Below, piece by piece: positions 1 to 64,000 of a stretch of DNA of 64,000 nucleotides; positions within the stretch are counted from its first letter, which is position 1, and every line of letters starts with the position of its first letter. The translations under genes were made by a program, and so were the position numbers. Source of the DNA: Clostridia bacterium (GTDB lineage: Bacteria; Bacillota; Clostridia; UBA1212; DUPL01). A model generated the notes under the pieces. That model saw nothing but the letters and a program-made list of their open reading frames with translations. It was not told the DNA's origin and did no database searches. The stretch covers positions 1-64,000 of the forward strand of contig JBMNIW010000011.1 in the NCBI GenBank assembly GCA_050951325.1, written 5' to 3'.

Positions 1-674
1 AGTCTCTTGAAGCCATCAGTGACTTCTCTTTCTCCGTACGATTTAATTCTTTTTACTGCTGTACTCATGTTATCAAAACGAATTATTGTAGGCACCTTGC
101 CTAGATACTCAAAGACATTTTTGAGTCCCTGCATCAAGCACTCTAAATTTTCACCTTTAAACAGCTGTACAAACTTGCCATCTGAATGAGGAAATGTTAC
201 TACTAAATGATGTCCTTCATAAAGTATTCCCTTTTCGTAAAATTCAGTTTTACCAAAGTCGACTTGTGCCTCACCTGCAGGATGCTCAAGGGGTAAATGA
301 GTATTTTTTATTTCTTTTATTTCTTGCCTAATATCAGCAACGAGAGTACGTATAGCGCGTTCAGATACATTAGACTCTTCACCTTCTTTTAAAGCTTCTT
401 CCTTTAATCTGGTGTAAACCCGATGTGCTGTATGACGTTGCTTTGGAGGGGCAGATAGATCATCCGTAAGCCATTGTTTCACTCTTTCTCGATATTTAGA
501 TGTCTTGCCGCTACGCTTAACCTTTACAGGAACCTTGGGACTAAAGTCCTCCATTTCTACGTATTTCTTTACAGTCTCAAAATCGTGTTTTGTCTCCCTT
601 GCAATCTGCCTCAAACTCTTTCCTTCATTTTTATACATATTTCTGATATTATATATTTGCTCCATTGTTAACAT
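1..674 (-). CDS. istA: IS21 transposase IstA, 5' part (truncated by the window edge)
   Basis: Same reading frame and start (ATG at 674) as the complete istA at 1902-3440. Confidence 0.9.
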   Translation of the reverse strand, partial: MLTMEQIYNIRNMYKNEGKSLRQIARETKHDFETVKKYVEMEDFSPKVPVKVKRSGKTSKYRERVKQWLTDDLSAPPKQRHTAHRVYTRLKEEALKEGEESNVSERAIRTLVADIRQEIKEIKNTHLPLEHPAGEAQVDFGKTEFYEKGILYEGHHLVVTFPHSDGKFVQLFKGENLECLMQGLKNVFEYLGKVPTIIRFDNMSTAVKRIKSYGEREVTDGFKR

Positions 675-808
675 CTCCTTTATCTCCTTTCAGTTTAGTC
701 ACTAAAAGGATATATTATCTCGAGGTGCGAAAGCAATGGAGTTTTACTTTTCCAAACTGCTCGGATTCTTAACTTCCGGAGTGCTGGGATTCTAGTCTAC
801 CATAAACA
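1..808 (-). mobile_element. IS21-family element, copy 1 (partial, runs off the left edge)
   Basis: Near-identical to 2767-3573 (about a dozen substitutions and one 1-bp indel by eye); ends in ...CATAAACA at 808 (TGTTTATG terminus on the minus strand). Confidence 0.93.
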
Positions 809-1038
809 GTGCAGCGCGGAAGTTAAAAACCCTGCAGTGCGGAAGTTAAAATCCATGCACCTCGCTATTTTAAACTATTTATTTTTTCTAATGACTATAT
901 TCTCTTGAACATTATTAGCCACATAAGCAATTTGTACAGCATCTAAAGTGAAAGGGCACAGCTTTTACACACATGATCCAGAAATCGGTTTTAAACACCA
1001 TCCTGGATGTCTATGGTGTCTTTTGCAGAAGCCAGACT

Positions 1039-1149
1039 CTAACTTCCAAACAGTACAGCTTGAGCTCTTAGGAACATTATTAGTTCAATTGAGAACAATG
1101 AAATGCACAACAACATGCACATTTTGCTTGTTCTATTCCTGAATTGCAT
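1039..1149 (-). CDS. Putative 36-aa hydrophobic small protein inside IS21
   Basis: GGAGGT RBS upstream of ATG; MQFRNRTSKMCMLLCISLFSIELIMFLRAQAVLFGS. Confidence 0.3.
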   Translation of the reverse strand: MQFRNRTSKMCMLLCISLFSIELIMFLRAQAVLFGS

Positions 1150-1198
1150 TTTACCACCTCCAGCCATTCTCTCTTATGTACAACTTATTTAATAAACT

Positions 1199-1927
1199 TT
1201 AAGCCCTCATTGTTGAATGAGCAAGTCTAAAGCTTGGTCCATTATGCAATATTAAATAACCATGATGTACCATTCTGTCCAGAATTGCATTAGTTAGCTT
1301 TTCATCATAAAAGATAGTGTTCCATTCGTTAAAAGGTAGGTTTGTAGTAATTACTACACTACGTTGCTCATAGCATTCCGAAATTACCTCAAACAGTAAC
1401 TGAGTACCAGTCTTTTCAAACGGGATATAGCCCCACTCATCCAATATGACAAGTTTTGCATTTAAAAGCTTCTTCCAGATGCTCTCTAGATTCTTTGAGG
1501 ACATTGCCTCAACTAAATCGTTAACCAATCTACTAGTCTTGTAATAAGCAACTCTATTTCCTTTCCTGCAGGCTTCAACACCTATAGCGGTTGCTAAGTG
1601 AGTCTTTCCGGTTCCAGGCTTTCCAAAAAGTATTAAGTTCTGTTTATTTTCGATAAATGTACATTCTTTTAAATCGTCTACTGATAGCTCTTCAGGCAGT
1701 TGTACATAATCAAAGGAATAGTTGGCAAAGGTTTTAATTACATCAAAACCAGCCAGTTTTAAATATCGGTTTTTACGTTCTATGTCTCTTTCTTCAACAA
1801 CAACCCTCAGTAAACTTATTAAGAAATCTTCGTTAGTCTCAGCTTTTATTGTTTTGTATGCTTCGGCCATGTATGTTCCTAGTCTTAATTGCTTGCAGAG
1901 CTCAAGTATTATTCTTTGCTTGCTCAT
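1199..1927 (-). CDS. istB: IS21 helper ATPase IstB
   Basis: Walker A GKPGTGKT, Walker B LVILDEWG, ITTNLPF and AILDRMVH motifs; overlaps the end of istA. Confidence 0.96.
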   Translation of the reverse strand: MSKQRIILELCKQLRLGTYMAEAYKTIKAETNEDFLISLLRVVVEERDIERKNRYLKLAGFDVIKTFANYSFDYVQLPEELSVDDLKECTFIENKQNLILFGKPGTGKTHLATAIGVEACRKGNRVAYYKTSRLVNDLVEAMSSKNLESIWKKLLNAKLVILDEWGYIPFEKTGTQLLFEVISECYEQRSVVITTNLPFNEWNTIFYDEKLTNAILDRMVHHGYLILHNGPSFRLAHSTMRA

Positions 1928-3440
1928 TATCCACACCCCTTTCTCGAACTAAAGACATATACGCTTGTAAATCTACTTTATACTCTGCATGTTTGGGAAA
2001 CTTTACGTTTGTCTCGATATTAGCTTCAGGAAGCACAGGATCGATTATGTACCTATATGCAGCTTGTATGCTTTCTGAGCTGTTTGCGCCTAAAGTTATT
2101 GCCTTATTGAAGAACTCCATTGCTTTTTCATAGCCTTCTATCTCAGCCCTTTCTGCAAAGAACTTTAATGCTTTCTGTGCATCTGGTAGATTTGCTTGCT
2201 TAAAAAAAACTCTTGTTTCTTCTGGCAACTCCTCATAAAACATTGTATACTTTAACGCCTTCGGTCTTTTTGCTATCAAAGGGAGATAGGTCTCCCACTT
2301 AATGGATTCTTGGTTTTTGCCATATAACCTTGGATGTTCAACAATTAACTCAGAATTAGCATTTAATATTCTGACAGACATAGCAGATACCTGTAGTATT
2401 ACCTCACTCTGCCCGCAGTAACTGCTCGTGGAGTACAAATTGGTTTCAAATTTTGCACGTCCGTATTTGTCAGTTTTAGCAAAAACAAATTTGCAAGCAT
2501 CAAAGTCAGTAGCTGGCAGTTCGTTCATTGCTGCTAAATCCTCTTTGAAAAGGTCACATACTTGTCTTTCGTACTTGTAGTGTTCTCTTATCATATCACT
2601 TGAACATTTCTCTAAAAGAATCTTATTGTACTCGGATAAATCCTCTATACGTGGCACAGGTACAAACATATTTCTTCGACTTGTTCCAACATAATTCTCT
2701 GCAGAACCTTTTTCATGACCAGAGTTTGGGTTGCAAAAATTGCTTTTAAAGCCATAATGGCACATTAGTCTCTTAAAGCCATCAGTGACTTCTCTTTCTC
2801 CGTATGATTTAATTCTTTTTACTGCTGTACTCATGTTATCAAAACGAATTATTGTAGGCACCTTGCCTAGATACTCAAAGACGTTTTTGAGTCCCTGCAT
2901 CAAGCACTCTAAATTTTCACCTTTAAACAGCTGGACAAACTTGCCATCTGAATGAGGAAATGTTACTACTAAATGATGTCCTTCATAAAGTATTCCCTTT
3001 TCGTAAAATTCAGTTTTCCCAAAGTCGACTTGTGCCTCACCTGCAGGATGTTCAAGGGGTAAATGAGTATTTTTTATTTCTTTTATTTCTTGCTTAATAT
3101 CAGCAACGAGAGTACGTATAGCGCGTTCAGATACATTAAACTCTTCACCTTCTTTTAAAGCTTCTTCCTTTAATCTGGTGTAAACCCGATGTGCTGTATG
3201 ACGTTGCTTTGGAGGGGCAGATAGATCATCCGTAAGCCATTGTCTCACTCTTTCTCGATATTTAGATGTCTTGCCGTTACGCTTAACCTTTACAGGAACC
3301 TTGGGACTAAAGTCCTCCATTTCTACGTATTTCTTTACAGTCTCAAAATCGTGTTTTGTCTCCCTTGCAATCTGCCTCAAACTCTTTCCTTCATTTTTAT
3401 ACATATTTCTGATATTATATATTTGCTCCATTGTTAACAT
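1902..3440 (-). CDS. istA: IS21 transposase IstA
   Basis: N-terminal HTH, EAQVDFG, RFDNMS and HEKGSAEN DDE motifs. Confidence 0.96.
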   Translation of the reverse strand: MLTMEQIYNIRNMYKNEGKSLRQIARETKHDFETVKKYVEMEDFSPKVPVKVKRNGKTSKYRERVRQWLTDDLSAPPKQRHTAHRVYTRLKEEALKEGEEFNVSERAIRTLVADIKQEIKEIKNTHLPLEHPAGEAQVDFGKTEFYEKGILYEGHHLVVTFPHSDGKFVQLFKGENLECLMQGLKNVFEYLGKVPTIIRFDNMSTAVKRIKSYGEREVTDGFKRLMCHYGFKSNFCNPNSGHEKGSAENYVGTSRRNMFVPVPRIEDLSEYNKILLEKCSSDMIREHYKYERQVCDLFKEDLAAMNELPATDFDACKFVFAKTDKYGRAKFETNLYSTSSYCGQSEVILQVSAMSVRILNANSELIVEHPRLYGKNQESIKWETYLPLIAKRPKALKYTMFYEELPEETRVFFKQANLPDAQKALKFFAERAEIEGYEKAMEFFNKAITLGANSSESIQAAYRYIIDPVLPEANIETNVKFPKHAEYKVDLQAYMSLVRERGVDNEQAKNNT

Positions 3441-3573
3441 CTCCTTTATCTCCTTTCAGTTTAGTCACTAAAAGGATATATTATCTCGAGGTGCGAAGCA
3501 ATGGAGTTTTACTTTTCCAAACCGCTCGGATTCTTAACTTCCGGAGTGCTGGGATTCTAGTCTACCATAAACA

Positions 3574-5436
3574 GATTATGTCCCATGTGGTATAATCAGA
3601 AGAAGAAATAATAAATGGTGGTATAATATGGAATTGTAATTACGTAAACATGAGCTAAGAAAGTATAATGCAATAAAAGACTGTGTTGAAAATCATGGAA
3701 ATAAAAAGCGAGTAGCAGCTCAATTAGGTTGTACCCTAAGACATGTTAATCGCTTAATAAGTGGCTTTAATAAGCATGGAAAGCAATTCTTTGTGCATGG
3801 CAATAGAGGGAGAAAACCATCACATGCAATTGATGAGAAAATCAAGGAAAACGTCATTAACCTTTACAACACTACATATGCGGATGCTAATTTTACTCAT
3901 TATTGTAAATTTCTAAAAACTAAAGAAAAAATCAATGTATCATACAGTTATGTTAGACAAGTTCTGATGAATGCTAATATTTGCTCTCCAAAGGCTAGAA
4001 GAAAGACAAGGAAAGCATTAGCAAAAAGGCTGAAGGAAGCAAAAAAAGAAGCAAAAAGCAAGAAAGAAGTTAAAAAAATTGATAAAGCAATTTTATCTTT
4101 ATCAGAAGTTCATCCCAGACGTCCCAGAAGAGCATATCCTGGGGAGTTGATTCAAATGGATGCCTCCCAACACATATGGTTTGGTTCTAAAATGATACAT
4201 TTGCATGCTGCCATAGATGACTGCACTGGTGCCATATTGGGTGCATACTTCGATGAACAAGAGACATTAAACGGCTATTATAACGTTATGCATCAGCTAA
4301 TAACCAATTATGGTATTCCATGTGAGATTTTAACAGACAGGCGTACAATATTTGAATACAAGAAAACAAAAGAGACTAAAGTTGAAAACGATACTATGAC
4401 TCAATTTGCTTACGCTTGTCAAACCCTGGGAGTAATACTTAATACAACAAGTGTAAGCCAGGCCAAAGGGCGTGTTGAAAGGCTGTTTGGAACTTTGCAA
4501 TCACGCCTCACTGTTGAACTCAGACTGGCCAATATAGAATCAATTGAGCAAGCGAATGAATTCCTTATTAAAAATTTTCTCCCAGAATTTAACGAGGAAT
4601 TTTCGTTGCCATATAATATTAGCAAATCGGTGTTCATTCCGCAAGCTGAATATCAAGATATAAATCTTATACTAGCTGTACTGACTGACCGTAAAATAGA
4701 CAAAGGTTGTTGCATCAAGTATAGAAATACCCATTACAAGTTAGTTAACGAAAAGGGCGATTACGTGTATTACCAAAGCGGCACAGAAGGGCTCGTTATT
4801 CAAGCTTTAGACGGTAACCTGTATTTCAGTGTTAATGATATGGTATACGCACTAGAAGAGGTTCCTGTGCACGCAGAGACATCTAAGACCTTCGATCCTG
4901 CTCCTAATGAGAAAAAGGAACGCAAGATATACATACCTCCTATGAGTCATCCTTGGAAAAAAGCCTCTTTTGACAGTTATGTTAGGAAACAGAAGCATAG
5001 GCAGAAATTAATGGCCTAAAACACGTTTAAGGCTTACAGGCAAGTTTAATGAATGGATATCATTAAGCCACAAGAAACATAGTGGCTGTCTTGTGCTGCC
5101 AAAAAACAACATGGAACGTATGCCTTAATTCCCTTAATATCAATTCTTTCTGATGCCCCGAGATAATTACCATAAAACGTGAGAAAAGGGAGGGTTCGCT
5201 ATGCTAAAATTAAAAATACGAGGGCATTAAGTGGCTTTGAACCTTATCATCAACCCTCCCGTCAGCCCGTCGACACCTCTGTTCAGCATAGCAGAAGAGG
5301 TTAAGTCAAGAGAAGAAACAAAGTGACTCTTGACTTGGCCTCTACCGACCTTTTGAAGTACATATGCTCAAATTAAATATGGTTCTTATGCTGTTTTTTC
5401 TTTTTTTTTTGGGGACATTTTCAAATACGGTTGACA
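3574..5436 (+). mobile_element. IS1202-group (ISNCY) element, left IR truncated by IS21
   Basis: Right IR GGGGACATTTTCAAATACGGTTGACA (5411-5436); only the inner part GATTATGTCCC of the left IR remains at 3574-3584. Confidence 0.8.
3628..5019 (+). CDS. IS1202/ISNCY-family DDE transposase; in-frame TAA at codon 4 (possible pseudogene)
   Basis: HGNRGRKP, GELIQMDAS, AIDD, TDRR and AKGRVERLFGTLQSRL motifs. The frame is open from 3640 and includes an HTH upstream of the track start; ATG GAA TTG TAA at 3628-3639. Confidence 0.85.
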
Positions 5437-5441
5437 CTACT

Positions 5442-6143
5442 TTAAACAATACGTGCAGCAAAAATTTTCAACTTTGAAATAATGTTTGCAAGGAAATTCT
5501 TCTCAAAGAACAATTTCGCAATCGCTGACTCCTCTATCTTTTGGACAAGGGGTGCAAGACTTTCCCTTGAAGAGAACATGTATATGAAAAGAAGCACAAC
5601 AGATACAATCAAAATTCCTTCCAAAACTCCTAGAAGAACACCACCCACCGAATCAACCTGTTTAATAACTGGCAGTTCTCTTGCAAACTTGATGATACGT
5701 TTCAAAACAAGCATAATAATCAAAACAAGAATAAACGTTATCAAAAAAGCAAAAACACTGACAATAAACGCAGTTACCTTGTCGCTAATGCTTTCTGCAA
5801 GAGCTTCAAACGCACCTTCCCCTGTTTGGATATTCTTCTTAAGAAAATTTTCAATCAGTGAAGGAAGCTTTAAACTCTCAATATAGTCTTCTGTATTAGC
5901 CAAAGCTTCCTGACCCTTTGAAACATTGTGCTCGACCAGTCTTGCATACACATTGTTGTACACCTTGTCAGGAAGAGGAGTTTTGTAAATAAACGCAACT
6001 ACAGGTTTTCTTAACAAAAAGCCAATAAAGATTGCAATAAAATACGCCCCTATTGAATAGATTCCCATCAAGAGTCCTCTTCTGTAGCCTAGAAAAGCAA
6101 ACAAAAGAATAACAACAATAACAACAATATCAGCAATATTCAT
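5442..6143 (-). CDS. CvpA (colicin V production) family membrane protein
   Basis: DIVV..GYRRGL N-terminus, VDSVGGVLLGVLEG C-terminal motif, four TM segments. Confidence 0.85.
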   Translation of the reverse strand: MNIADIVVIVVILLFAFLGYRRGLLMGIYSIGAYFIAIFIGFLLRKPVVAFIYKTPLPDKVYNNVYARLVEHNVSKGQEALANTEDYIESLKLPSLIENFLKKNIQTGEGAFEALAESISDKVTAFIVSVFAFLITFILVLIIMLVLKRIIKFARELPVIKQVDSVGGVLLGVLEGILIVSVVLLFIYMFSSRESLAPLVQKIEESAIAKLFFEKNFLANIISKLKIFAARIV

Positions 6144-6162
6144 TCAACATTCCTCCCGTCTG

Positions 6163-7392
6163 TCATTTGCCGGACATGTCCACCACTGCCATTTGATTCT
6201 GCCCGGATACAAAAAGAACTCGTGTATCCAAGTAGCTTACACCCTGTATATCAGAAACAAGATTGAACTTGCTAATCAAAAACCCCTTTAGGTTGTACAA
6301 GTATACGGTATGATCCGTATACACTGCAAACGTATCCTTCCCTGTTGAAATTCCCCTTGCCTTTCCGTCCAATTCGATTTTCCTTACAACCTCCCCCTTG
6401 TTGTTGTAGATCCTTATCAAGCTGGTAGTTGTATCCGACACAAGGTTTGTATTAATCTCTGAAAAGGCAGCTATAAGATAGTCATCTCTAAAACTATTAA
6501 CACAAACCAGGCCCGTACTGTCCGCATTTCTTTCCCAGATGACTTTTTCCGTATCCATTTTGGATGACGCTGTCGTCTCTCTCACAATCCTGACAATCTG
6601 GTCAGTACTGGCTATGAACAAGGCATTTTCCTTCAGGTAGGAAATGTAAGGGTAGATGTTGTCATGGAATGTTTCCGTAGTGTATACTTCCCCATCCCTC
6701 ATTCTAAGAAATGTAACCACCGCAGTAGAAATACCCGCTTCCTGGTAGAATCCGCTTACCGCCATCTGGGAGGCATCGCTTGAAATGTCAGCTTTTGTCA
6801 TATAGTATGCCCCAAATTTTCTGGTAAATAACGGCTTGTTTCCTTTTTTTACATCATAAACCGTTATACATGTCTTGTAATCCTCGTCGTTGTGAAGAGC
6901 AAGAAAGTATTTTGTGCTTTCGTCATAATATGCTGCAATGATGCCTTTGTCAAAAACCATGTGCCACAGAAGTCCGTTCTCATCAAATGCAAAAACACTG
7001 TAACCTCCCAAATCTGTCAACAATACAAGGTTATTATACGTTTCAAGAACTGGCTCAAAAAGCTCATAAACGTAATTCCACTTCCACTTCCCTTCCACAT
7101 CCAAACCAGTAACGCCGCTTTCATCGGCAATAATGATTGTATCCTTTAAAGAAGCGCTTGCACTTTCACCCTTGGGAGAATAATCAATCATGTTCGCAAC
7201 AGGTTCAACATACTCATCACCCTTGATGCCGAAATACATCATGAGCTTTTCATACACACCTGTGACATACATTACAAGTACTATTACAATTGCCAGTATG
7301 ACTAATATTATAACTGCGAGCTTTCGCTGCGTGTTTCTTCTTTTTTGTCGTTCGTAATTTATATCTATTCTTTTGCCTGTCACATTGATCAT
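6163..7392 (-). CDS. DUF5711-like membrane-anchored beta-propeller protein
   Basis: Single N-terminal TM, repeated beta-strand motifs, adjacent to cvpA as commonly seen in clostridia. Confidence 0.65.
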   Translation of the reverse strand: MINVTGKRIDINYERQKRRNTQRKLAVIILVILAIVIVLVMYVTGVYEKLMMYFGIKGDEYVEPVANMIDYSPKGESASASLKDTIIIADESGVTGLDVEGKWKWNYVYELFEPVLETYNNLVLLTDLGGYSVFAFDENGLLWHMVFDKGIIAAYYDESTKYFLALHNDEDYKTCITVYDVKKGNKPLFTRKFGAYYMTKADISSDASQMAVSGFYQEAGISTAVVTFLRMRDGEVYTTETFHDNIYPYISYLKENALFIASTDQIVRIVRETTASSKMDTEKVIWERNADSTGLVCVNSFRDDYLIAAFSEINTNLVSDTTTSLIRIYNNKGEVVRKIELDGKARGISTGKDTFAVYTDHTVYLYNLKGFLISKFNLVSDIQGVSYLDTRVLFVSGQNQMAVVDMSGK

Positions 7393-8413
7393 CCCTCACC
7401 CTATTATAATTCATCCCCACAGACAAGACAAGTATAAAAAGAACCATTATTCCAAAAGCACCGTAAACAGGGTAGGCAATATCCATCAATGTGCCAAATC
7501 CGATAAACGACAAGGGTATTGAAACAACAACAAGTACCATTCCCAACTTGTTGCCTGCAACATGTAGAACACTTGAAAGACCAGAAATGGCTGATGTGGA
7601 CATGGTGAGTACAAGCATCAGGAGAAACAAATAATATCCCCACTTTCCCATATACAACTCCACCAATGTAAGCAAAGGCATGTCGGAGTACTTTATCCTG
7701 CCATAAGACATATATAAACTTATGTTAACAACCAGTGCACAAGCCATTATTGAAACGCTGCCGATAAAAGAACCAACTATATAGCTTGCCTTTCCATCCA
7801 TTAGCGGCAGCGCTCTTGACATGACTGAAATAGCCACCAGTATGTTGTACCCTACATACAAAACAGAAGAAAACAAAGACATTGGAATTGAAACAGTTTG
7901 CTCAAACGAATATACAGGCTTTATAGTAAAAAGCGAAACAAAAAGAACCATCACCGCAATAAGTATAGCCGACCATGAACATATGTGCGCAAGAGCGTTA
8001 AACCCCATTATATGAACCATGATTGAAATCACCATCACGGTAAGAACAGTCAGTATCTTGTCTATTCCATAATTGGATTTTAGAATGTCGGCAAGACCAG
8101 CAAGAACAATTACATAAAGACAGTAAGAAAAAGAAGTAACAACAAAATCAAGAACCTTCCCCAAGTAAAATCCGCCTATTCTTTCATTAAACTCAGAAAC
8201 CGTTTTAACATCATTAACATACACAATCCTAAGAATTGCGCAGCCTGCCAGAATCAATAATATTGTACTTATACCGAGTCCCACATATCCAAAAAAACCG
8301 TAATCGGTAAAATATACCCTGATTTCCCTTCCCGTTGCAAAACCGGCTCCTATGACGGTTGAAAGGTATAGAAAACCCAGCTTCATAACATTTATTACCT
8401 TGTTTTTACGCAT
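7250..8413 (-). CDS. YkvI-like membrane protein
   Basis: TVIGAGFATGREI motif, about 10 TM segments; C-terminal extension overlaps the next gene by 143 bp. Confidence 0.8.
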   Translation of the reverse strand: MRKNKVINVMKLGFLYLSTVIGAGFATGREIRVYFTDYGFFGYVGLGISTILLILAGCAILRIVYVNDVKTVSEFNERIGGFYLGKVLDFVVTSFSYCLYVIVLAGLADILKSNYGIDKILTVLTVMVISIMVHIMGFNALAHICSWSAILIAVMVLFVSLFTIKPVYSFEQTVSIPMSLFSSVLYVGYNILVAISVMSRALPLMDGKASYIVGSFIGSVSIMACALVVNISLYMSYGRIKYSDMPLLTLVELYMGKWGYYLFLLMLVLTMSTSAISGLSSVLHVAGNKLGMVLVVVSIPLSFIGFGTLMDIAYPVYGAFGIMVLFILVLSVGMNYNRVRDDQCDRQKNRYKLRTTKKKKHAAKARSYNISHTGNCNSTCNVCHRCV

Positions 8414-8480
8414 AACAAAAGACCTCTTGAAAAATCCGATTCTATCAATAGATATTCCAAGAGGTCTTGTAATATTTCAA

Positions 8481-9875
8481 TTAATTTTCATTCATCAGGC
8501 TTTCAAAGTTCCTTACCACGTTTATGAGACTGTCAGACGTGTCCCCTGTAATCCTTCTTGTGTAAATCATACCATTCATGAACTCACCGTCTACATAAAT
8601 GTAGCATGTGTTTTCACTTCTCCTGTAATACTCCACCAGAACCTTTGTGTTGTCAGTTCTTGTATACTCAATTGAACAGATGAGCTCCTTGGGCTTTGGT
8701 TCCTCAAGGTCAATCTCCTCAAGCCTTAAGGAGTACATTGCAGTGGTAATCTTCTTGAACTGGCTTCTTAGATCTTTGTTTGGCCTGTTTACATTAACAC
8801 CGTTGAACCAGTAGTTCTCCTCCGTGTCCGTTACTTCATAGTCGAGGTTCCAAACCTCTCCCTCTATGGTCAGCTTTACACTCGACAAAACAATCTGGTT
8901 CTCCAAAAAAGGATAAGTATTCATGTACATGGTAACCTCATTGTCAACGAAGCTGAGCTTCGACATGGCAATAAGGTAGACATGGTTTTCACCATTAACA
9001 GTACAGTATCTGTTGTATCCGTCGCTGGTTCTGTCGCCAATCTCCAAGGTTCTTGTTGTCTGATTGTCCTTGACAGTGTACTTGGCAACAGGAACATCAA
9101 GACCGTACTCTGACAAATCCTCCACATTCGTGCTTACAAGATCTCCGACCGTAAGCGCCATAAGCGTGTCCACCAAAGAGTTAATCTGTGTAGAATCTCC
9201 TTTAATGGTAAACGGATAGGTCAGCTTCCAGGCCTTTTCATCACCCGAAAAGTCTCCCCTGATAATATACTTCGTCTCACCATGTCTGACAAGTTCGACT
9301 GTATTGATTCTCTCCTTGTTAATGTTTGGAAACACCTTGTTGGTGGTAATTGTGGCTCTTGTCACCTGTAATCTTTCTGTAAAAGTTCCACTTATTTTAT
9401 ACACCTTGTCTCCGCCTTCAAACATACAGAATATTTCACTGCCGGAAAGCGTGGTATTCCCAAGAAGAAGCTTGTGGGATTTTCCATCCTCCAAATAGAT
9501 TGTAAAGGTTGGAGGGTCATCGTGAAAACCAAAGTTTTCAACAATAATCGTCTCATCTTCTCCCACTATCACATTGCCCTGCATGTTGGCATAGCTGTTC
9601 AATATGGAAATAATGCTGGATTCGTGCACCTTTAAATCATCGTGTGACGTGCAAACCCACTTGTCATCTATTTTTTCAAGCACGAAGTCTTCTTTGTAAT
9701 GGGTTTCTATCTTGACCACTCTATTGGGGTTGAACGCCAAAACCCTCTCCCTTCGTACCTGATCCTGGTCATCATTGGAGGGCTCTCCGCCAATAAGTCC
9801 CGAGATTAGAAAGTACCCTGCCAGGACGACTGCAAGTACAATAAGGGAGATGAATGTAACCTTGTATTGTTTCAT
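8481..9875 (-). CDS. DUF4340-domain protein
   Basis: N-terminal TM, LSEYGLD..P motif, follows a GldG-like gene. Confidence 0.75.
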   Translation of the reverse strand: MKQYKVTFISLIVLAVVLAGYFLISGLIGGEPSNDDQDQVRRERVLAFNPNRVVKIETHYKEDFVLEKIDDKWVCTSHDDLKVHESSIISILNSYANMQGNVIVGEDETIIVENFGFHDDPPTFTIYLEDGKSHKLLLGNTTLSGSEIFCMFEGGDKVYKISGTFTERLQVTRATITTNKVFPNINKERINTVELVRHGETKYIIRGDFSGDEKAWKLTYPFTIKGDSTQINSLVDTLMALTVGDLVSTNVEDLSEYGLDVPVAKYTVKDNQTTRTLEIGDRTSDGYNRYCTVNGENHVYLIAMSKLSFVDNEVTMYMNTYPFLENQIVLSSVKLTIEGEVWNLDYEVTDTEENYWFNGVNVNRPNKDLRSQFKKITTAMYSLRLEEIDLEEPKPKELICSIEYTRTDNTKVLVEYYRRSENTCYIYVDGEFMNGMIYTRRITGDTSDSLINVVRNFESLMNEN

Positions 9876-11332
9876 AGATGTCTCCTCCTAAACCAGACAA
9901 CTCCTCCAGCAATCATTATGCAAGCAGGCCATGCTATAATTGAGAATATTCCAAGCATGTCTTTTTGCTTGTCTGTTACAGATATCGCACTTCCGCTGGT
10001 AGCTGCAACAATAGGAATGTAGTCACCCTCGTTAAGAGAGGAATGCATCCACTGAAGTGTGTACAATACTACTGACCCTGCAGTGTTTCCATAAACCGAT
10101 ACATAGTCATCCCTCACATTCAGACTGGAGCCTGTAAGAAGTATCTTGGATGAACTGGTCGGTCTTGTATAAGTTGCGGATGCAGCCAATACCTGAGTAC
10201 CTACAACACCCTTGTTCTCATCCAAATTAGCACCCTCAACAATGGGCACCGCCTTTGCTTCCGGGGATGATACAACTATTGCATCAGCTTTCACATAATC
10301 GTTTGTCCTGCTAAAAACTTCAATGGTTCTTGTTTCAAAAACCTTTATTTTAGTTTCGGGCACCTTGGAAAGAGCTCCTGCAGTCTTTGTTGTTGCATCA
10401 AATCTCATTGGCAGGTTGCTCAAATGGTAATTCGGTGACTCAAAAACTACATCGTTGTTGATTCTCAAGTTGAACAAGTCAAATATCTTGTTAAAGTTCT
10501 CAAACTTCGTACCCGAAATGTCATAGTCCATCATGAATACCGCATGATGTCCACCTTCATCAAACCATTTGCTTAAGTTGTCATAAGCCTGAAGGGACAA
10601 ATCCTGCTTTGGTCCTATGAACATTATGATGGTTGCATCTTCAGGTATGTCGTCCTTGCTGAGATCAAGAGTATCAACCTCAAAGTTGATATACTCAATA
10701 TTTTTCTTAAGTTCCGAGTATTGGGATATATTCCTTTCTCCGAAACCGGTAGACAGGTATATCTTTGGAATTTCCTCGCTGGTTACATACAGTATTGAGC
10801 TGGTAACACTCTTCTCAATGGAATATCCCACTAATACTTCGGAAAACGAACCAAAATCCATCTGTGTAATATACATGTCCTTTGAAGCTATACGTTTTAT
10901 CTTGTCTCCAGACTTTACAATATAGTCTCCCTTTGAAAACTCAGCAGCCCTTTCCTGACCTACAGTATTAACAACATACGCAGGGTTCTTGTCAGTATCC
11001 ACATATTTGACGGTTATGTTGTCGTATCTGTCATATCTGTCAAGCATTTTGATAACAACGCTTTGTCTTAAATCCGCCTCTCCCCTGACCCTGTCATACA
11101 AGGCGGTTATCTCAACCTCTTTGCCCTCTTTTTCAATACCGTCCAAAAGTCTAATGGAATCCTTGGTCAGTGAATACATTTTCTGCTCAGTAAGGTCTAT
11201 CGTAAGGGGCAGGTTTTCCAACACCACATTAACTATGACTGCAACAATAATTACAACAACAGTAAGTACAATCGAGTTTGTTCCGTATCTAAATCTTCTT
11301 TTTGTCTTCTCGCTTAATTTCATTTGTCCCAA
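9872..11332 (-). CDS. GldG-family ABC transporter auxiliary component
   Basis: YGTNS..IDLT..YSLT N-terminus, IYLSTGFGE, C-terminal TM followed by RRR. Confidence 0.85.
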   Translation of the reverse strand: MGQMKLSEKTKRRFRYGTNSIVLTVVVIIVAVIVNVVLENLPLTIDLTEQKMYSLTKDSIRLLDGIEKEGKEVEITALYDRVRGEADLRQSVVIKMLDRYDRYDNITVKYVDTDKNPAYVVNTVGQERAAEFSKGDYIVKSGDKIKRIASKDMYITQMDFGSFSEVLVGYSIEKSVTSSILYVTSEEIPKIYLSTGFGERNISQYSELKKNIEYINFEVDTLDLSKDDIPEDATIIMFIGPKQDLSLQAYDNLSKWFDEGGHHAVFMMDYDISGTKFENFNKIFDLFNLRINNDVVFESPNYHLSNLPMRFDATTKTAGALSKVPETKIKVFETRTIEVFSRTNDYVKADAIVVSSPEAKAVPIVEGANLDENKGVVGTQVLAASATYTRPTSSSKILLTGSSLNVRDDYVSVYGNTAGSVVLYTLQWMHSSLNEGDYIPIVAATSGSAISVTDKQKDMLGIFSIIAWPACIMIAGGVVWFRRRHL

Positions 11333-11337
11333 CCTCC

Positions 11338-12039
11338 TTAACTCCAGCGCTTGCGTTCATAGTTCATGCCTGTAACGAACAGCATTACCAGAGTAAAACT
11401 GATATAGTAGAACAAGGAGGCAAAGCTGAAAGCTCCATATGCAAAGTCGTTGTATCTGGTAAGCAGGGACATCCATCTAAAAATGTCACCTATTGCGCCT
11501 CCTACGGAAGCTCCGATTGACTGTAAAAACCACATACAAAGCAGAATAACTATACCGGAAACCGCCGCTACTATCTGATTCTCTGTCAGTGAAGATGTAA
11601 AAAGTCCCACTGCAAGAAAAGACGCTCCCATGACAAAGAATCCGATATATCCGCCAACAGTCATCGCCATCGGAATATCTCCCAGAATGCTGATAATTAT
11701 TGGGTAAATGAAAGAAAGCACAATCATAACAGAAAATACTGTCAACGCTGCAAGATACTTGCCAACGATTATCTGTGGCACGGTTATCGGAGATGTTCTC
11801 AAAAGAACATCGGTACCGTTTCTCTTCTCATCAGCCAATAATTTCATGGTTATGACAGGCGCCAGGAATATGAGAAATAGTGAAATTGTACTCAGAGTTT
11901 CTGAAAATTCCGTACTGCCGATAATTATGTTGTTTATCCAGAAAAACAAACCGGTTAGTACCATGAAGAAACCAATTACACTATATGCAATGGGAGATCT
12001 GAAAAATGCAGCAACTTCCCTTTTGTAAATCGTAATCAT
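11338..12039 (-). CDS. ABC-2 type permease (GldF-like)
   Basis: FRSPIAY, ADEKRNGT..LLRTSP and SSLTENQIVAA motifs. Confidence 0.9.
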   Translation of the reverse strand: MITIYKREVAAFFRSPIAYSVIGFFMVLTGLFFWINNIIIGSTEFSETLSTISLFLIFLAPVITMKLLADEKRNGTDVLLRTSPITVPQIIVGKYLAALTVFSVMIVLSFIYPIIISILGDIPMAMTVGGYIGFFVMGASFLAVGLFTSSLTENQIVAAVSGIVILLCMWFLQSIGASVGGAIGDIFRWMSLLTRYNDFAYGAFSFASLFYYISFTLVMLFVTGMNYERKRWS

Positions 12040-12989
12040 CTAATCTCCTCCCTTACAGGCGTATCTTTTGATACAACGTCCAGGAATATGTCCTCAATTG
12101 TCTTGCCAACAGGTCTGAGCTCGATAATTGGGTAGTTTGCCTTGGACATTTCATTAAACAGTTCCCTTCTGATATCCGTCTTCGACTCAACGAGAAACAT
12201 GTTCACATCCCCATCGACACGCAGAAAATCAACGTATTTTATGTTGTTGATTCCATTTATCTTCTTTAATATATCATTTTTGGAACCAATAATATGCACC
12301 ATAAACTTGTTGCTGGATCCGATTGTGGCTGAAAAATTGGAAACAGAACCTGCTGCCGCAATTTTTCCCTTGTTAATGATTATTACATCCGAGCAGACTG
12401 CACTGACTTCGGATAATATGTGAGTGCTCAGTATAACGGTATGATCCCTTCCCAGGGCCATTATGAGCTTTCTAATTTCAATAATCTGTTTTGGGTCAAG
12501 CCCTACGGTGGGCTCGTCCAGAATAAGTACAGGAGGATCTCCAACCAACGCTTGTGCAAGACCTACACGCTGTCTATATCCTTTTGAAAGGTTTTTGATT
12601 AGTCTTTTTCTCATGTCCCCTATTTTAACAAGATACATGATGTCGTCCAATTGTGACTTTCTCTTTCTAAGCTCCACACCTTTCAAGTCACAGATGAAAT
12701 TCAAATATTCCTTGACAGTCATGTCGGTATACAAAGGCGGCTGTTCCGGCAGATAGCCAACAAGCCTTTTTACTTCCTTTGGTTCTTCCATTATGTCATG
12801 GCCTTGTACAAGCACTGTACCAGATGTGGATGGTAGATATCCAGTAATTATGTTCATAGCTGTGGTTTTGCCTGCACCATTGGGCCCCAAAAAGCCTAAT
12901 ATCTCACCCTTGCGCACGTTGAAGCTTACATTGTCAAGCGCAACAATAGAGCCATAGACCTTGGTGAGATTTTTAACTTCTATCATCAA
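12036..12989 (-). CDS. ABC transporter ATP-binding protein (GldA-like)
   Basis: GPNGAGKTT, LSKGYRQR, ILDEPTVGLDP. Confidence 0.95.
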   Translation of the reverse strand: MMIEVKNLTKVYGSIVALDNVSFNVRKGEILGFLGPNGAGKTTAMNIITGYLPSTSGTVLVQGHDIMEEPKEVKRLVGYLPEQPPLYTDMTVKEYLNFICDLKGVELRKRKSQLDDIMYLVKIGDMRKRLIKNLSKGYRQRVGLAQALVGDPPVLILDEPTVGLDPKQIIEIRKLIMALGRDHTVILSTHILSEVSAVCSDVIIINKGKIAAAGSVSNFSATIGSSNKFMVHIIGSKNDILKKINGINNIKYVDFLRVDGDVNMFLVESKTDIRRELFNEMSKANYPIIELRPVGKTIEDIFLDVVSKDTPVREEIR

Positions 12990-13073
12990 TTCTCCTCCTT
13001 ACAAAACATCTCTATTAAATTATATTACATTTGATAATTTTAGCAAATAAAATAATTCTAAACAATCTATAAA

Positions 13074-14120
13074 TCAGAGTATATTTACATATTCAACCGT
13101 TGGGTCGTCATCAGGAAAGAAAGGTATCCCCCTTATCACATGCGTTTCTATCGTATATTTGCCCATTGCATAGTCAAGAGCTATCTTGGAATATTCGGAC
13201 AAATCCGATACGGTAATGCTGTGATGAAGGTTTTTGCGTAAAGTGTTCAATATCTCCTGGGCTTTTGTGATATTCTCGGGAGTAACAAGCTGCTTCGATA
13301 CCTCCACCATCATGTTAAGCTGGTTTGCCTTTCTGTAGGAGTCTCCTGGACTTGGCAGCTGGTTTCCAAACTCGTCGTAACGGTATCTTGCCCTTACATA
13401 GAAAAGAGCCTTCTTGCCGTCCATTTTGTTTCGCCCTTCCTTGATTACCAGCTCTCCCTTGTTGTTGTATATGTTTTCAGGAGCAGTTACCCACACTCCA
13501 CCAAACAAATCCACAATCTCTACAAAACCGTCAAAATTGATGTGCATGTATTCATCAATTTTATACCCCAGCATGCTTTCAATGATATCGCTCATGAAAT
13601 TTATGCCCTTGTTTTCAAACTTTCCATGAGGATAACCTACGAGCCGTCCCAAATATGCGGTCATATTGATTTTGAAAATACCCTTTGCATGCAACAAGCC
13701 TTCTTCGGCAAGTCTTTCCTTCACCCAATCCTCATAAGGAATATATGCATCCCTGGGTATGCTGATAAGCTTAATCTTTTTGTTGTTCGTATCAATATTT
13801 ACAATACAGATGGTGTCTGTAAGACCGCCAGCATCGTCTGCGCCAAGGAGAAGGATGTTCACATCTCCTTCAGCGTTTGGAATGGACGGTTTAGGTTCGT
13901 CAGTTTCAGATGGGTCCTGCGAAGGATTTGGCGTTGGAATTTTAATTCCAGCGCCAAAACTAGTTCCAGGTTTGATATCATTTGGATTTTCAAGTTCGTT
14001 GTTTAAAAAGTTCCACAAAGGAAGTAGAAAATTGAAATACAAAAGTCCAAACAGTACCATGCAGCTGGAAGTAATCAGAAACCTCCTTGCTGCCTTGTTT
14101 ATCTTCATTAGTTGGCTCAC
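13074..14120 (-). CDS. LCP (LytR-CpsA-Psr) family protein
   Basis: N-terminal TM, NILLLGAD..TDTI, ISIPRD, ALFYVRAR. Confidence 0.92.
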   Translation of the reverse strand: MSQLMKINKAARRFLITSSCMVLFGLLYFNFLLPLWNFLNNELENPNDIKPGTSFGAGIKIPTPNPSQDPSETDEPKPSIPNAEGDVNILLLGADDAGGLTDTICIVNIDTNNKKIKLISIPRDAYIPYEDWVKERLAEEGLLHAKGIFKINMTAYLGRLVGYPHGKFENKGINFMSDIIESMLGYKIDEYMHINFDGFVEIVDLFGGVWVTAPENIYNNKGELVIKEGRNKMDGKKALFYVRARYRYDEFGNQLPSPGDSYRKANQLNMMVEVSKQLVTPENITKAQEILNTLRKNLHHSITVSDLSEYSKIALDYAMGKYTIETHVIRGIPFFPDDDPTVEYVNIL

Positions 14121-14150
14121 CTCAAAGCTTTGTCTTTTGCATGTAAAAAA

Positions 14151-15221
14151 TTAGTTCAAAATATCCACGTAGCTTGCATGATCTCCGAATGGGTCAATGT
14201 TCTTGCCTTTAATAAGTACGGTTTCAACCGTGTACAAACCATTGGCATAGTCCAGTGCAATTACAGAATACTCGGGAAGCTCGCCCATCGTTACACTGTG
14301 ATGCACGTTCTTCTTGAGTGAGTTCAATATGTCCTTTGCCCTTGCCACGTTCTGAATAGTAACTATCTGTGACGCTACTTCTTTAAGCATGTTGAGCTGG
14401 TTGGCCTTTCTGTAAGGATCTCCAGAGCTTGGGAGGTTGTTTCCGAACTCGTCGTAACGGTATCTTGCCCTTGCATAGAACAATGCGGTTTTTCCGTCCA
14501 GCTCATTAAGTCCCTCCTTGATAATAAGTTCTCCCTTATTATTATAAATATTCTCAGGAGCGGTAACCTTTATGCCGCCAAACAGATCTACAATCTCGAC
14601 AAATCCCTCAAAGTTGACGTGGATGTATTCGTCAATCTTGTAACCCAGCATAAGTTCTATGATGTCGCACAGGAAACTTATGCCCTTGTTCTCAAACTTG
14701 CCTCCCTGGTAGTTGAGAATCTTCTCGCCTACATATGGTGCTGCATTAATCTTAAACGCACCCTTGACGGTATCAAAACCGACCTGACTCATTCTCTCTC
14801 TGATGGTGTTGTCATATGGAACGTATGCATCTCTTGGTATGGATATAAGTTTAATTTCCTTGGTCTTTACATTCACATTGACAACAATAATTGTGTCCAC
14901 AAGTGATGCTGCGTCATCCGCTCCAAGAATCAAGACATTTAATGTCCCCTCTTCCACAACAGGTACTTCCACTGGTTCTTCACTAGGTCCGGGCGTTGTA
15001 CCTGGTTCAGGTGTGGAATTATCAGGACTTTTAGTTGGCCTTTGCAAATCAAAGGACACAATTGGATCTATATCTTTATTTGACATGTCATCTAATTCAG
15101 CTTCCACCATAAAATTCCAAAACGGCATAAAAAAATTGAAGTAAAATGCAGAAAGTAAAATAACAACAAATGATAATATGGTGCACGTTTTAACAGTTCC
15201 TGACAATCTCAAATCTATCAC
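14151..15221 (-). CDS. LCP family protein (tandem paralog)
   Basis: NVLILGAD..DTI, ISIPRD, ALFYARAR; strongly similar to its neighbour. Confidence 0.92.
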   Translation of the reverse strand: MIDLRLSGTVKTCTILSFVVILLSAFYFNFFMPFWNFMVEAELDDMSNKDIDPIVSFDLQRPTKSPDNSTPEPGTTPGPSEEPVEVPVVEEGTLNVLILGADDAASLVDTIIVVNVNVKTKEIKLISIPRDAYVPYDNTIRERMSQVGFDTVKGAFKINAAPYVGEKILNYQGGKFENKGISFLCDIIELMLGYKIDEYIHVNFEGFVEIVDLFGGIKVTAPENIYNNKGELIIKEGLNELDGKTALFYARARYRYDEFGNNLPSSGDPYRKANQLNMLKEVASQIVTIQNVARAKDILNSLKKNVHHSVTMGELPEYSVIALDYANGLYTVETVLIKGKNIDPFGDHASYVDILN

Positions 15222-15237
15222 CCCTATCTATAATAAT

Positions 15238-17181
15238 CTACGCAAGTTCACTGCGCTCTTTTACATTTATGCTAACAGGTTTAATCTGGTGGTTTCTCAT
15301 TGGTTTGTATGTTGGCACACACATTTTAAGAACACTGATAATTTCATCATCATCTCCACAGTCAGCACATCTTTCAAGTTCTTCAAGCATTTTTGAAACA
15401 TCTTCCCAATGCAAGTCAAAAGGCTTTCCTACAAAGATGCTGTCGTGACATGTTTTAGTCGTACCTTCCTCCGCCTGCAATAGCTCTTCATACAGCTTTT
15501 CTCCTGGTCTCAGACCTGTATAAACAATTTTAATATCCACATGTGGAGTATATCCAGATAACCTTATCATATCCTCAGCAAGATTTGCTATCTTTATTGG
15601 CTTGCCCATATCAAGTATAAAGATTTCTCCACCTTTAGCCATGGCTCCCGCCTGTATAACAAGCCTTGACGCTTCAGGTATTGTCATAAAATATCTGGTA
15701 ACCTCTGGATCAGTAACCGTAACAGGCCCCATGTTCGCAATCTGTTTCTGGAACAACTGGACAACGCTTCCATTTGAACCAAGAACATTTCCAAAACGCA
15801 CCGCAACATATTTTGTAACGCAGTTTTTATCTTTTTTTGCATAAGATTGAATAACCATTTCAGCAATGCGTTTGGTTGCACCCATAACATTTGTTGGATT
15901 GACAGCCTTGTCCGTGGATATCAATACAAATGTACTCACCCTATATATTTTTGACAATTCAACAATATTTAATGTGCCAAAAACATTGTTCTTTATTGCC
16001 TCTCCAGGACTGTCTTCCATAAGCGGAACATGCTTGTGAGCCGCAGCATGGAACACAACATCCGGTCTTTCGACATCGAAAATGTATTCCATTCTTTTGA
16101 AGTCTCTTATGGAGCCAATATATATGCGGATGGGTAAATCATCCTTGTATATAAATTTCAATTCGTTTTCCAAATCGTATACATTGTTTTCATAGATGTC
16201 GACCAAAACAAGACGCTTCGGCTTGTAAGACAAAATCTGTCTGCAGATTTCGCTTCCAATTGAGCCACCGGCTCCAGTAACAAGAATCGTCTTGTTGTTA
16301 ATATACCCGCTTATTTCATCAATATCAATTTTTGCTTCTTTTCTTCCCAATATGTCATATATGCTGACGTCCCTTATCTGCCTTGAATCAAGATATCCGT
16401 CTATAATCAAATCATACAGGGCTGGTAATGTCTTTAGTTTGCATTTTGTCTTGTTGCATTTCTCAATAATATCAGACATCTGCTCAGGAGTAGCAGAGGG
16501 AACTGCAATGATAATCGTATCTATTTCCATAACATCGGTTAAAGTTACCAAATCCGTGCTGGGTCCATATACTTTGAGTCCTGAAACCTTTGTACCACTT
16601 TTGCTCAAATCATCATCATAAAAGCACATCACTTTGTAATCGCTCTTTACATTGTTTGAGATATCTCTGTGAAGAGCAATACCCGCATTGCCTGCTCCAT
16701 ACACAAGCACCTTGTTTTTCGGCTTCTTAAGAAATTTTATTACAAAAGCCCTGTAAGCGGAACCTGCAACCCTTGGCAATACTCTTATTCCCAATGTGAA
16801 GAACATTATTAAAAGTCCAGCAATAAGAACAAAGGAGTTTGTAAATCTTACAGAACCGTTGACTCTGGGCAGAACAAAATTGTTAAAAAGAAACACCATG
16901 TTTGTGCCCACTATATTTCCTGCCAATCCCTTGAACATGTCGTAAATGGAAATGTGCGCCAGCATTGTGTAATACATTTCAAAAATCGCAAATGACAGTA
17001 TATATATTGCAATTACAACAATCGATGCAGGTGAGTAAATCAACCTGTTTATATTTGAGGGCACCGATATATTATCGAGCGGAAACATTATGTACAATGT
17101 CAAAAAATACCCTATTATAACAGCAAGTATGTCAATAGGAACTAGCAGTAATGGTTTTAATCTAATCCTCACCGTATTCAT
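15238..17181 (-). CDS. CapD/PglF-like nucleoside-diphosphate sugar 4,6-dehydratase
   Basis: N-terminal TMs, GAGNAG, TGAGGSIGSE, HAAAHKHVP, STDKAVNPTNVMGATK. Confidence 0.95.
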   Translation of the reverse strand: MNTVRIRLKPLLLVPIDILAVIIGYFLTLYIMFPLDNISVPSNINRLIYSPASIVVIAIYILSFAIFEMYYTMLAHISIYDMFKGLAGNIVGTNMVFLFNNFVLPRVNGSVRFTNSFVLIAGLLIMFFTLGIRVLPRVAGSAYRAFVIKFLKKPKNKVLVYGAGNAGIALHRDISNNVKSDYKVMCFYDDDLSKSGTKVSGLKVYGPSTDLVTLTDVMEIDTIIIAVPSATPEQMSDIIEKCNKTKCKLKTLPALYDLIIDGYLDSRQIRDVSIYDILGRKEAKIDIDEISGYINNKTILVTGAGGSIGSEICRQILSYKPKRLVLVDIYENNVYDLENELKFIYKDDLPIRIYIGSIRDFKRMEYIFDVERPDVVFHAAAHKHVPLMEDSPGEAIKNNVFGTLNIVELSKIYRVSTFVLISTDKAVNPTNVMGATKRIAEMVIQSYAKKDKNCVTKYVAVRFGNVLGSNGSVVQLFQKQIANMGPVTVTDPEVTRYFMTIPEASRLVIQAGAMAKGGEIFILDMGKPIKIANLAEDMIRLSGYTPHVDIKIVYTGLRPGEKLYEELLQAEEGTTKTCHDSIFVGKPFDLHWEDVSKMLEELERCADCGDDDEIISVLKMCVPTYKPMRNHQIKPVSINVKERSELA

Positions 17182-17295
17182 CTCCAGCTACAGCAAAATT
17201 ATTTCTTTTCCTACAATAGCAAATGCATGCTTTATTGTCAAGCCAAATTAAATGGCTTCCATTAGTATATCACATTTAATGAATTTTTCTCAATC

Positions 17296-17322
17296 AAAAA
17301 AAGGCAGTGTTCCTGCCTTTTT
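17296..17322. terminator. Intrinsic terminator
   Basis: AAAAAAAGGCAG-TGTTC-CTGCCTTTTT hairpin with A/T tails downstream of 17335-17874. Confidence 0.7.
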
Positions 17323-17334
17323 CCGTGCATTTTT

Positions 17335-17874
17335 TCAATCAATATTTCTGTCATAATAGTATTTATAATTACCAACCAACTCGATTATACATCTGCCATT
17401 TGGTTCTATTCCCTCTTTCTTTATTATTGTTTCAGGATATATTATCATGCCTTCTTCCATCAACGTCAACTTCTCTACATTATACCTGAATTCATATATG
17501 TAATCCCCGTTTTCATCCACAAAAACAATTCGTCTTAATATTTCAGTATCAACTGCCTCAACCTGGTTGATGGAAATATCCAGATTATACTGTCTGGCAA
17601 AGGATTCACCACTCATGTAGTTGTCTTTAAAGACATATGCCCTGTCATACTCAAATTGAAAAACATCACCAACAAGAAACTCATCCTGGGCATCACAAAG
17701 CTTCTTAATCTTTTTGACATACGAATCAGCCTTTTTGTAATCATAGCCATCGTCCAACTCTTTTAGTGTGCCTAATGCTGATCTAATTCCTAAAAGAATC
17801 AAAGATAAAGCAAAAACACCAATTATGGCAATAACCACTACCTTTACTTTGCTACTCATCATTCTTCCTCTCAA
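17335..17874 (-). CDS. Hypothetical protein with N-terminal membrane anchor
   Basis: 179-aa ORF, hydrophobic N-terminus, own terminator. Confidence 0.7.
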   Translation of the reverse strand: MRGRMMSSKVKVVVIAIIGVFALSLILLGIRSALGTLKELDDGYDYKKADSYVKKIKKLCDAQDEFLVGDVFQFEYDRAYVFKDNYMSGESFARQYNLDISINQVEAVDTEILRRIVFVDENGDYIYEFRYNVEKLTLMEEGMIIYPETIIKKEGIEPNGRCIIELVGNYKYYYDRNID

Positions 17875-17937
17875 ATGTGTGCGAAATAATAATTTTGTTA
17901 ATTGAATTATAGTAGCGTACTATAAAATAATCAACAT

Positions 17938-17976
17938 AAAAGCCACAAAAATCCATGTGGATTTTTGCGGCTTTTT
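17938..17976. terminator. Intrinsic terminator
   Basis: AAAAGCCACAAAAATCCA / TGGATTTTTGCGGCTTTT inverted repeat downstream of the SPOCS gene. Confidence 0.7.
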
Positions 17977-18002
17977 CTTGTTAATCATTTTGTTTGGATT
18001 TC

Positions 18003-19559
18003 TTATGTCGGAATCAGTAGTTTCTGACCAGGTCTCAGCACATCCGGATTTGTCAGATTGTTTACATTCTGCAGGATGTTAAGAGGTGCGCTGTATCTCT
18101 TTGCAACCTTCCACAGAGTGTCACCCGGCTGAACCACATACAGGAGAATTGACGGCCTGTTGGTAAAGTCCTTGTCTGCTTCCTCGGGCATTCTTGCCTC
18201 CACTATTGTATTAATATGGTTGATGCATGCAACATCAAGCCTTACACTGATAGCAATCCTAAGTTCCAGTTCCTGTCCTGAAAGAATGCTGTAGCTGGTA
18301 TGACTGACATCCAGTTTGGCCTTGACCTCCGGATTATCCACATCAAAGTTTCTGTCAAAGGTCTGAGTGAATGGAATCTGCTGGGTGAAAGATGCAATCG
18401 GAGACTCCGGATCATCCGAGAGATACAGTACATTGCAGAAAACAAAGCCCTCTACCGTTGCAACTCCATCTTCCACAATCACATCCGCCTGGCCGATGGT
18501 TCCGTTAACATTAATGACCTCGGACATGTTTGGATCTTCTTCCGATTTGGATACTACCTCCTTGAGTACGAACTGGGTTGCCACATCGCCTATCTTTAAC
18601 GGGGTGTCTATCACTTCATAGTCCAAATCAAAGTTCTTGGTAAGTGAGTAGGCGTCAGTCAGAACCTCACATTCTTTTGTGACATATCCGCTAAGAACAA
18701 AATCTATGTTCGCATCCAAGGCAAGCATTCTCTTGTCTCCATCCGCGTCTTCCACCACATCCGCCCTGAAATCCGCTATGTTTGTCTTTACATCATATGT
18801 AACTTCAGGTTCATCATCCTCAATTTGCAGATTCTGCGTAAAAGGAATCTGGTTCTCCAACACTTGTGTTGACTGGTTTGCATCATCCGCTACATACAGG
18901 GCACAAATGTTCAAATATCCTTTTACCTGGACTTTTTCATCATCTACAGAGAAGTTCACATCAGAAAGCCTTGCATCCGTTCTTAACAGATCCAGAACCG
19001 GAGACTTTCCAGAGGGGATTTCAATAACGTCGGATATGGACAGGTTGGCATTCTCTGTTCTGCAAACACTGCTAATCCTGAAGGTATTCCTCTGAGCCTG
19101 AATGTCATCAAGACCGTCAAGTCCTGCTGTAATTCCCTTCTCCTCCGTATTGTACAGCTCAGGCTCAATCTTCACCACTGTCCTGAAAGCCAGTTTTCTA
19201 CTGTTTATGAATGTGTGCTCCGTATGCTCTATGATGCATTCAACCCTGCATTCGGTATTGGAATCGACTTCAGGGGCGTCAAAGGTTGCTGAGTGATTTG
19301 CCATTGTGGAGAAGGATTTGATTGAAGCCTCCGCATTATCCGCCAAATACAGAATTCTGTATTTTATACTGAAATCCACTGTCACCTGATCTTTCATTAC
19401 AGATACTCTGTCCACTGTTGAAACACCGTCTGCCACAAGTACCTTCAACATGTCAGGCAAGGCATCTGGAACGATGCAGTCGTGCTCATATACAGAACGG
19501 CTTGGGGGTACCAAAATCACCTTTGTCATTTTTACATAATCTTTTATCAACTCTATCAT
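18003..19559 (-). CDS. SPOCS (DUF3794) + LysM spore coat morphogenetic protein, SipL-like
   Basis: DCIVPDALPDM N-terminus, repeated SPOCS-like units, C-terminal LysM YVVQPGDTLWKVAKRY. Confidence 0.9.
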   Translation of the reverse strand: MIELIKDYVKMTKVILVPPSRSVYEHDCIVPDALPDMLKVLVADGVSTVDRVSVMKDQVTVDFSIKYRILYLADNAEASIKSFSTMANHSATFDAPEVDSNTECRVECIIEHTEHTFINSRKLAFRTVVKIEPELYNTEEKGITAGLDGLDDIQAQRNTFRISSVCRTENANLSISDVIEIPSGKSPVLDLLRTDARLSDVNFSVDDEKVQVKGYLNICALYVADDANQSTQVLENQIPFTQNLQIEDDEPEVTYDVKTNIADFRADVVEDADGDKRMLALDANIDFVLSGYVTKECEVLTDAYSLTKNFDLDYEVIDTPLKIGDVATQFVLKEVVSKSEEDPNMSEVINVNGTIGQADVIVEDGVATVEGFVFCNVLYLSDDPESPIASFTQQIPFTQTFDRNFDVDNPEVKAKLDVSHTSYSILSGQELELRIAISVRLDVACINHINTIVEARMPEEADKDFTNRPSILLYVVQPGDTLWKVAKRYSAPLNILQNVNNLTNPDVLRPGQKLLIPT

Positions 19560-19598
19560 TATCCGTCCTCCTAGCTGAGTATTTTCATGGGTTTGTAA

Positions 19599-19629
19599 AT
19601 TTATATGCCGAGAAAAATATTCTTATGCA
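19599..19629 (-). promoter_or_regulatory. Putative sigma-E promoter
   Basis: GCATA-N16-CATATAAAT upstream of the SipL-like gene. Confidence 0.55.
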
Positions 19630-19634
19630 TCCTC

Positions 19635-20711
19635 TCAGTCAAAGATTGAAAGTATTTTCTCGATACTCTTTCTTTCCTCTTCAATTTCCTTAAGTTTCTC
19701 AATACAGCTTTTTTCACACCAGCTCTTCCTTGAGTTGTAATACCTGTTTACATTCCTCCAAAACTTCTGTGGAAACATAAGTAAAAGCTTTAGAATATAC
19801 ATTTCATCCTTGGACATTGGCCTTACAGAGTTGTAATGATCAAGGATGAATTTCGCATCATTGATTGACCAGTGGCTTTTTCTAAGTTTTCTTCTCAAGA
19901 AGTTTGCCACATCATAAACTGGTAGCTCAATTGCACAAAAATCAAAATTTGACACAAAGTCACCCATAGGCCCTGTAATTATATTGTGGGCCGTATAGTC
20001 TCTGTGGCATATTGTACCTTCCAAACAGGCTTCCTTAACAATTTCATCGTAAGCGGACGCTTCCAAATCTTGAATAACCCTTTCTGCAAGTGCTATGTAA
20101 TTGTCACAAACCAGAAGGTATTCAAGCTCAAACTTTCCTCTGTTCCTTAAAGCAACCTTCTTGTACCTTATCAGATCATTCAGTCTTTTTTTGAAAAGGC
20201 CTGGCGTCTGTCCAATGGAACACCTTACCCACAAATTCACTTTATCCTCAATGAGTTTTCCGTCTCCAAACTCAGCCATCTTCAAGCCATCAATTGAACA
20301 AACACCCTTAAGCATCTTTTCTCTTGCATATTCTAAATTGAATCCCTTGGATGCAATATGCATTCTTCCAAGCATGTATGATGCTTCCGAAAGATGCTTG
20401 TAATTGTCAAAACTCATTTCACAACCTTGAATAACGGGAGTAAGTGTGTAAAAACCACCGCTTAGTCTGACAAAAGGCATGTCATGCTTGTTTTTTATGT
20501 AAGAACAAACATTGCCAAATCCGTTGTTTTTTAGATGTTCCACTGCAATAAATGTGTAGTATGTCCTTGCAGGTGGTCCCTTTATTGGCCTTAGTATGTA
20601 TCTGGAAGCGTCCTTTGCTGTAATGTTGTACGAGTCTCTTGTCTGTACTAATCTGTCAACCTTGATTCCGTAAGCCTCTTCTATTATTCTAACATCATCC
20701 GAAGTCATCAT
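19635..20711 (-). CDS. CotS-family spore coat protein (kinase-like fold)
   Basis: CHRDYTAHN, NFDFC..ELPVYD, LMFPQKFW. Confidence 0.88.
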   Translation of the reverse strand: MMTSDDVRIIEEAYGIKVDRLVQTRDSYNITAKDASRYILRPIKGPPARTYYTFIAVEHLKNNGFGNVCSYIKNKHDMPFVRLSGGFYTLTPVIQGCEMSFDNYKHLSEASYMLGRMHIASKGFNLEYAREKMLKGVCSIDGLKMAEFGDGKLIEDKVNLWVRCSIGQTPGLFKKRLNDLIRYKKVALRNRGKFELEYLLVCDNYIALAERVIQDLEASAYDEIVKEACLEGTICHRDYTAHNIITGPMGDFVSNFDFCAIELPVYDVANFLRRKLRKSHWSINDAKFILDHYNSVRPMSKDEMYILKLLLMFPQKFWRNVNRYYNSRKSWCEKSCIEKLKEIEEERKSIEKILSIFD

Positions 20712-20740
20712 TTTACCCCCTTATAGAAATGACAGCTAGA

Positions 20741-20772
20741 ATAATATATGTACAAAACTATTCATGTATGAC
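20741..20772 (-). promoter_or_regulatory. Putative mother-cell (sigma-E/K) promoter
   Basis: GTCATA-N16-CATATATTAT upstream of the CotS-family gene. Confidence 0.55.
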
Positions 20773-20801
20773 AGATTAGACAATCAAGTAATATGATTTT
20801 G

Positions 20802-21703
20802 TCATATGACTGTTTTAATCATTTGGAAATATTTCAAGTTCTTTTTATAGAATTCTCGACATTTGGACCATAACAAGATATTTACTGAAGTTCCTTTTCT
20901 GTTGACTTCCTTGTCTACTATCAAGCAAAGATTGCTTTTCTCCATTTTCTTTTTAATCTGTTCCGTTTGCCCGACATGGCACATAACCAAAAGCTTGCCA
21001 TTGTCAGATAAATTGGGAAGAAGATTGTAAAAAGCTTCAATTGCAACGGGTGTGTAATTTTCTGAAAAAGGTATTTCTGTAACCACCGCATCCACCTTTT
21101 TGTCGCCCAAATCAACTTTTCTTGCATCGCACGAATAATGCTTGTCCGCATACATCGACAGTCCAGGCTCCAACAACTTGTCAATATCAGCACTAATCAA
21201 ATACAGCGAAGGATTTATGAGTTTTGCGGCGTGTAAAATTCCTCCGCCTCCTGCAAAAGGATCCATGAGAGTCTGTATTGTATAAGGTTTTACCAGGTTT
21301 ACCATCATTTTTGCATCCTCAAGGGGAAGTCCCCTTCTTCCGGCTTCGCTTCCGTCACCCCTGTATCCCTTTACATGCTTTACAGTGCCATCCTCCTGAT
21401 ATATTGCAAACATTCTGTTGTTGACAGACTGTTTCTGGTACTGTTTCTTGCATTCAATGTAGAAAGGAATTACATTAAAACGCCGTCCTTTCCAAAAGTA
21501 TTCATTCACACTCTTTATCTCGTTTGTGGCGCCAGGCTTTTCCAATGTGAAGTCCAGTTTGTAATATTTGTCGCAGTATCCTACAGTTTTCAGAATACTT
21601 ACCAGTTCGCCATCCAATGTCTTGGGAACAAAAAATGAAACAAGACCGCTGACATCCCCCAAGGGGCCGTTAAAGACAAATATACCACCCACTTGACTTA
21701 TTA
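20802..21703 (-). pseudogene. 3' part (297 codons) of a split SAM-dependent methyltransferase (Trm11/RlmL-like m2G class)
   Basis: MDPFAGGGG motif I, ADID, TEIPF motif IV-like; interrupted at GACTTATTA by the integrative element. Confidence 0.85.
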
Positions 21704-21752
21704 TCCAGTGGGCAATACGCCTGTGGGGGTTCAAATCCCCTCCCTCGCACCA
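21704..21752 (+). other. 3' half of a tRNA (probably tRNA-Leu) carried in attP; not a complete tRNA gene
   Basis: TCCAG anticodon-stem strand, long variable arm, GGGGGTTCAAATCCCCT T-arm, CCCTCGC-A-CCA end; no 5' half upstream. Confidence 0.85.
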
Positions 21753-21812
21753 ATGAAATCAAGGGTTCCAGGGTTTTTGTAAATCCTGGAATTAAATATA
21801 AGACGGTCTAAA

Positions 21813-21833
21813 TAATGCAGTTTTAATGCAGTT
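21813..21833 (+). repeat. Putative integrase arm-type sites
   Basis: TAATGCAGTT twice at 11-bp period between attL and the integrase stop. Confidence 0.6.
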
Positions 21834-21839
21834 GGGTAC

Positions 21840-21871
21840 AAAAAAATAGCAGGGGCGCCATCCCTGCTATT
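21840..21871 (-). terminator. Integrase terminator
   Basis: AATAGCAGGG-GCGCCAT-CCCTGCTATT hairpin with a U-tract on the minus strand. Confidence 0.7.
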
Positions 21872-21893
21872 GTAACTAAGTAACTAAAGGTTC

Positions 21894-23090
21894 TTATCTA
21901 TTGCCTTGCGTTTTCGCATGGCTTTTTTCTTTACTTAACAAGCCGTTCAATGTAGCCGCTGCCGCTTCCTGTAATCCTGGGGTTAAGTGGCTATATAGGT
22001 CAAGGGTCATGGTAATACTGCTGTGTCCCAGCCGCTCCTGCACAACCTTCGGATGGACGCCACGGGCCAGCAGTAAGCTCGCATGTGTGTGCCGCAAGTC
22101 ATGCAGCCGTACTTTTGGCAATCCGGCCTTCTCCAAGTGTCGTTGAAACCGTTTAGTAAATTCCCTTGGGTCTAGGGGGGTCCCGTCCTCCTTGCAGAAC
22201 ACAAGGCCGTGGTCCTGGTAGGCTTCGCCCGCGCGGAGCTTCTCTTGCGCCTGCCGCTTCCTGTGGGCCTTCAATTCCCGGATTGCATCATCGGTTAGGA
22301 CAATGCTTCTCATGCCGCTCTTGCTCTTGGTTGTTTCCTCCAGAGTTAAGCCGTCTTTTAAGACTAACAATTGCCGCTGGACAGTTATAACGCCATTCTC
22401 AATGTCAACACAGTCCCAGCACAAGCCTAACAGTTCACCGCGCCGCAGGCCTGTAGTTGCCGCTAGGACGTAGGCCGCAAAAAGCCGGTCCTCTTTAGCC
22501 GCTTCAAAAAATTTAAGTAATTCGTCTTCAGTTAATGGCCGCATCTGCTTGTTTTTAACGGTAGGGGGACTTGTAGCATCCGCAACGTTCCGGGGCAGTA
22601 GCCCTTCTTTGACTGCTTGCTGCAGGGCCTGGCGAATGATAGCATGTAAATAACGCACCATCCTTGTTGACAGGCCGCCTTTGCCGTCAGCCCGGCCTTT
22701 TTCCAGCTTCTCATTATAGAAAGACTGTAACATGTTGGCCTGTAGCTTCGCCATCGGGATTTTCCCAAGACCAGGCTTAATGTGAACATTAATCAACGTT
22801 TCGTAACTCTCATAAGTACTAGGTTTAAGCTGTCCCTTTTTATAGCCGGTAAGCCACTTGTCCAGCCACTCCCCGAAGGTAGTCTGCGCCGGTTCAACAA
22901 ATGTTCCGTTTCTCACTTCCTGCAGGACCTGGGCCATCTTTTCCACAACCTCTTTGCGGGTCTTGCCGTAGAAGCTTTTGCGTTTCAGCTTCCCTGTTAC
23001 CGGGTCATAGCCTATGCTTACCTGTCCTGCCCAGGTCCCGTCCTGCCGTTTATAGATGGTTCCTTCACCGTTACCACGCCGCTTGGCCAT
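21894..23090 (-). CDS. Tyrosine recombinase/integrase (phage, ICEBs1-like)
   Basis: MAKRRGNGEGTI start behind AGGAGG, TGLRRGELLGL, HDLRHTHAS, ERLGHSSITMTLDLYSH (R-H-R-H-Y set intact). Confidence 0.96.
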   Translation of the reverse strand: MAKRRGNGEGTIYKRQDGTWAGQVSIGYDPVTGKLKRKSFYGKTRKEVVEKMAQVLQEVRNGTFVEPAQTTFGEWLDKWLTGYKKGQLKPSTYESYETLINVHIKPGLGKIPMAKLQANMLQSFYNEKLEKGRADGKGGLSTRMVRYLHAIIRQALQQAVKEGLLPRNVADATSPPTVKNKQMRPLTEDELLKFFEAAKEDRLFAAYVLAATTGLRRGELLGLCWDCVDIENGVITVQRQLLVLKDGLTLEETTKSKSGMRSIVLTDDAIRELKAHRKRQAQEKLRAGEAYQDHGLVFCKEDGTPLDPREFTKRFQRHLEKAGLPKVRLHDLRHTHASLLLARGVHPKVVQERLGHSSITMTLDLYSHLTPGLQEAAAATLNGLLSKEKSHAKTQGNR

Positions 23091-23151
23091 GATTAACTTG
23101 CCTCCTCCTTTTCTGATGTACTTCTCAAAGCATAGGGCCTCCTTTCTGTTA

Positions 23152-23171
23152 ATGCTTAAGATATTAAGCAT
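23152..23171. promoter_or_regulatory. Putative operator upstream of the integrase
   Basis: ATGCTTAA-GATA-TTAAGCAT inverted repeat in an AT-rich divergent intergenic region. Confidence 0.45.
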
Positions 23172-23193
23172 ATTATACAATATGTTAATTGTA

Positions 23194-23585
23194 ATGTCAA
23201 TAGCCGAAGAGCTTGAGGCCGTTGAGCGGGAGCGGGCGAGGAGATGTATGCTTGCTACCCAGAATAACAAGTCTGGGAAGGCTATAGCAGCGGTGGAAAC
23301 ATTTCCACCGCAGGAATTAGGCAAAACCCGCGACAAAGTAGCCGCCGCCGTAGGCCTTGGTTCCGGTCGCACCTACGACAAGGGGAGCGAACGGACCTAA
23401 CTTCTGCCAAACGTTTGGCAGAAGTTGAGCGCGTCCCCCAGAGATCGACTCAAAAGATAGCTGAAGCTGTAGGACTTGGCAGTCACGAAACATATCGCAA
23501 AGCCAACAAGAAAGGACGCAAAAAAAATGCTCCAGCAGCTGCTAGGGCAAGAGCCGGAGCAGAAGGACTGGGGCAGGCATATTGA
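23194..23585 (+). pseudogene. Two tandem fragments of phage ParB-like HTH genes, each containing a palindrome
   Basis: VETFPPQ..GKTRDKVAAAVGLGSGRTYDK, then in another frame QGERTDLTSAKRLAEV..STQKIAEAVGLGSHETYRKA. Confidence 0.65.
23399..23426. repeat. Perfect 28-bp palindrome
   Basis: AACTTCTGCCAAAC|GTTTGGCAGAAGTT. Confidence 0.95.
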
Positions 23586-23596
23586 GGAAGCCAGGG

Positions 23597-24034
23597 CTAA
23601 AGGGTTGGCGGGGCCGTGGTAGAACGTGAGCTTTTAATTTCATTGATGATGTTTATTTCTATTTCTTCGTTTTTCTGTGCTAATCGATGCCCAATAAAAA
23701 ATGCATCAACTAAAGCCCAAAGAGCCGGTATAATCAACAGTGAAAAGCCCGCTGGCCCCAAAAAAATTACTTCTTCAGCAGTGGAAGCTGTATCTATGAC
23801 GTAGGCATTCCACAATGTTGCAACAAACAATGAAAGCAAAAACACAATAGTTTGTGCTATAGCACGACCTTTATCGCCAAGGTAATATCTATGTCCTCCT
23901 ATAATGCCTGTAAACCACCAAAGCAACCATAACACTACACGACTTTTTTTGCGTCTTCGGAATTCGGATTCAAGCATTGATAATTCTTGGGAACTTAAGT
24001 CTTTTTTCATGGAAAGTAAATCGAGCAATTGCAT
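23597..24034 (-). CDS. TM2-domain membrane protein
   Basis: KKSRVVLWLLWWFTGIIGGHRYYLG motif, WALVDAFFI. Confidence 0.9.
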   Translation of the reverse strand: MQLLDLLSMKKDLSSQELSMLESEFRRRKKSRVVLWLLWWFTGIIGGHRYYLGDKGRAIAQTIVFLLSLFVATLWNAYVIDTASTAEEVIFLGPAGFSLLIIPALWALVDAFFIGHRLAQKNEEIEINIINEIKSSRSTTAPPTL

Positions 24035-24221
24035 TACCCCCTTTGGTTAATTATGGTTATACAAATATTCTACAAAACAAGGCGAATTCCTGCCTTATTT
24101 TTTTATGCAAGGTGGTGAACACATATGCTAGTCGGCGAAGTATTCGCCCGTATGGGCCTTGACATTTGTTGCCTTTTTGAGCAAAATACTGTATTATTGA
24201 AGCAAGAAAGGAGGATGCCTA

Positions 24222-24425
24222 ATGATTAAGTGTAACTTGTCGCTATTAATGGGTAAATATAGGGAAACCATTCAAAGTGTTCACGAAAAAACAGGCTTAA
24301 ATCGGAATACGATTTCAAACCTTTACCATGAGAAAGTGAAACGTATCGACTTCGATACACTGGAGAAGCTATGTAAACTGTTCAATTGTCAGCCAGGCGA
24401 CATCTTGGAATATATACCAGATTAG
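24222..24425 (+). CDS. Small XRE/Cro-like HTH regulator
   Basis: TGLNRNTISNLY..RIDFDTLEKLCKLFNCQPGDILEY; strong RBS. Confidence 0.92.
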   Translation: MIKCNLSLLMGKYRETIQSVHEKTGLNRNTISNLYHEKVKRIDFDTLEKLCKLFNCQPGDILEYIPD

Positions 24426-24461
24426 TAAACACTTTACTATCTTAATAGAGCGAAAGAAGGG

Positions 24462-24881
24462 TTGATTATTATGGGCACCGTAATAAAGCTAACTTGTTCT
24501 AAATGCAAATTAGAAAGTGATAAATTATATATTGGAAAAGGTTCTGATGACCGCCAATGCTATGGGGTAGCATGGTGCCCCCAGTGTGCAGAATTCACCA
24601 CTCCATTAGTGCCTGATGGATTGTTTAAAGAAACAGTGAACGATGATAACAGCCTTGAAACTATCTACCTTCTAGATGACAGAAGCATAGCTTGTCCACC
24701 TGATTACATTTCTTCCTGGTTCCAACCTCTTTGCTTAAGTTGCTGTCAGGGAGTATCTCTTTTTGATATGGAAAACAAACCCTGTCCAATTTGCGGCGCA
24801 AAAATGACTGAAAAAGCTATTGGAATTTGGAAATTGCCAATACCCACTAAAGAAGGTACTCCATCGAATAAAGATGATTGA
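24462..24881 (+). CDS. Hypothetical zinc-ribbon protein
   Basis: Four CxxC motifs (CSKC, CPQC, CLSC, CPIC). Confidence 0.65.
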   Translation: MIIMGTVIKLTCSKCKLESDKLYIGKGSDDRQCYGVAWCPQCAEFTTPLVPDGLFKETVNDDNSLETIYLLDDRSIACPPDYISSWFQPLCLSCCQGVSLFDMENKPCPICGAKMTEKAIGIWKLPIPTKEGTPSNKDD

Positions 24882-24895
24882 AGGAGTGGTTGTCA

Positions 24896-25078
24896 ATGAG
24901 TAAAAAGCTGAGTTTAATTGAACGCTGGGAGATTGACGATGCCCAGGCGGGAATAGTCATTTGGCGATGTAATAGCTGCCGCAATCACCGAGGCAATAAT
25001 GAATGTTCGGTATATGGGATTATTCCCAAAGAAATAGCGGAGATGAAAAAAACATGCAATAAATTTGAAGATCAATGA
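24896..25078 (+). CDS. Small Cys-rich hypothetical protein
   Basis: AAGGAG RBS; CNSCRNH..CSVYGIIPKEI..C pattern seen in phage-associated small proteins. Confidence 0.55.
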   Translation: MSKKLSLIERWEIDDAQAGIVIWRCNSCRNHRGNNECSVYGIIPKEIAEMKKTCNKFEDQ

Positions 25079-25150
25079 AATATGTAGTAGTAACACTTTT
25101 AAACCCCCAGATAGTATTAGTTTCTAGACATGGGGTATACTATTTCGGGG

Positions 25151-25567
25151 TTATATTCCCAACCTATGAGCTAGCAGGGTAAGAATAACAGCCTGATACC
25201 GGTAAAAATTGCTTTCACTCATACCCAACTCCTGGGCTACTTTCCATATGGGATAACCGTCAAAGTAGTGTAGTTCAATGAGTTTCCGCTTTTCTTCATC
25301 AAGGTAGGCCAGCAGGTCTTCAACGGCTTGGACGTAAAAGCGGGTCTTACTCCACATCTCTTCCAGCCGTAACAGCTTAAAAGCCTGGTTGGCCGTTCGG
25401 TCTCCTATTGCACTCACTCGAACAGGTTCCTGCCAAGTAGCGACAGGCACTTTTTCAGCTATGGCCTGCTTTTCTTCCTCCAGGGCCGCAAGTTCTTTTT
25501 TCATTAACGGATATTGGCGCAATATAGCTTGGCAAAACCGCCTTACAGGTGTCGTCAGTTTATTCAA
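25151..25567 (-). CDS. RinA/ArpU-like phage late transcriptional activator
   Basis: ILRQYP, coiled coil, GDRTA, C-terminal sigma-region-4-like HTH (KVAQELGMSESNFYR). Confidence 0.75.
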   Translation of the reverse strand: MNKLTTPVRRFCQAILRQYPLMKKELAALEEEKQAIAEKVPVATWQEPVRVSAIGDRTANQAFKLLRLEEMWSKTRFYVQAVEDLLAYLDEEKRKLIELHYFDGYPIWKVAQELGMSESNFYRYQAVILTLLAHRLGI

Positions 25568-25659
25568 AAGACAGCCCTCTTTTTGATACGCTATCTAGTG
25601 GGACGCTAAAAAGCCTGTATTTACAAGCCTTACAGCCTTCGTAATGCAAAAGTAATGCA

Positions 25660-26271
25660 TCACCATCCTGCCGGTTTAGGAACAGGGGTCATTTTTTTGC
25701 GCCTCTCCCCATACCAGCAGGCCAAGGCCACCGCTAACACAAGGTCGTCATGTATTCCTTCCCGCCAGGCTTCATAACTGTCATGGGCCGTCTTGACGTT
25801 AATTTTTACCTTGAAGTTAAGCAGTTCTTCCACCAGCACCGGGGCCAGCTTCAGGCCGCCAGCCACCTTAAGCCTGCCGGATTGAAACAGCACTTGCAGG
25901 TTTGTCACCAAGTCCCGTTTTGGTACGTGGTAGCCTCCATTGCCGACAGTAACCGTGTTTCCCCCAGTTATCGTTATCGCTACTGGCCGCAGGCCGGCTT
26001 TACGAAACAGGTCCACCACAGGGGCACCAACGCCGGTAGCGTCCACCACCAGGGCCGTCCTGTTTAATAGCTGGGGAGACTGCATCAAATCCTGGACTTT
26101 CTCAACAATGGCCGGGTATGGGGTTCCCAGCTTTGGCCGCTCCAAGTGTCTAATGTGATATTGCTCTCTGGGTAAACTATAGTAAAAATGTTTACGCTCA
26201 ATAACCGTCAAGGCCGTGTAGTCCTGTGCCTGGCCTAAGTCAAGGCCAATATAAAAGTTATACACTGTCAT
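25660..26271 (-). CDS. Stand-alone terminase large-subunit nuclease-like (RNase H fold) protein
   Basis: IGLDLGQAQDYTA, VVDATGVGAPV, HDDLVLAVALA; GAGGAGG RBS before ATG 26271. Confidence 0.8.
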   Translation of the reverse strand: MTVYNFYIGLDLGQAQDYTALTVIERKHFYYSLPREQYHIRHLERPKLGTPYPAIVEKVQDLMQSPQLLNRTALVVDATGVGAPVVDLFRKAGLRPVAITITGGNTVTVGNGGYHVPKRDLVTNLQVLFQSGRLKVAGGLKLAPVLVEELLNFKVKINVKTAHDSYEAWREGIHDDLVLAVALACWYGERRKKMTPVPKPAGW

Positions 26272-26284
26272 CGCCTCCTCATTA

Positions 26285-26359
26285 GACGATATTTGGACGA
26301 TATCTGGACGATATCTGGACGATATCTGGACGATACCGCAAAGTTCATCGTCCAGATAA
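26285..26359. repeat. 11-bp tandem repeat (GACGATATCTG x4.6) plus an inverted copy; iteron-like
   Basis: Units at 26285, 26296, 26307, 26318 and 26329 (partial); inverted ATCGTCCAGATA near 26348. Confidence 0.85.
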
Positions 26360-26375
26360 AAACCCAGCACAAATG

Positions 26376-28085
26376 CAATGTCATTAACTTAAGAAACTCG
26401 TTTTAAAGAACCCTAACTTATTCGGTTAGGGTCTTTTTATCACATTTTCAGTTTTACATTTTAAAACAAATATGATAAAATAATACAGAGTTGTTAAATT
26501 TTAAATATTATTTAATACTCTCGATTTTGCTAGAAATGGGGAGTATAAGATGTTAAAATTATTATCTAAGATTAGATTAGAAAAAGACCTGGAGTATGCG
26601 CAGAAAGAAGAGTTCAAAAAAACATATAGGCAAAAAAGCACTGACTTCACAAGAAAAAGGAAGTTAACTATGTTTGATATCATTCTATCTACCATTACTC
26701 GAGTTGGTTTTTCATTGAAACTTGAAATCAGGAGATATTTAAAGATGAAACAAGATGACAAAACTGTATCAAAAGTAGCGTATTTAAAACAACGTTTAAA
26801 GCTTGATCCCAAAGCTTTTCTCGCTTTGAATAGCTTTCATTTAAAGAATTTCTACAACGAAGAGACAGCAAGAACAATTAAGAATTATTTAGTTCTCGCT
26901 GTTGACGGTAGTAATATTACTATACCCACAAATAAAGAAACTCTAGAATTATATGGTAACTCCTCGGTGCCATCTGCAAAGCCTACTGCACAGATTGGTC
27001 TTTCTTGTATATACGATGTGTGTAATGAATTTATTTTAGATATATCTATTAACAGGAATAATTTTGACGAACGTGCTGCTGCCGAGAAGAATATTGATAA
27101 CATTGCTGAAATTATTGAAGACAAAGCCTTTATCGTTTTGTTTGATAGAGGTTATCCTTCAATTGAAAATATGCTTAATCGATTCGAGAAGGGACAAAAA
27201 TTTCTCATGAGGTTAAGCTCTTCGCAGTTCAAAAGAGAGCAATCGTCTATGACTTCCGATGATGAAATTATTGAGATAAAATTTGATCAGACCCGTATTA
27301 ACCCTTATCGAAATACAAAGTTTGCAGAGAAACTACGTACTGTTGGTTCTATGTTTGTAAGATTTGTACGCGTGCATTTATCTTCCGGTGAAACTGAGTA
27401 TCTTGCTACTAATTTAAGCCAAGAAGAGTTCAATACCAAAGAAATTTCGGACTTGTATTTTATGCGATGGGCAATAGAAACAGTATATGATACCTTAAAA
27501 AACAAATTAGAAATCGAAAATTTTACAGGAACAAAACCGTTACTTATAGAACAAGATATATATGCGACAGTATATCTGTGTAACATTATCCAAGATGTTA
27601 TTCGAGATGCCGAAGAATCGTTAAAGCGTGAGGGAAAACTTAACAAATACAAACATGTTATGACTATAAATAAAAACTTCGCAATCGGAGTAATGAGGGA
27701 TGAACTAATAGGATTTGTAGCAACTGATAGTGATGTTGAACGCAGAATCTTATTCGAGAAAGTCATAAAAGAAATACAATCAGAACTTATACCTGTAAGA
27801 AAAGGGCGTTCTTTAAACAGACACAAAAATGCAAAAAGCAAGAGGTTCTTTAATAATATTAAAAGAAACTCCTAGTTTTCCATATTCCTAATATTTACAT
27901 AGCAAGAGTTATTGTTATAAACTATAACTTAACTTTTTTATGTCATTTTTTTAAATCTGTAACAAGACAAAGATAAAGTGTATTAGAAGGATCAATAAAA
28001 TACCGTGCCAGTTAATTTAAGATTTGAAATAAACTAAGAGATCGCAACAAAACATGTATTGCGATCTCTTAAGTTAATGACATTG
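26376..28085 (+). mobile_element. IS4-family element
   Basis: Perfect 19-bp terminal IRs CAATGTCATTAACTTAAGA; no flanking target duplication. Confidence 0.92.
26550..27875 (+). CDS. IS4-family transposase
   Basis: AVDGS, FDRGY and Y..RW.IE...K (YREK) motifs. Confidence 0.95.
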   Translation: MLKLLSKIRLEKDLEYAQKEEFKKTYRQKSTDFTRKRKLTMFDIILSTITRVGFSLKLEIRRYLKMKQDDKTVSKVAYLKQRLKLDPKAFLALNSFHLKNFYNEETARTIKNYLVLAVDGSNITIPTNKETLELYGNSSVPSAKPTAQIGLSCIYDVCNEFILDISINRNNFDERAAAEKNIDNIAEIIEDKAFIVLFDRGYPSIENMLNRFEKGQKFLMRLSSSQFKREQSSMTSDDEIIEIKFDQTRINPYRNTKFAEKLRTVGSMFVRFVRVHLSSGETEYLATNLSQEEFNTKEISDLYFMRWAIETVYDTLKNKLEIENFTGTKPLLIEQDIYATVYLCNIIQDVIRDAEESLKREGKLNKYKHVMTINKNFAIGVMRDELIGFVATDSDVERRILFEKVIKEIQSELIPVRKGRSLNRHKNAKSKRFFNNIKRNS

Positions 28086-28139
28086 CGTAAAATCGGGCTT
28101 TTATAAATTAGGCTAAACTAGGTTAAATGAAGAAGGTAA

Positions 28140-28275
28140 GACTTATTACTGTGGACAATTCAAAAACGGCAAGACGCTTTGCCTTTTTCCTGGAAGTTCT
28201 GATTCTGCACACTAATAGATCATACTTGTCCACGTACTTGTCTATCTCGCTCTTTGACACCTTGACATATTTCAA
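28140..28275 (-). pseudogene. 5' part (45 codons) of the split methyltransferase
   Basis: GGAGG RBS + TTG; MKYVKVSKSEIDKYVDKYDLLVCRIRTSRKKAKRLAVFELSTVIS ends in the att core, in frame with QVGGIF of the 3' part. Confidence 0.85.
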
Positions 28276-28293
28276 TTTAATCCTCCAATAATC

Positions 28294-28437
28294 AAAAAAG
28301 GCTGGCTAACGCAAGGTGTTTTTCACATTGCACAAACCAACCCTTTATATGTTTTTCTCCCTTGTTTTTTATTCATTTTCCTCTCCATGGAATAAATTGT
28401 TCTAATTCCATTATACACCACCACTCAAAAGAATCAA
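28294..28437 (-). promoter_or_regulatory. Sigma-A-like promoter, 17-aa leader ORF and terminator hairpin (putative attenuator)
   Basis: TTGATT-N16-TATAAT (28437-28410); leader MNKKQGRKTYKGLVCAM (28376-28323) overlaps the 5' arm of a hairpin + U6 (28346-28294). Confidence 0.6.
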
Positions 28438-28443
28438 CCCGGG

Positions 28444-29565
28444 CTACCCCTTGTTCTTCTTTGACGTCATTATCAGAATAAGGACAATGCCTCCAATCAG
28501 CAGCACGGAAAGTGCAACAAGCACTATTGGCAGTATGCCAACTGATGAGGCAGCACCTGTCTTGTCCTCTTCCTGGGCTGTTGGTGTGGTGGAGGGAGTT
28601 GTCTCAGCAACAGGAGTTTCAGTCTTTTCCTTGGTTGGGGCTGGTGTCACGTCATAATTCAGCGCCACCTTCACATTATCCACCTTGAAGGCGTTTGCCC
28701 TGTTTCCAAATCCAAACAGGCCGCTTAAAGGAACCACCGCCCCTTCCACCTTGACAACTTCATTTCCCACAGCATCCTTGATAACAACTGTTCTGTAGCA
28801 GTCTTCAGATACTATTTCTTCTCCCCTTCTGCTTTCATTCCAATAGTTTGGACCAAGCTTGACTACAACATTTTCCACATCAGCAAGGGCTATTTCGCAA
28901 ATCAATGTGTCTTCCGCATAGAAAAACACCTTTTCCTTTTCATCCACAATCTTCACACTGACAAAATCATCGAAAGTCTTGCCTTCAGGTAGTTCAAAAA
29001 ACGCAGATATTGAATACACTCCAAAGTCCCTCTTTGAAGCATCGTCCACCTCACCAACAGCACCGTAGCCCTCTGGTGCATTTACAGGACCAGCAGTGCC
29101 ACCTGATTTGTTTGTATGTACGCCAACTTCGACGTAATTCTCATAGCAGTAAAAGTTTATGCCTGAAACCCCAAGGAAAGCAAAAGCTTCCTGGTCCTGG
29201 CCATTATCCGGCTCAAACACAAAATCTTTTGAGGTCTCAGCTACACGAATTGCTATGAATGATCTGTATGCATTTTTGGGACGGTCGGTAGTACCGTTTG
29301 TTGCAAAATCCACATAAAGAGTGTAATCTTCCAGCAAATCATAATAGAATGCACTGGCACCTTCAGTCCATTTGCCATGGTAATAACCATTTTCCCCATC
29401 AAACTCATAGTTGTTCTCATTTGCATTGTACATGCCAAAGTATGTAAAAAATTCTGTTTGGGAAAACGTTCCCGCATTTAGATCATCTTCTAGCAAAACA
29501 GTTTCTGCAGATACAGTTATCTGTAAAAAGATAATCACCAGTAGAAAAAGCACCAACCTTTTCAT
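28444..29565 (-). CDS. Secreted/cell-surface protein with C-terminal membrane anchor
   Basis: Signal peptide MKRLVLF..VSA, beta-rich body, Pro/Thr linker, TM followed by a KKNK tail. Confidence 0.75.
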   Translation of the reverse strand: MKRLVLFLLVIIFLQITVSAETVLLEDDLNAGTFSQTEFFTYFGMYNANENNYEFDGENGYYHGKWTEGASAFYYDLLEDYTLYVDFATNGTTDRPKNAYRSFIAIRVAETSKDFVFEPDNGQDQEAFAFLGVSGINFYCYENYVEVGVHTNKSGGTAGPVNAPEGYGAVGEVDDASKRDFGVYSISAFFELPEGKTFDDFVSVKIVDEKEKVFFYAEDTLICEIALADVENVVVKLGPNYWNESRRGEEIVSEDCYRTVVIKDAVGNEVVKVEGAVVPLSGLFGFGNRANAFKVDNVKVALNYDVTPAPTKEKTETPVAETTPSTTPTAQEEDKTGAASSVGILPIVLVALSVLLIGGIVLILIMTSKKNKG

Positions 29566-29720
29566 AACCGAACCCTCCTGAATTTGTCCATATACTTCCA
29601 CTAATTATCATACCCTGATTCTAATTATCTTTATGCAGTCAAACAATGTACAAAACATACCTTTAGTTGAAAGTAATAGACATATTGTAATAAAAAGACT
29701 GTGATAAAAATCACAGTCCG

Positions 29721-30104
29721 TCACTCACCTATCATCACTACAAAAGCAATCGCATTTTCGCTTGTATGGGAAATGGATATGTCAGAAGAAAATATATTCA
29801 AAGAATTGTAAAGTTCCATAGCTTTTCCACGGAGTATAAGGTTTGGTTTTCCCCTTTCACCATTAACAACCTCCACATCCAGCAAACCCACATCACTTCC
29901 AATACCGGTACCCAAAGCCTTGGAGACAGCTTCCTTAACTGCAAATCTTGCAGCATAGCTTTCATACATATGTGCCCTTTTTGAATTGCAGTAATCCTGT
30001 TCCTTTTTTGTATACACTTTATCCAAAAAAGACTCTTTCGAGGTCATAATTGCATTCTTTATTCTACTTACTTGCACTATATCCGTGCCCGTATAGACCT
30101 TCAT
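29721..30104 (-). CDS. acpS: Holo-ACP synthase
   Basis: GTDIV, AARFAVKEAVSKALGTG, SISHT. Confidence 0.95.
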   Translation of the reverse strand: MKVYTGTDIVQVSRIKNAIMTSKESFLDKVYTKKEQDYCNSKRAHMYESYAARFAVKEAVSKALGTGIGSDVGLLDVEVVNGERGKPNLILRGKAMELYNSLNIFSSDISISHTSENAIAFVVMIGE

Positions 30105-30123
30105 TTACTTAATCACATCCCTA

Positions 30124-30837
30124 TCATATATCTCCGCATTTTTCAGCAATAAGCAAATCAGCTCTTGCCTGCGCTTTAGTCCATCTTGATTTATGGTCAA
30201 TCTGCCTGATTCTGTACTCTGTACTGTCTCTCCTAAGCTGCTCTGTTGCCATTACTCTTGCACATCTTTCGTTTACCAGCCTTCTCAACCTGTCCATGCT
30301 CTCCTGCATTTCGGAGCTGCCAAATCCATTTGCCGCTCCGTATGTATTGTCTAGAGCAATGATATTTTCTCTCATGCGAGCCAGTTGCGTCTGCGACCTT
30401 ATGTTCTGCAGCTCTCTCAACTTGCTTTTCATCTCTGCCTCAAAGTGCTTGAAGTGGTCCCGAACTCTTAACGCTTCCTGAACTGCCCTTTCATGGAGTT
30501 CCTTCTTCTCAAGATACTGCTCCGTATACTCCTCCTCTTGAATCAGCAGCTCCGCCAGAAGTATTCTGTCTTTTTCAAGAGTCGCCACCTCAATTCTGTC
30601 CTGCACATCCCTCAGTCGTTTTTCCGCCTCTCTCATGTCAAGCCGGACCATTTCCGCCCAGGTTTGTATTTCTATCAATTGTTTCTCCGCTGCCTTCCGG
30701 CTTTTTTGGATACGCATTTCCGCATCTGCTATAAGCAATTCCGGGTTATTTTTCTCTATTTTTCCAGTCATTACTCCAAAAAAACCTCCGAACAAACTCT
30801 TCAGTCTGCTGAACAAACCCACTTGGACTACCCCCAA
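30124..30837 (-). CDS. PspA/IM30-family coiled-coil protein (true start may be GTG at 30822)
   Basis: GLFSRLK..IEKNNPELL N-terminus, long coiled coil. Confidence 0.75.
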   Translation of the reverse strand: MGVVQVGLFSRLKSLFGGFFGVMTGKIEKNNPELLIADAEMRIQKSRKAAEKQLIEIQTWAEMVRLDMREAEKRLRDVQDRIEVATLEKDRILLAELLIQEEEYTEQYLEKKELHERAVQEALRVRDHFKHFEAEMKSKLRELQNIRSQTQLARMRENIIALDNTYGAANGFGSSEMQESMDRLRRLVNERCARVMATEQLRRDSTEYRIRQIDHKSRWTKAQARADLLIAEKCGDI

Positions 30838-30940
30838 TTATATCACATTATTATTATATATTCTATTATCGCCCCTTTTCATTTATACCGGCCAAAAAGA
30901 CAAAAAAAGAACCTATACTAAACATATAGGTTCCAATTTT

Positions 30941-32293
30941 TTAAACTGTAAGGACACCGTTTTCATTTTCAAGAAGTATAAGGACTTCAACCTCACTTCC
31001 ATCCTCCGCATCTATATATACAAGGAAGTTTCTATCGTCCTTGTTGCATTTAAACTCGTAAACAAAATGCTCGCCACCAAAGTCGTTAGGAATTACCGCC
31101 TTATTCACATCCTCAATTGTCAGTAAAGGACTTACTTTTTCTTGCGCTTCTTCGGCTGTAATCTTTGGAGTCGGAGTTTTCCTGTCATGATGGCTAGTGA
31201 TGTAGGCATGGCTTTCAAGACCAATTACCTCTCCTGTGTCCAAAGCAACTTTCACCTTCATCATGTCTGGATAGTAGCGAACTCCTTCCTTTACATAAAC
31301 ATAGTTGATCGTAGCTACGTTGTCTTCAATTATATGATAGGAAGGTTCCATGTCCACAACTCCAAGTCGTGCCAAAAAATCCTTCCCTATTTGCGTTGCC
31401 TGTTCAGCACTCAGGTTTGGTTCACCAATATCCCTATACAGCAGATAGTAGTAAACCATACCGCCAACTTCTGTCAGGTCAACATACGCAACATGAATGT
31501 CTTCTTCCTCAAAACTTACAGTGTAGCTGTATGTTCTGATATTTGCGTTCCTGTTGTTCTCTGCAATGTTGACAGTAGGCTTCCTGTCACTGAAATATTT
31601 GTAGATTTTATCCGCTCCCTGTTCCTTCGTTATATTGTCGCCTTTCAAACCTTTTGGTTTGATATCCGACATGTGGGTTGAGAAAGGACCATCGTAAATG
31701 AGCGCAGGGTAGTTTTCAAAGGGTTTGGTCAGCTTGCTCAAGGATTCATACTTTTCCAACACTGTATCATCTGAAAAAACTTTCTCAGAATCCTTTTGAA
31801 TATCCCGCCAGTTGTACCTTTGGGATGTAAAATCAGAATATACTTCGAAAAGACCTGAGTTAAGCTCCGTTGCATAACCATAGAGCTGCGTCAGGGTTTT
31901 GTAATCATCATCAGTTATTTTTTCTCCTCTTATTGCTCCATTGTTCCACGAATAGGATATGTCACCTATTTGAACCAGAAAATTCTGTACTTTTGACATC
32001 ATGTTGTGATTCATTGGAAGCATGCTCAGACATGCAGCCGCCTGTGTGGCACTGTTCCAGGCATTCTCCAAAAGCTGGGCACGCTTTTGCGGAGTGCCTG
32101 TTGCCAATGCTTTGAGCAGGTATTCTTCCACATTGTTTGTATGCTCTACAAGGTCGGTAAAGGCACGGTTGTACTGGTTTTCGAGTGCAATTTCATAGTC
32201 TTGGGCCATTTTGTTGTAATAGACGCCATATACTGTAAGCCCTACTAGCATTAAGAAAACCATTGTTGACGCTACAAAGTTTCTTGCCTTCAT
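30941..32293 (-). CDS. ypeB: Germination protein YpeB
   Basis: LENQYNRAF, YPALIYDGPFSTH, YYPDMMKVKVALD, C-terminal PepSY. Confidence 0.93.
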   Translation of the reverse strand: MKARNFVASTMVFLMLVGLTVYGVYYNKMAQDYEIALENQYNRAFTDLVEHTNNVEEYLLKALATGTPQKRAQLLENAWNSATQAAACLSMLPMNHNMMSKVQNFLVQIGDISYSWNNGAIRGEKITDDDYKTLTQLYGYATELNSGLFEVYSDFTSQRYNWRDIQKDSEKVFSDDTVLEKYESLSKLTKPFENYPALIYDGPFSTHMSDIKPKGLKGDNITKEQGADKIYKYFSDRKPTVNIAENNRNANIRTYSYTVSFEEEDIHVAYVDLTEVGGMVYYYLLYRDIGEPNLSAEQATQIGKDFLARLGVVDMEPSYHIIEDNVATINYVYVKEGVRYYPDMMKVKVALDTGEVIGLESHAYITSHHDRKTPTPKITAEEAQEKVSPLLTIEDVNKAVIPNDFGGEHFVYEFKCNKDDRNFLVYIDAEDGSEVEVLILLENENGVLTV

Positions 32294-32474
32294 ATTCTCC
32301 TCCAATTCCGCTTCTTAAGCTTTGTTTTACCTAAACTTGATTCAATTGTATTTTTAACTAAAACTTGCATTTTATCCTTAAAAAAATTGGAAGGAAAGAA
32401 TTCTATAAAAACATAAACTGCATATACATACATTGAATTCAATGAATTTATCAAATTATAAAGAGGGATAAAAA

Positions 32475-32747
32475 ATGATTGCAATTTTAAAAAACAACGC
32501 CTTCAGGATAGTGGATAGAATAAGGGAAATGGATAGAGAGAAAAAAGAAAAGAAGCGTATTGAGATGGAGTATGCACTCCTTCAAGAAGAACTATACAAG
32601 ACGAATGTTCAGATACGTTCTGCGTACAATAATTTTAACAACACTACTGACAAGGATTGCATCTCCTACTATCTATTTCTCATAAAAGCGCTTGAATCAA
32701 GATATGCACTTCTTCTGAAACGGGCAAAAGATATCGATTATGCATAA
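32475..32747 (+). CDS. YaaL/DUF2508-family protein
   Basis: AYNNFNNTTDKDCISYY..KALESRY..LLKRAK pattern. Confidence 0.75.
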   Translation: MIAILKNNAFRIVDRIREMDREKKEKKRIEMEYALLQEELYKTNVQIRSAYNNFNNTTDKDCISYYLFLIKALESRYALLLKRAKDIDYA

Positions 32748-32818
32748 TCTTGAAACAGCATACAATAGGTTGTATAATTGAAAGAGATAAAGTATATGAA
32801 AAATGTCAGGAGTATTGT

Positions 32819-33682
32819 ATGGGCAACATAGTCGTAAAATCAAAAGCAAAAGTAAATCTTTCACTGGACATACTTGGATTAAGAGATGATGGCTATCACG
32901 AAGTGTTAATGATAGTGCAAACAATTCCTCTTTACGATATGATAACCATAACAACAGAAAAGTCGATAGCCCCATCTATCGAACTTACATGCAACAAGAA
33001 AACACTTCCTACAGATTCAAGAAATCTGGCTTACAAAGCCGCAAAAATGCTGATGGACAAGGCAGGAATCAACGATAGAATCAAGATTAGTATAAAAAAA
33101 AGAATACCCGTCGGAGGAGGTCTAGGTGGAGGCAGCTCAAATGCCGCTTCAGTCCTAAATGGCCTTAACACATTGTACAAGTTGGGCATACCAACGGAAG
33201 AGCTGGCTGAAATGTCAAAAACATTGGGTTCCGATGTCCCCGCTCTTGTATATGGAGGTTGCGTTCTTGCAAAAGGCACAGGTACGGATGTCTCCCCTCT
33301 CCCTTCTCTTAAAAAAGGCTATATGCTTCTTGTTAATCCGGGTGTTTTTGTATCAACTGAAAAAGTGTATCACAAGTACGACACCATGCATATTCCAAAA
33401 GATGCACACCCTGACACAAATCAGCTCATAAAGTTCTTAAGACAGGGGGATCTTCATGCTTTTGCTAAAAACATGAAGAATGTTCTTGAATATCCTGTCC
33501 TGGAAAGCAAGTCAAAAATTAGGAATCTGAAACAGGAAATGATGCAGACCGGTGCACTTGGCACCATGATGACCGGTTCAGGCTCATCCATCTTTTCACT
33601 GTTTGATGATATTAAAAAGGCTTACGCAGCCCTGGAACACTTTAGAAAACAACATTACTTTGCCGTCTTGATAAATTTATAG
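32819..33682 (+). CDS. ispE: 4-diphosphocytidyl-2-C-methyl-D-erythritol kinase
   Basis: AKVNLSLDI..R.DGYH, IPVGGGLGGGSSNAA, GSDVP, MTGSGS. Confidence 0.96.
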   Translation: MGNIVVKSKAKVNLSLDILGLRDDGYHEVLMIVQTIPLYDMITITTEKSIAPSIELTCNKKTLPTDSRNLAYKAAKMLMDKAGINDRIKISIKKRIPVGGGLGGGSSNAASVLNGLNTLYKLGIPTEELAEMSKTLGSDVPALVYGGCVLAKGTGTDVSPLPSLKKGYMLLVNPGVFVSTEKVYHKYDTMHIPKDAHPDTNQLIKFLRQGDLHAFAKNMKNVLEYPVLESKSKIRNLKQEMMQTGALGTMMTGSGSSIFSLFDDIKKAYAALEHFRKQHYFAVLINL

Positions 33683-33989
33683 AGCTTACTCCGGTAAAAT
33701 TACAACACAATGATTACGGGAGAGAGTATGACAATTATTAGAATAAACAGTAACTTCTTTAACCATTTTTTCTTTCACTACTCGACCCTCCTTCCAAATA
33801 TTGCATTATAATACAAAGCAATGATATTTCAATAATATTTATACCTAAGGGACCGAATAACATTTGACCACAAGATCCGAGGTGCAGATTATACCACTTG
33901 TATCATAACAAGCGGCATCTAGAATTACTTTTCTTTATTGTTAATTATGATATAATTTTTTTCATTAAAGCTTATAAATCGGAGATGAT

Positions 33990-35255
33990 TTGAAAATGAC
34001 AAAACCCTATTGCTTTGAAAGATATATTAAAACAGAAACATGCATACCAAAAAGTATCAAAAAAGTTTCCGAACCACGTATTTATATTACGGTTAATGAA
34101 GCCATTGAAGATTTCTCCGCTTTCAAGTCAATTATCTTATATGCTTATTCTGGAAGACAGTATTGGGAAAGCCCCTCACTAACATTTAATGATCTTTTTT
34201 CTTCCATTGACAAGAAGCTGCATAATATGGATTCAGCTAAAATTTCGATACCTGAACTCTGCGATTGGTATCATACATGCCTAAAAGGAATGAAAATCGT
34301 AGATAATCACTTGACTATCTATACCTTGTATAATGGTATCTTTAGATTTGGTGCTGAATATGCTGCATATTTTACCGACGTTACCGTTGAAAAAGATTTT
34401 AACTCATACCGTGTTATACAGAGTAATGACAAACAAATAAATGTCGGCAGTATAATTGATGTAAATAAGGATAATCTATTCAAAACTTTATCTCCTTCTG
34501 ATAAAGAATATTATCTTGTAGGAATACGCAGTTGGACTCCGGTGGAAACTATTTCTGTAGAATGTAACGGCAAAGAAATCCAGTTGCCATTACATAAATG
34601 TCGTGCCTCGGCCAATAAATTTACAGGTAGACGAAACCACTTCATTCATAGTGACGTTGATGGTATCTGTGTAGTTACATCCAACACATTCGAACTTAAC
34701 GAGAATTATACATTTGATATGGCAAAAACGTTAGGAAAGAATTTACAAAGCAAAAAAGCATTAATATGGAATCTATCAGACAATAGTGGAGGAACATCTG
34801 ATTATGCAGATTATTTCATCAGAGGTCTTAATGGTTACTCAGAGTGTAATACTAATGTCGCCATTTTACATTCCAATTATACTGATGCATCGTATAATAA
34901 CACACCATATTATAAATGGGATTACATTATTGATGAGGGTTATGATTATTCGAAATCCATGTACAAAGGTTTTCTATATGTTATTATGAATAGTCGGACA
35001 GCTTCTTCTGGAGAAACGGCAATAGGATATGCAAAAAGTGTAGAAAAATGTTTGACATTCGGAGAAAACTCCTACGGTTGTGGGGTGTTTGGCGAATTAA
35101 AATATTATCAATTACCTTATAGTAAAACTACAATGGCCGTACCAAGCAAAATATTTTTAGGTGATTTTGAAGAAGGTAAGGGATATACACCGGATTACTG
35201 GGTTGATAGCATTGATGTTCTGAGCGAAGTTCTAAAATGGCTTAAGTATAAATAA
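33990..35255 (+). CDS. S41-family peptidase-like protein
   Basis: WNLSDNSGG, TASSGE, GENSYG, EEGKGYTPDYW motifs; AT-rich. Confidence 0.7.
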   Translation: MKMTKPYCFERYIKTETCIPKSIKKVSEPRIYITVNEAIEDFSAFKSIILYAYSGRQYWESPSLTFNDLFSSIDKKLHNMDSAKISIPELCDWYHTCLKGMKIVDNHLTIYTLYNGIFRFGAEYAAYFTDVTVEKDFNSYRVIQSNDKQINVGSIIDVNKDNLFKTLSPSDKEYYLVGIRSWTPVETISVECNGKEIQLPLHKCRASANKFTGRRNHFIHSDVDGICVVTSNTFELNENYTFDMAKTLGKNLQSKKALIWNLSDNSGGTSDYADYFIRGLNGYSECNTNVAILHSNYTDASYNNTPYYKWDYIIDEGYDYSKSMYKGFLYVIMNSRTASSGETAIGYAKSVEKCLTFGENSYGCGVFGELKYYQLPYSKTTMAVPSKIFLGDFEEGKGYTPDYWVDSIDVLSEVLKWLKYK

Positions 35256-35426
35256 AATACTAATTTAAAAGGGGGTGTGTTGTGCATCTTTTTGACTACG
35301 GTGTGCATTGTATATTAAAATGGATCACCTTTCCCAAATAAAATGAATACTGAACGGTTTAATGCCTATTGAGGTTCTCAGTAGGCATCTTTAAAATCAA
35401 AGGCTGTATAACTTCACGGCTTTCCC

Positions 35427-35572
35427 TCATCCAAACTTCAGTGCAAAACGCTGCTTCATTTCCTCGGTGGCGGTTACCGTGTATGTCATGGTTATAATAC
35501 TTCCCCGACCGCTTCTTTCTGCTGCATATTCAGATGTGCTATAAATTTATTTGAAAACTCTTCCTGTGTCAT
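35427..35572 (-). pseudogene. Remnant of a UvrD/PcrA-like helicase N-terminus
   Basis: LNMQQKEAV (Q motif) joined out of frame to ITMTYTVTATEEMKQRF (motif Ia); Walker A absent. Confidence 0.65.
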
Positions 35573-35846
35573 CTTATCAATTCCTTATATTTTTTCAGTT
35601 TATATTAACACATGCTTTTATTATATGTACATTACCCATCTTAACTTATATATATATATAGTTACGCAAAAACAGCCTCTCATCCTCTATGAATGAGACG
35701 ATAGGCTGTGATTTGCATTCAAACTATTTTATTACTAACATTATACAAAATTATACAAATAGGTAGTTTTTCTTGATGGATGCCTCAATTGACATTTGAC
35801 AGTATTGGAGGTATTATAATCTTAATTATTGATTGGGAGGCTTAGT

Positions 35847-36647
35847 ATGAGATATGAAATAGACCATGATATACATATACACTCTCATCTCTCATTGTGT
35901 TCCAATGACCCAATGCAGACAAAAGAGAATATTCTTGCGTATGCAATAAGGAATAATCTGAAATACATTTGTTTGACTGATCATTTTTGGGATGAAAATA
36001 TACCCAGAGCTAATGAGTTTTATGAGCCGCAGAATTTTGAGCATATTAAAAAGGCTCTTCCTTTGCCTGAAAGTGATTCAGTTAAATTCTATTTTGGCTG
36101 TGAAACAGAGATGGATAAGAACTACAGACTTGGCATATCGGAAGAAAGGTTTGACTCTTTCGACTTTGTTATCATCCCAACTACCCATCTGCACATGATG
36201 TCCTTCACAATAGACGAAAAGGATACATCACTTGAAAGGCGCGCAGACCTTTATGTTGCCAGGCTTGACAAACTCCTTGATATGGATATACCTTTCCACA
36301 AGATTGGAATTGCCCATCTGACCTGTCCCTTAATGGCCCCAAACAACAAGGACGATCACTTGAAGGTATTGGACCTCATACCAGACAAAGTCTTTAAAGA
36401 ACTGTTTTCAAAAATTGCTAAAAAGAAAGCAGGTTTTGAGCTAAACTTCTCCTTTTTTCAATATGAAGGAGAATCCTTGGAGAGAGTGCTTAGACCATAC
36501 AGGATAGCCAAGGAATGTAATTGTAAGTTCTATCTGGGCAGTGATGCCCACCATCCACAAGGTTTTGATTATGCAATAAAGAACTTCAGTGCTATTATTG
36601 ATGCACTGGATCTTAAGGAATCTGACAAGTTCAAGATAAAAAATTGA
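35847..36647 (+). CDS. PHP-domain phosphoesterase
   Basis: DIHIHS, LTDH, GCETE, GSDAH. Confidence 0.9.
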   Translation: MRYEIDHDIHIHSHLSLCSNDPMQTKENILAYAIRNNLKYICLTDHFWDENIPRANEFYEPQNFEHIKKALPLPESDSVKFYFGCETEMDKNYRLGISEERFDSFDFVIIPTTHLHMMSFTIDEKDTSLERRADLYVARLDKLLDMDIPFHKIGIAHLTCPLMAPNNKDDHLKVLDLIPDKVFKELFSKIAKKKAGFELNFSFFQYEGESLERVLRPYRIAKECNCKFYLGSDAHHPQGFDYAIKNFSAIIDALDLKESDKFKIKN

Positions 36648-36679
36648 GCAAACCCGCAAGAGTTTGCTCAAAGATATCT

Positions 36680-37795
36680 TTAAGGAAGTATAGTTATTAC
36701 AGGGCGTCTGTCAGAAGGACAGCTGACGTCAAACATGTTTTTGACACCCATGATCTTGACATTGTCGAGAAACATTTCCTTGAGCTCTGCTCCTCTTTGA
36801 AGGATTTCATTCGGCTGATAGGTAAGGAAAATGTCTGAGTTCTCAATAATGCAGTTCCTGAAAGTTATATCATGATATGGCTCTTCAGAGGGAAAAACCT
36901 CACTGGCAAAGTGCAGCCATATTCTTACCATGTTGTGTCTTCCCGCTTCTCTTGGAAGGGTGTTGTCCTTCCTTCTGACCGCCTCTGTGTAACGGTTCTG
37001 GACAACAGTCATTCTATGAGGATAAATGCCAGGTCCCCAGATATGGCAATTCTCTACAAGGATATGACTTCCACCCATTCTGAAAGCATCACAGGAGGTG
37101 TTCATATTACAGTTCCTTACAACCAGTCCTTCCACATTAATTCCACCAATACAGTCGTCACCCGTATGTATGATGCAGTCTTCAATCAATGTATTTCTGC
37201 AGAAATGGAGATGGAATCCGTCGCTTCCTCCATAGCATTTAAGACCTCTTGCAGTTACATTTGTACAGTTGTCTATCTGGTGTGCGAAATTGCCAAAGTG
37301 CTGTATGGTATAACCTTCCAGAAGCAAATTGTTCACGTTGGTAATAAATATGCCGTGAGGTCCCCTGTAGCCTTCTTCCCCATTAGGATCCGCACAGTCA
37401 TCACCATCTATCACAGAATCAGGTTCTCCAATTATTGATATGTTTTTTCCTCCATAAACGGATATGATTGCCCTTCTGTACTCTTCCCAAGGCTTGTCGT
37501 TATAATAGTTTGGGATAAGTTCCATGTCCGTACGCAGTTCCACACCTTCCGGCACTTCAAACACTGGATAATCCTCGCATATGTCCGAGCCCAGGAGATA
37601 TGCCCCGGATTCAAGAAGGAGTGTCGTATCCGACCACATACGAAGACCTCCAGTACGATATTTGCCTGATGGTATAACTACAGTGCCCCCCTCATCCTTA
37701 CACATGTCAAAAACTCTTTGCAATGCTTCGGTTTGCAATTCTTCCTTGCCTGGAACCACTCCATAATCGGTAACTTTGAAAACTCGTGTGCTCAT
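36680..37795 (-). CDS. GH28-like / pectin-lyase-fold beta-helix protein
   Basis: VTDYGVV..TEALQ, GGTVVIPSGKY, SDGFH, TGDDCI. Confidence 0.8.
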   Translation of the reverse strand: MSTRVFKVTDYGVVPGKEELQTEALQRVFDMCKDEGGTVVIPSGKYRTGGLRMWSDTTLLLESGAYLLGSDICEDYPVFEVPEGVELRTDMELIPNYYNDKPWEEYRRAIISVYGGKNISIIGEPDSVIDGDDCADPNGEEGYRGPHGIFITNVNNLLLEGYTIQHFGNFAHQIDNCTNVTARGLKCYGGSDGFHLHFCRNTLIEDCIIHTGDDCIGGINVEGLVVRNCNMNTSCDAFRMGGSHILVENCHIWGPGIYPHRMTVVQNRYTEAVRRKDNTLPREAGRHNMVRIWLHFASEVFPSEEPYHDITFRNCIIENSDIFLTYQPNEILQRGAELKEMFLDNVKIMGVKNMFDVSCPSDRRPVITILP

Positions 37796-38090
37796 TCAAA
37801 TACCCCCATGTTAATACATTTGCTTTTGCGCATAATATTACCAAATGATATGCATTCTGTCTATTGAAGAAGATTTCTTGCCAATCTTTCAGGAAGAGGA
37901 GATGGTTCAGGAATAAGAATATAAAAACACCAAACGCATCTTATCAATAAACTTTGTTTTACCATTGCTTGTTGTTGCTACCACTGGCACCTTAAGCCCA
38001 AGGTCTACGCCATTACGTTTTTGCCCATTGATTTGTTTTTCATTTACTTCTATGTCAACCCGTGTTATCTATTCAAATTCAATATCCCGC

Positions 38091-39371
38091 TCATTGCTTT
38101 TTATCTGCCACTACCAGAAACCTATGACATGTAAAATCTATATATCCATCCTTTTGTATTATTCTATCAATATCTTTAAGTTTTTCCAGATATCTTTTAA
38201 TTGTAAAATTCGGAACTTGCCAGGGTATGGCTTTTAAATAGAACACAATTGCACCAACATCATAAAACCTGGTTTTCACAAATTCCTCTTTTTCCAAAGT
38301 TACATTAAACCCATTTTCCTTCAATCTGGCAACAGCAGCAATCAAATTCCATCCCACATACTCGGGCAAAGGCACACCTAACAGCTCATTGATTTCCTTG
38401 TCATTAAGGCCACCGACCTGCTGTGTAACAAATACCCCGCCCTTTTTAAGTACTCTATGTACCTCTTTTTCAGAATACGATTCATGCCTGTTTATAACCA
38501 AATCAAAAAAATAATTATCAAATGGAAGATTCTCATCACTATCCACTTTATAGACTTTAACGCCCAAGGGCTCAAGCCTCTTTCGTGCTATTGGTATGTT
38601 TGGTTCATAACCTTCAGTAGCACAGACAATTTTGGGCAGCGGGGCAAGGGATGAAAGAAATTCTCCTCCACCAGTACCCATGTCCAATAACGAAGAACAG
38701 CGGTTCATCCTTTTCTTTACCTCATGCCAGTAGTTCCACGAAAGCGGAAACTCCTGCATTCTGTTTGTTGATTCAAGATACGAAAAATCCCATCCTTCAA
38801 AGTGTTTTTTCTCTTCTTCAATCAACAAATCAAAAAAATCCCTGTCCTTTTTTCTATTAACCAAAAACTCTTCCTTTGTCATTTCATAATCAACAGCCGT
38901 TCTATATTTGCCGGTCTGGTCTTTCCAGCAATTCTCCCTTGTACCTACTCTTCTTGCTCCGATTTTCCTCTCATAGACATGCTGTGCCCTTGTATTTTCA
39001 ATCATTGTATCCCATACAATTCTATCTACAAAATTGAAAAGATGTTCAAACAGCAATAGAATGATTTTAGTGCCATATCCTTTGTTCTGATAGTCAAAAT
39101 CACATATCTTCCACCCGGGATATGCAGTATTATCCTCAATTCTGTAACTTAGCTCGCCAACAGCCTTACCATCAATCTCAATGATGCAAAGCTGCCTTGA
39201 ATTATTATTCCTACTCTTTACGTTGTTTATGGTTTCCTCAAGAGACTCTCCCACTCCATAGGGAAATCCTGCGTGTTCCATGGCACGCCCGTCATTCCAC
39301 CACTGGTTCAGAAGAATTGCATCTTCAACTGTAGCACTTCTTACAACAATATTGTCTTTTGTCAGCCTCAT
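38091..39371 (-). CDS. GNAT acetyltransferase + class I SAM methyltransferase fusion
   Basis: N-terminal QNKGYGT..NTRAQHVYE; C-terminal FEGWDFS, LLDMGTGGGE, DLVINRHE. Confidence 0.85.
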   Translation of the reverse strand: MRLTKDNIVVRSATVEDAILLNQWWNDGRAMEHAGFPYGVGESLEETINNVKSRNNNSRQLCIIEIDGKAVGELSYRIEDNTAYPGWKICDFDYQNKGYGTKIILLLFEHLFNFVDRIVWDTMIENTRAQHVYERKIGARRVGTRENCWKDQTGKYRTAVDYEMTKEEFLVNRKKDRDFFDLLIEEEKKHFEGWDFSYLESTNRMQEFPLSWNYWHEVKKRMNRCSSLLDMGTGGGEFLSSLAPLPKIVCATEGYEPNIPIARKRLEPLGVKVYKVDSDENLPFDNYFFDLVINRHESYSEKEVHRVLKKGGVFVTQQVGGLNDKEINELLGVPLPEYVGWNLIAAVARLKENGFNVTLEKEEFVKTRFYDVGAIVFYLKAIPWQVPNFTIKRYLEKLKDIDRIIQKDGYIDFTCHRFLVVADKKQ

Positions 39372-39383
39372 AACTACCCTCTT

Positions 39384-39827
39384 TTACTTATGGTACGGTT
39401 CGTTGTTATTGATCTTCATCGCCCTGTATATCTGCTCAAGAATGATAAACCTTGCCATCTGGTGGGTAAATGTCATTTTTGACAGGCAAAGAAGCATATC
39501 GGCCTGCTTTCGCACTTCATCCGATATTCCTTCAGATCCACCAATAACGAATGAAAAACGAGAGTAGCCGTTAATTTGTGCTTTTTCAAACACTTGAGCA
39601 AACTCCACTGAATCTATCTCTTTACCGTATAGATCAAGGACGATAACATAAGAACCCTTTGGTATTCTGTTTAAAAGATTTTCTCCTTCTTTTTCAACAG
39701 AAGTCTCCTCATTGACCTCGACAATCTCAACTTTACCGTATCTTCCAAGCCTTTTTACATAATCATTTATTGCCTGGGTCATGTACTTTTCCTTAATTTT
39801 GCCTACCGCTACTATGCTTATTGTCAT
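39384..39827 (-). CDS. rlmH: 23S rRNA (pseudouridine1915-N3)-methyltransferase
   Basis: VGKIKEKY, FVIGGSEG, LSKMTFTH, EQIYRA..NEPYHK. Confidence 0.97.
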   Translation of the reverse strand: MTISIVAVGKIKEKYMTQAINDYVKRLGRYGKVEIVEVNEETSVEKEGENLLNRIPKGSYVIVLDLYGKEIDSVEFAQVFEKAQINGYSRFSFVIGGSEGISDEVRKQADMLLCLSKMTFTHQMARFIILEQIYRAMKINNNEPYHK

Positions 39828-41500
39828 TTTCCCATCCTTTGAAATATATTTTTATCTCTGTACCTTTTCGTGGTTCACTCTCAAACTCAATTGTTGCATC
39901 AAGTCTCTTTGCTGCATGCTTTACAATCGCAAGACCAAGACCTGTCCCACCTGTTTCCTTGGACCTGCTCTTGTCCACTCTGAAAAACCTTTCAAAAATC
40001 CTTGAGTGATACTCTTTAGGAATCCCTATGCCTGTATCCTTGACTGAAAGAACATTGTCTTTAAACGTAATTATTACCATCCCGTTCTCCACATTGTATC
40101 TTATTGCGTTGTCACACAAGTTGTATACAATAACTTCCGCAAGATCCCTCTTACCCTGAATCAATGCTGGCTTTGGAATAATTGTTTCGATTGTCACGTT
40201 CTTGCTTTCTGCCTGGAGCTTTAAATTATCAACACATTCCCTTATCACATCTTCCAAATCCACCTTGTCAAACTGCTTCTCCTCTTTCAGTTCCTCCAGC
40301 TCCGATATTTTAAGTATATCGCCAATTAAAGTCAACAATCTTAAAGCTTCCTGATTAATCTTGCTTGCAAAACGCCTTGCATCCTCTCCTGCAGCCATCC
40401 CGCTTTCAATAAGTTCGCTGTACCCGGTTATACTGGTAAGAGGAGTTTTAAGTTCATGTGAGACATTTGCAGTAAACTCTCTTCTGATAGTTTCTGTTTC
40501 CTTCTTCTCAGTTATGTCAAGTATAAGAAGGATTGCACCAATTCTTACACCTTCATTGTCAACAGGGCTTCCAATAACCTGAAACCATTTGCCTTTGGAA
40601 TAAATATCTTTTGACACCTTGTGTCCGCTTATTGCATCCTTTGCAATACTTGAAAGGGTTTCATTTCTTGAAAAGAACAATATGTCCTCTGCCTATACAG
40701 CAATTCGTATTGCCATCCAGCATTTTAACCGCACTGTCATTCACGGTTACAACACGCATCTTCTCATCAAGAAGAATCATGCCTTCTGACATGTTCTCCA
40801 TCACCGCTTCAATTTTATTCTTCTCAAACTGCAGTTTTGCAATCTCATTAGCTATGCGTTCATTTCGTTCCTTGATCGCCTTTACAAACGGCAACAGCTC
40901 CTCATACGGAGAATCAATATGTTCCACGTCATCTTCCTCCAGTTTGTTAGATATATCATTTATCGGCTTTATAACCTGCCTTGTCATGACTTTTGCATAG
41001 GACAAGCATATAAAGAAGATGACAATAGATATCAATAGCAAAACAGGCAGCGAGCCTACAAAAACAGCCACTGCACTTCTAGCATTTACCGAATACCGTA
41101 TAACATTCCCATCATCTAATTTGACCGCACAGTAATATGCATTTGTTCCCATGGTTCTGGATGTATGTACGGACTGACCGATACCTTTTTCCAAAGCCAT
41201 TTTGACCTCCGGTCTGTTTTTATGATTCTCCATGGCATTTACATCTGCCTGGTTGTCATACAAAACAATACCGTCAGCAGAAATCAAGGTCACTCTGCCG
41301 TCAATATCAAGCAAATCAACATTGCTTTTTACATCCTCGGTTTGATTGTACAAACTGGATAGCAAAACAGCAGTTGTACGCACATCCTCTTTCATCTGTT
41401 TTTTAAACATGCCGTAGTAGACAAGCATGGTACACAAGTTTGTGAATATAATTGAAAGGACACCGATCAAAAGAAGCCTGGTATATATTTTTCTTTTCAT
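39793..41500 (-). pseudogene. phoR: PhoR-like sensor histidine kinase, frameshifted near 40685
   Basis: 5' ORF (TMs, sensor, start of PAS) and 3' ORF (NVSHELKTPL, NAIRY, DTGIG, GTGLGL) are in different frames; context phoB-phoU-pst. Confidence 0.85.
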
Positions 41501-41501
41501 G

Positions 41502-42173
41502 TCATTCTCCCAGTTTGTATCCTACATTCCTGACAGTCTTTATCAAACTTGCACACTCTCCCAGCTTCTGCCTGAGGCTTTTGATGTGCATGTCCACGGT
41601 TCTGCTTCCTCCGGCAAAATCATACCCCCATACATTTTCAAGAAGTTTGTCTCTTGATACAACAATCCCATGATTCATTATCAGGTATTTGAGAAGTTCA
41701 TACTCCTTGTAGGTAAGTTCCACCAATTCACCCCTTACTCTCACTACTCGGGCAGCATCATCAATCTCAATGTCATCATATTTTAACGCGCTGTCCTCTA
41801 CGCCAGATCCCCCAGCCCGCCTTAAAAGAGCCTTTACGCGCGACACCATTTCCAGAACAGAAAAGGGTTTGGTCAAGTAATCGTCCGCCCCCATGTCAAG
41901 ACCCCTTACCTTGTCCATCTCGAAACCTTTTGCGGTTATGAGAATGACAGGCACATCCTTGGTAGCCACATTCTGTCTAATCTCTTTTAGTATTGAAAGT
42001 CCATCATTCTCAGGAAGCATTATATCCAAAATCACAAGACCAGGTACCTTTTCTCTGCATGCTTTCAAGAAGGATTCTCCGTCTTCAAACTCCTGCACTT
42101 CAAAACCGTTGCTTCTTAAAGTATAACTCTCAAGTTCCCTAATGTTTTCATCATCCTCGACAATGTATATCAT
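41502..42173 (-). CDS. phoB: PhoB/PhoP response regulator
   Basis: Receiver domain (VEDD, LDIMLP, TAK, KPF) plus OmpR winged helix; pst context. Confidence 0.9.
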   Translation of the reverse strand: MIYIVEDDENIRELESYTLRSNGFEVQEFEDGESFLKACREKVPGLVILDIMLPENDGLSILKEIRQNVATKDVPVILITAKGFEMDKVRGLDMGADDYLTKPFSVLEMVSRVKALLRRAGGSGVEDSALKYDDIEIDDAARVVRVRGELVELTYKEYELLKYLIMNHGIVVSRDKLLENVWGYDFAGGSRTVDMHIKSLRQKLGECASLIKTVRNVGYKLGE

Positions 42174-42187
42174 TTAATACCTCCAGA

Positions 42188-42835
42188 TTATACATGTATA
42201 CCTTTTATTGCGAATATGACCCATTCTGCAATATTTGTGGCATGGTCGCCTATCCTTTCAAAATACTTGGCAATCATAAGAAGGTTTACCGACTGCTCAC
42301 TGTTGCTTATATCTTCCCTAATCAGTTCAACTACTTCCTTCTTTACCACATTGAACAAATCATCCACCACATCATCAAAATCCACCACACTCTTTGCCAA
42401 ATCGTAATCCATCTTTACAAATGCATCAATGCTTTCCTTCACCATTTTGGTTGTGGCTTCAGCCATCTGCTGTATATGTTCAAGTTTCTTAATATATGGC
42501 TTGTCAAGCATCATCAGAGTTATCTCGGAAATGTCCGCTGCCTGGTCTCCAATCCTCTCCATATCGGTAATCATCTTCAAAGCTGCGGATATGAGTCTCA
42601 AATCTTTTGCCACTGGCTGCTGCTGAAGAAGTAGCTTGAGACACATATTCTCTATATCCTTCTCCTTCTGATCTACTTCATTATCAAATAAAACCGCAAA
42701 TTTTGCAAGTTCCTCATTCTGTTCCAAAAGAGCTTTAACCGCAATATCAATTGCTTTTTCAATCAATGCTCCCATCTCTACAAGTTCCTTGTTAAGAGCA
42801 TCCAATTGTTCATCAAATCTGCTTCTCAATCTCAT
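42188..42835 (-). CDS. phoU: Phosphate signalling protein PhoU
   Basis: QQPVAKDLR, DMERIGDQA, ERIGDHATNIAEW. Confidence 0.96.
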   Translation of the reverse strand: MRLRSRFDEQLDALNKELVEMGALIEKAIDIAVKALLEQNEELAKFAVLFDNEVDQKEKDIENMCLKLLLQQQPVAKDLRLISAALKMITDMERIGDQAADISEITLMMLDKPYIKKLEHIQQMAEATTKMVKESIDAFVKMDYDLAKSVVDFDDVVDDLFNVVKKEVVELIREDISNSEQSVNLLMIAKYFERIGDHATNIAEWVIFAIKGIHV

Positions 42836-42836
42836 A

Positions 42837-43592
42837 TCATCCAAACCTCCCGGTAATATAGTCTTCCGTGCGCTGATCTTTCGGTACCGAAAACAGATCA
42901 TCCGTCTTTGAATATTCTATTAGTTCACCCAGCAAAAAGAAGGCTGTTTTGTCCGAAATCCTGAGAGCCTGCTGCATATTGTGCGTTACAATGATTATAG
43001 TATATTCTTTTTTCAGCTCCGAAACAAGGTCTTCTATCTTTGTTGTGGAAATTGGATCCAGTGCACTGGTTGGCTCATCCATAAGCAAGACTTCAGGTTT
43101 TACCGCCAAGGCTCTTGCTATGCAAAGCCTCTGCTGCTGCCCACCAGAAAATCCTAGAGCATTCTTTTTCAACCTGTCCTTGACCTCATCCCAAATTGCC
43201 GCAGCTCTCAAAGACTCTTCCACAATTTCATCCAGCCTTGATTTTGAGCGTATTCCGTGGGTTCTTGGCCCATACGCAATATTGTCGTAAACACTCATAG
43301 GGAACGGATTTGGCTTTTGAAACACCAGTCCAACCCTTTTCCTTAAATCATATACATCAATATCCTGGTATATGTTCTCCCCATCGAGTAAAACTTCCCC
43401 CGTAATCTTACAGCCTTCAACGAGATCATTCATACGATTAAGACTTTTTAACAAGGTGGACTTACCACACCCAGAGGGTCCAATGAAAGCTGTAATCTCT
43501 TTTTCTTCTATGTTCATATTAACTTTCTTCAATGCTTGGAAACTTCCGTAAAACAAATCTAGATTATTAATTTCAAATTTATACTTATCCAT
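42837..43592 (-). CDS. pstB: Phosphate ABC transporter ATPase
   Basis: [34 protein letters not shown]. Confidence 0.97.
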
Positions 43593-44445
43593 TTCTTCTT
43601 CCTTTCGTTAATTTACTTGCCACAAGGCTTGATAGTCCATTAATAACTAACACAAACAGAAGTAACACCACCGCTGTGGCATAGGCTTCGTTGGTGTATA
43701 GTGCTTCACTTGACAAGGCATACATATGGACGGATAACGTTCGACCGGAGGAAGTAAGGCTGTTTGGAATCTTAGCCACGGATCCAGCCGTATAGAGCAA
43801 CGCTGCCGACTCTCCCACAATACGACCAATGGCAAGTATGATACCGGCTAATATACCAGGACTTGCAGCAGGCAGGACCACTCTAAAGACAGTACGTAAA
43901 CGTCCAGCTCCTAACCCAAAACTAGCCTCTCTGTATGTATCAGGAACGCTTAATAAGGCCTCTTCCGTTGTTCTCATAATCAAGGGTAATATCATAATCG
44001 TAAGGGTTAACGCACCAGACAGAATAGAAAACCCAAGACCTAAGGTGGTTACGAAAAACAACATACCAAAAAGGCCATAGACTATGGAAGGAACTCCTGA
44101 CAGGGTTTCTGAAGTCAACCTTATTATAGAAACAATCTTATTCCCCTTCTTAGCGTACTCTGCTAAATAGATGGCAGAGAATATGCCAATAGGGGCTGCT
44201 GCTACAAGGGATAAGGCCACAATTATTAAAGTATTCACTAAAGCTGGCATTAAAGAAACGTTCTCCGTGGTATACGTTAAACTAAACAGGCTAGGTTTTA
44301 TATGAGGTACGCCTTTTATTAAAATATATAAAACAATTAAGAGAATAACTCCTAAGGTTATAATAGCGGCTAAGGTAGTTATCAACTTTATCAATAGCGA
44401 GAAGGGCTTATTCCTATAAGCTTTAACTTTTGATTTAAAGGACAT
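43585..44445 (-). CDS. pstA: Phosphate ABC transporter permease
   Basis: [26 protein letters not shown]. Confidence 0.95.
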
Positions 44446-45298
44446 TGTTAGACCTCCTTTTGATTACTGAAAACAGTAAGTTAATAAGCAGAATAAACAC
44501 AAATAAAACTACACCTGTAGCAATAAGAGCTTCTCTATGTAGCTCCGCTGCGTATCCCATTTCCATAATTATGTTAGTTGTGAGAGTACGAACCCCTCTA
44601 AATAATCCATTTGGCATCCTTGGCTGGTTACCTGCCACCATCACAACAGCCATGGTCTCACCTATAGATCTACCTATCCCTAGAACAACCCCTGCAAGGA
44701 TACCTGACTTGGCTGCAGGCACCACGGCAGTGTATACACTTCTTTCGTGGGTTGCTCCAAGGGCAATGGCACCTTCATAGTAGCTTTCGGGTACGGCATT
44801 TATGGCAGATTCACTAACTGCAATTATAGTTGGCAATATCATTATGCCTAGCAATATGGACGCAGTAAATATACTAGAACCTTTGCCTCCGAAGACGTTT
44901 CTTACCAAAGGAACTAATACAACTAACCCAAAAAATCCATAAACAACGGAAGGAATGCCTGCAAGAAGATCACAAGATGGCTTTAGTATCTTGTATAGCC
45001 ACTTTGGACAGAACTTAGCTAAGAATATGGCAGTTAATAACCCTAAGGGTACACCGATGATAATTGCACCAGCAGTTACGTAAATACTTCCAAGAATCAT
45101 AGGGAAAATACCATAAGAGGCTGGTGTATCTAGAGGAGACCATTTCTTACCTAGTAAAAAATCAAAAATACCGATCTCTCTAATGGCAGGTATTCCGTTA
45201 GCAAAGAGAAATATACATATTAATAAAACTGCGAATACTGAAGCAAGGGCTGCCACAAAGAACACCCCTTGCATTATTAACTCTTTAAATCTTCTCAT
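44435..45298 (-). CDS. pstC: Phosphate ABC transporter permease
   Basis: LLAGIPSVVYG, GRSIGETMAVVMVAGN. Confidence 0.95.
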   Translation of the reverse strand: MRRFKELIMQGVFFVAALASVFAVLLICIFLFANGIPAIREIGIFDFLLGKKWSPLDTPASYGIFPMILGSIYVTAGAIIIGVPLGLLTAIFLAKFCPKWLYKILKPSCDLLAGIPSVVYGFFGLVVLVPLVRNVFGGKGSSIFTASILLGIMILPTIIAVSESAINAVPESYYEGAIALGATHERSVYTAVVPAAKSGILAGVVLGIGRSIGETMAVVMVAGNQPRMPNGLFRGVRTLTTNIIMEMGYAAELHREALIATGVVLFVFILLINLLFSVIKRRSNNVL

Positions 45299-46140
45299 TT
45301 CACATCATCCCAGGATGTAATATCACCTATAAAGATTTTCTTTACTTGGTCAGATGACAATTCATCAATGGAGTTACCTTTATTCACAATAACGGCAATA
45401 CCATCCATAGCAATTACATATGAATCAAGCTTTTCCTTCTCACTGTCCTTTAGTTCTCTTGACGCCATACCTATATCACAGACGCCTTCCATAACACTAT
45501 TCATGCCTGAGGTGGAGTCCGTAAGCTGTACTTCAATCTCAACCTTGGCATTTAACTTCAAGTACGCTTCCTTAAGCTTCTCCATGACAGGGGTTACCGA
45601 TGAGGAACCGGAAACCACAACCTTTCCATCTGGATTGCTGCTGGTAAAAGGACCTGTATTCTCTTTGCTAATGAATCCTGCGTCCTCCACCACCTTCTGA
45701 CCGTCCTCGGACAGAATGAAATTTATAAAGTCCTGTGCGGCATCACTGAGTTCTCCCTTGGTCGCAATGTTAAAAGGCCTTGCCACTTTGTATGTCCCAT
45801 TCTTGATATTCTCTACAGTTGCCTCCACTCCGTCTATTTTTACAGCCTTCACCGTATCGTTGAGTGAACCTAGTGAGATGTATCCGATGGAGTTTACGTC
45901 TCCTGCAATGTAGCTCATTACCTGCTGGGTACCACTAAGCACCACAGCTTCAACGGTCGTTTTGTCAATCTTGTTTCCGAATGAATTCTTCTCCTCAATT
46001 CCAAAAAGCTCAATAAATGCACCTCTTGTTCCGGAACCGCTTTCCCTTGACACTACATTAATTGCATCTTTTCCCGCACCGCAGGCAGACAGAACAATAA
46101 CGAGTGATATGAAAACCAATAAGATAGTTTTTCTAAACAT
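45295..46140 (-). CDS. pstS: Phosphate-binding lipoprotein
   Basis: Lipobox LSAC, SRESGSGTRGAF, SGSSSV, DIGMASR. Confidence 0.93.
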   Translation of the reverse strand: MFRKTILLVFISLVIVLSACGAGKDAINVVSRESGSGTRGAFIELFGIEEKNSFGNKIDKTTVEAVVLSGTQQVMSYIAGDVNSIGYISLGSLNDTVKAVKIDGVEATVENIKNGTYKVARPFNIATKGELSDAAQDFINFILSEDGQKVVEDAGFISKENTGPFTSSNPDGKVVVSGSSSVTPVMEKLKEAYLKLNAKVEIEVQLTDSTSGMNSVMEGVCDIGMASRELKDSEKEKLDSYVIAMDGIAVIVNKGNSIDELSSDQVKKIFIGDITSWDDVK

Positions 46141-46241
46141 ATTTCCTCCTCCTTTAATAAAAAAATTGTACATGAAACAAGCTTTTTGGCTTATCTCACG
46201 TACAATTATATTTCCCCAAAATATAGGGCAAATATGAGTAT

Positions 46242-46258
46242 TGTAAAAACCGTGTAAA
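46242..46258 (-). promoter_or_regulatory. Pho box
   Basis: TTTACA-N5-TTTACA (11-bp period), matching the Firmicute PhoP TT(A/T/C)ACA repeat, upstream of pstS. Confidence 0.7.
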
Positions 46259-46261
46259 ATA

Positions 46262-47128
46262 CTAAAGGAGAATCACATCGCTTACCTCATCTCTTTTGGC
46301 AACGGACAAATACATATCCCTGCCAATTACACATCCAATGTCATCCAGCATGTTTTTAGACGCATTGTATGCAAGGTGTGGGAAATTGTTTTCCTGACTC
46401 AAATGACCCAAAACCACCTGCTTTGTGCCTTCACAGACACACTCTCTGACAACTGACGCACATGCTTCATTTGACAAATGTCCAACATCACTCAATATCC
46501 TTTTCTTAAGAGACCAAGGATATCTTCCTTTTTTCAGTTTCTCCACATCATGATTTGATTCAATAAACAGTAAATCAGAGCCCTTTAGATTATCCCTGAC
46601 CACATCCGATGCATATCCCATATCGGTTGCTACGGAAATCTTCATATTGTCCATATACAAGGCATAACTTACAGGTTCTTTTGCATCGTGGGAGATGGGC
46701 CAGCAAACAATTCCAATATCCCCTATCTCAAAGGACTTGTAAGATGTGCACTCTTCCACTTCTTCAGACTCTCCCACATATTCCAGCAAGGAGCACTGAT
46801 GTGGCTTTCTAGTCTCTTTCTCAATTATTCTAATATTCTTGTCCTTTACATTTCCTATACACGGCTCCATCTGTTCCCATGTCTTGATGTTTGCATAAAT
46901 AGGGATATCAAATTTACGAGAGAGTATCCCCACTCCTTTAATATGATCCGAATGCTCATGGGTTACCAGTATTCCGTTAATATTGGCAGGATCCTCCCCG
47001 ATACTTTTTAGCGCACTGATTATGGCAACACCGGACAAACCCGCATCTATCAAAATGCGGGTTTTATCAGTACCTACAAAAATACAATTGCCACTGCTGC
47101 CGGAATACAGGCTGGCAAATTTTATCAT
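46262..47128 (-). CDS. YycJ/WalJ-like MBL-fold hydrolase
   Basis: SGSSGN, THEHSDH, SHDA, ESNHD, GHLSN, GHLSQENN. Confidence 0.92.
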   Translation of the reverse strand: MIKFASLYSGSSGNCIFVGTDKTRILIDAGLSGVAIISALKSIGEDPANINGILVTHEHSDHIKGVGILSRKFDIPIYANIKTWEQMEPCIGNVKDKNIRIIEKETRKPHQCSLLEYVGESEEVEECTSYKSFEIGDIGIVCWPISHDAKEPVSYALYMDNMKISVATDMGYASDVVRDNLKGSDLLFIESNHDVEKLKKGRYPWSLKKRILSDVGHLSNEACASVVRECVCEGTKQVVLGHLSQENNFPHLAYNASKNMLDDIGCVIGRDMYLSVAKRDEVSDVILL

Positions 47129-48399
47129 ATCGGGAATTCCTCAGCTTTTACTCTATGAATGTCAGCACCAAGTTGTGCAAGTTTCTTTTCGAAACCGTCG
47201 TAACCTCTGTCTATGTATTTAATATTGTAAACATCGGATCTGCCTTCAGATGCAAGAGCGGCAATAACAAGAGCAGCACCAGCTCTCAAATCGGTGCATT
47301 TGACAAAGGTCCCTTTGTATTTCCTGTTTCCTGTAATGTATGCAGTGCGTCCCTCTACCTTAATCATTGCACCCATTCGTTTAAGTTCATCTACATATTG
47401 GAATCTGTCCCAGATACCTTCTGAAACCACACTGTCTCCGTCTGCAAGAGACAATAGAGCTGTTATCTGAGGCTGCATGTCGGTGGGAAAACCAGGATAA
47501 GGCAGTGTCTTTACATTTGCGCCATTCATCCTGCCTTTGTGAAATACTCTTATGTAATCGTCCCCTTCCTCAATTCCCACATTCATCTCCTGTAGTTTTG
47601 CGGTCAGAGACTCTTGATGTCTTGGAATAATATTTCTCAGTGTAACATCGCCTTTTGTGGCTGCAGCAGCCACCATGAAAGTTCCTGCTTCAATCTGATC
47701 GGGAATAATAGAATAAGTAATACCGCCTTTTATCTCTTTGCATCCCTTGATTCTAATGGTATCAGTACCAGCACCTTTAATATTTGCTCCCATGGCATTC
47801 AAAAAGTTCGCCACGTCAACCACATGGGGCTCTCTTGCACAGTTCTCAATAATTGTATTGCCTTCCGCCCTGCTGGCAGCCAGCATAAGATTGATGGTTG
47901 CACCTACTGTAACGCCGTCAAGATAAATACTCGTTCCTTTAAGTCCCTTTTTAGCGTTGGTCTTTACCATACCGTATTCTTCAACGGTATCCGCACCAAG
48001 TGCATTGAAACCCTTCAAATGAAGGTCAATTGGTCTTGGACCTAAGTTGCATCCTCCGGGGAGGGATACTTCAGCTTTTCCGAAACGACCCAAAAGCGCT
48101 CCTATGAAATAGTAGGAACCCCTTAAAGTACTTATGGATTCGCTTATTGCCTTGTGGCTTTTAACGTTACGGGGATCAATCTTGATAACATTCTTGCTCA
48201 TCCAGGCGCATTTAGCTCCCAATGCAGTTAGCATATCAACAATTATCTTGACATCCAGTATGTCAGGTACGTTTTCAATAATACAGGGATTTTCTGCTAA
48301 AAGTACTGCAGGCAAAATCCCCAATGTAGCATTTTTGCTTCCACTAACAGTTATATCTCCATTTAATGGCTTTCCGCCGTATATTATAAACTTCTCCAA
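47125..48399 (-). CDS. murA: UDP-N-acetylglucosamine 1-carboxyvinyltransferase
   Basis: GSKNA, LPGGCNLGPRPIDLH, YPGFPTDMQ, TDLRAGA. Confidence 0.97.
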   Translation of the reverse strand: MEKFIIYGGKPLNGDITVSGSKNATLGILPAVLLAENPCIIENVPDILDVKIIVDMLTALGAKCAWMSKNVIKIDPRNVKSHKAISESISTLRGSYYFIGALLGRFGKAEVSLPGGCNLGPRPIDLHLKGFNALGADTVEEYGMVKTNAKKGLKGTSIYLDGVTVGATINLMLAASRAEGNTIIENCAREPHVVDVANFLNAMGANIKGAGTDTIRIKGCKEIKGGITYSIIPDQIEAGTFMVAAAATKGDVTLRNIIPRHQESLTAKLQEMNVGIEEGDDYIRVFHKGRMNGANVKTLPYPGFPTDMQPQITALLSLADGDSVVSEGIWDRFQYVDELKRMGAMIKVEGRTAYITGNRKYKGTFVKCTDLRAGAALVIAALASEGRSDVYNIKYIDRGYDGFEKKLAQLGADIHRVKAEEFPI

Positions 48400-48564
48400 A
48401 TTTCACACCTACTCATGATTTCTTACTCTTAACTTCTCTTTTATAACCACATATTGAGTAATCCTACTGCAACGCCTACAGTATATCATACCATAAAGTT
48501 TGTTTCAATGAGAAGTAAAGTATAAATCATAAGTTGATTGAAATTTTACAATTAAATTCTATAA

Positions 48565-49893
48565 CTAATCAAGCTTTTGCCAATACTCACTGGCTTCCCT
48601 TTCAATCTCATCAAGCCAATCCATAAAATGTTTGGTACCATTAAAGTACTGTTCAAGCATAAGGCTCCATGGTGTCTTTATCAAATCCGCCACACCTTCA
48701 GGAACCTTTGCACTTAAGTGGCCCACCGTATCATACTCCGGATAACAAATAAAAGCATCCATGTTCTTTCCTTCCCAGGAAGACTCTCTCTTTCGCCAGA
48801 AATCTGACTTTTCAAAGGTTTTAAAAACAGGCACTCCGCCGCCCTTTTCACCATGAAAAGCCTTCTGCCCTTCTTCAGTATTGAAGAACAGAGCCAAAAC
48901 TGCCGCCGTGTCGGGTCTTTTGGTTCTGCAGTACACACCAGCCCCCGTGATGTAAGTTCCAACCTTTGGAGTTGGTAATAGCGGAAAAGACGCTATATCC
49001 CAATCAACTCCCAGACCATCATACTCCTCTCCATAATCCTTAAGATTTGAATACAGCATCTGATGGAATACATAATCCGATTTTTCAAGACCATCATAGT
49101 CGGAGGTGATTTTTCCAGTAGGATACAAGTAACCTTCATCTGCTGCTTCAAACATTTCAGTGATACCGGAGAGAACATCTTCATCAGACAGGAGACTGAT
49201 CTTCCTGTTAACGGTATCATACCATTTGCCGCCCCAACCTTCCATGAAGGCAATATAAACCAAGTCCCAGTTCAAGTCCAGAAACATGGGAACTTGTGAA
49301 TATGCACCATCTTCATTTATTTTAACAAGTTTTTGTGCGTAATCCTCTCTGAACTCTCTCCATGTCCAGTCATTGGATGGCAAATCAAGTCCTTCCTCAG
49401 AAAGAGCATCCTTGTTTGCCACAAGCGAAAGCCTGGCATAATCGACACTCACCATGTACAATCCTCCGCTATACGTTCCTGCATCGTAAGCTGCTGAATA
49501 AATATTGCTAAAATCAAAACCCAGATGTGAAGCATATAGATCGAGCTTTATCAATGTTCTTGTTTCTACCAAATGGGAAAGCCTATCAGCATTAAACACA
49601 AAAACATCACCAATGTCTCCTGATGCAATCCTTGCATCCAAATCTCCACCAAGGGTATCCAGCGAAACGGATGCCTCAGGGCATGTATTTTCAAATTCCT
49701 TAATAAAAGCATGATATGACAGCATCTCCTTCTGAGTTGTAGCCTTAACTGACAAGGTCACGTTGCCTTCCACGGCAATCTGATACTGATGCGGAGTATG
49801 ATGCGGTATGTTATAGCCTCCACAGGCTGTAAATCCAACAACAACCGCCATCATCATAAACACAACTGCAGCTGTCTTGAAAGCACTTTTCAT
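48565..49893 (-). CDS. ABC sugar-binding lipoprotein (extracellular solute-binding family 1)
   Basis: Lipobox FTAC, GDVF, PSNDWTW. Confidence 0.8.
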   Translation of the reverse strand: MKSAFKTAAVVFMMMAVVVGFTACGGYNIPHHTPHQYQIAVEGNVTLSVKATTQKEMLSYHAFIKEFENTCPEASVSLDTLGGDLDARIASGDIGDVFVFNADRLSHLVETRTLIKLDLYASHLGFDFSNIYSAAYDAGTYSGGLYMVSVDYARLSLVANKDALSEEGLDLPSNDWTWREFREDYAQKLVKINEDGAYSQVPMFLDLNWDLVYIAFMEGWGGKWYDTVNRKISLLSDEDVLSGITEMFEAADEGYLYPTGKITSDYDGLEKSDYVFHQMLYSNLKDYGEEYDGLGVDWDIASFPLLPTPKVGTYITGAGVYCRTKRPDTAAVLALFFNTEEGQKAFHGEKGGGVPVFKTFEKSDFWRKRESSWEGKNMDAFICYPEYDTVGHLSAKVPEGVADLIKTPWSLMLEQYFNGTKHFMDWLDEIEREASEYWQKLD

Positions 49894-49914
49894 AAAAAAC
49901 TCCTTTCAAAATAA

Positions 49915-50168
49915 TTATGAATCCGCCTCGTCAAGAGTCCCCCAAAGCTCATTTGCTTTGCGTTCCATGTCATATAGCGAATCTACAAAGTGTTTGCAAC
50001 CATCAAAGTGCTGTTTTAGCATTTTTTCCCATGATTCTTCGATTATGAATGCCACTTCGGAAGGAATCCTCCCCTTTATTATTCCAATCGTATCGAGTTC
50101 AGGAAAACTTACAAATGCTGTACCAAAACCATAAACACAACAAGTCCTGTTTTTACAGTACGTTTCAT
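49915..50168 (-). pseudogene. Internally deleted paralog of the adjacent solute-binding protein
   Basis: MKRTVKTGLVVFM (cf. MKSAFKTAAVVFM) fused out of frame to AFVSFPELDTIG..KHFVDSLYDMERKANELW (cf. AFICYPEYDTVG..KHFMDWLDEIEREASEYW). Confidence 0.8.
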
Positions 50169-50660
50169 ATGAAAGACTCCCCTCAAGAGTGTTTGTTCGG
50201 TTATTACTACCATCATTTTATACCACTGCCTTGTTTCAGGTCAATGCACAACCCCTGCTTTTTTTAATATTTGACTAAAAATTTACATTATGTAAACCTT
50301 TGTGCAATAAATAAAAAGAGCTAAGCAATTAGACGAAGTTACAGGTATGAGTCTATTATGGATTCCTTATCAAATATAAAGTAAGGTCGTCATTAACCGG
50401 ATCGATTGAACCAGTCCCGTCGTCATATACATTGGTATGCTCTGAATCAGTGTATAATGTAAAATTATCATAATACTTCACACTAAACATTGAATCTTTT
50501 TGAATTTCAAATTTATCAAACAAAGCATTCCCATTTCGCATTTCAATTATTGTAACCGTAACAGTAGTGCCAAATTCATAATCTCTTACGAAACTTGGGA
50601 AGTCATGACCATATGATTAAAGAAGTCATTAACAAGGAAATTTTCCGTACCACTCCACCG

Positions 50661-51394
50661 TTAGAGATCAAGAAATTTCTGCTGACTTTTTACTTTTAGG
50701 AATTGCCTTACTAAGATGACTGCTACAAGCGCAATAAACAATAAAATTGCTATAAAAGTTACGATTGCTTTGGTCAGTTGACCTGAGTTGACATCATACA
50801 ATATCGTTATATTTCCGCTTGAATCAGTTTTTAGCAGTTGTGAGTATGATGATGCAAAAAAGTTCAGGAATCCCATTTGATTTCTAATAGAATAGGAGTT
50901 TTCACCAATATATACATGGTCTTTTTTAGCTATGTCGTTCCACAGAGAATTATTTTCTATGCTACTATCCTCAGCTCGAACCATATCAATTAATTGTCCA
51001 GCTGAAGTTAATTCAACAATTATTGAACTCCTTACTAATAGCAATAAAATATTATCATCATTCCATTGTATAAAAAATGAGCCATAATTTGAAAACTCAA
51101 ATACATTCATTAACTCTCCATTTTTATTTAATACTACAATTCTATTATCTTTAAGACCTAAAAGAATATTTTCGCTCTCAGAAACATTAAAACTTACGTT
51201 GGCGATTCAATTTTATTCAAAGAAATGGAATCAGAAAGTGATTTAATATTTATATTCTCCCATATTTCACTCTTCTCTTTGTCCGATAAGGTCGTTGTTT
51301 CAAATCCTTATGTTGTTATAGCGTACACAGTCAATCCTTCAGAAAGTAGAATCAAAAACATAATACATATAGTCATAATAAATTTTTTATACAT
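50661..51394 (-). pseudogene. Disrupted membrane protein, putative immunity gene
   Basis: Signal-like start MYKKFIMTICIMFL directly after a toxin-tip stop; internal stop and frameshift; C-terminal TM. Confidence 0.5.
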
Positions 51395-51404
51395 ATTTTT
51401 GCAC

Positions 51405-51812
51405 CTACCATTCCATTATTCTAATATATATATTTCTCATAACATCAAAAACATTTAATTGAGTCTGGTTCAATGTCGCAGTTTCTCCCCATTCGACATG
51501 AAATTCACTACCACGGGTTCCAAAACCAACATTAGATGTTGCACCAAAATATGTTTTATTTAATGTTGAATCTGGAATAAAGTTAAAATCACCTCAGGAA
51601 GCAATAGGAACTCCATATACTGGAGCAGCAATAGAGCCGCCTATTCCTTGTATTGCGACATTTCCTTTTGTATCGATTGATATTCCTCCTTGCAAATTAA
51701 AAATAACAGCATTTGAAGAACCACTTACGTTAATCCCTTGTGAATAAGTCGCATCTACTTTGGGCAAAGCTTTCTGATCTTTTTTACCACTGGTTTTACA
51801 TCTAAACAACAA
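51405..51812 (-). pseudogene. Orphan RHS-type C-terminal toxin tip (degenerate)
   Basis: Gly-rich GGISIDTKGNVAIQG..EFHVEWGET..IMEW with an internal stop; RHS context. Confidence 0.5.
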
Positions 51813-51815
51813 TAC

Positions 51816-52040
51816 TTATTCACTTAACTTATATTTTTTTACAACTGTTCTAAACATTGATTTTCCACAATACTCACACACTTGTGTAGAACCATCTACT
51901 ATAAATTGCATATTTCCACATTCCTTCGAGCACACTGCAAATGAAATATATATTTCATTTGGAAAATCTACTGATTTATCATCAATTTCTATATATTCAT
52001 TAATAGGGTATCCTTCGAGTTTAAACTTATCTTTATTCAT
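51816..52040 (-). CDS. Small Cys-containing hypothetical protein, putative immunity protein
   Basis: GGAGG RBS, CSKEC and CEYC; lies downstream of an RHS tip. Confidence 0.55.
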   Translation of the reverse strand: MNKDKFKLEGYPINEYIEIDDKSVDFPNEIYISFAVCSKECGNMQFIVDGSTQVCEYCGKSMFRTVVKKYKLSE

Positions 52041-52274
52041 GTTTTCCTCCATAAATAATAATTGATTATTGTTTTCCATCTCATACTTGGTTATTTTATA
52101 ACAACATTAGATATATAAGCACAGCAAATAGTATAAGAATTCAACAAACTAAACTCATATATGCATCTTATAGATAATCCCCATTTCATTGCAACATAGC
52201 AGGACTTCCGGTTGTTACTAACACTACAATACCAAATATTAATGTAATTATAGTTACAATAGTTGCACCAATAT

Positions 52275-52760
52275 CTACATCAACAGATGAATAACTCCCC
52301 AGAGAATTTCCATATCGATCCCAACGTTTATCGCTATTTTGTCATTCCAATGTCCATCTTGAGCTCCATCACCTCTATCAACACCGGCTCCATGTGAGCA
52401 ATCATCCCATGTAAGCTTCCCGCCATTCTTACCATTCCAATACTCTTCAGGGTTACATTTGGGTTTCTTACCTCCCAAAGAATAAGGTAATTCTGGCCAT
52501 TTTGAGGGAGGTGTGGCTGGATGTTTTCCAATGATAAATTATTTGCTTCCCAATAATAGTATCCATATGGGTCAACACTAATAACTGGATTATTACCACA
52601 ATAGGCAAACATATTGCTCCCAATAAATCCTTGCCCAGTAGAAACATATGCATCCGCATTAGTCCCGTCTCATTTTCATAGTAGTAACCCTTGTACCTTA
52701 TTGGATTAATGTATCCTATATGTGATGTGTTGTTCGTTACATCATCCCCATTCTTTATGC
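52275..52760 (-). pseudogene. RHS repeat-associated core remnant with C-terminal toxin tip
   Basis: INPIRYKGYYYENETGL ... NMFAYCGNNPVISVDPYG (PxxxxDPxG cleavage motif); internal deletion and frameshifts. Confidence 0.85.
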
Positions 52761-52899
52761 TAAAAGCTTTCTACAGACATCGTAATGGTATTATCCCACC
52801 TCGTTGAAGTTTTTGTCAAGTATGGCAGATATATCAATACTGCGTCCAACCTAATCACTTTATACAAAAATATGGTATAATTATAGGAAATATAACAAT

Positions 52900-54306
52900 A
52901 TGGAGCATATAATGGATTGTTTCAGAAACTTGGAATGGAAAAAAGATATTTTTGGATATATAAGACCTTTCCTTACAAAGGAAATAGCATTAAGGTCCAT
53001 TGAATTTGCCGATCTTAACTATCACGGAGAACTAAAGCACTGGATAAAGAGCGATAACACCGACTATACCCTTATACGCGACGGAGTTATTACAAAGGAT
53101 TCAAAAAGATGGTCAAGGCAGCCAAGACCGCTTGAACACCTCGTACGCACCATAAGGGAGGTGTATGTCACCAACTCCAGCAAGGTGTTGGTGCTGGGCA
53201 GCAAAGTTGATGAAAACAAATATGTTATAGGCATAAGTTTTTCAGGAACAGTATACAACTCAGAGTGGCTGAATAATTTCAAGGTCAATATAGTTAACGG
53301 GTTTCATCAAGGTTTTCTTGAGATTGCCCACAGATTTGACTTGCTTTCCGATAAAATCGAATTCCCCAATATTTCAAAAGAATTGGGAGAAGAAACAGTA
53401 TTAACTTTGGAAAACATTCTTCAGGAATGTACAAGCCCTGATTCAAGATTTTTGTTGTGGGTGACAGGACACAGCCAAGGCGGCGCTGTTGCCGGCTGCT
53501 ATATTGTCGACTGTCTATCAAACAGAAATGTTTTACATGATAACATTATAGGAGTAACCATGGCCACTCCGACCATTGCCCATGCCAGGATAGGAAGAAG
53601 CACAACAAACTACCCAATATACAATATTATTAACGAAGAAGATATTGTAACCAGACTGGGAAGTCAGATAAGGTTTGGCGTAGACATCTGCTACAAACCC
53701 ACCGAGGAATTCAGAAGAAGGTTCTATACAAACTATCCGAATCCCCTTTACCATAACGACATGGTCAATGCAAGAGATTTTCTTAAGGAAATAAAAAATA
53801 CGCCTGATGCAATAGAGCTTGCTCATGCGATACAAAAACTTCTGTCCGAGTACAGACCTGCAAAAAACGGAGACAATGAAAAAAGGCTCCAGCATAAAAC
53901 TTTGAAACGCTTGATGACCTGGCTCATATTCAATCTGTTTTCAACACAGGTAGTTGCAAGTGAAGCCTACAAGGAAATGACCGGCCGCGATATTGATGAA
54001 AGCAGAATCAACTACTGGTATAAAAGAATCGTTGATTTGTACGATGGCAACAAACTGGCCGGCCTTAGTGAATTTGTGACACAAGCACACATGCTGAACT
54101 TCGAACAATTTCACACAACTGGTCCGGAACACTGCTATAGAGGAATCGTATTATACGCCTGGGATCGGACTTGTGTGCGCTGCTTTAAAACGGATGATGC
54201 AGGATACAGGTATGTGGAAGTTGCTTCTCTGTGGCCAAAATCAGAAAAAGGAATTGTCGGATTCCTGGGTAGACTGTTCAGCAAGAGAAAGAAGAAAAAG
54301 AAATAG
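52900..54306 (+). CDS. Lipase class 3 family protein
   Basis: ISFSGT..EWLNN, HQGF, VTGHSQGGAVA, NEEDIV. Confidence 0.85.
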   Translation: MEHIMDCFRNLEWKKDIFGYIRPFLTKEIALRSIEFADLNYHGELKHWIKSDNTDYTLIRDGVITKDSKRWSRQPRPLEHLVRTIREVYVTNSSKVLVLGSKVDENKYVIGISFSGTVYNSEWLNNFKVNIVNGFHQGFLEIAHRFDLLSDKIEFPNISKELGEETVLTLENILQECTSPDSRFLLWVTGHSQGGAVAGCYIVDCLSNRNVLHDNIIGVTMATPTIAHARIGRSTTNYPIYNIINEEDIVTRLGSQIRFGVDICYKPTEEFRRRFYTNYPNPLYHNDMVNARDFLKEIKNTPDAIELAHAIQKLLSEYRPAKNGDNEKRLQHKTLKRLMTWLIFNLFSTQVVASEAYKEMTGRDIDESRINYWYKRIVDLYDGNKLAGLSEFVTQAHMLNFEQFHTTGPEHCYRGIVLYAWDRTCVRCFKTDDAGYRYVEVASLWPKSEKGIVGFLGRLFSKRKKKKK

Positions 54307-54564
54307 CTATATATTGCTCTCCTGTTCGTACTTTTTTTTGGTAGCCAGGCCACCCCTGATATGTCTTTCGGCCTTGTTGATATCCAACACTTTTCTCACC
54401 TCGTCTGCCAGGGCAGGATTCAATTCCGGTAGTCTTTGAACACAATCCTTATGAACAGTACTTTTCGAAACATCAAACTTCCTGGCAGCTGCCCGAACTG
54501 TACACTTTGTCGACAGTATGTACTCCGCTATCTCATAGACTCTTTCTTCTATATAATCTTTCAA
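54307..54564 (-). CDS. spoIIID: Stage III sporulation protein D
   Basis: MKDYIEERV..TVRAAA..VSKSTVHKD..ERHIRGG.ATK.KY. Confidence 0.97.
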   Translation of the reverse strand: MKDYIEERVYEIAEYILSTKCTVRAAARKFDVSKSTVHKDCVQRLPELNPALADEVRKVLDINKAERHIRGGLATKKKYEQESNI

Positions 54565-54600
54565 TGATAAGCCCCCTTTGAGCTGTGCCTGCTTTTGTCT

Positions 54601-54632
54601 AATATATATGAGCAGGATTGTTTTAATATTCC
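54601..54632 (-). promoter_or_regulatory. Putative sigma-E promoter of spoIIID
   Basis: GGAATA-N16-CATATATATT. Confidence 0.6.
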
Positions 54633-54664
54633 AATTGAAAAAAACAACTCAAAGGGGAATAGCA

Positions 54665-55324
54665 TTAAAAGATTAAATCAAAACTTTTTGAAAGAATTAG
54701 GTCTTTTAACTCCTTCTCATTAACAGGTAAAAAATCTGTAAAAATACCTCCCCTGCCCGCATGGTGGACCTTGTGGCAGTCGGTTCCGGATATGCCAAGC
54801 AGATTTAACTTCCTGGCATAATCAACCGCCTTGTAATTTCTTGAATCATGCTCCGTATGTAGATTGTATACCTCAATGCCATCCACAAATTCCTTCGGAG
54901 CAAGTTTCATATGGTCACGAAAGGGATGTGCCTGGAAAACAGCCAAATCGTACTCCTTGGCAAGATAATAGAATTCTTGCAGGGATAATTTGCAAAGCTC
55001 CTTTCCATGTCTCAGAAGCCTTAAAACATCTCCATAAACGAGATAATCGTTGTATGATTCATCAAGCCTTACTTCCGCACCCAAGTAAACTTTTATTCTA
55101 TCCTGGGCAGCCAAAAGCGCGTTTTTGTACCCTTTGCAAAACCTTGCCAGAATATCTCCGATATCCTCCAAATCGCTAAACAAGGGACCGGAAAAATGGT
55201 CAGTTATAACTATCCCGTTATAACCCTTCTGGACATACAGCTCTATCATTTCTTGAGCCGTAATTTTCCCACAGGGGCTCACTTCACTGGTATGGCTATG
55301 TAACTCTATCCTGTACTTTCTCAA
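54665..55324 (-). CDS. PHP-domain protein
   Basis: ELHSHT, ITDH, QAHPFR, GTDCH. Confidence 0.9.
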   Translation of the reverse strand: MRKYRIELHSHTSEVSPCGKITAQEMIELYVQKGYNGIVITDHFSGPLFSDLEDIGDILARFCKGYKNALLAAQDRIKVYLGAEVRLDESYNDYLVYGDVLRLLRHGKELCKLSLQEFYYLAKEYDLAVFQAHPFRDHMKLAPKEFVDGIEVYNLHTEHDSRNYKAVDYARKLNLLGISGTDCHKVHHAGRGGIFTDFLPVNEKELKDLILSKSFDLIF

Positions 55325-55432
55325 ACACCTTCATCTCCCAGTTAAATATTGCTTTTTAATTGTAGCAAATACATGTTGATAATTGCTATATAAAGTGTTA
55401 ATATTGAAAAAAATGAAAAGGATCTGAGGAAC

Positions 55433-57259
55433 ATGAAGAAAGTTTTAAAAGACAGCAATCAGTACATAAAAGACAGTATTGTTGATTATGGTGATTTCAA
55501 ACTGTTTCTCGACCTGGATAACGGTTTTTCAAAAAACAATCTTATTCCGCCAAAACAAGGCAGTGAGCATATTATAAAAAAAGCGGAAGAGTATTTGAAT
55601 CACCCTTATCCACAACAGACAGCCTCCATGTACATGGAATTCAAAAAAAACGGAAACAGAACAAACTATGAAAAACCGTATTTCAAAAGACGCGACATGC
55701 TCTTTTACTTTCTCCTTGCCGAATGCATTGAAAGAAAGGGACGTTTCACAGACAATCTGATTGATTTATTATGGATGATACTTGAGGAAAGCACCTGGGT
55801 GTTGCCTGCCCACAACGGTCACATGCCCCACTCAAGTTATATATGCCCTCTTCCCTACTGTTTCAAAGATGAAGTCGACTATATCGACCTTTTTGCGGCG
55901 GAAACCGGTGCTCTTCTTGCATGGGTATACTACCTGGCAGAAGAAATCCTAAATTCAATAACCCCCGTTATAGCAAGCAGGCTGCTATATGAGCTGGACA
56001 GAAGGATAATAAATCCGTTCCTTATCAACGACGATATGTGGTGGACTTCACTAAAAGGAAATGCTGTGAACAACTGGAACCCCTGGATAGTATCCAATGC
56101 TCTTGTTGTCTGTGCACTTTGTGTAAAAGATACAAATAAAAGGGGAGTTTTTGTAGAGAGAGCCTGCAGAATGCTGGACGGCTTTACTAAACACTATCCG
56201 GACGATGGTGGATGCGACGAAGGCCCCTCCTACTGGAATGTTGCAGGTGCTTCATATTTTGACTGCCTTGAACTGATTTACGATATGACAGGCGGCAGAA
56301 TAGATGTGTTTTCAAATCCATTTGTAAGGAGAATTATGGAATACATAATGCACATGCATGTCGTTGACAACTTCTATCTTAACTTTGCAGACAGTCCCGC
56401 AAAAATTACAGTGGACTTTTCTGCAGTTGCCCGAATGGGAAGAAGAACAAAATCAAATGACCTTGAAGCTTTTGGACTTGCACAATATAATCTCACAAAA
56501 CCCTGCATAATATCGCAAAGAACATACAGGTCAATAAAATCCCTTTATGATGTGCCGCAAAAACAAGGCGCAGAATACACGGCAAAAGATGCCGCACTCC
56601 CCCAGCTTGGAGTTATGGTTCTGAGAAGTGACAAATCCCTTTTGGGAATAAAGGGAGGACACAATGCAGAAGGCCACAACCATAATGATGTTGGCAACTT
56701 CATTGTCTTTGCAAATTCAAATCCCCTCATTATAGATGTAGGTGTAGGCACCTACACAAAAGAAACCTTCAGCTCCCAAAGATACAGTATCTGGACAATG
56801 CGTTCGGAATACCACAACCTTCCCAACATTGCAGGACACGAGCAAATTGCAGGTTTTGCAAAAAGAGCCACCAATTGCGTATTTGATTTGCATAACAGAA
56901 CCTTCAGAGCAGAGCTTAAAGAAACCTACGGTTTTGAGAAACTTGTTTCCTACACAAGGGAAGCCAGAATGTATGAGGATGGCTGTATTGAAATTATTGA
57001 GGACATAAAAATGGAGGAAAAATCGGATGTGAATTTCCACCTGATGACAATTGATAGACCAAAGATAGGTGAAAACTGTCTAATCTTTGAGAACGGAAAG
57101 GTAGAGTTTGACAAATCTCTTGAAGTTTTTGTAGAGCAAATAGAGATGAATGACGAAAAACTTTCAGGCGTGTGGAAAACAAACAGCGTATTCAGAATAC
57201 ATTTGAAAGCAAAGGATATCAAAGAAGGAATATATCACTTCAATATATTCCCTCAATAG
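55433..57259 (+). CDS. Heparinase II/III-like protein
   Basis: WVLPAH, DLFAAETG, NNWNPW, DGGCDEGPSYW, HNHNDVGNF. Confidence 0.88.
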   Translation: MKKVLKDSNQYIKDSIVDYGDFKLFLDLDNGFSKNNLIPPKQGSEHIIKKAEEYLNHPYPQQTASMYMEFKKNGNRTNYEKPYFKRRDMLFYFLLAECIERKGRFTDNLIDLLWMILEESTWVLPAHNGHMPHSSYICPLPYCFKDEVDYIDLFAAETGALLAWVYYLAEEILNSITPVIASRLLYELDRRIINPFLINDDMWWTSLKGNAVNNWNPWIVSNALVVCALCVKDTNKRGVFVERACRMLDGFTKHYPDDGGCDEGPSYWNVAGASYFDCLELIYDMTGGRIDVFSNPFVRRIMEYIMHMHVVDNFYLNFADSPAKITVDFSAVARMGRRTKSNDLEAFGLAQYNLTKPCIISQRTYRSIKSLYDVPQKQGAEYTAKDAALPQLGVMVLRSDKSLLGIKGGHNAEGHNHNDVGNFIVFANSNPLIIDVGVGTYTKETFSSQRYSIWTMRSEYHNLPNIAGHEQIAGFAKRATNCVFDLHNRTFRAELKETYGFEKLVSYTREARMYEDGCIEIIEDIKMEEKSDVNFHLMTIDRPKIGENCLIFENGKVEFDKSLEVFVEQIEMNDEKLSGVWKTNSVFRIHLKAKDIKEGIYHFNIFPQ

Positions 57260-57674
57260 TAGTAGAGACTCCTTCGTATGACTTGAAAAGCTCATAAACT
57301 TCTTCGTTCTCCTTCTTTATGGAGATAATTTTATTATCCTTCAGAAAACAATGGCGGCTTTCGCCTGTTGCCCGTATTTCTCTGCTTTTCAAGTCATATA
57401 CCTCGTAACCAAAGCAAAACTTTACACCACTGACCATTTTCAGGCATGTCACTATGAAAACCGTATCACCAAATCTTGCAGGTGATTTATATTCACAGTT
57501 TAAAGACACAACAGGTGATATGATTCCTTTTTTCTCAACGGCATCATAACTCATTCCCATCTTATCCAAATAGTCAATTCTTGCCTCTTCAAACCACCTT
57601 ATATAATTCGAGTGATGAACCACTCCCATTTGGTCCGTCTCATAATACTGCACTTTATGAACATATGCTTCCAT
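57240..57674 (-). CDS. YbgC/FadM-type acyl-CoA thioesterase
   Basis: YYETDQMGVVHHSNYIRWFEEAR. Confidence 0.93.
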   Translation of the reverse strand: MEAYVHKVQYYETDQMGVVHHSNYIRWFEEARIDYLDKMGMSYDAVEKKGIISPVVSLNCEYKSPARFGDTVFIVTCLKMVSGVKFCFGYEVYDLKSREIRATGESRHCFLKDNKIISIKKENEEVYELFKSYEGVSTTIEGIY

Positions 57675-57697
57675 TGCTCCTACTACAATCCTCCAAT

Positions 57698-58429
57698 TTA
57701 TCTCTTGAAAATATCATTAATCAGCAGAATTGGGATATTTCTCTTGCCTGTTATGTTCTCGGAATTAAAGTAAACCTTCCTATTATGCAAGTCTGCTGCA
57801 CAAACCGCAATCTGCGCAACAATGTCCTTTGATTCATTGTAATTGAAATAATCCCTAACCTGCTTGTATTTGTCAACCTTGCGTTTGTTTACCCCATCCA
57901 GTACAACACAGCATATGCCGGTTATGGCCTTGATAGCCATGTCATTATCAAGATAATACCTTGTCAATGTATTCTCCAAACTTCTGACCTTTTTTAAATT
58001 AAATTCTTCCTCTTTAACACAAAAAGCAGCCTTTATGTATAAACCATCCTTCAAAGGCTCTTCAAGAACAAAAACATCAAACAAATCAGGAAGACTTACC
58101 ACATGGTATCCAAGATCCTTCAACGACTTCCCAAAGCCTTCAGACAAATTGTCAAAAGGCAGTTCTATTTCATTTTCCTCCTTGTACTTCCACATCACTT
58201 TTTTGTACCCGTACGTTTTGGAAAGCACAAAGTGCAAAACAAAAGAAAGAATGCAAACCAAACCCCCTATGACCAACACAACAAAGTTGTTGATATTGGT
58301 GACAATAATACCTGTTTCAAAAAGAATATACATTAAAATACTTATGGGAATTGATAAAATTCCAATCGCAATCAAAGAGTTGACAAAATTATAATAAAAC
58401 TTGTCCTTCACAAATAAACCTTCCTTCAA
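57698..58429 (-). CDS. Hypothetical membrane protein
   Basis: 243-aa ORF with two N-terminal TMs, in an operon-like arrangement. Confidence 0.7.
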   Translation of the reverse strand: MKEGLFVKDKFYYNFVNSLIAIGILSIPISILMYILFETGIIVTNINNFVVLVIGGLVCILSFVLHFVLSKTYGYKKVMWKYKEENEIELPFDNLSEGFGKSLKDLGYHVVSLPDLFDVFVLEEPLKDGLYIKAAFCVKEEEFNLKKVRSLENTLTRYYLDNDMAIKAITGICCVVLDGVNKRKVDKYKQVRDYFNYNESKDIVAQIAVCAADLHNRKVYFNSENITGKRNIPILLINDIFKR

Positions 58430-59556
58430 TTATTAATATACCTTACTTCTTCTTCCTTGCCCGTCTCATTGGAAACCAGCGCCGCTTCAAGAATGCAGTT
58501 AATATTCAGAGAATCCAAAAGCTTTGCCCCCTTTTCAAGCTCTGTGTCGCCTTCATACACACTCTGCAAAAAGATGTACATTGAATGCACATGTCCTCTA
58601 AGCCAGCTGACGGGAGCCTTGGAACTTGGAAACACCCCTCCAGGATACTCGTACTTGCCTATGCAGTCAATTACTGTATACCCAGATTCTCCTCCATAGG
58701 GACTTGTCTTCTTTGAGCCATCAAAGAAATACAGTTTATTCGGTTCCATCAAATTAAACTTGATTGCTCCCTTGTCTCCATGTATCTCTATCTCCAAATC
58801 ATCATTGGTGCCAATGGTAATTCTGCTTACTGTAATAGTTCCAAGGCCTCCATTTTCAAGCCTTGCTATCATGGAAAAATGCTCATCGCAATCCGTTATC
58901 GCCTTGTTCAGTATATGCCCCTTGCCAATAACCGACTTTATCCTGTTTCCTGTAATGTGAGTGATCAGATCCACCACATGGGAACCCAAATCATACAAAG
59001 CGCCGCCACCACTCATCTTCCTGTCTCCCCTCCATCCATAGCTGGACCTGTTCAATCCGGAGGAATGAAGATACCTTCCACTAAAACCCACCACATTACC
59101 TATTCTACCCTCTTCCACCAATTGTTTCGCCCTCATGGTGGCAGGGAAATATCTGTTGTTGAAAACAATACCACAGACATTTTGTGTATCTTTAAGTACG
59201 TTTTGCACCATAATCGCCTCATCCCTTGTGGTGACAGCAGGTTTTTCACAATAAACATGTTTCCCATTCCTTACAGCTTTAATAATCTGCTCTGCATGCA
59301 TGCTGTTGGGAGTGCATATGGATACCACATCTATTTCAGGGTTTAATACAACCTTATCATAATCCGTAACTTCATATTTGAACCCGTACTGCTCTTTAGC
59401 CTTGTTTGCATTCTCTTCAGTTCTCGAGCACACGGTATGCAGACATGCCTCAAACAGCAAGTCACTATAGAAATACCTGAGATTAGAGATTGCATAGCTG
59501 TGGGTTTTACCCATAAATCCGGTACCCACGACAGCCACATTTATTGTCTTCCTCAT
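58426..59556 (-). CDS. Gfo/Idh/MocA oxidoreductase
   Basis: GTGFMG, ICTPN..H, CEKP, GGGALYDLGSH; AAGGAGG RBS before ATG 59556. Confidence 0.93.
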   Translation of the reverse strand: MRKTINVAVVGTGFMGKTHSYAISNLRYFYSDLLFEACLHTVCSRTEENANKAKEQYGFKYEVTDYDKVVLNPEIDVVSICTPNSMHAEQIIKAVRNGKHVYCEKPAVTTRDEAIMVQNVLKDTQNVCGIVFNNRYFPATMRAKQLVEEGRIGNVVGFSGRYLHSSGLNRSSYGWRGDRKMSGGGALYDLGSHVVDLITHITGNRIKSVIGKGHILNKAITDCDEHFSMIARLENGGLGTITVSRITIGTNDDLEIEIHGDKGAIKFNLMEPNKLYFFDGSKKTSPYGGESGYTVIDCIGKYEYPGGVFPSSKAPVSWLRGHVHSMYIFLQSVYEGDTELEKGAKLLDSLNINCILEAALVSNETGKEEEVRYINN

Positions 59557-59672
59557 GGGCAGCCTCCTTTTTTCCCATATTATATCCCAAGGCTGCCCAT
59601 TTGGCAATTCTGTTGAAGTATACGACTCCCATATGATATAATTTTTCATATCATATTAAAGAGTGTGATTCT

Positions 59673-60704
59673 ATGACCAGTTTTAAATTCATACATACAG
59701 CAGACATTCATCTTAAAAACATAAATGATGATGCTTATGATACCTTTGTGAAAATTATCAGCCTGACTAAAAACAAAAACATTGATTTTCTGTTAATAGC
59801 GGGGGATCTGTTTGATTCTGCCAACCCTGATAAACACCTGGTAGACAAGGTTAAGGAACTCTTTGAATTTATAAACAATTGCAGAGTGCTCATTACCCCA
59901 GGAAACCACGACCCCCTTGTATACAATTCTCCTTACCTTGCAGAAGAATGGCCCGAAAATGTATTTATCTTTAAAGAAAAGCTTTCTTTTGTAACATTGG
60001 GAAACATCCGCTTCTATGGAAGAGCCTTTACAAGTCACTTTGAGGAAGATAGCCTGCTTGCCAAGATAAAGCTTGATGGAAGTTACGCAAACATACTAAT
60101 CATGCATGGTGAAGTAACCACCAGTTCCATGTATAACCCAATTCCCAAAAATCTTCTTGATGAAATTGGGTTCGACTACTGTGCTCTGGGACACATCCAC
60201 AAACCCATCGCAAACGCTGCATACACCTTTCCCGGCACTCCTGAAGGAAGAGGCTTTGATGAGATTGGAGAATTGGGGATAGTTGTAGGATACATTGAAA
60301 AAGGAGATGTAAACACTAAATTTTATCCAATAAGCAAAAAAAGATATGTCATAAAGGAACTGGACATAACAAACCTGATTAGTCATGACGCAATACTAAG
60401 TAGAATAAATGAAGAATGTACAAGCTCAAAAGACCATTACCGGATAATCTTGAAAGGCACCGTGAAAACAAGTCCAGACACTAAGGTTTTGGAGTCTGTA
60501 CTGTCTCCATATTACGCTCATATGGAAATTATCGATGAAACAGTTATGAGTATTGACTATGAAAGGCTCAAAAAAGAAAACACATTAAAAGGCATCTTTT
60601 TAAGAAACATGCTGGACAAAATGAGAAATGAACCGGACAACAGGATCCTTGCTGAAAGCTTGATGCTTGGACTGAAGGCTTTCGATGAAGATATTGAGGT
60701 GTAG
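59673..60704 (+). CDS. SbcD/Mre11-like metallophosphoesterase (YhaO-like)
   Basis: ADIHL, AGDLFD, PGNHD, ALGHIH, PGTPEGRGFDE. Confidence 0.92.
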   Translation: MTSFKFIHTADIHLKNINDDAYDTFVKIISLTKNKNIDFLLIAGDLFDSANPDKHLVDKVKELFEFINNCRVLITPGNHDPLVYNSPYLAEEWPENVFIFKEKLSFVTLGNIRFYGRAFTSHFEEDSLLAKIKLDGSYANILIMHGEVTTSSMYNPIPKNLLDEIGFDYCALGHIHKPIANAAYTFPGTPEGRGFDEIGELGIVVGYIEKGDVNTKFYPISKKRYVIKELDITNLISHDAILSRINEECTSSKDHYRIILKGTVKTSPDTKVLESVLSPYYAHMEIIDETVMSIDYERLKKENTLKGIFLRNMLDKMRNEPDNRILAESLMLGLKAFDEDIEV

Positions 60705-60707
60705 AAC

Positions 60708-62444
60708 ATGTATATATCAAAGATAAGGATATATGGTTTTGGTAGATTAAAGAATCTTGAGATGGATTTCTCAAAGGACATAAATATTATTTACGGGCCT
60801 AATGAAAGTGGCAAATCCACAATCCTGGCATTCATCAAAGCCTGCTTGTATGGCCTTTCTTCAAGAGGCAATTTAAGCGAAAGAACAAAGTATGCGCCTT
60901 GGGACAACCCTCAAAGTTTTGGGGGAGAGATTTTCTTTGAGCATGAGAATAGAAAATACAGATACATATGCACTTTTGGCAAATCAAAGCGTAATAATGA
61001 GTATACATTATACAACGAAACCACAGGTGAAAAGGTTACAATTCCAAGTGGCATGTCTTTGGGAGAATACATTTTCAATCTTTCCGAAGGCGCTTTTGAT
61101 TCCTCTATTTTCGCACCCCAGCTGCAATCAAAAATCGATGCATCCAGGGACAAAGATGGTCAGATAATGTCATTGATCGCAAAGTCGCAAGTTGGCGAGG
61201 AAGAATCCATCAATATTGTTGAAAGAAGACTTAAAAATGCAATGGACACCATAAAAGCCCCCAGATCCGGAAAAGGCATTTTGGACAAGCTGTATGCACT
61301 AAAAAAAGAAAACGATGATGCTTTTAACAAAATAAAGGAGGAAGAGGACCACCTCAAGATGATAAAGATAGAGCTTGAAAGTCTTGTTGCGGAAAAAGAG
61401 GAAATTGACGAGAGAATAAATTTTTTCTACGCCAAGGAAAGAATAAGGCATAGAAACATGGTGTTTCAGCAGATGTCGAAAATTGACCACCTGCAGGAAG
61501 CCATGCAGAAAACTTCCGAAAAAAGGGCAAAACCATCCTCCAAGATCTACTACATTTCAACCCTTCTTTTATTGGTTCTTTCCGGAGTACTGTACTTTTT
61601 ACCCATTCCCACTCCTTTTGCCTTTATACCCATTCTTTTTGTAATGGTTTTGTCAGTACTTGCCTCAAGACAAAAGAACGAGGTCAACAAGGCAGCCATG
61701 ACTATGATGGAGCTAAAAAAGGAAACAGAGTTGCTTGAGCACATGCTTCAAGGAAAAGATCTGTCAGAACATGAAAAGGATTGGAAGAAGGCAGAAGAAG
61801 TATTAAGGAATTCAAAAGGCTTTGAAGAAGAGAGCATTAATGTGCTGGTAAAAAGGCAGGAAGAACTAACCAAAATGATTGCTTTTAAAAACGCCCAAAT
61901 ACAGACCGCAAAGAGTGCGTTTGATTATGCTTCTCTTCTTGAAGAAAAGAAACACCTGAAAGAGAAAACAAATTACTATGAGGATAAATATAAAGCTTTG
62001 GAAATAGCTTATGAGACCGTAAGGGATTCATACAGTCAGCTGCAAAACCTTTTCGGTCCGAAAATAGCTGATGAAACAGGCAAAATATTAAAAGTTCTTA
62101 CAAACAGCACTCATGACAATATAAGGATTTCGAAAGATTTTGACATATCCGTGGATGAGGAAACAGGCTACTTCCCTCACCAGTTCTACAGCGGAGGTAC
62201 CATTGACCAGGTATATCTTGCTTTCAGGCTTGCTGTAAGTAAAATTATTGCACCATATGGAGCACTTCCTTTGTACCTGGATGACCCTTTTGTGCAGTAC
62301 GACGATGAGAGACTAGAAAGTGCAATGTATTGCATAAAAAAACACAACAGCATTCACAACAATCAGATTATTCTTACTGCTTGTCATAAAAGAATACTGC
62401 CGCATGTAAAAAACATACGGCAGGTAAATTTAATAAATATTTAA
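60708..62444 (+). CDS. YhaN/SbcE-like SMC-type ATPase with internal TM segments
   Basis: GPNESGKST, coiled coils, SGGT.DQVYLAFRLA, LDDPFVQYDDER. Confidence 0.9.
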   Translation: MYISKIRIYGFGRLKNLEMDFSKDINIIYGPNESGKSTILAFIKACLYGLSSRGNLSERTKYAPWDNPQSFGGEIFFEHENRKYRYICTFGKSKRNNEYTLYNETTGEKVTIPSGMSLGEYIFNLSEGAFDSSIFAPQLQSKIDASRDKDGQIMSLIAKSQVGEEESINIVERRLKNAMDTIKAPRSGKGILDKLYALKKENDDAFNKIKEEEDHLKMIKIELESLVAEKEEIDERINFFYAKERIRHRNMVFQQMSKIDHLQEAMQKTSEKRAKPSSKIYYISTLLLLVLSGVLYFLPIPTPFAFIPILFVMVLSVLASRQKNEVNKAAMTMMELKKETELLEHMLQGKDLSEHEKDWKKAEEVLRNSKGFEEESINVLVKRQEELTKMIAFKNAQIQTAKSAFDYASLLEEKKHLKEKTNYYEDKYKALEIAYETVRDSYSQLQNLFGPKIADETGKILKVLTNSTHDNIRISKDFDISVDEETGYFPHQFYSGGTIDQVYLAFRLAVSKIIAPYGALPLYLDDPFVQYDDERLESAMYCIKKHNSIHNNQIILTACHKRILPHVKNIRQVNLINI

Positions 62445-64000
62445 GCTGTTTCAGAATATACGTAGTTCATTCTGCCAATGGGAGCGGCATCTCCATCGGT
62501 ATAGAAGGACCAGAAATCATCTTCCTGATAATTGTCCGCCCATTTGAACTGGATATCTATTTTCTTTCCTTTGAGTCCCAATGCTTCACGAGGAACTGCG
62601 ATTTGAAGTTTGTTACCTCCATATTTAAAGCTAAGCTTTGCAGCTTCCTCCCAATTGAACCCTCCGGTGCATTTCTCAAGATACGCATCCCAGTCAGGGT
62701 TCTTTCTGTTTACAACAAAATCGTATCCATACCAGTTATCATTCTTTTTGTTTCCGGTACTGATGAACAAGTTCATCCAGTGTTTGTCTGAAGGATGGGT
62801 CAAATCCTCTTTTGTTTCCACATAGAAATATATGAAGTTGTCATCATGGGCAACTTTCATGGTAACAATATCATTTCTGCCGCTTTCATTTTTGTAGGTT
62901 ACATTGCCATAACCTCTTGCATTTCTGTATGCTGTATCTCCGGAATAGTCCGTGTACACAGCCTTTGCATTGTCCCACTGGTCGAACCCGCCGCTTATGT
63001 CAATTGTAAGGGTTTCAGTGGCATTCACAGGGGGTCTTGCACCCTTGAACCTGCGTATGTTATGTATCATCTGCAAATAGTAGTTGTCGCCATATCCGTC
63101 CTTCATAGGTTCTGCATCACGGCTTGTGTTGATGTCGCAAGCGTCAACAAACAGAAGAGGTTTGTTGCCTTTTGGTCCCCAGTTTCCTGCAATCCATTCG
63201 TTCCATCCAGTTACGAATATGATGTCGGGGTCTTGTGAGATTGCATAATCCCACTGCTCCTGGAAGTTATACCCATGAAGGTAAGCGCCTTCAGATTTGT
63301 CGTTCTTGCCCTTGTGATATGAGCGGGTCCAGTTGGTGTCGTCACCGTAAAGGGCTGTGTCACTGAAGGCCACAGTGCTCTGATGCTGCGCTATCGACAC
63401 ACTGATAATGGTGGTGCCTAAGGATTTTCCAAACACATGCTGAGGTCTTTCAAATGCCATCCATGGGAAACCATCTTCATGGTAGAGCATTTTGCCTGTG
63501 GAATCCTTTTCATTAGGCCACTGACTATGTTTTATGGTAAAGAATTCTTTAACCTCGTCACTGGTGTTGGGGTCTTCAGGTCTCCCAATTATCAAGGGTT
63601 TTCCATCGAGGTGGAACCAAATATCCTTGTATTCAGGATGTTTTTTATAAACTTGCTCGTATGCCTGGTTCATTCTCTTCCCCGTATCCGTATTGGTATA
63701 GAATACAACCTTTGGCACATCCCAACCCTGCTGGTAGTACTCGTAAAGTATTGCCATAAGTTTTAATGCCGTGTCTGCATATACGCTGTTATTTGTAGTA
63801 TCAAATACAAGAAAGTCCACATCTGCATCCGTCAGCATTTGTACATGCTTTCTAAGCACCCATTCATCGTTTGCATAGTAGTAACCGAATAATGGCTCTC
63901 CCCACCAGTGCATTACGCTAAATCCACCCCACAATTCCGGTTTCCATGCTGCCTCCGGATCCGATGCCATTATCTTCGTAATATCATGCACTTTGGAGGT
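62441..64000 (-). CDS. Putative glycoside hydrolase (GH71/99-like barrel), 5' end outside the window
   Basis: WGEPLFGYY..WVLRKH..DFLVFDTTN, GKPLI, TGWNEW. Confidence 0.6.
   Translation of the reverse strand, partial: TSKVHDITKIMASDPEAAWKPELWGGFSVMHWWGEPLFGYYYANDEWVLRKHVQMLTDADVDFLVFDTTNNSVYADTALKLMAILYEYYQQGWDVPKVVFYTNTDTGKRMNQAYEQVYKKHPEYKDIWFHLDGKPLIIGRPEDPNTSDEVKEFFTIKHSQWPNEKDSTGKMLYHEDGFPWMAFERPQHVFGKSLGTTIISVSIAQHQSTVAFSDTALYGDDTNWTRSYHKGKNDKSEGAYLHGYNFQEQWDYAISQDPDIIFVTGWNEWIAGNWGPKGNKPLLFVDACDINTSRDAEPMKDGYGDNYYLQMIHNIRRFKGARPPVNATETLTIDISGGFDQWDNAKAVYTDYSGDTAYRNARGYGNVTYKNESGRNDIVTMKVAHDDNFIYFYVETKEDLTHPSDKHWMNLFISTGNKKNDNWYGYDFVVNRKNPDWDAYLEKCTGGFNWEEAAKLSFKYGGNKLQIAVPREALGLKGKKIDIQFKWADNYQEDDFWSFYTDGDAAPIGRMNYVYSETA

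What the first reader, a model, noticed from the sequence alone, without database searches (positions are those of the whole stretch)
20802..28275. Integrative element with a tRNA-derived attP splits a methyltransferase gene in frame; precise excision would restore it
Seen: GACTTATTA flanks the element (21695-21703, 28140-28148). Removing the element and one repeat fuses ...FELSTVIS to QVGGIFVF..., giving one 342-aa SAM-methyltransferase with its own RBS. The element carries a tRNA 3' half next to the core, the hallmark of integrases that target a tRNA anticodon loop (here probably tRNA-Leu, expected core GACTTAAAA). Yet both junctions read GACTTATTA, the protein-gene sequence. Known: gene-splitting elements that act as switches (skin in sigK, SPbeta in spsM) use serine recombinases. 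Inference: a tRNA-targeting tyrosine integrase has been retargeted to a coding anticodon-loop mimic. The integrase is intact while the cargo has decayed, so it may be kept as an on/off switch. It could equally be a plain secondary-site insertion.
Basis: partly seen in the sequence, partly recalled or inferred. Interest (0 to 1): 0.78.

Follow-up and report, generated by a model that had tools for sequence, protein, structure and literature searches.

The report
Stray mobile element splits methyltransferase gene
A small virus-like mobile element that normally plugs into a leucine tRNA gene has instead landed inside a methyltransferase gene, broken it and then decayed there; it is a well-documented natural case of a known kind of accident, not a shown genetic switch.

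Summary
A 6,445-bp insert (21704-28148), bounded by GACTTATTA, splits a TRM11-like methyltransferase gene in frame. A metagenome contig (L004) has the same neighbourhood with the uninterrupted 342-aa gene, and 63 of 63 full-length homologues carry the N-terminal part.

The insert is the rump of a phage-satellite-like element. Its full-length relative L009 is about 11.6 kb and encodes primase, terminase, RinA and integrase. This tyrosine integrase family sits at tRNA anticodon loops; 7 relatives lie beside complete tRNA-Leu genes. A host IS4 element has removed about 7 kb and the outer part of one att arm.

- The empty site reads GACTTAATA, so the junctions are not the gene's own sequence. Excision would give Leu44Ile; Ile occurs in 0 of 63 homologues.
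- The site is a poor tRNA mimic. The genome holds 1,009 equal or better sites, and the host's own tRNA-Leu is free.
- A sibling element splits a U32 peptidase gene in the same way.

Best reading: a trapped secondary-site insertion, as shown experimentally for ICEBs1. Nothing shows a regulated switch: no RDF was found and one arm is truncated. The gene does lie beside spore-coat genes, and one contig break hints at a second left neighbour at the core.

The parts
28141..28275 (-). 5' fragment of the methyltransferase gene (45 codons, TTG start, own RBS). The ORF runs on for 5 codons into the element, to 28123.
   Evidence: It is identical to residues 1-45 of intact alleles P0066 and P0002 except L44I.
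28140..28148 (+). attR core: GA plus the 7-nt overlap CTTATTA
   Evidence: The P-side TAAGA next to the overlap is conserved in L009.
28087..28139 (+). Remnant (53 bp) of the element's P arm. It starts in the right half of a terminator hairpin.
   Evidence: Homologous to the far ends of the L009 and L006 elements.
26375..28086 (+). Host IS4-family insertion sequence (1,712 bp, 20-bp perfect inverted repeats, transposase at 26550-27875). No target duplication at this copy.
   Evidence: Further whole or partial copies at 96-99.9% identity on 3 other contigs of the genome.
26285..26339 (+). Five tandem copies of an 11-bp unit (GACGATATCTG)
   Evidence: One laid run shows extra letters put in here (table 4).
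25660..26271 (-). Terminase large-subunit nuclease-domain ORF (Terminase_6C). The ATPase part is missing.
   Evidence: L009 has both parts.
25151..25567 (-). RinA-family (sigma-70 region 4-like) phage late-gene regulator
   Evidence: TIGR01636, 41 bits, cut-off 31.9.
24222..25078 (+). Cro/C1-type HTH gene (24222-24425) and two small cysteine-rich ORFs (24462-24881, 24878-25078; variable cargo)
   Evidence: The HTH gene is 96-99% conserved in L009, the two ORFs are not. A variant in run X14 skips 24426-25233 (table 5).
23597..24034 (-). TM2-domain membrane protein (variable cargo)
   Evidence: Contigs in three runs join 23201 to 24165 without it (tables 5 and 5c).
23182..23585 (+). Two small ORFs divergent from the integrase, sharing an internal motif. 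No family match.
   Evidence: About 95% conserved in L009.
21894..23090 (-). Tyrosine integrase, 398 aa, with arm-binding, SAM-like and catalytic domains
   Evidence: PF00589 100 bits, PF14659, PF14657. Relatives at 88-93% match over the full length.
21814..21833 (+). Two direct copies of AATGCAGTT, 11 bp apart: candidate arm-type integrase sites in the P' arm
   Evidence: The pair is conserved at the same place in L005, L006, L007, L009, L023 and L025. The function is inferred.
21704..21753 (+). Element-borne 3' half of a tRNA-Leu (start of the P' arm)
   Evidence: The identical half is in L015.
21695..21703 (+). attL core: GA plus the overlap CTTATTA
20802..21695 (-). 3' fragment of the methyltransferase gene (297 codons plus stop). 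The database ORF of 310 aa starts inside the tRNA half.

Best explanation
This is a fossil of a secondary-site integration. A roughly 10-12-kb phage-satellite-like element came in from another, more GC-rich host. It carried a lambda-type tyrosine integrase whose normal target is the anticodon stem-loop of a tRNA-Leu gene, and its attP holds the tRNA from the loop to the 3' end. It recombined with a loosely similar 17-bp site inside codons 42-47 of a TRM11-like methyltransferase gene, instead of with a tRNA. That split the gene into a 45-codon and a 297-codon piece. Later a host IS4 element landed 53 bp from the right-hand core, and about 7 kb was lost (primase, terminase ATPase, the outer P arm). 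The element can no longer replicate or be packaged, and it probably excises poorly if at all. Shown: the boundaries, the empty allele, the family's tRNA-Leu habit, the losses, and the recurrence of such insertions in siblings. Inferred: the order of events, the arm-type sites, and poor excision. Unexplained: both cores carry a T (21701, 28146) that is in neither the empty allele nor tRNA-Leu loops. I think it most likely (about 0.4) that the incoming attP already had the overlap CTTATTA. The alternatives are a rare Ile44 recipient allele, or a later change made uniform at both ends by repair or by rounds of excision and re-entry.
For: Empty site and synteny: L004.

The junctions are real. Five distinct 310-aa chimeric ORFs on 25 contigs from four sources begin with the translated tRNA half. 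Contigs X1 record 8 and X12 record 15 bridge attR (table 8).

Family target. I read past the integrase stop in 14 relatives at 68% identity or more. Seven adjoin complete tRNA-Leu genes (CAA x4, CAG x2, TAA x1). Two adjoin tRNA pieces cut by contig ends. One adjoins tRNA-Lys and one tRNA-Val. Two show a tRNA-Leu 3' half joined to non-tRNA DNA. One shows no tRNA.

In L009, L010 and L011 the direct repeats run from 2-3 nt before the anticodon loop to the tRNA 3' end (58, 47 and 47 nt). In L009 two mismatches sit in the variable arm, at positions that would pair, so the half beside the integrase differs from the one at the far end.

The window's right end is homologous to the P arms of L009 and L006.

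Foreign origin: GC is 48-56% across the integrase against 31-39% just outside the insert, and no host tRNA-Leu matches the carried half.

Decay: L009 is collinear with the window but also has primase, a possible TerS and the TerL ATPase. This IS copy has no target duplication, and further whole or partial copies lie on 3 other contigs.

Recurrence: the L006 sibling (integrase 91%) splits a U32 peptidase gene. The two halves match Pfam profile positions 2-86 and 83-232, with an 11-bp repeat at both ends.

Precedent: ICEBs1 targets a 17-bp stem-loop in tRNA-Leu. It enters protein genes when it strays and then excises poorly (PMC3715440, passages).
Against: The host's own tRNA-Leu(TAA) and tRNA-Leu(CAA) cores match a native-type core far better: 2 and 1 mismatches of 17, against 6 for the methyltransferase site. 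No second integrase of this family was found in the genome, which is 96% complete. A purely accidental miss therefore needs explaining.

A one-step integration with unlike overlaps should leave unlike cores at the two ends (stated in PMC3715440). Here, and in L006, the two cores are identical.

The split allele is common in its lineage: 25 contigs against 5 for the closest intact alleles of cluster 2, though the contigs are not independent. It occurs with two C-terminal allele types, and both gene pieces and the integrase are still open. That fits retention as well as recent spread.

The gene lies directly upstream of a CotS-family gene and a SipL/LysM spore-coat gene. This is the kind of place where excision switches are known.
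Confidence: 0.8

Rival explanations
1. Regulated switch. The rump element is kept because its integrase excises it precisely, for example in the mother cell during sporulation, to rebuild the methyltransferase gene as skin, SPbeta, gin and yin do for their genes.
For: In-frame reconstitution is possible, and the two 7-nt overlaps are identical, so attL x attR would meet no heterology. The integrase is intact while the rest has decayed. The neighbours are spore-coat genes (CotS family, 249 bits; SipL). The split allele is frequent. Weak hint: in the deepest run, contig X14 record 22 starts exactly at 28140, the first base of the core. In a word-graph assembly that suggests a second left neighbour at that point (table 8; the reading is my inference).
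Against: No RDF was found. The excisionase-like HTH_17 ORF next to the integrase in L006 has no counterpart in the window or the genome. The P arm is cut 53 bp from the core; in L009 and L006 a pair of TAATGCA repeats, like the pair in the P' arm, lies about 125-145 bp out. From recall, lambda-type excision needs P-arm sites. Excision would give Ile44, which occurs in 0 of 63 homologues. The methyltransferase is a rare accessory gene: 0 of 39 genomes of the order and 2 of 398 of the class. It is not a known sporulation gene. Published sporulation switches use serine recombinases (PMC5595907, passages).
Confidence: 0.07
2. Retargeting by a changed overlap (nested within the best explanation). 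Before it entered, the element's attP overlap had changed from the tRNA loop CTTAAAA to CTTATTA. That made tRNA-Leu a worse partner and this gene a better one.
For: T at overlap position 5 is at both junctions. It is absent from the empty allele and from all 10 distinct intact 342-aa sequences in the two clusters. With CTTATTA the host tRNA-Leu(TAA) loop has 2 overlap mismatches and the gene site 1. With CTTAAAA the counts are 0 and 1. This would explain why the free tRNA was missed. Near-identical siblings carry different overlaps (CAA, CAG and TAA loops; CTGGAAA in L006), so the overlap does change in this family.
Against: No free attP or tRNA-bound copy with this overlap was found. L015, which has the same P' arm, reads AAA before TCCAG. 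One mismatch would remain, so identical ends still need repair or re-entry. 461 sites in the genome carry the exact overlap.
Confidence: 0.35
3. The integrase protein itself has evolved a new specificity for this coding site.
For: None beyond the location.
Against: Relatives at 88-93% full-length identity (and 98-100% over C-terminal pieces) sit at tRNA-Leu genes. The site shares only 1 of 5 bases with the right-hand core arm.
Confidence: 0.03
4. Assembly chimera: the element belongs to another organism and was joined to this contig by mistake.
For: The element interior is 10-40 times deeper than the right flank in some runs, for example about 1,300-1,900 against 44 in X14. Siblings from other organisms are therefore abundant in these communities (table 2).
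Against: Both junction ORFs recur in independent assemblies: 25 contigs for the 310-aa ORF and 2 for the 50-aa ORF. Contigs bridge attR. The two gene pieces fit in frame against L004.
Confidence: 0.01

Closest known systems
ICEBs1 insertions at secondary attachment sites in Bacillus subtilis (Menard and Grossman 2013, PMC3715440; passages read)
   Same: A tyrosine integrase whose primary site is a 17-bp stem-loop (5-bp arms, 7-bp spacer) in a tRNA-Leu gene. When it strays it enters protein-coding genes at sites with 2-12 mismatches, and it excises poorly from them.
   Different: ICEBs1 is a conjugative element and those insertions were made in the laboratory in a strain without attB. This one is a natural, fixed, decayed insertion of a satellite-like element in a genome whose tRNA-Leu sites are free, and both ends carry the same overlap.
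Sporulation gene-intervening elements: skin (sigK), SPbeta (spsM), gin (gerE), yin (yabG) (PMC4191935, PMC5595907, PMC10747680; passages read)
   Same: A decayed phage-related element splits a gene in frame, keeps its recombinase, and lies among sporulation genes.
   Different: Those use serine recombinases with an RDF, and excision has been shown experimentally. Here the recombinase is a tyrosine integrase, no RDF was found, one arm is truncated, and excision is untested.
Lambda secondary attachment sites and site-affinity (saf) mutants (recalled, not read here)
   Same: Integration at sites that resemble the core, and changes in the overlap that alter site preference.
   Different: That was shown genetically for lambda. 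Here it is only inferred from one odd base.
Phage satellites / phage-inducible chromosomal islands (recalled as a class)
   Same: The full-length relative L009 is about 11.6 kb with integrase, primase, terminase genes and a RinA-type regulator, and no capsid or tail gene was recognised among its ORFs.
   Different: No helper phage, induction or packaging is known. It carries a large terminase in two ORFs rather than the usual small one. The window copy has lost most of this.
Integrases that target the tRNA anticodon loop (sublocation class described by Williams 2002; recalled)
   Same: The repeat runs from just before the anticodon loop to the tRNA 3' end, and the element supplies the 3' half.
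   Different: In the window only the element-borne half is present. The partner is a protein gene.

Membership tests
Tyrosine recombinase / phage integrase (PF00589) | Catalytic domain match above the family threshold | tested here: met
   PF00589 scores 100.1 bits (cut-off 27.1), with PF14659 and PF14657 N-terminal domains.
Tyrosine recombinase / phage integrase (PF00589) | Catalytic residues R, K, H-x-x-R, H/W and Y are present | tested here: inconclusive
   Read by eye in the ORF: LRRGE, HDLRHTHAS and LGHSSITMTLDLYSH. The motif assignment is from recall and no structure-based alignment was made.
Anticodon-loop tRNA-targeting integrative elements | Direct repeat from the anticodon loop to the tRNA 3' end, with the integrase next to the rebuilt tRNA | tested here: met
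   Met in relatives L009 (58 nt), L010 and L011 (47 nt). In the window only the 9-bp core is repeated, and the carried tRNA half is at 21704-21753.
Anticodon-loop tRNA-targeting integrative elements | Integrated in a tRNA gene | tested here: not met
   No tRNA 5' half lies at the junction. The partner is the methyltransferase gene.
Secondary-site insertion (ICEBs1 type) | An empty allele exists and the target only partly resembles the primary core | tested here: met
   L004 is the empty allele. The site has 6 of 17 mismatches to a native-type core, 1 of them in the overlap, and 1,009 sites in the genome are equal or better.
Secondary-site insertion (ICEBs1 type) | Reduced excision from the secondary site | not testable with these tools
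   Needs cells or raw reads. Only contigs were available.
Developmental gene-intervening element (skin/SPbeta/gin/yin type) | Splits a gene so that excision restores the frame | tested here: met
   The split is in frame, but excision would leave an L44I change.
Developmental gene-intervening element (skin/SPbeta/gin/yin type) | The host gene is a mother-cell sporulation gene | tested here: inconclusive
   The neighbours are CotS-family and SipL genes. The methyltransferase itself is rare, and its expression is unknown.
Developmental gene-intervening element (skin/SPbeta/gin/yin type) | A recombinase plus an RDF encoded in the element | tested here: not met
   The integrase is present. There is no homologue of the L006 HTH_17 ORF, and no excisionase family hit among the element's ORFs. 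An unrecognised RDF cannot be excluded.
Developmental gene-intervening element (skin/SPbeta/gin/yin type) | Excision observed during development | not testable with these tools
   No culture and no raw reads.
Phage satellite (PICI-like) | About 10-15 kb with integrase, replication module and packaging gene(s), without virion structural genes | tested here: inconclusive
   L009 fits by gene content, but 5 of its 10 ORFs scanned have no family, and no helper or induction is known. The window copy has lost the primase and the terminase ATPase.
TRM11-family SAM-dependent methyltransferase | Match to a curated family model above its cut-off | tested here: not met
   UPF0020 scores 19-21 bits (cut-off 22.3), TIGR01177 36 bits (cut-off 317) and EmtA 24 bits (cut-off 625). 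The best solved relative is a tRNA m2,2G methyltransferase at E = 0.0014. The name comes from NCBI labels on homologues. It is a methyltransferase fold of unknown substrate.

The most novel reading that the evidence does not exclude
A lambda-type tyrosine integrase, left behind by a decayed phage satellite, serves as a developmental excision switch for a methyltransferase gene at the head of a spore-coat gene cluster. That would be the first sporulation-type gene-intervening element driven by a tRNA-targeting tyrosine recombinase. Its overlap would have been made uniform at both ends so that excision is clean.
Probability: 0.06. Interest if true: 0.75.

Novelty: new member of a known kind. Interest (0 to 1): 0.35.

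Why it matters
It gives a natural, fully bounded record of how a tRNA-targeting integrase goes astray and becomes trapped. The occupied site, the empty site, a full-length relative and a second independent case in a sibling element are all in hand. That is useful for understanding site choice by integrases used as genome-engineering tools.

The identical overlaps at both ends, and the one base that matches neither parent, raise a concrete and testable question. Does the overlap of such elements drift, letting them colonise new sites?

There is also a practical point. Public databases hold at least five 310-aa 'proteins' whose first 13 residues are a translated tRNA fragment, so annotators should treat them as pseudogene pieces.

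If the switch reading were true, it would widen the known mechanisms of developmental gene reconstitution in spore formers.

Tried and rejected
- ARAGORN on the window found 0 tRNAs. Rfam at E <= 1 gave only a chance U6 hit at 19773-19829. Neither detects a half tRNA.
- Exact-pattern scans of viral contigs for the carried tRNA half and for the P arm each gave 0 hits.
- Search for the native tRNA-Leu with this 3' half: among 5 genomes holding related loci, only L015 itself matched. 0 of 112 genomes of the class of L009's genome matched. The native host remains unknown.
- The only sign of a tRNA-bound copy with this P' arm is a 14-letter loose end before 21695 in run X15 that looks like a tRNA-Leu D-arm and anticodon stem (table 7). 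I could not see its overlap.
- Read laying (4 of the 24 listed runs, all Logan contigs) gave almost no cover on the left flank 19000-21568, and no joint from 21703 to 28149 was among the 11 joints listed. Contigs drop rare variants and 543 pieces were not shown, so this says nothing about excision.
- Phage-record tblastn with the integrase found 3,052 records, all below 60% identity, so it was uninformative.
- The methyltransferase was not found in 39 genomes of the order. It was found in 2 of 398 other genomes of the class, so relatives could not supply an empty site. The metagenome scan did.
- In one search the mismatch counts for the host tRNAs were taken one base out of register (my slip). 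They are replaced.
- The search of earlier findings returned nothing for this place and three only remotely related notes by sequence. None was used.
- Supplements of the papers were not open. Tables of att sites there might list further tyrosine-recombinase cases.

Full report
**What is there.** The 9-mer GACTTATTA stands at 21695-21703 and 28140-28148. On the minus strand a 45-codon ORF piece (28275..28141; TTG start, GGAGG upstream) and a 297-codon piece (21695..20805) read both copies of the repeat in the same frame. Taking out 6,445 bp therefore gives a 342-codon gene. Between the repeats lie, from left to right:
- the 3' half of a class-II tRNA (21704-21753)
- a 398-aa tyrosine integrase (21894..23090, minus strand)
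- small regulators and cargo ORFs
- a RinA-family regulator
- the nuclease half of a large terminase
- five 11-bp tandem repeats
- a 1,712-bp IS4-family element with perfect 20-bp inverted repeats
- a last 53 bp

**The split is real and the empty site exists.** A scan of metagenome contigs returned L004. It carries the same flanking genes around an uninterrupted 342-aa gene. Of 55 homologues found, most are 333-346 aa. In an alignment of 63 full-length sequences the N-terminal segment is always present, with E39 invariant.

The junctions are not an assembly artefact. The two protein clusters hold five distinct 310-aa ORFs on 25 contigs from NCBI, Logan, JGI and ENA. These ORFs begin with the translated tRNA half and then run into the methyltransferase. 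The 50-aa N-terminal ORF is on 2 contigs. Contigs of two runs bridge the right junction (table 8).

**What the element is.** GC is 48-56% over the integrase against 31-39% just outside the insert, and none of the host's five tRNA-Leu genes matches the carried half. The element therefore came from elsewhere.

Scans with the integrase gave 2 viral and 21 genomic loci. I could read past the integrase stop in 14 relatives at 68% identity or more:

| What lies past the integrase stop | Relatives |
|---|---|
| complete tRNA-Leu gene (CAA x4, CAG x2, TAA x1) | 7 |
| tRNA piece cut by a contig end (one shows GGGACTTAAAATCCC) | 2 |
| tRNA-Lys | 1 |
| tRNA-Val | 1 |
| tRNA-Leu 3' half joined to non-tRNA DNA | 2 |
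| no tRNA | 1 |

L009, L010 and L011 each hold both ends of the element. There the direct repeat runs from 2-3 nt before the anticodon loop to the tRNA 3' end (58, 47 and 47 nt). In L009 the two copies differ at two positions of the variable arm that would pair, so the half next to the integrase came with the element.

L009 is collinear with the window and about 11.6 kb long. It encodes a primase, a possible small terminase, a large terminase in two ORFs, the RinA-like regulator, the HTH gene and the integrase. No capsid or tail family was recognised, and 5 of the 10 ORFs scanned have no family. That is a phage-satellite-like make-up.

The last 53 bp of the window's insert are homologous to the far ends (P arms) of the L009 and L006 elements, including TAAGA or TAGGA next to the overlap.

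**Decay.** Compared with L009, the window lacks about 7 kb: the primase through to the terminase ATPase. The IS sits where the similarity stops, has no target duplication here, and has further whole or partial copies at 96-99.9% identity on 3 other contigs of the genome. It is therefore a host IS that entered later, with a deletion.

The deletion also removed the outer P arm. In L009 and L006 a pair of TAATGCA repeats lies about 125-145 bp from the core. It mirrors the pair AATGCAGTT at 21814 and 21825 in the P' arm, which is conserved in six relatives. The integrase has an arm-binding domain. I take these repeats to be arm-type sites; that is an inference.

1. The empty site reads CTTGA-CTTAATA-CTGTG (Leu44 = TTA), whereas both junctions read CTTATTA (Ile44). 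Leu stands at this column in 53 of 63 homologues and Ile in none. All 10 distinct intact 342-aa sequences in the two clusters, all of whose members were read, have Leu. The T is therefore tied to the insertion. It is also not what a tRNA-Leu(TAA) loop (CTTAAAA) would bring.
2. The site is a weak mimic. It has 6 of 17 mismatches to a native-type core, and only 1 of 5 bases matches in the right arm. 1,009 places in the genome are as good or better. The host's tRNA-Leu(TAA) and tRNA-Leu(CAA) have 2 and 1 mismatches, and no second integrase of this family is in the genome.
3. The event is not unique. In L006 (integrase 91% identical) a sibling splits a U32 peptidase gene. The N-terminal part (Pfam profile positions 2-86) lies next to the tRNA half. 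The C-terminal part (positions 83-232) lies on another contig behind the same P arm. An 11-bp repeat stands at both ends. L015, with the very same tRNA half as the window, also joins non-tRNA DNA.

**How it most likely happened.** The closest worked-out case is ICEBs1. Its primary site is a 17-bp stem-loop in a tRNA-Leu gene. Insertions into protein genes have 2-12 mismatches, and excision from them is reduced or lost (PMC3715440, passages). I read the window as the same kind of event in nature, followed by IS-mediated decay (confidence 0.8).

Two things remain open.
- That paper notes that unlike overlaps should leave unlike ends after replication. Here, and in L006, the ends are identical.
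- The T matches neither parent.

The simplest account (about 0.35-0.4) is that the incoming attP already carried CTTATTA. That would also explain why the free host tRNA-Leu was passed over: it would have 2 overlap mismatches against 1 for the gene site. Siblings with near-identical spacers carry CAA, CAG or TAA loops, so the overlap does change in this family. The alternatives are a rare Ile44 recipient allele, or a later change made uniform by repair or by rounds of excision and re-entry.

**The switch idea.**

In its favour:
- The frame is restorable and the overlaps are identical.
- The integrase is intact and the allele is common.
- The gene lies just upstream of a CotS-family gene (TIGR02906, 249 bits) and a SipL/LysM gene.
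- In the deepest run one contig begins exactly at 28140, which may mean a second left neighbour at the core (my inference).

Against it:
- No RDF was found, and the P arm is truncated.
- The rebuilt protein would carry Ile44.
- The methyltransferase is a rare accessory gene of unknown substrate. It appears in 0 of 39 genomes of the order and 2 of 398 of the class, and all family matches are below their cut-offs.
- The described sporulation switches use serine recombinases (PMC5595907, PMC10747680 and PMC4191935; passages).

I put it at 0.06-0.07. It needs cells or raw reads to decide.

**Verdict.** This is a new, unusually well-bounded member of a known kind (a trapped secondary-site insertion of a tRNA-targeting element), with one unexplained base and a low-probability but testable switch reading.

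Noticed in passing
window 26285-26339: Five tandem copies of an 11-bp unit lie just upstream of the terminase-nuclease ORF. One laid run shows extra letters put in here. They could be iterons or a slippage-prone tract.
   Followed up: no
window 26375-28086: An IS4-family element with 20-bp perfect inverted repeats and no target duplication at this copy. One further full-length copy and partial copies at 96-99.9% identity lie on contigs C4, C8 and C12, so it is or recently was active in this genome.
   Followed up: partly
L006 3290-3980 and L039 1080-1600: A sibling element (integrase 91%) splits a U32 peptidase gene of a Syntrophomonas MAG, with an 11-bp repeat at both ends. This is a second natural protein-gene hit by the family.
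   Followed up: yes
L015 460-700: The same tRNA-Leu 3' half as in the window is joined to non-tRNA DNA that carries a promoter-like TTGACA/TAAGAT pair. It could be a third secondary site or a chimeric short contig.
   Followed up: partly
L023 and L025, first 400 bases: Spacers nearly identical to window 21754-21890 sit next to different tRNA-Leu isoacceptors (CAG and CAA) with different 3' halves. The tRNA module of the att site is therefore swapped between very close elements.
   Followed up: partly
window 21569-26339 in runs X14, X15 and X12: The element interior is laid 10-40 times deeper than the right flank. Variants skip 23202-24164 (the TM2 gene, replaced by CAT, in three runs) or 24426-25233 (in run X14). 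Siblings with other cargo are abundant in digester communities.
   Followed up: no
database proteins P0067, P0068, P0069, P0072, P0073: Public 310-aa 'proteins' start with 13 residues that are a reverse-strand translation of the tRNA half and core. They are annotation artefacts of the split gene.
   Followed up: yes
L003 6001-7900: A relative's integrase (84% identical) is itself cut off after about residue 356 by unrelated DNA that carries an ORF on the other strand.
   Followed up: no
window 18003-20711: A spore-coat gene pair (a SipL/SPOCS protein with LysM, and a CotS-family kinase) lies directly downstream of the split methyltransferase on the same strand. The insertion may affect their transcription.
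   Followed up: partly
L034 2760-4013: In the only other genus of the class with this methyltransferase, the gene lies beside an AraC-type HTH fused to a phosphotransferase-like domain. The methyltransferase may be linked to CotS/APH-type kinases more generally.
   Followed up: no
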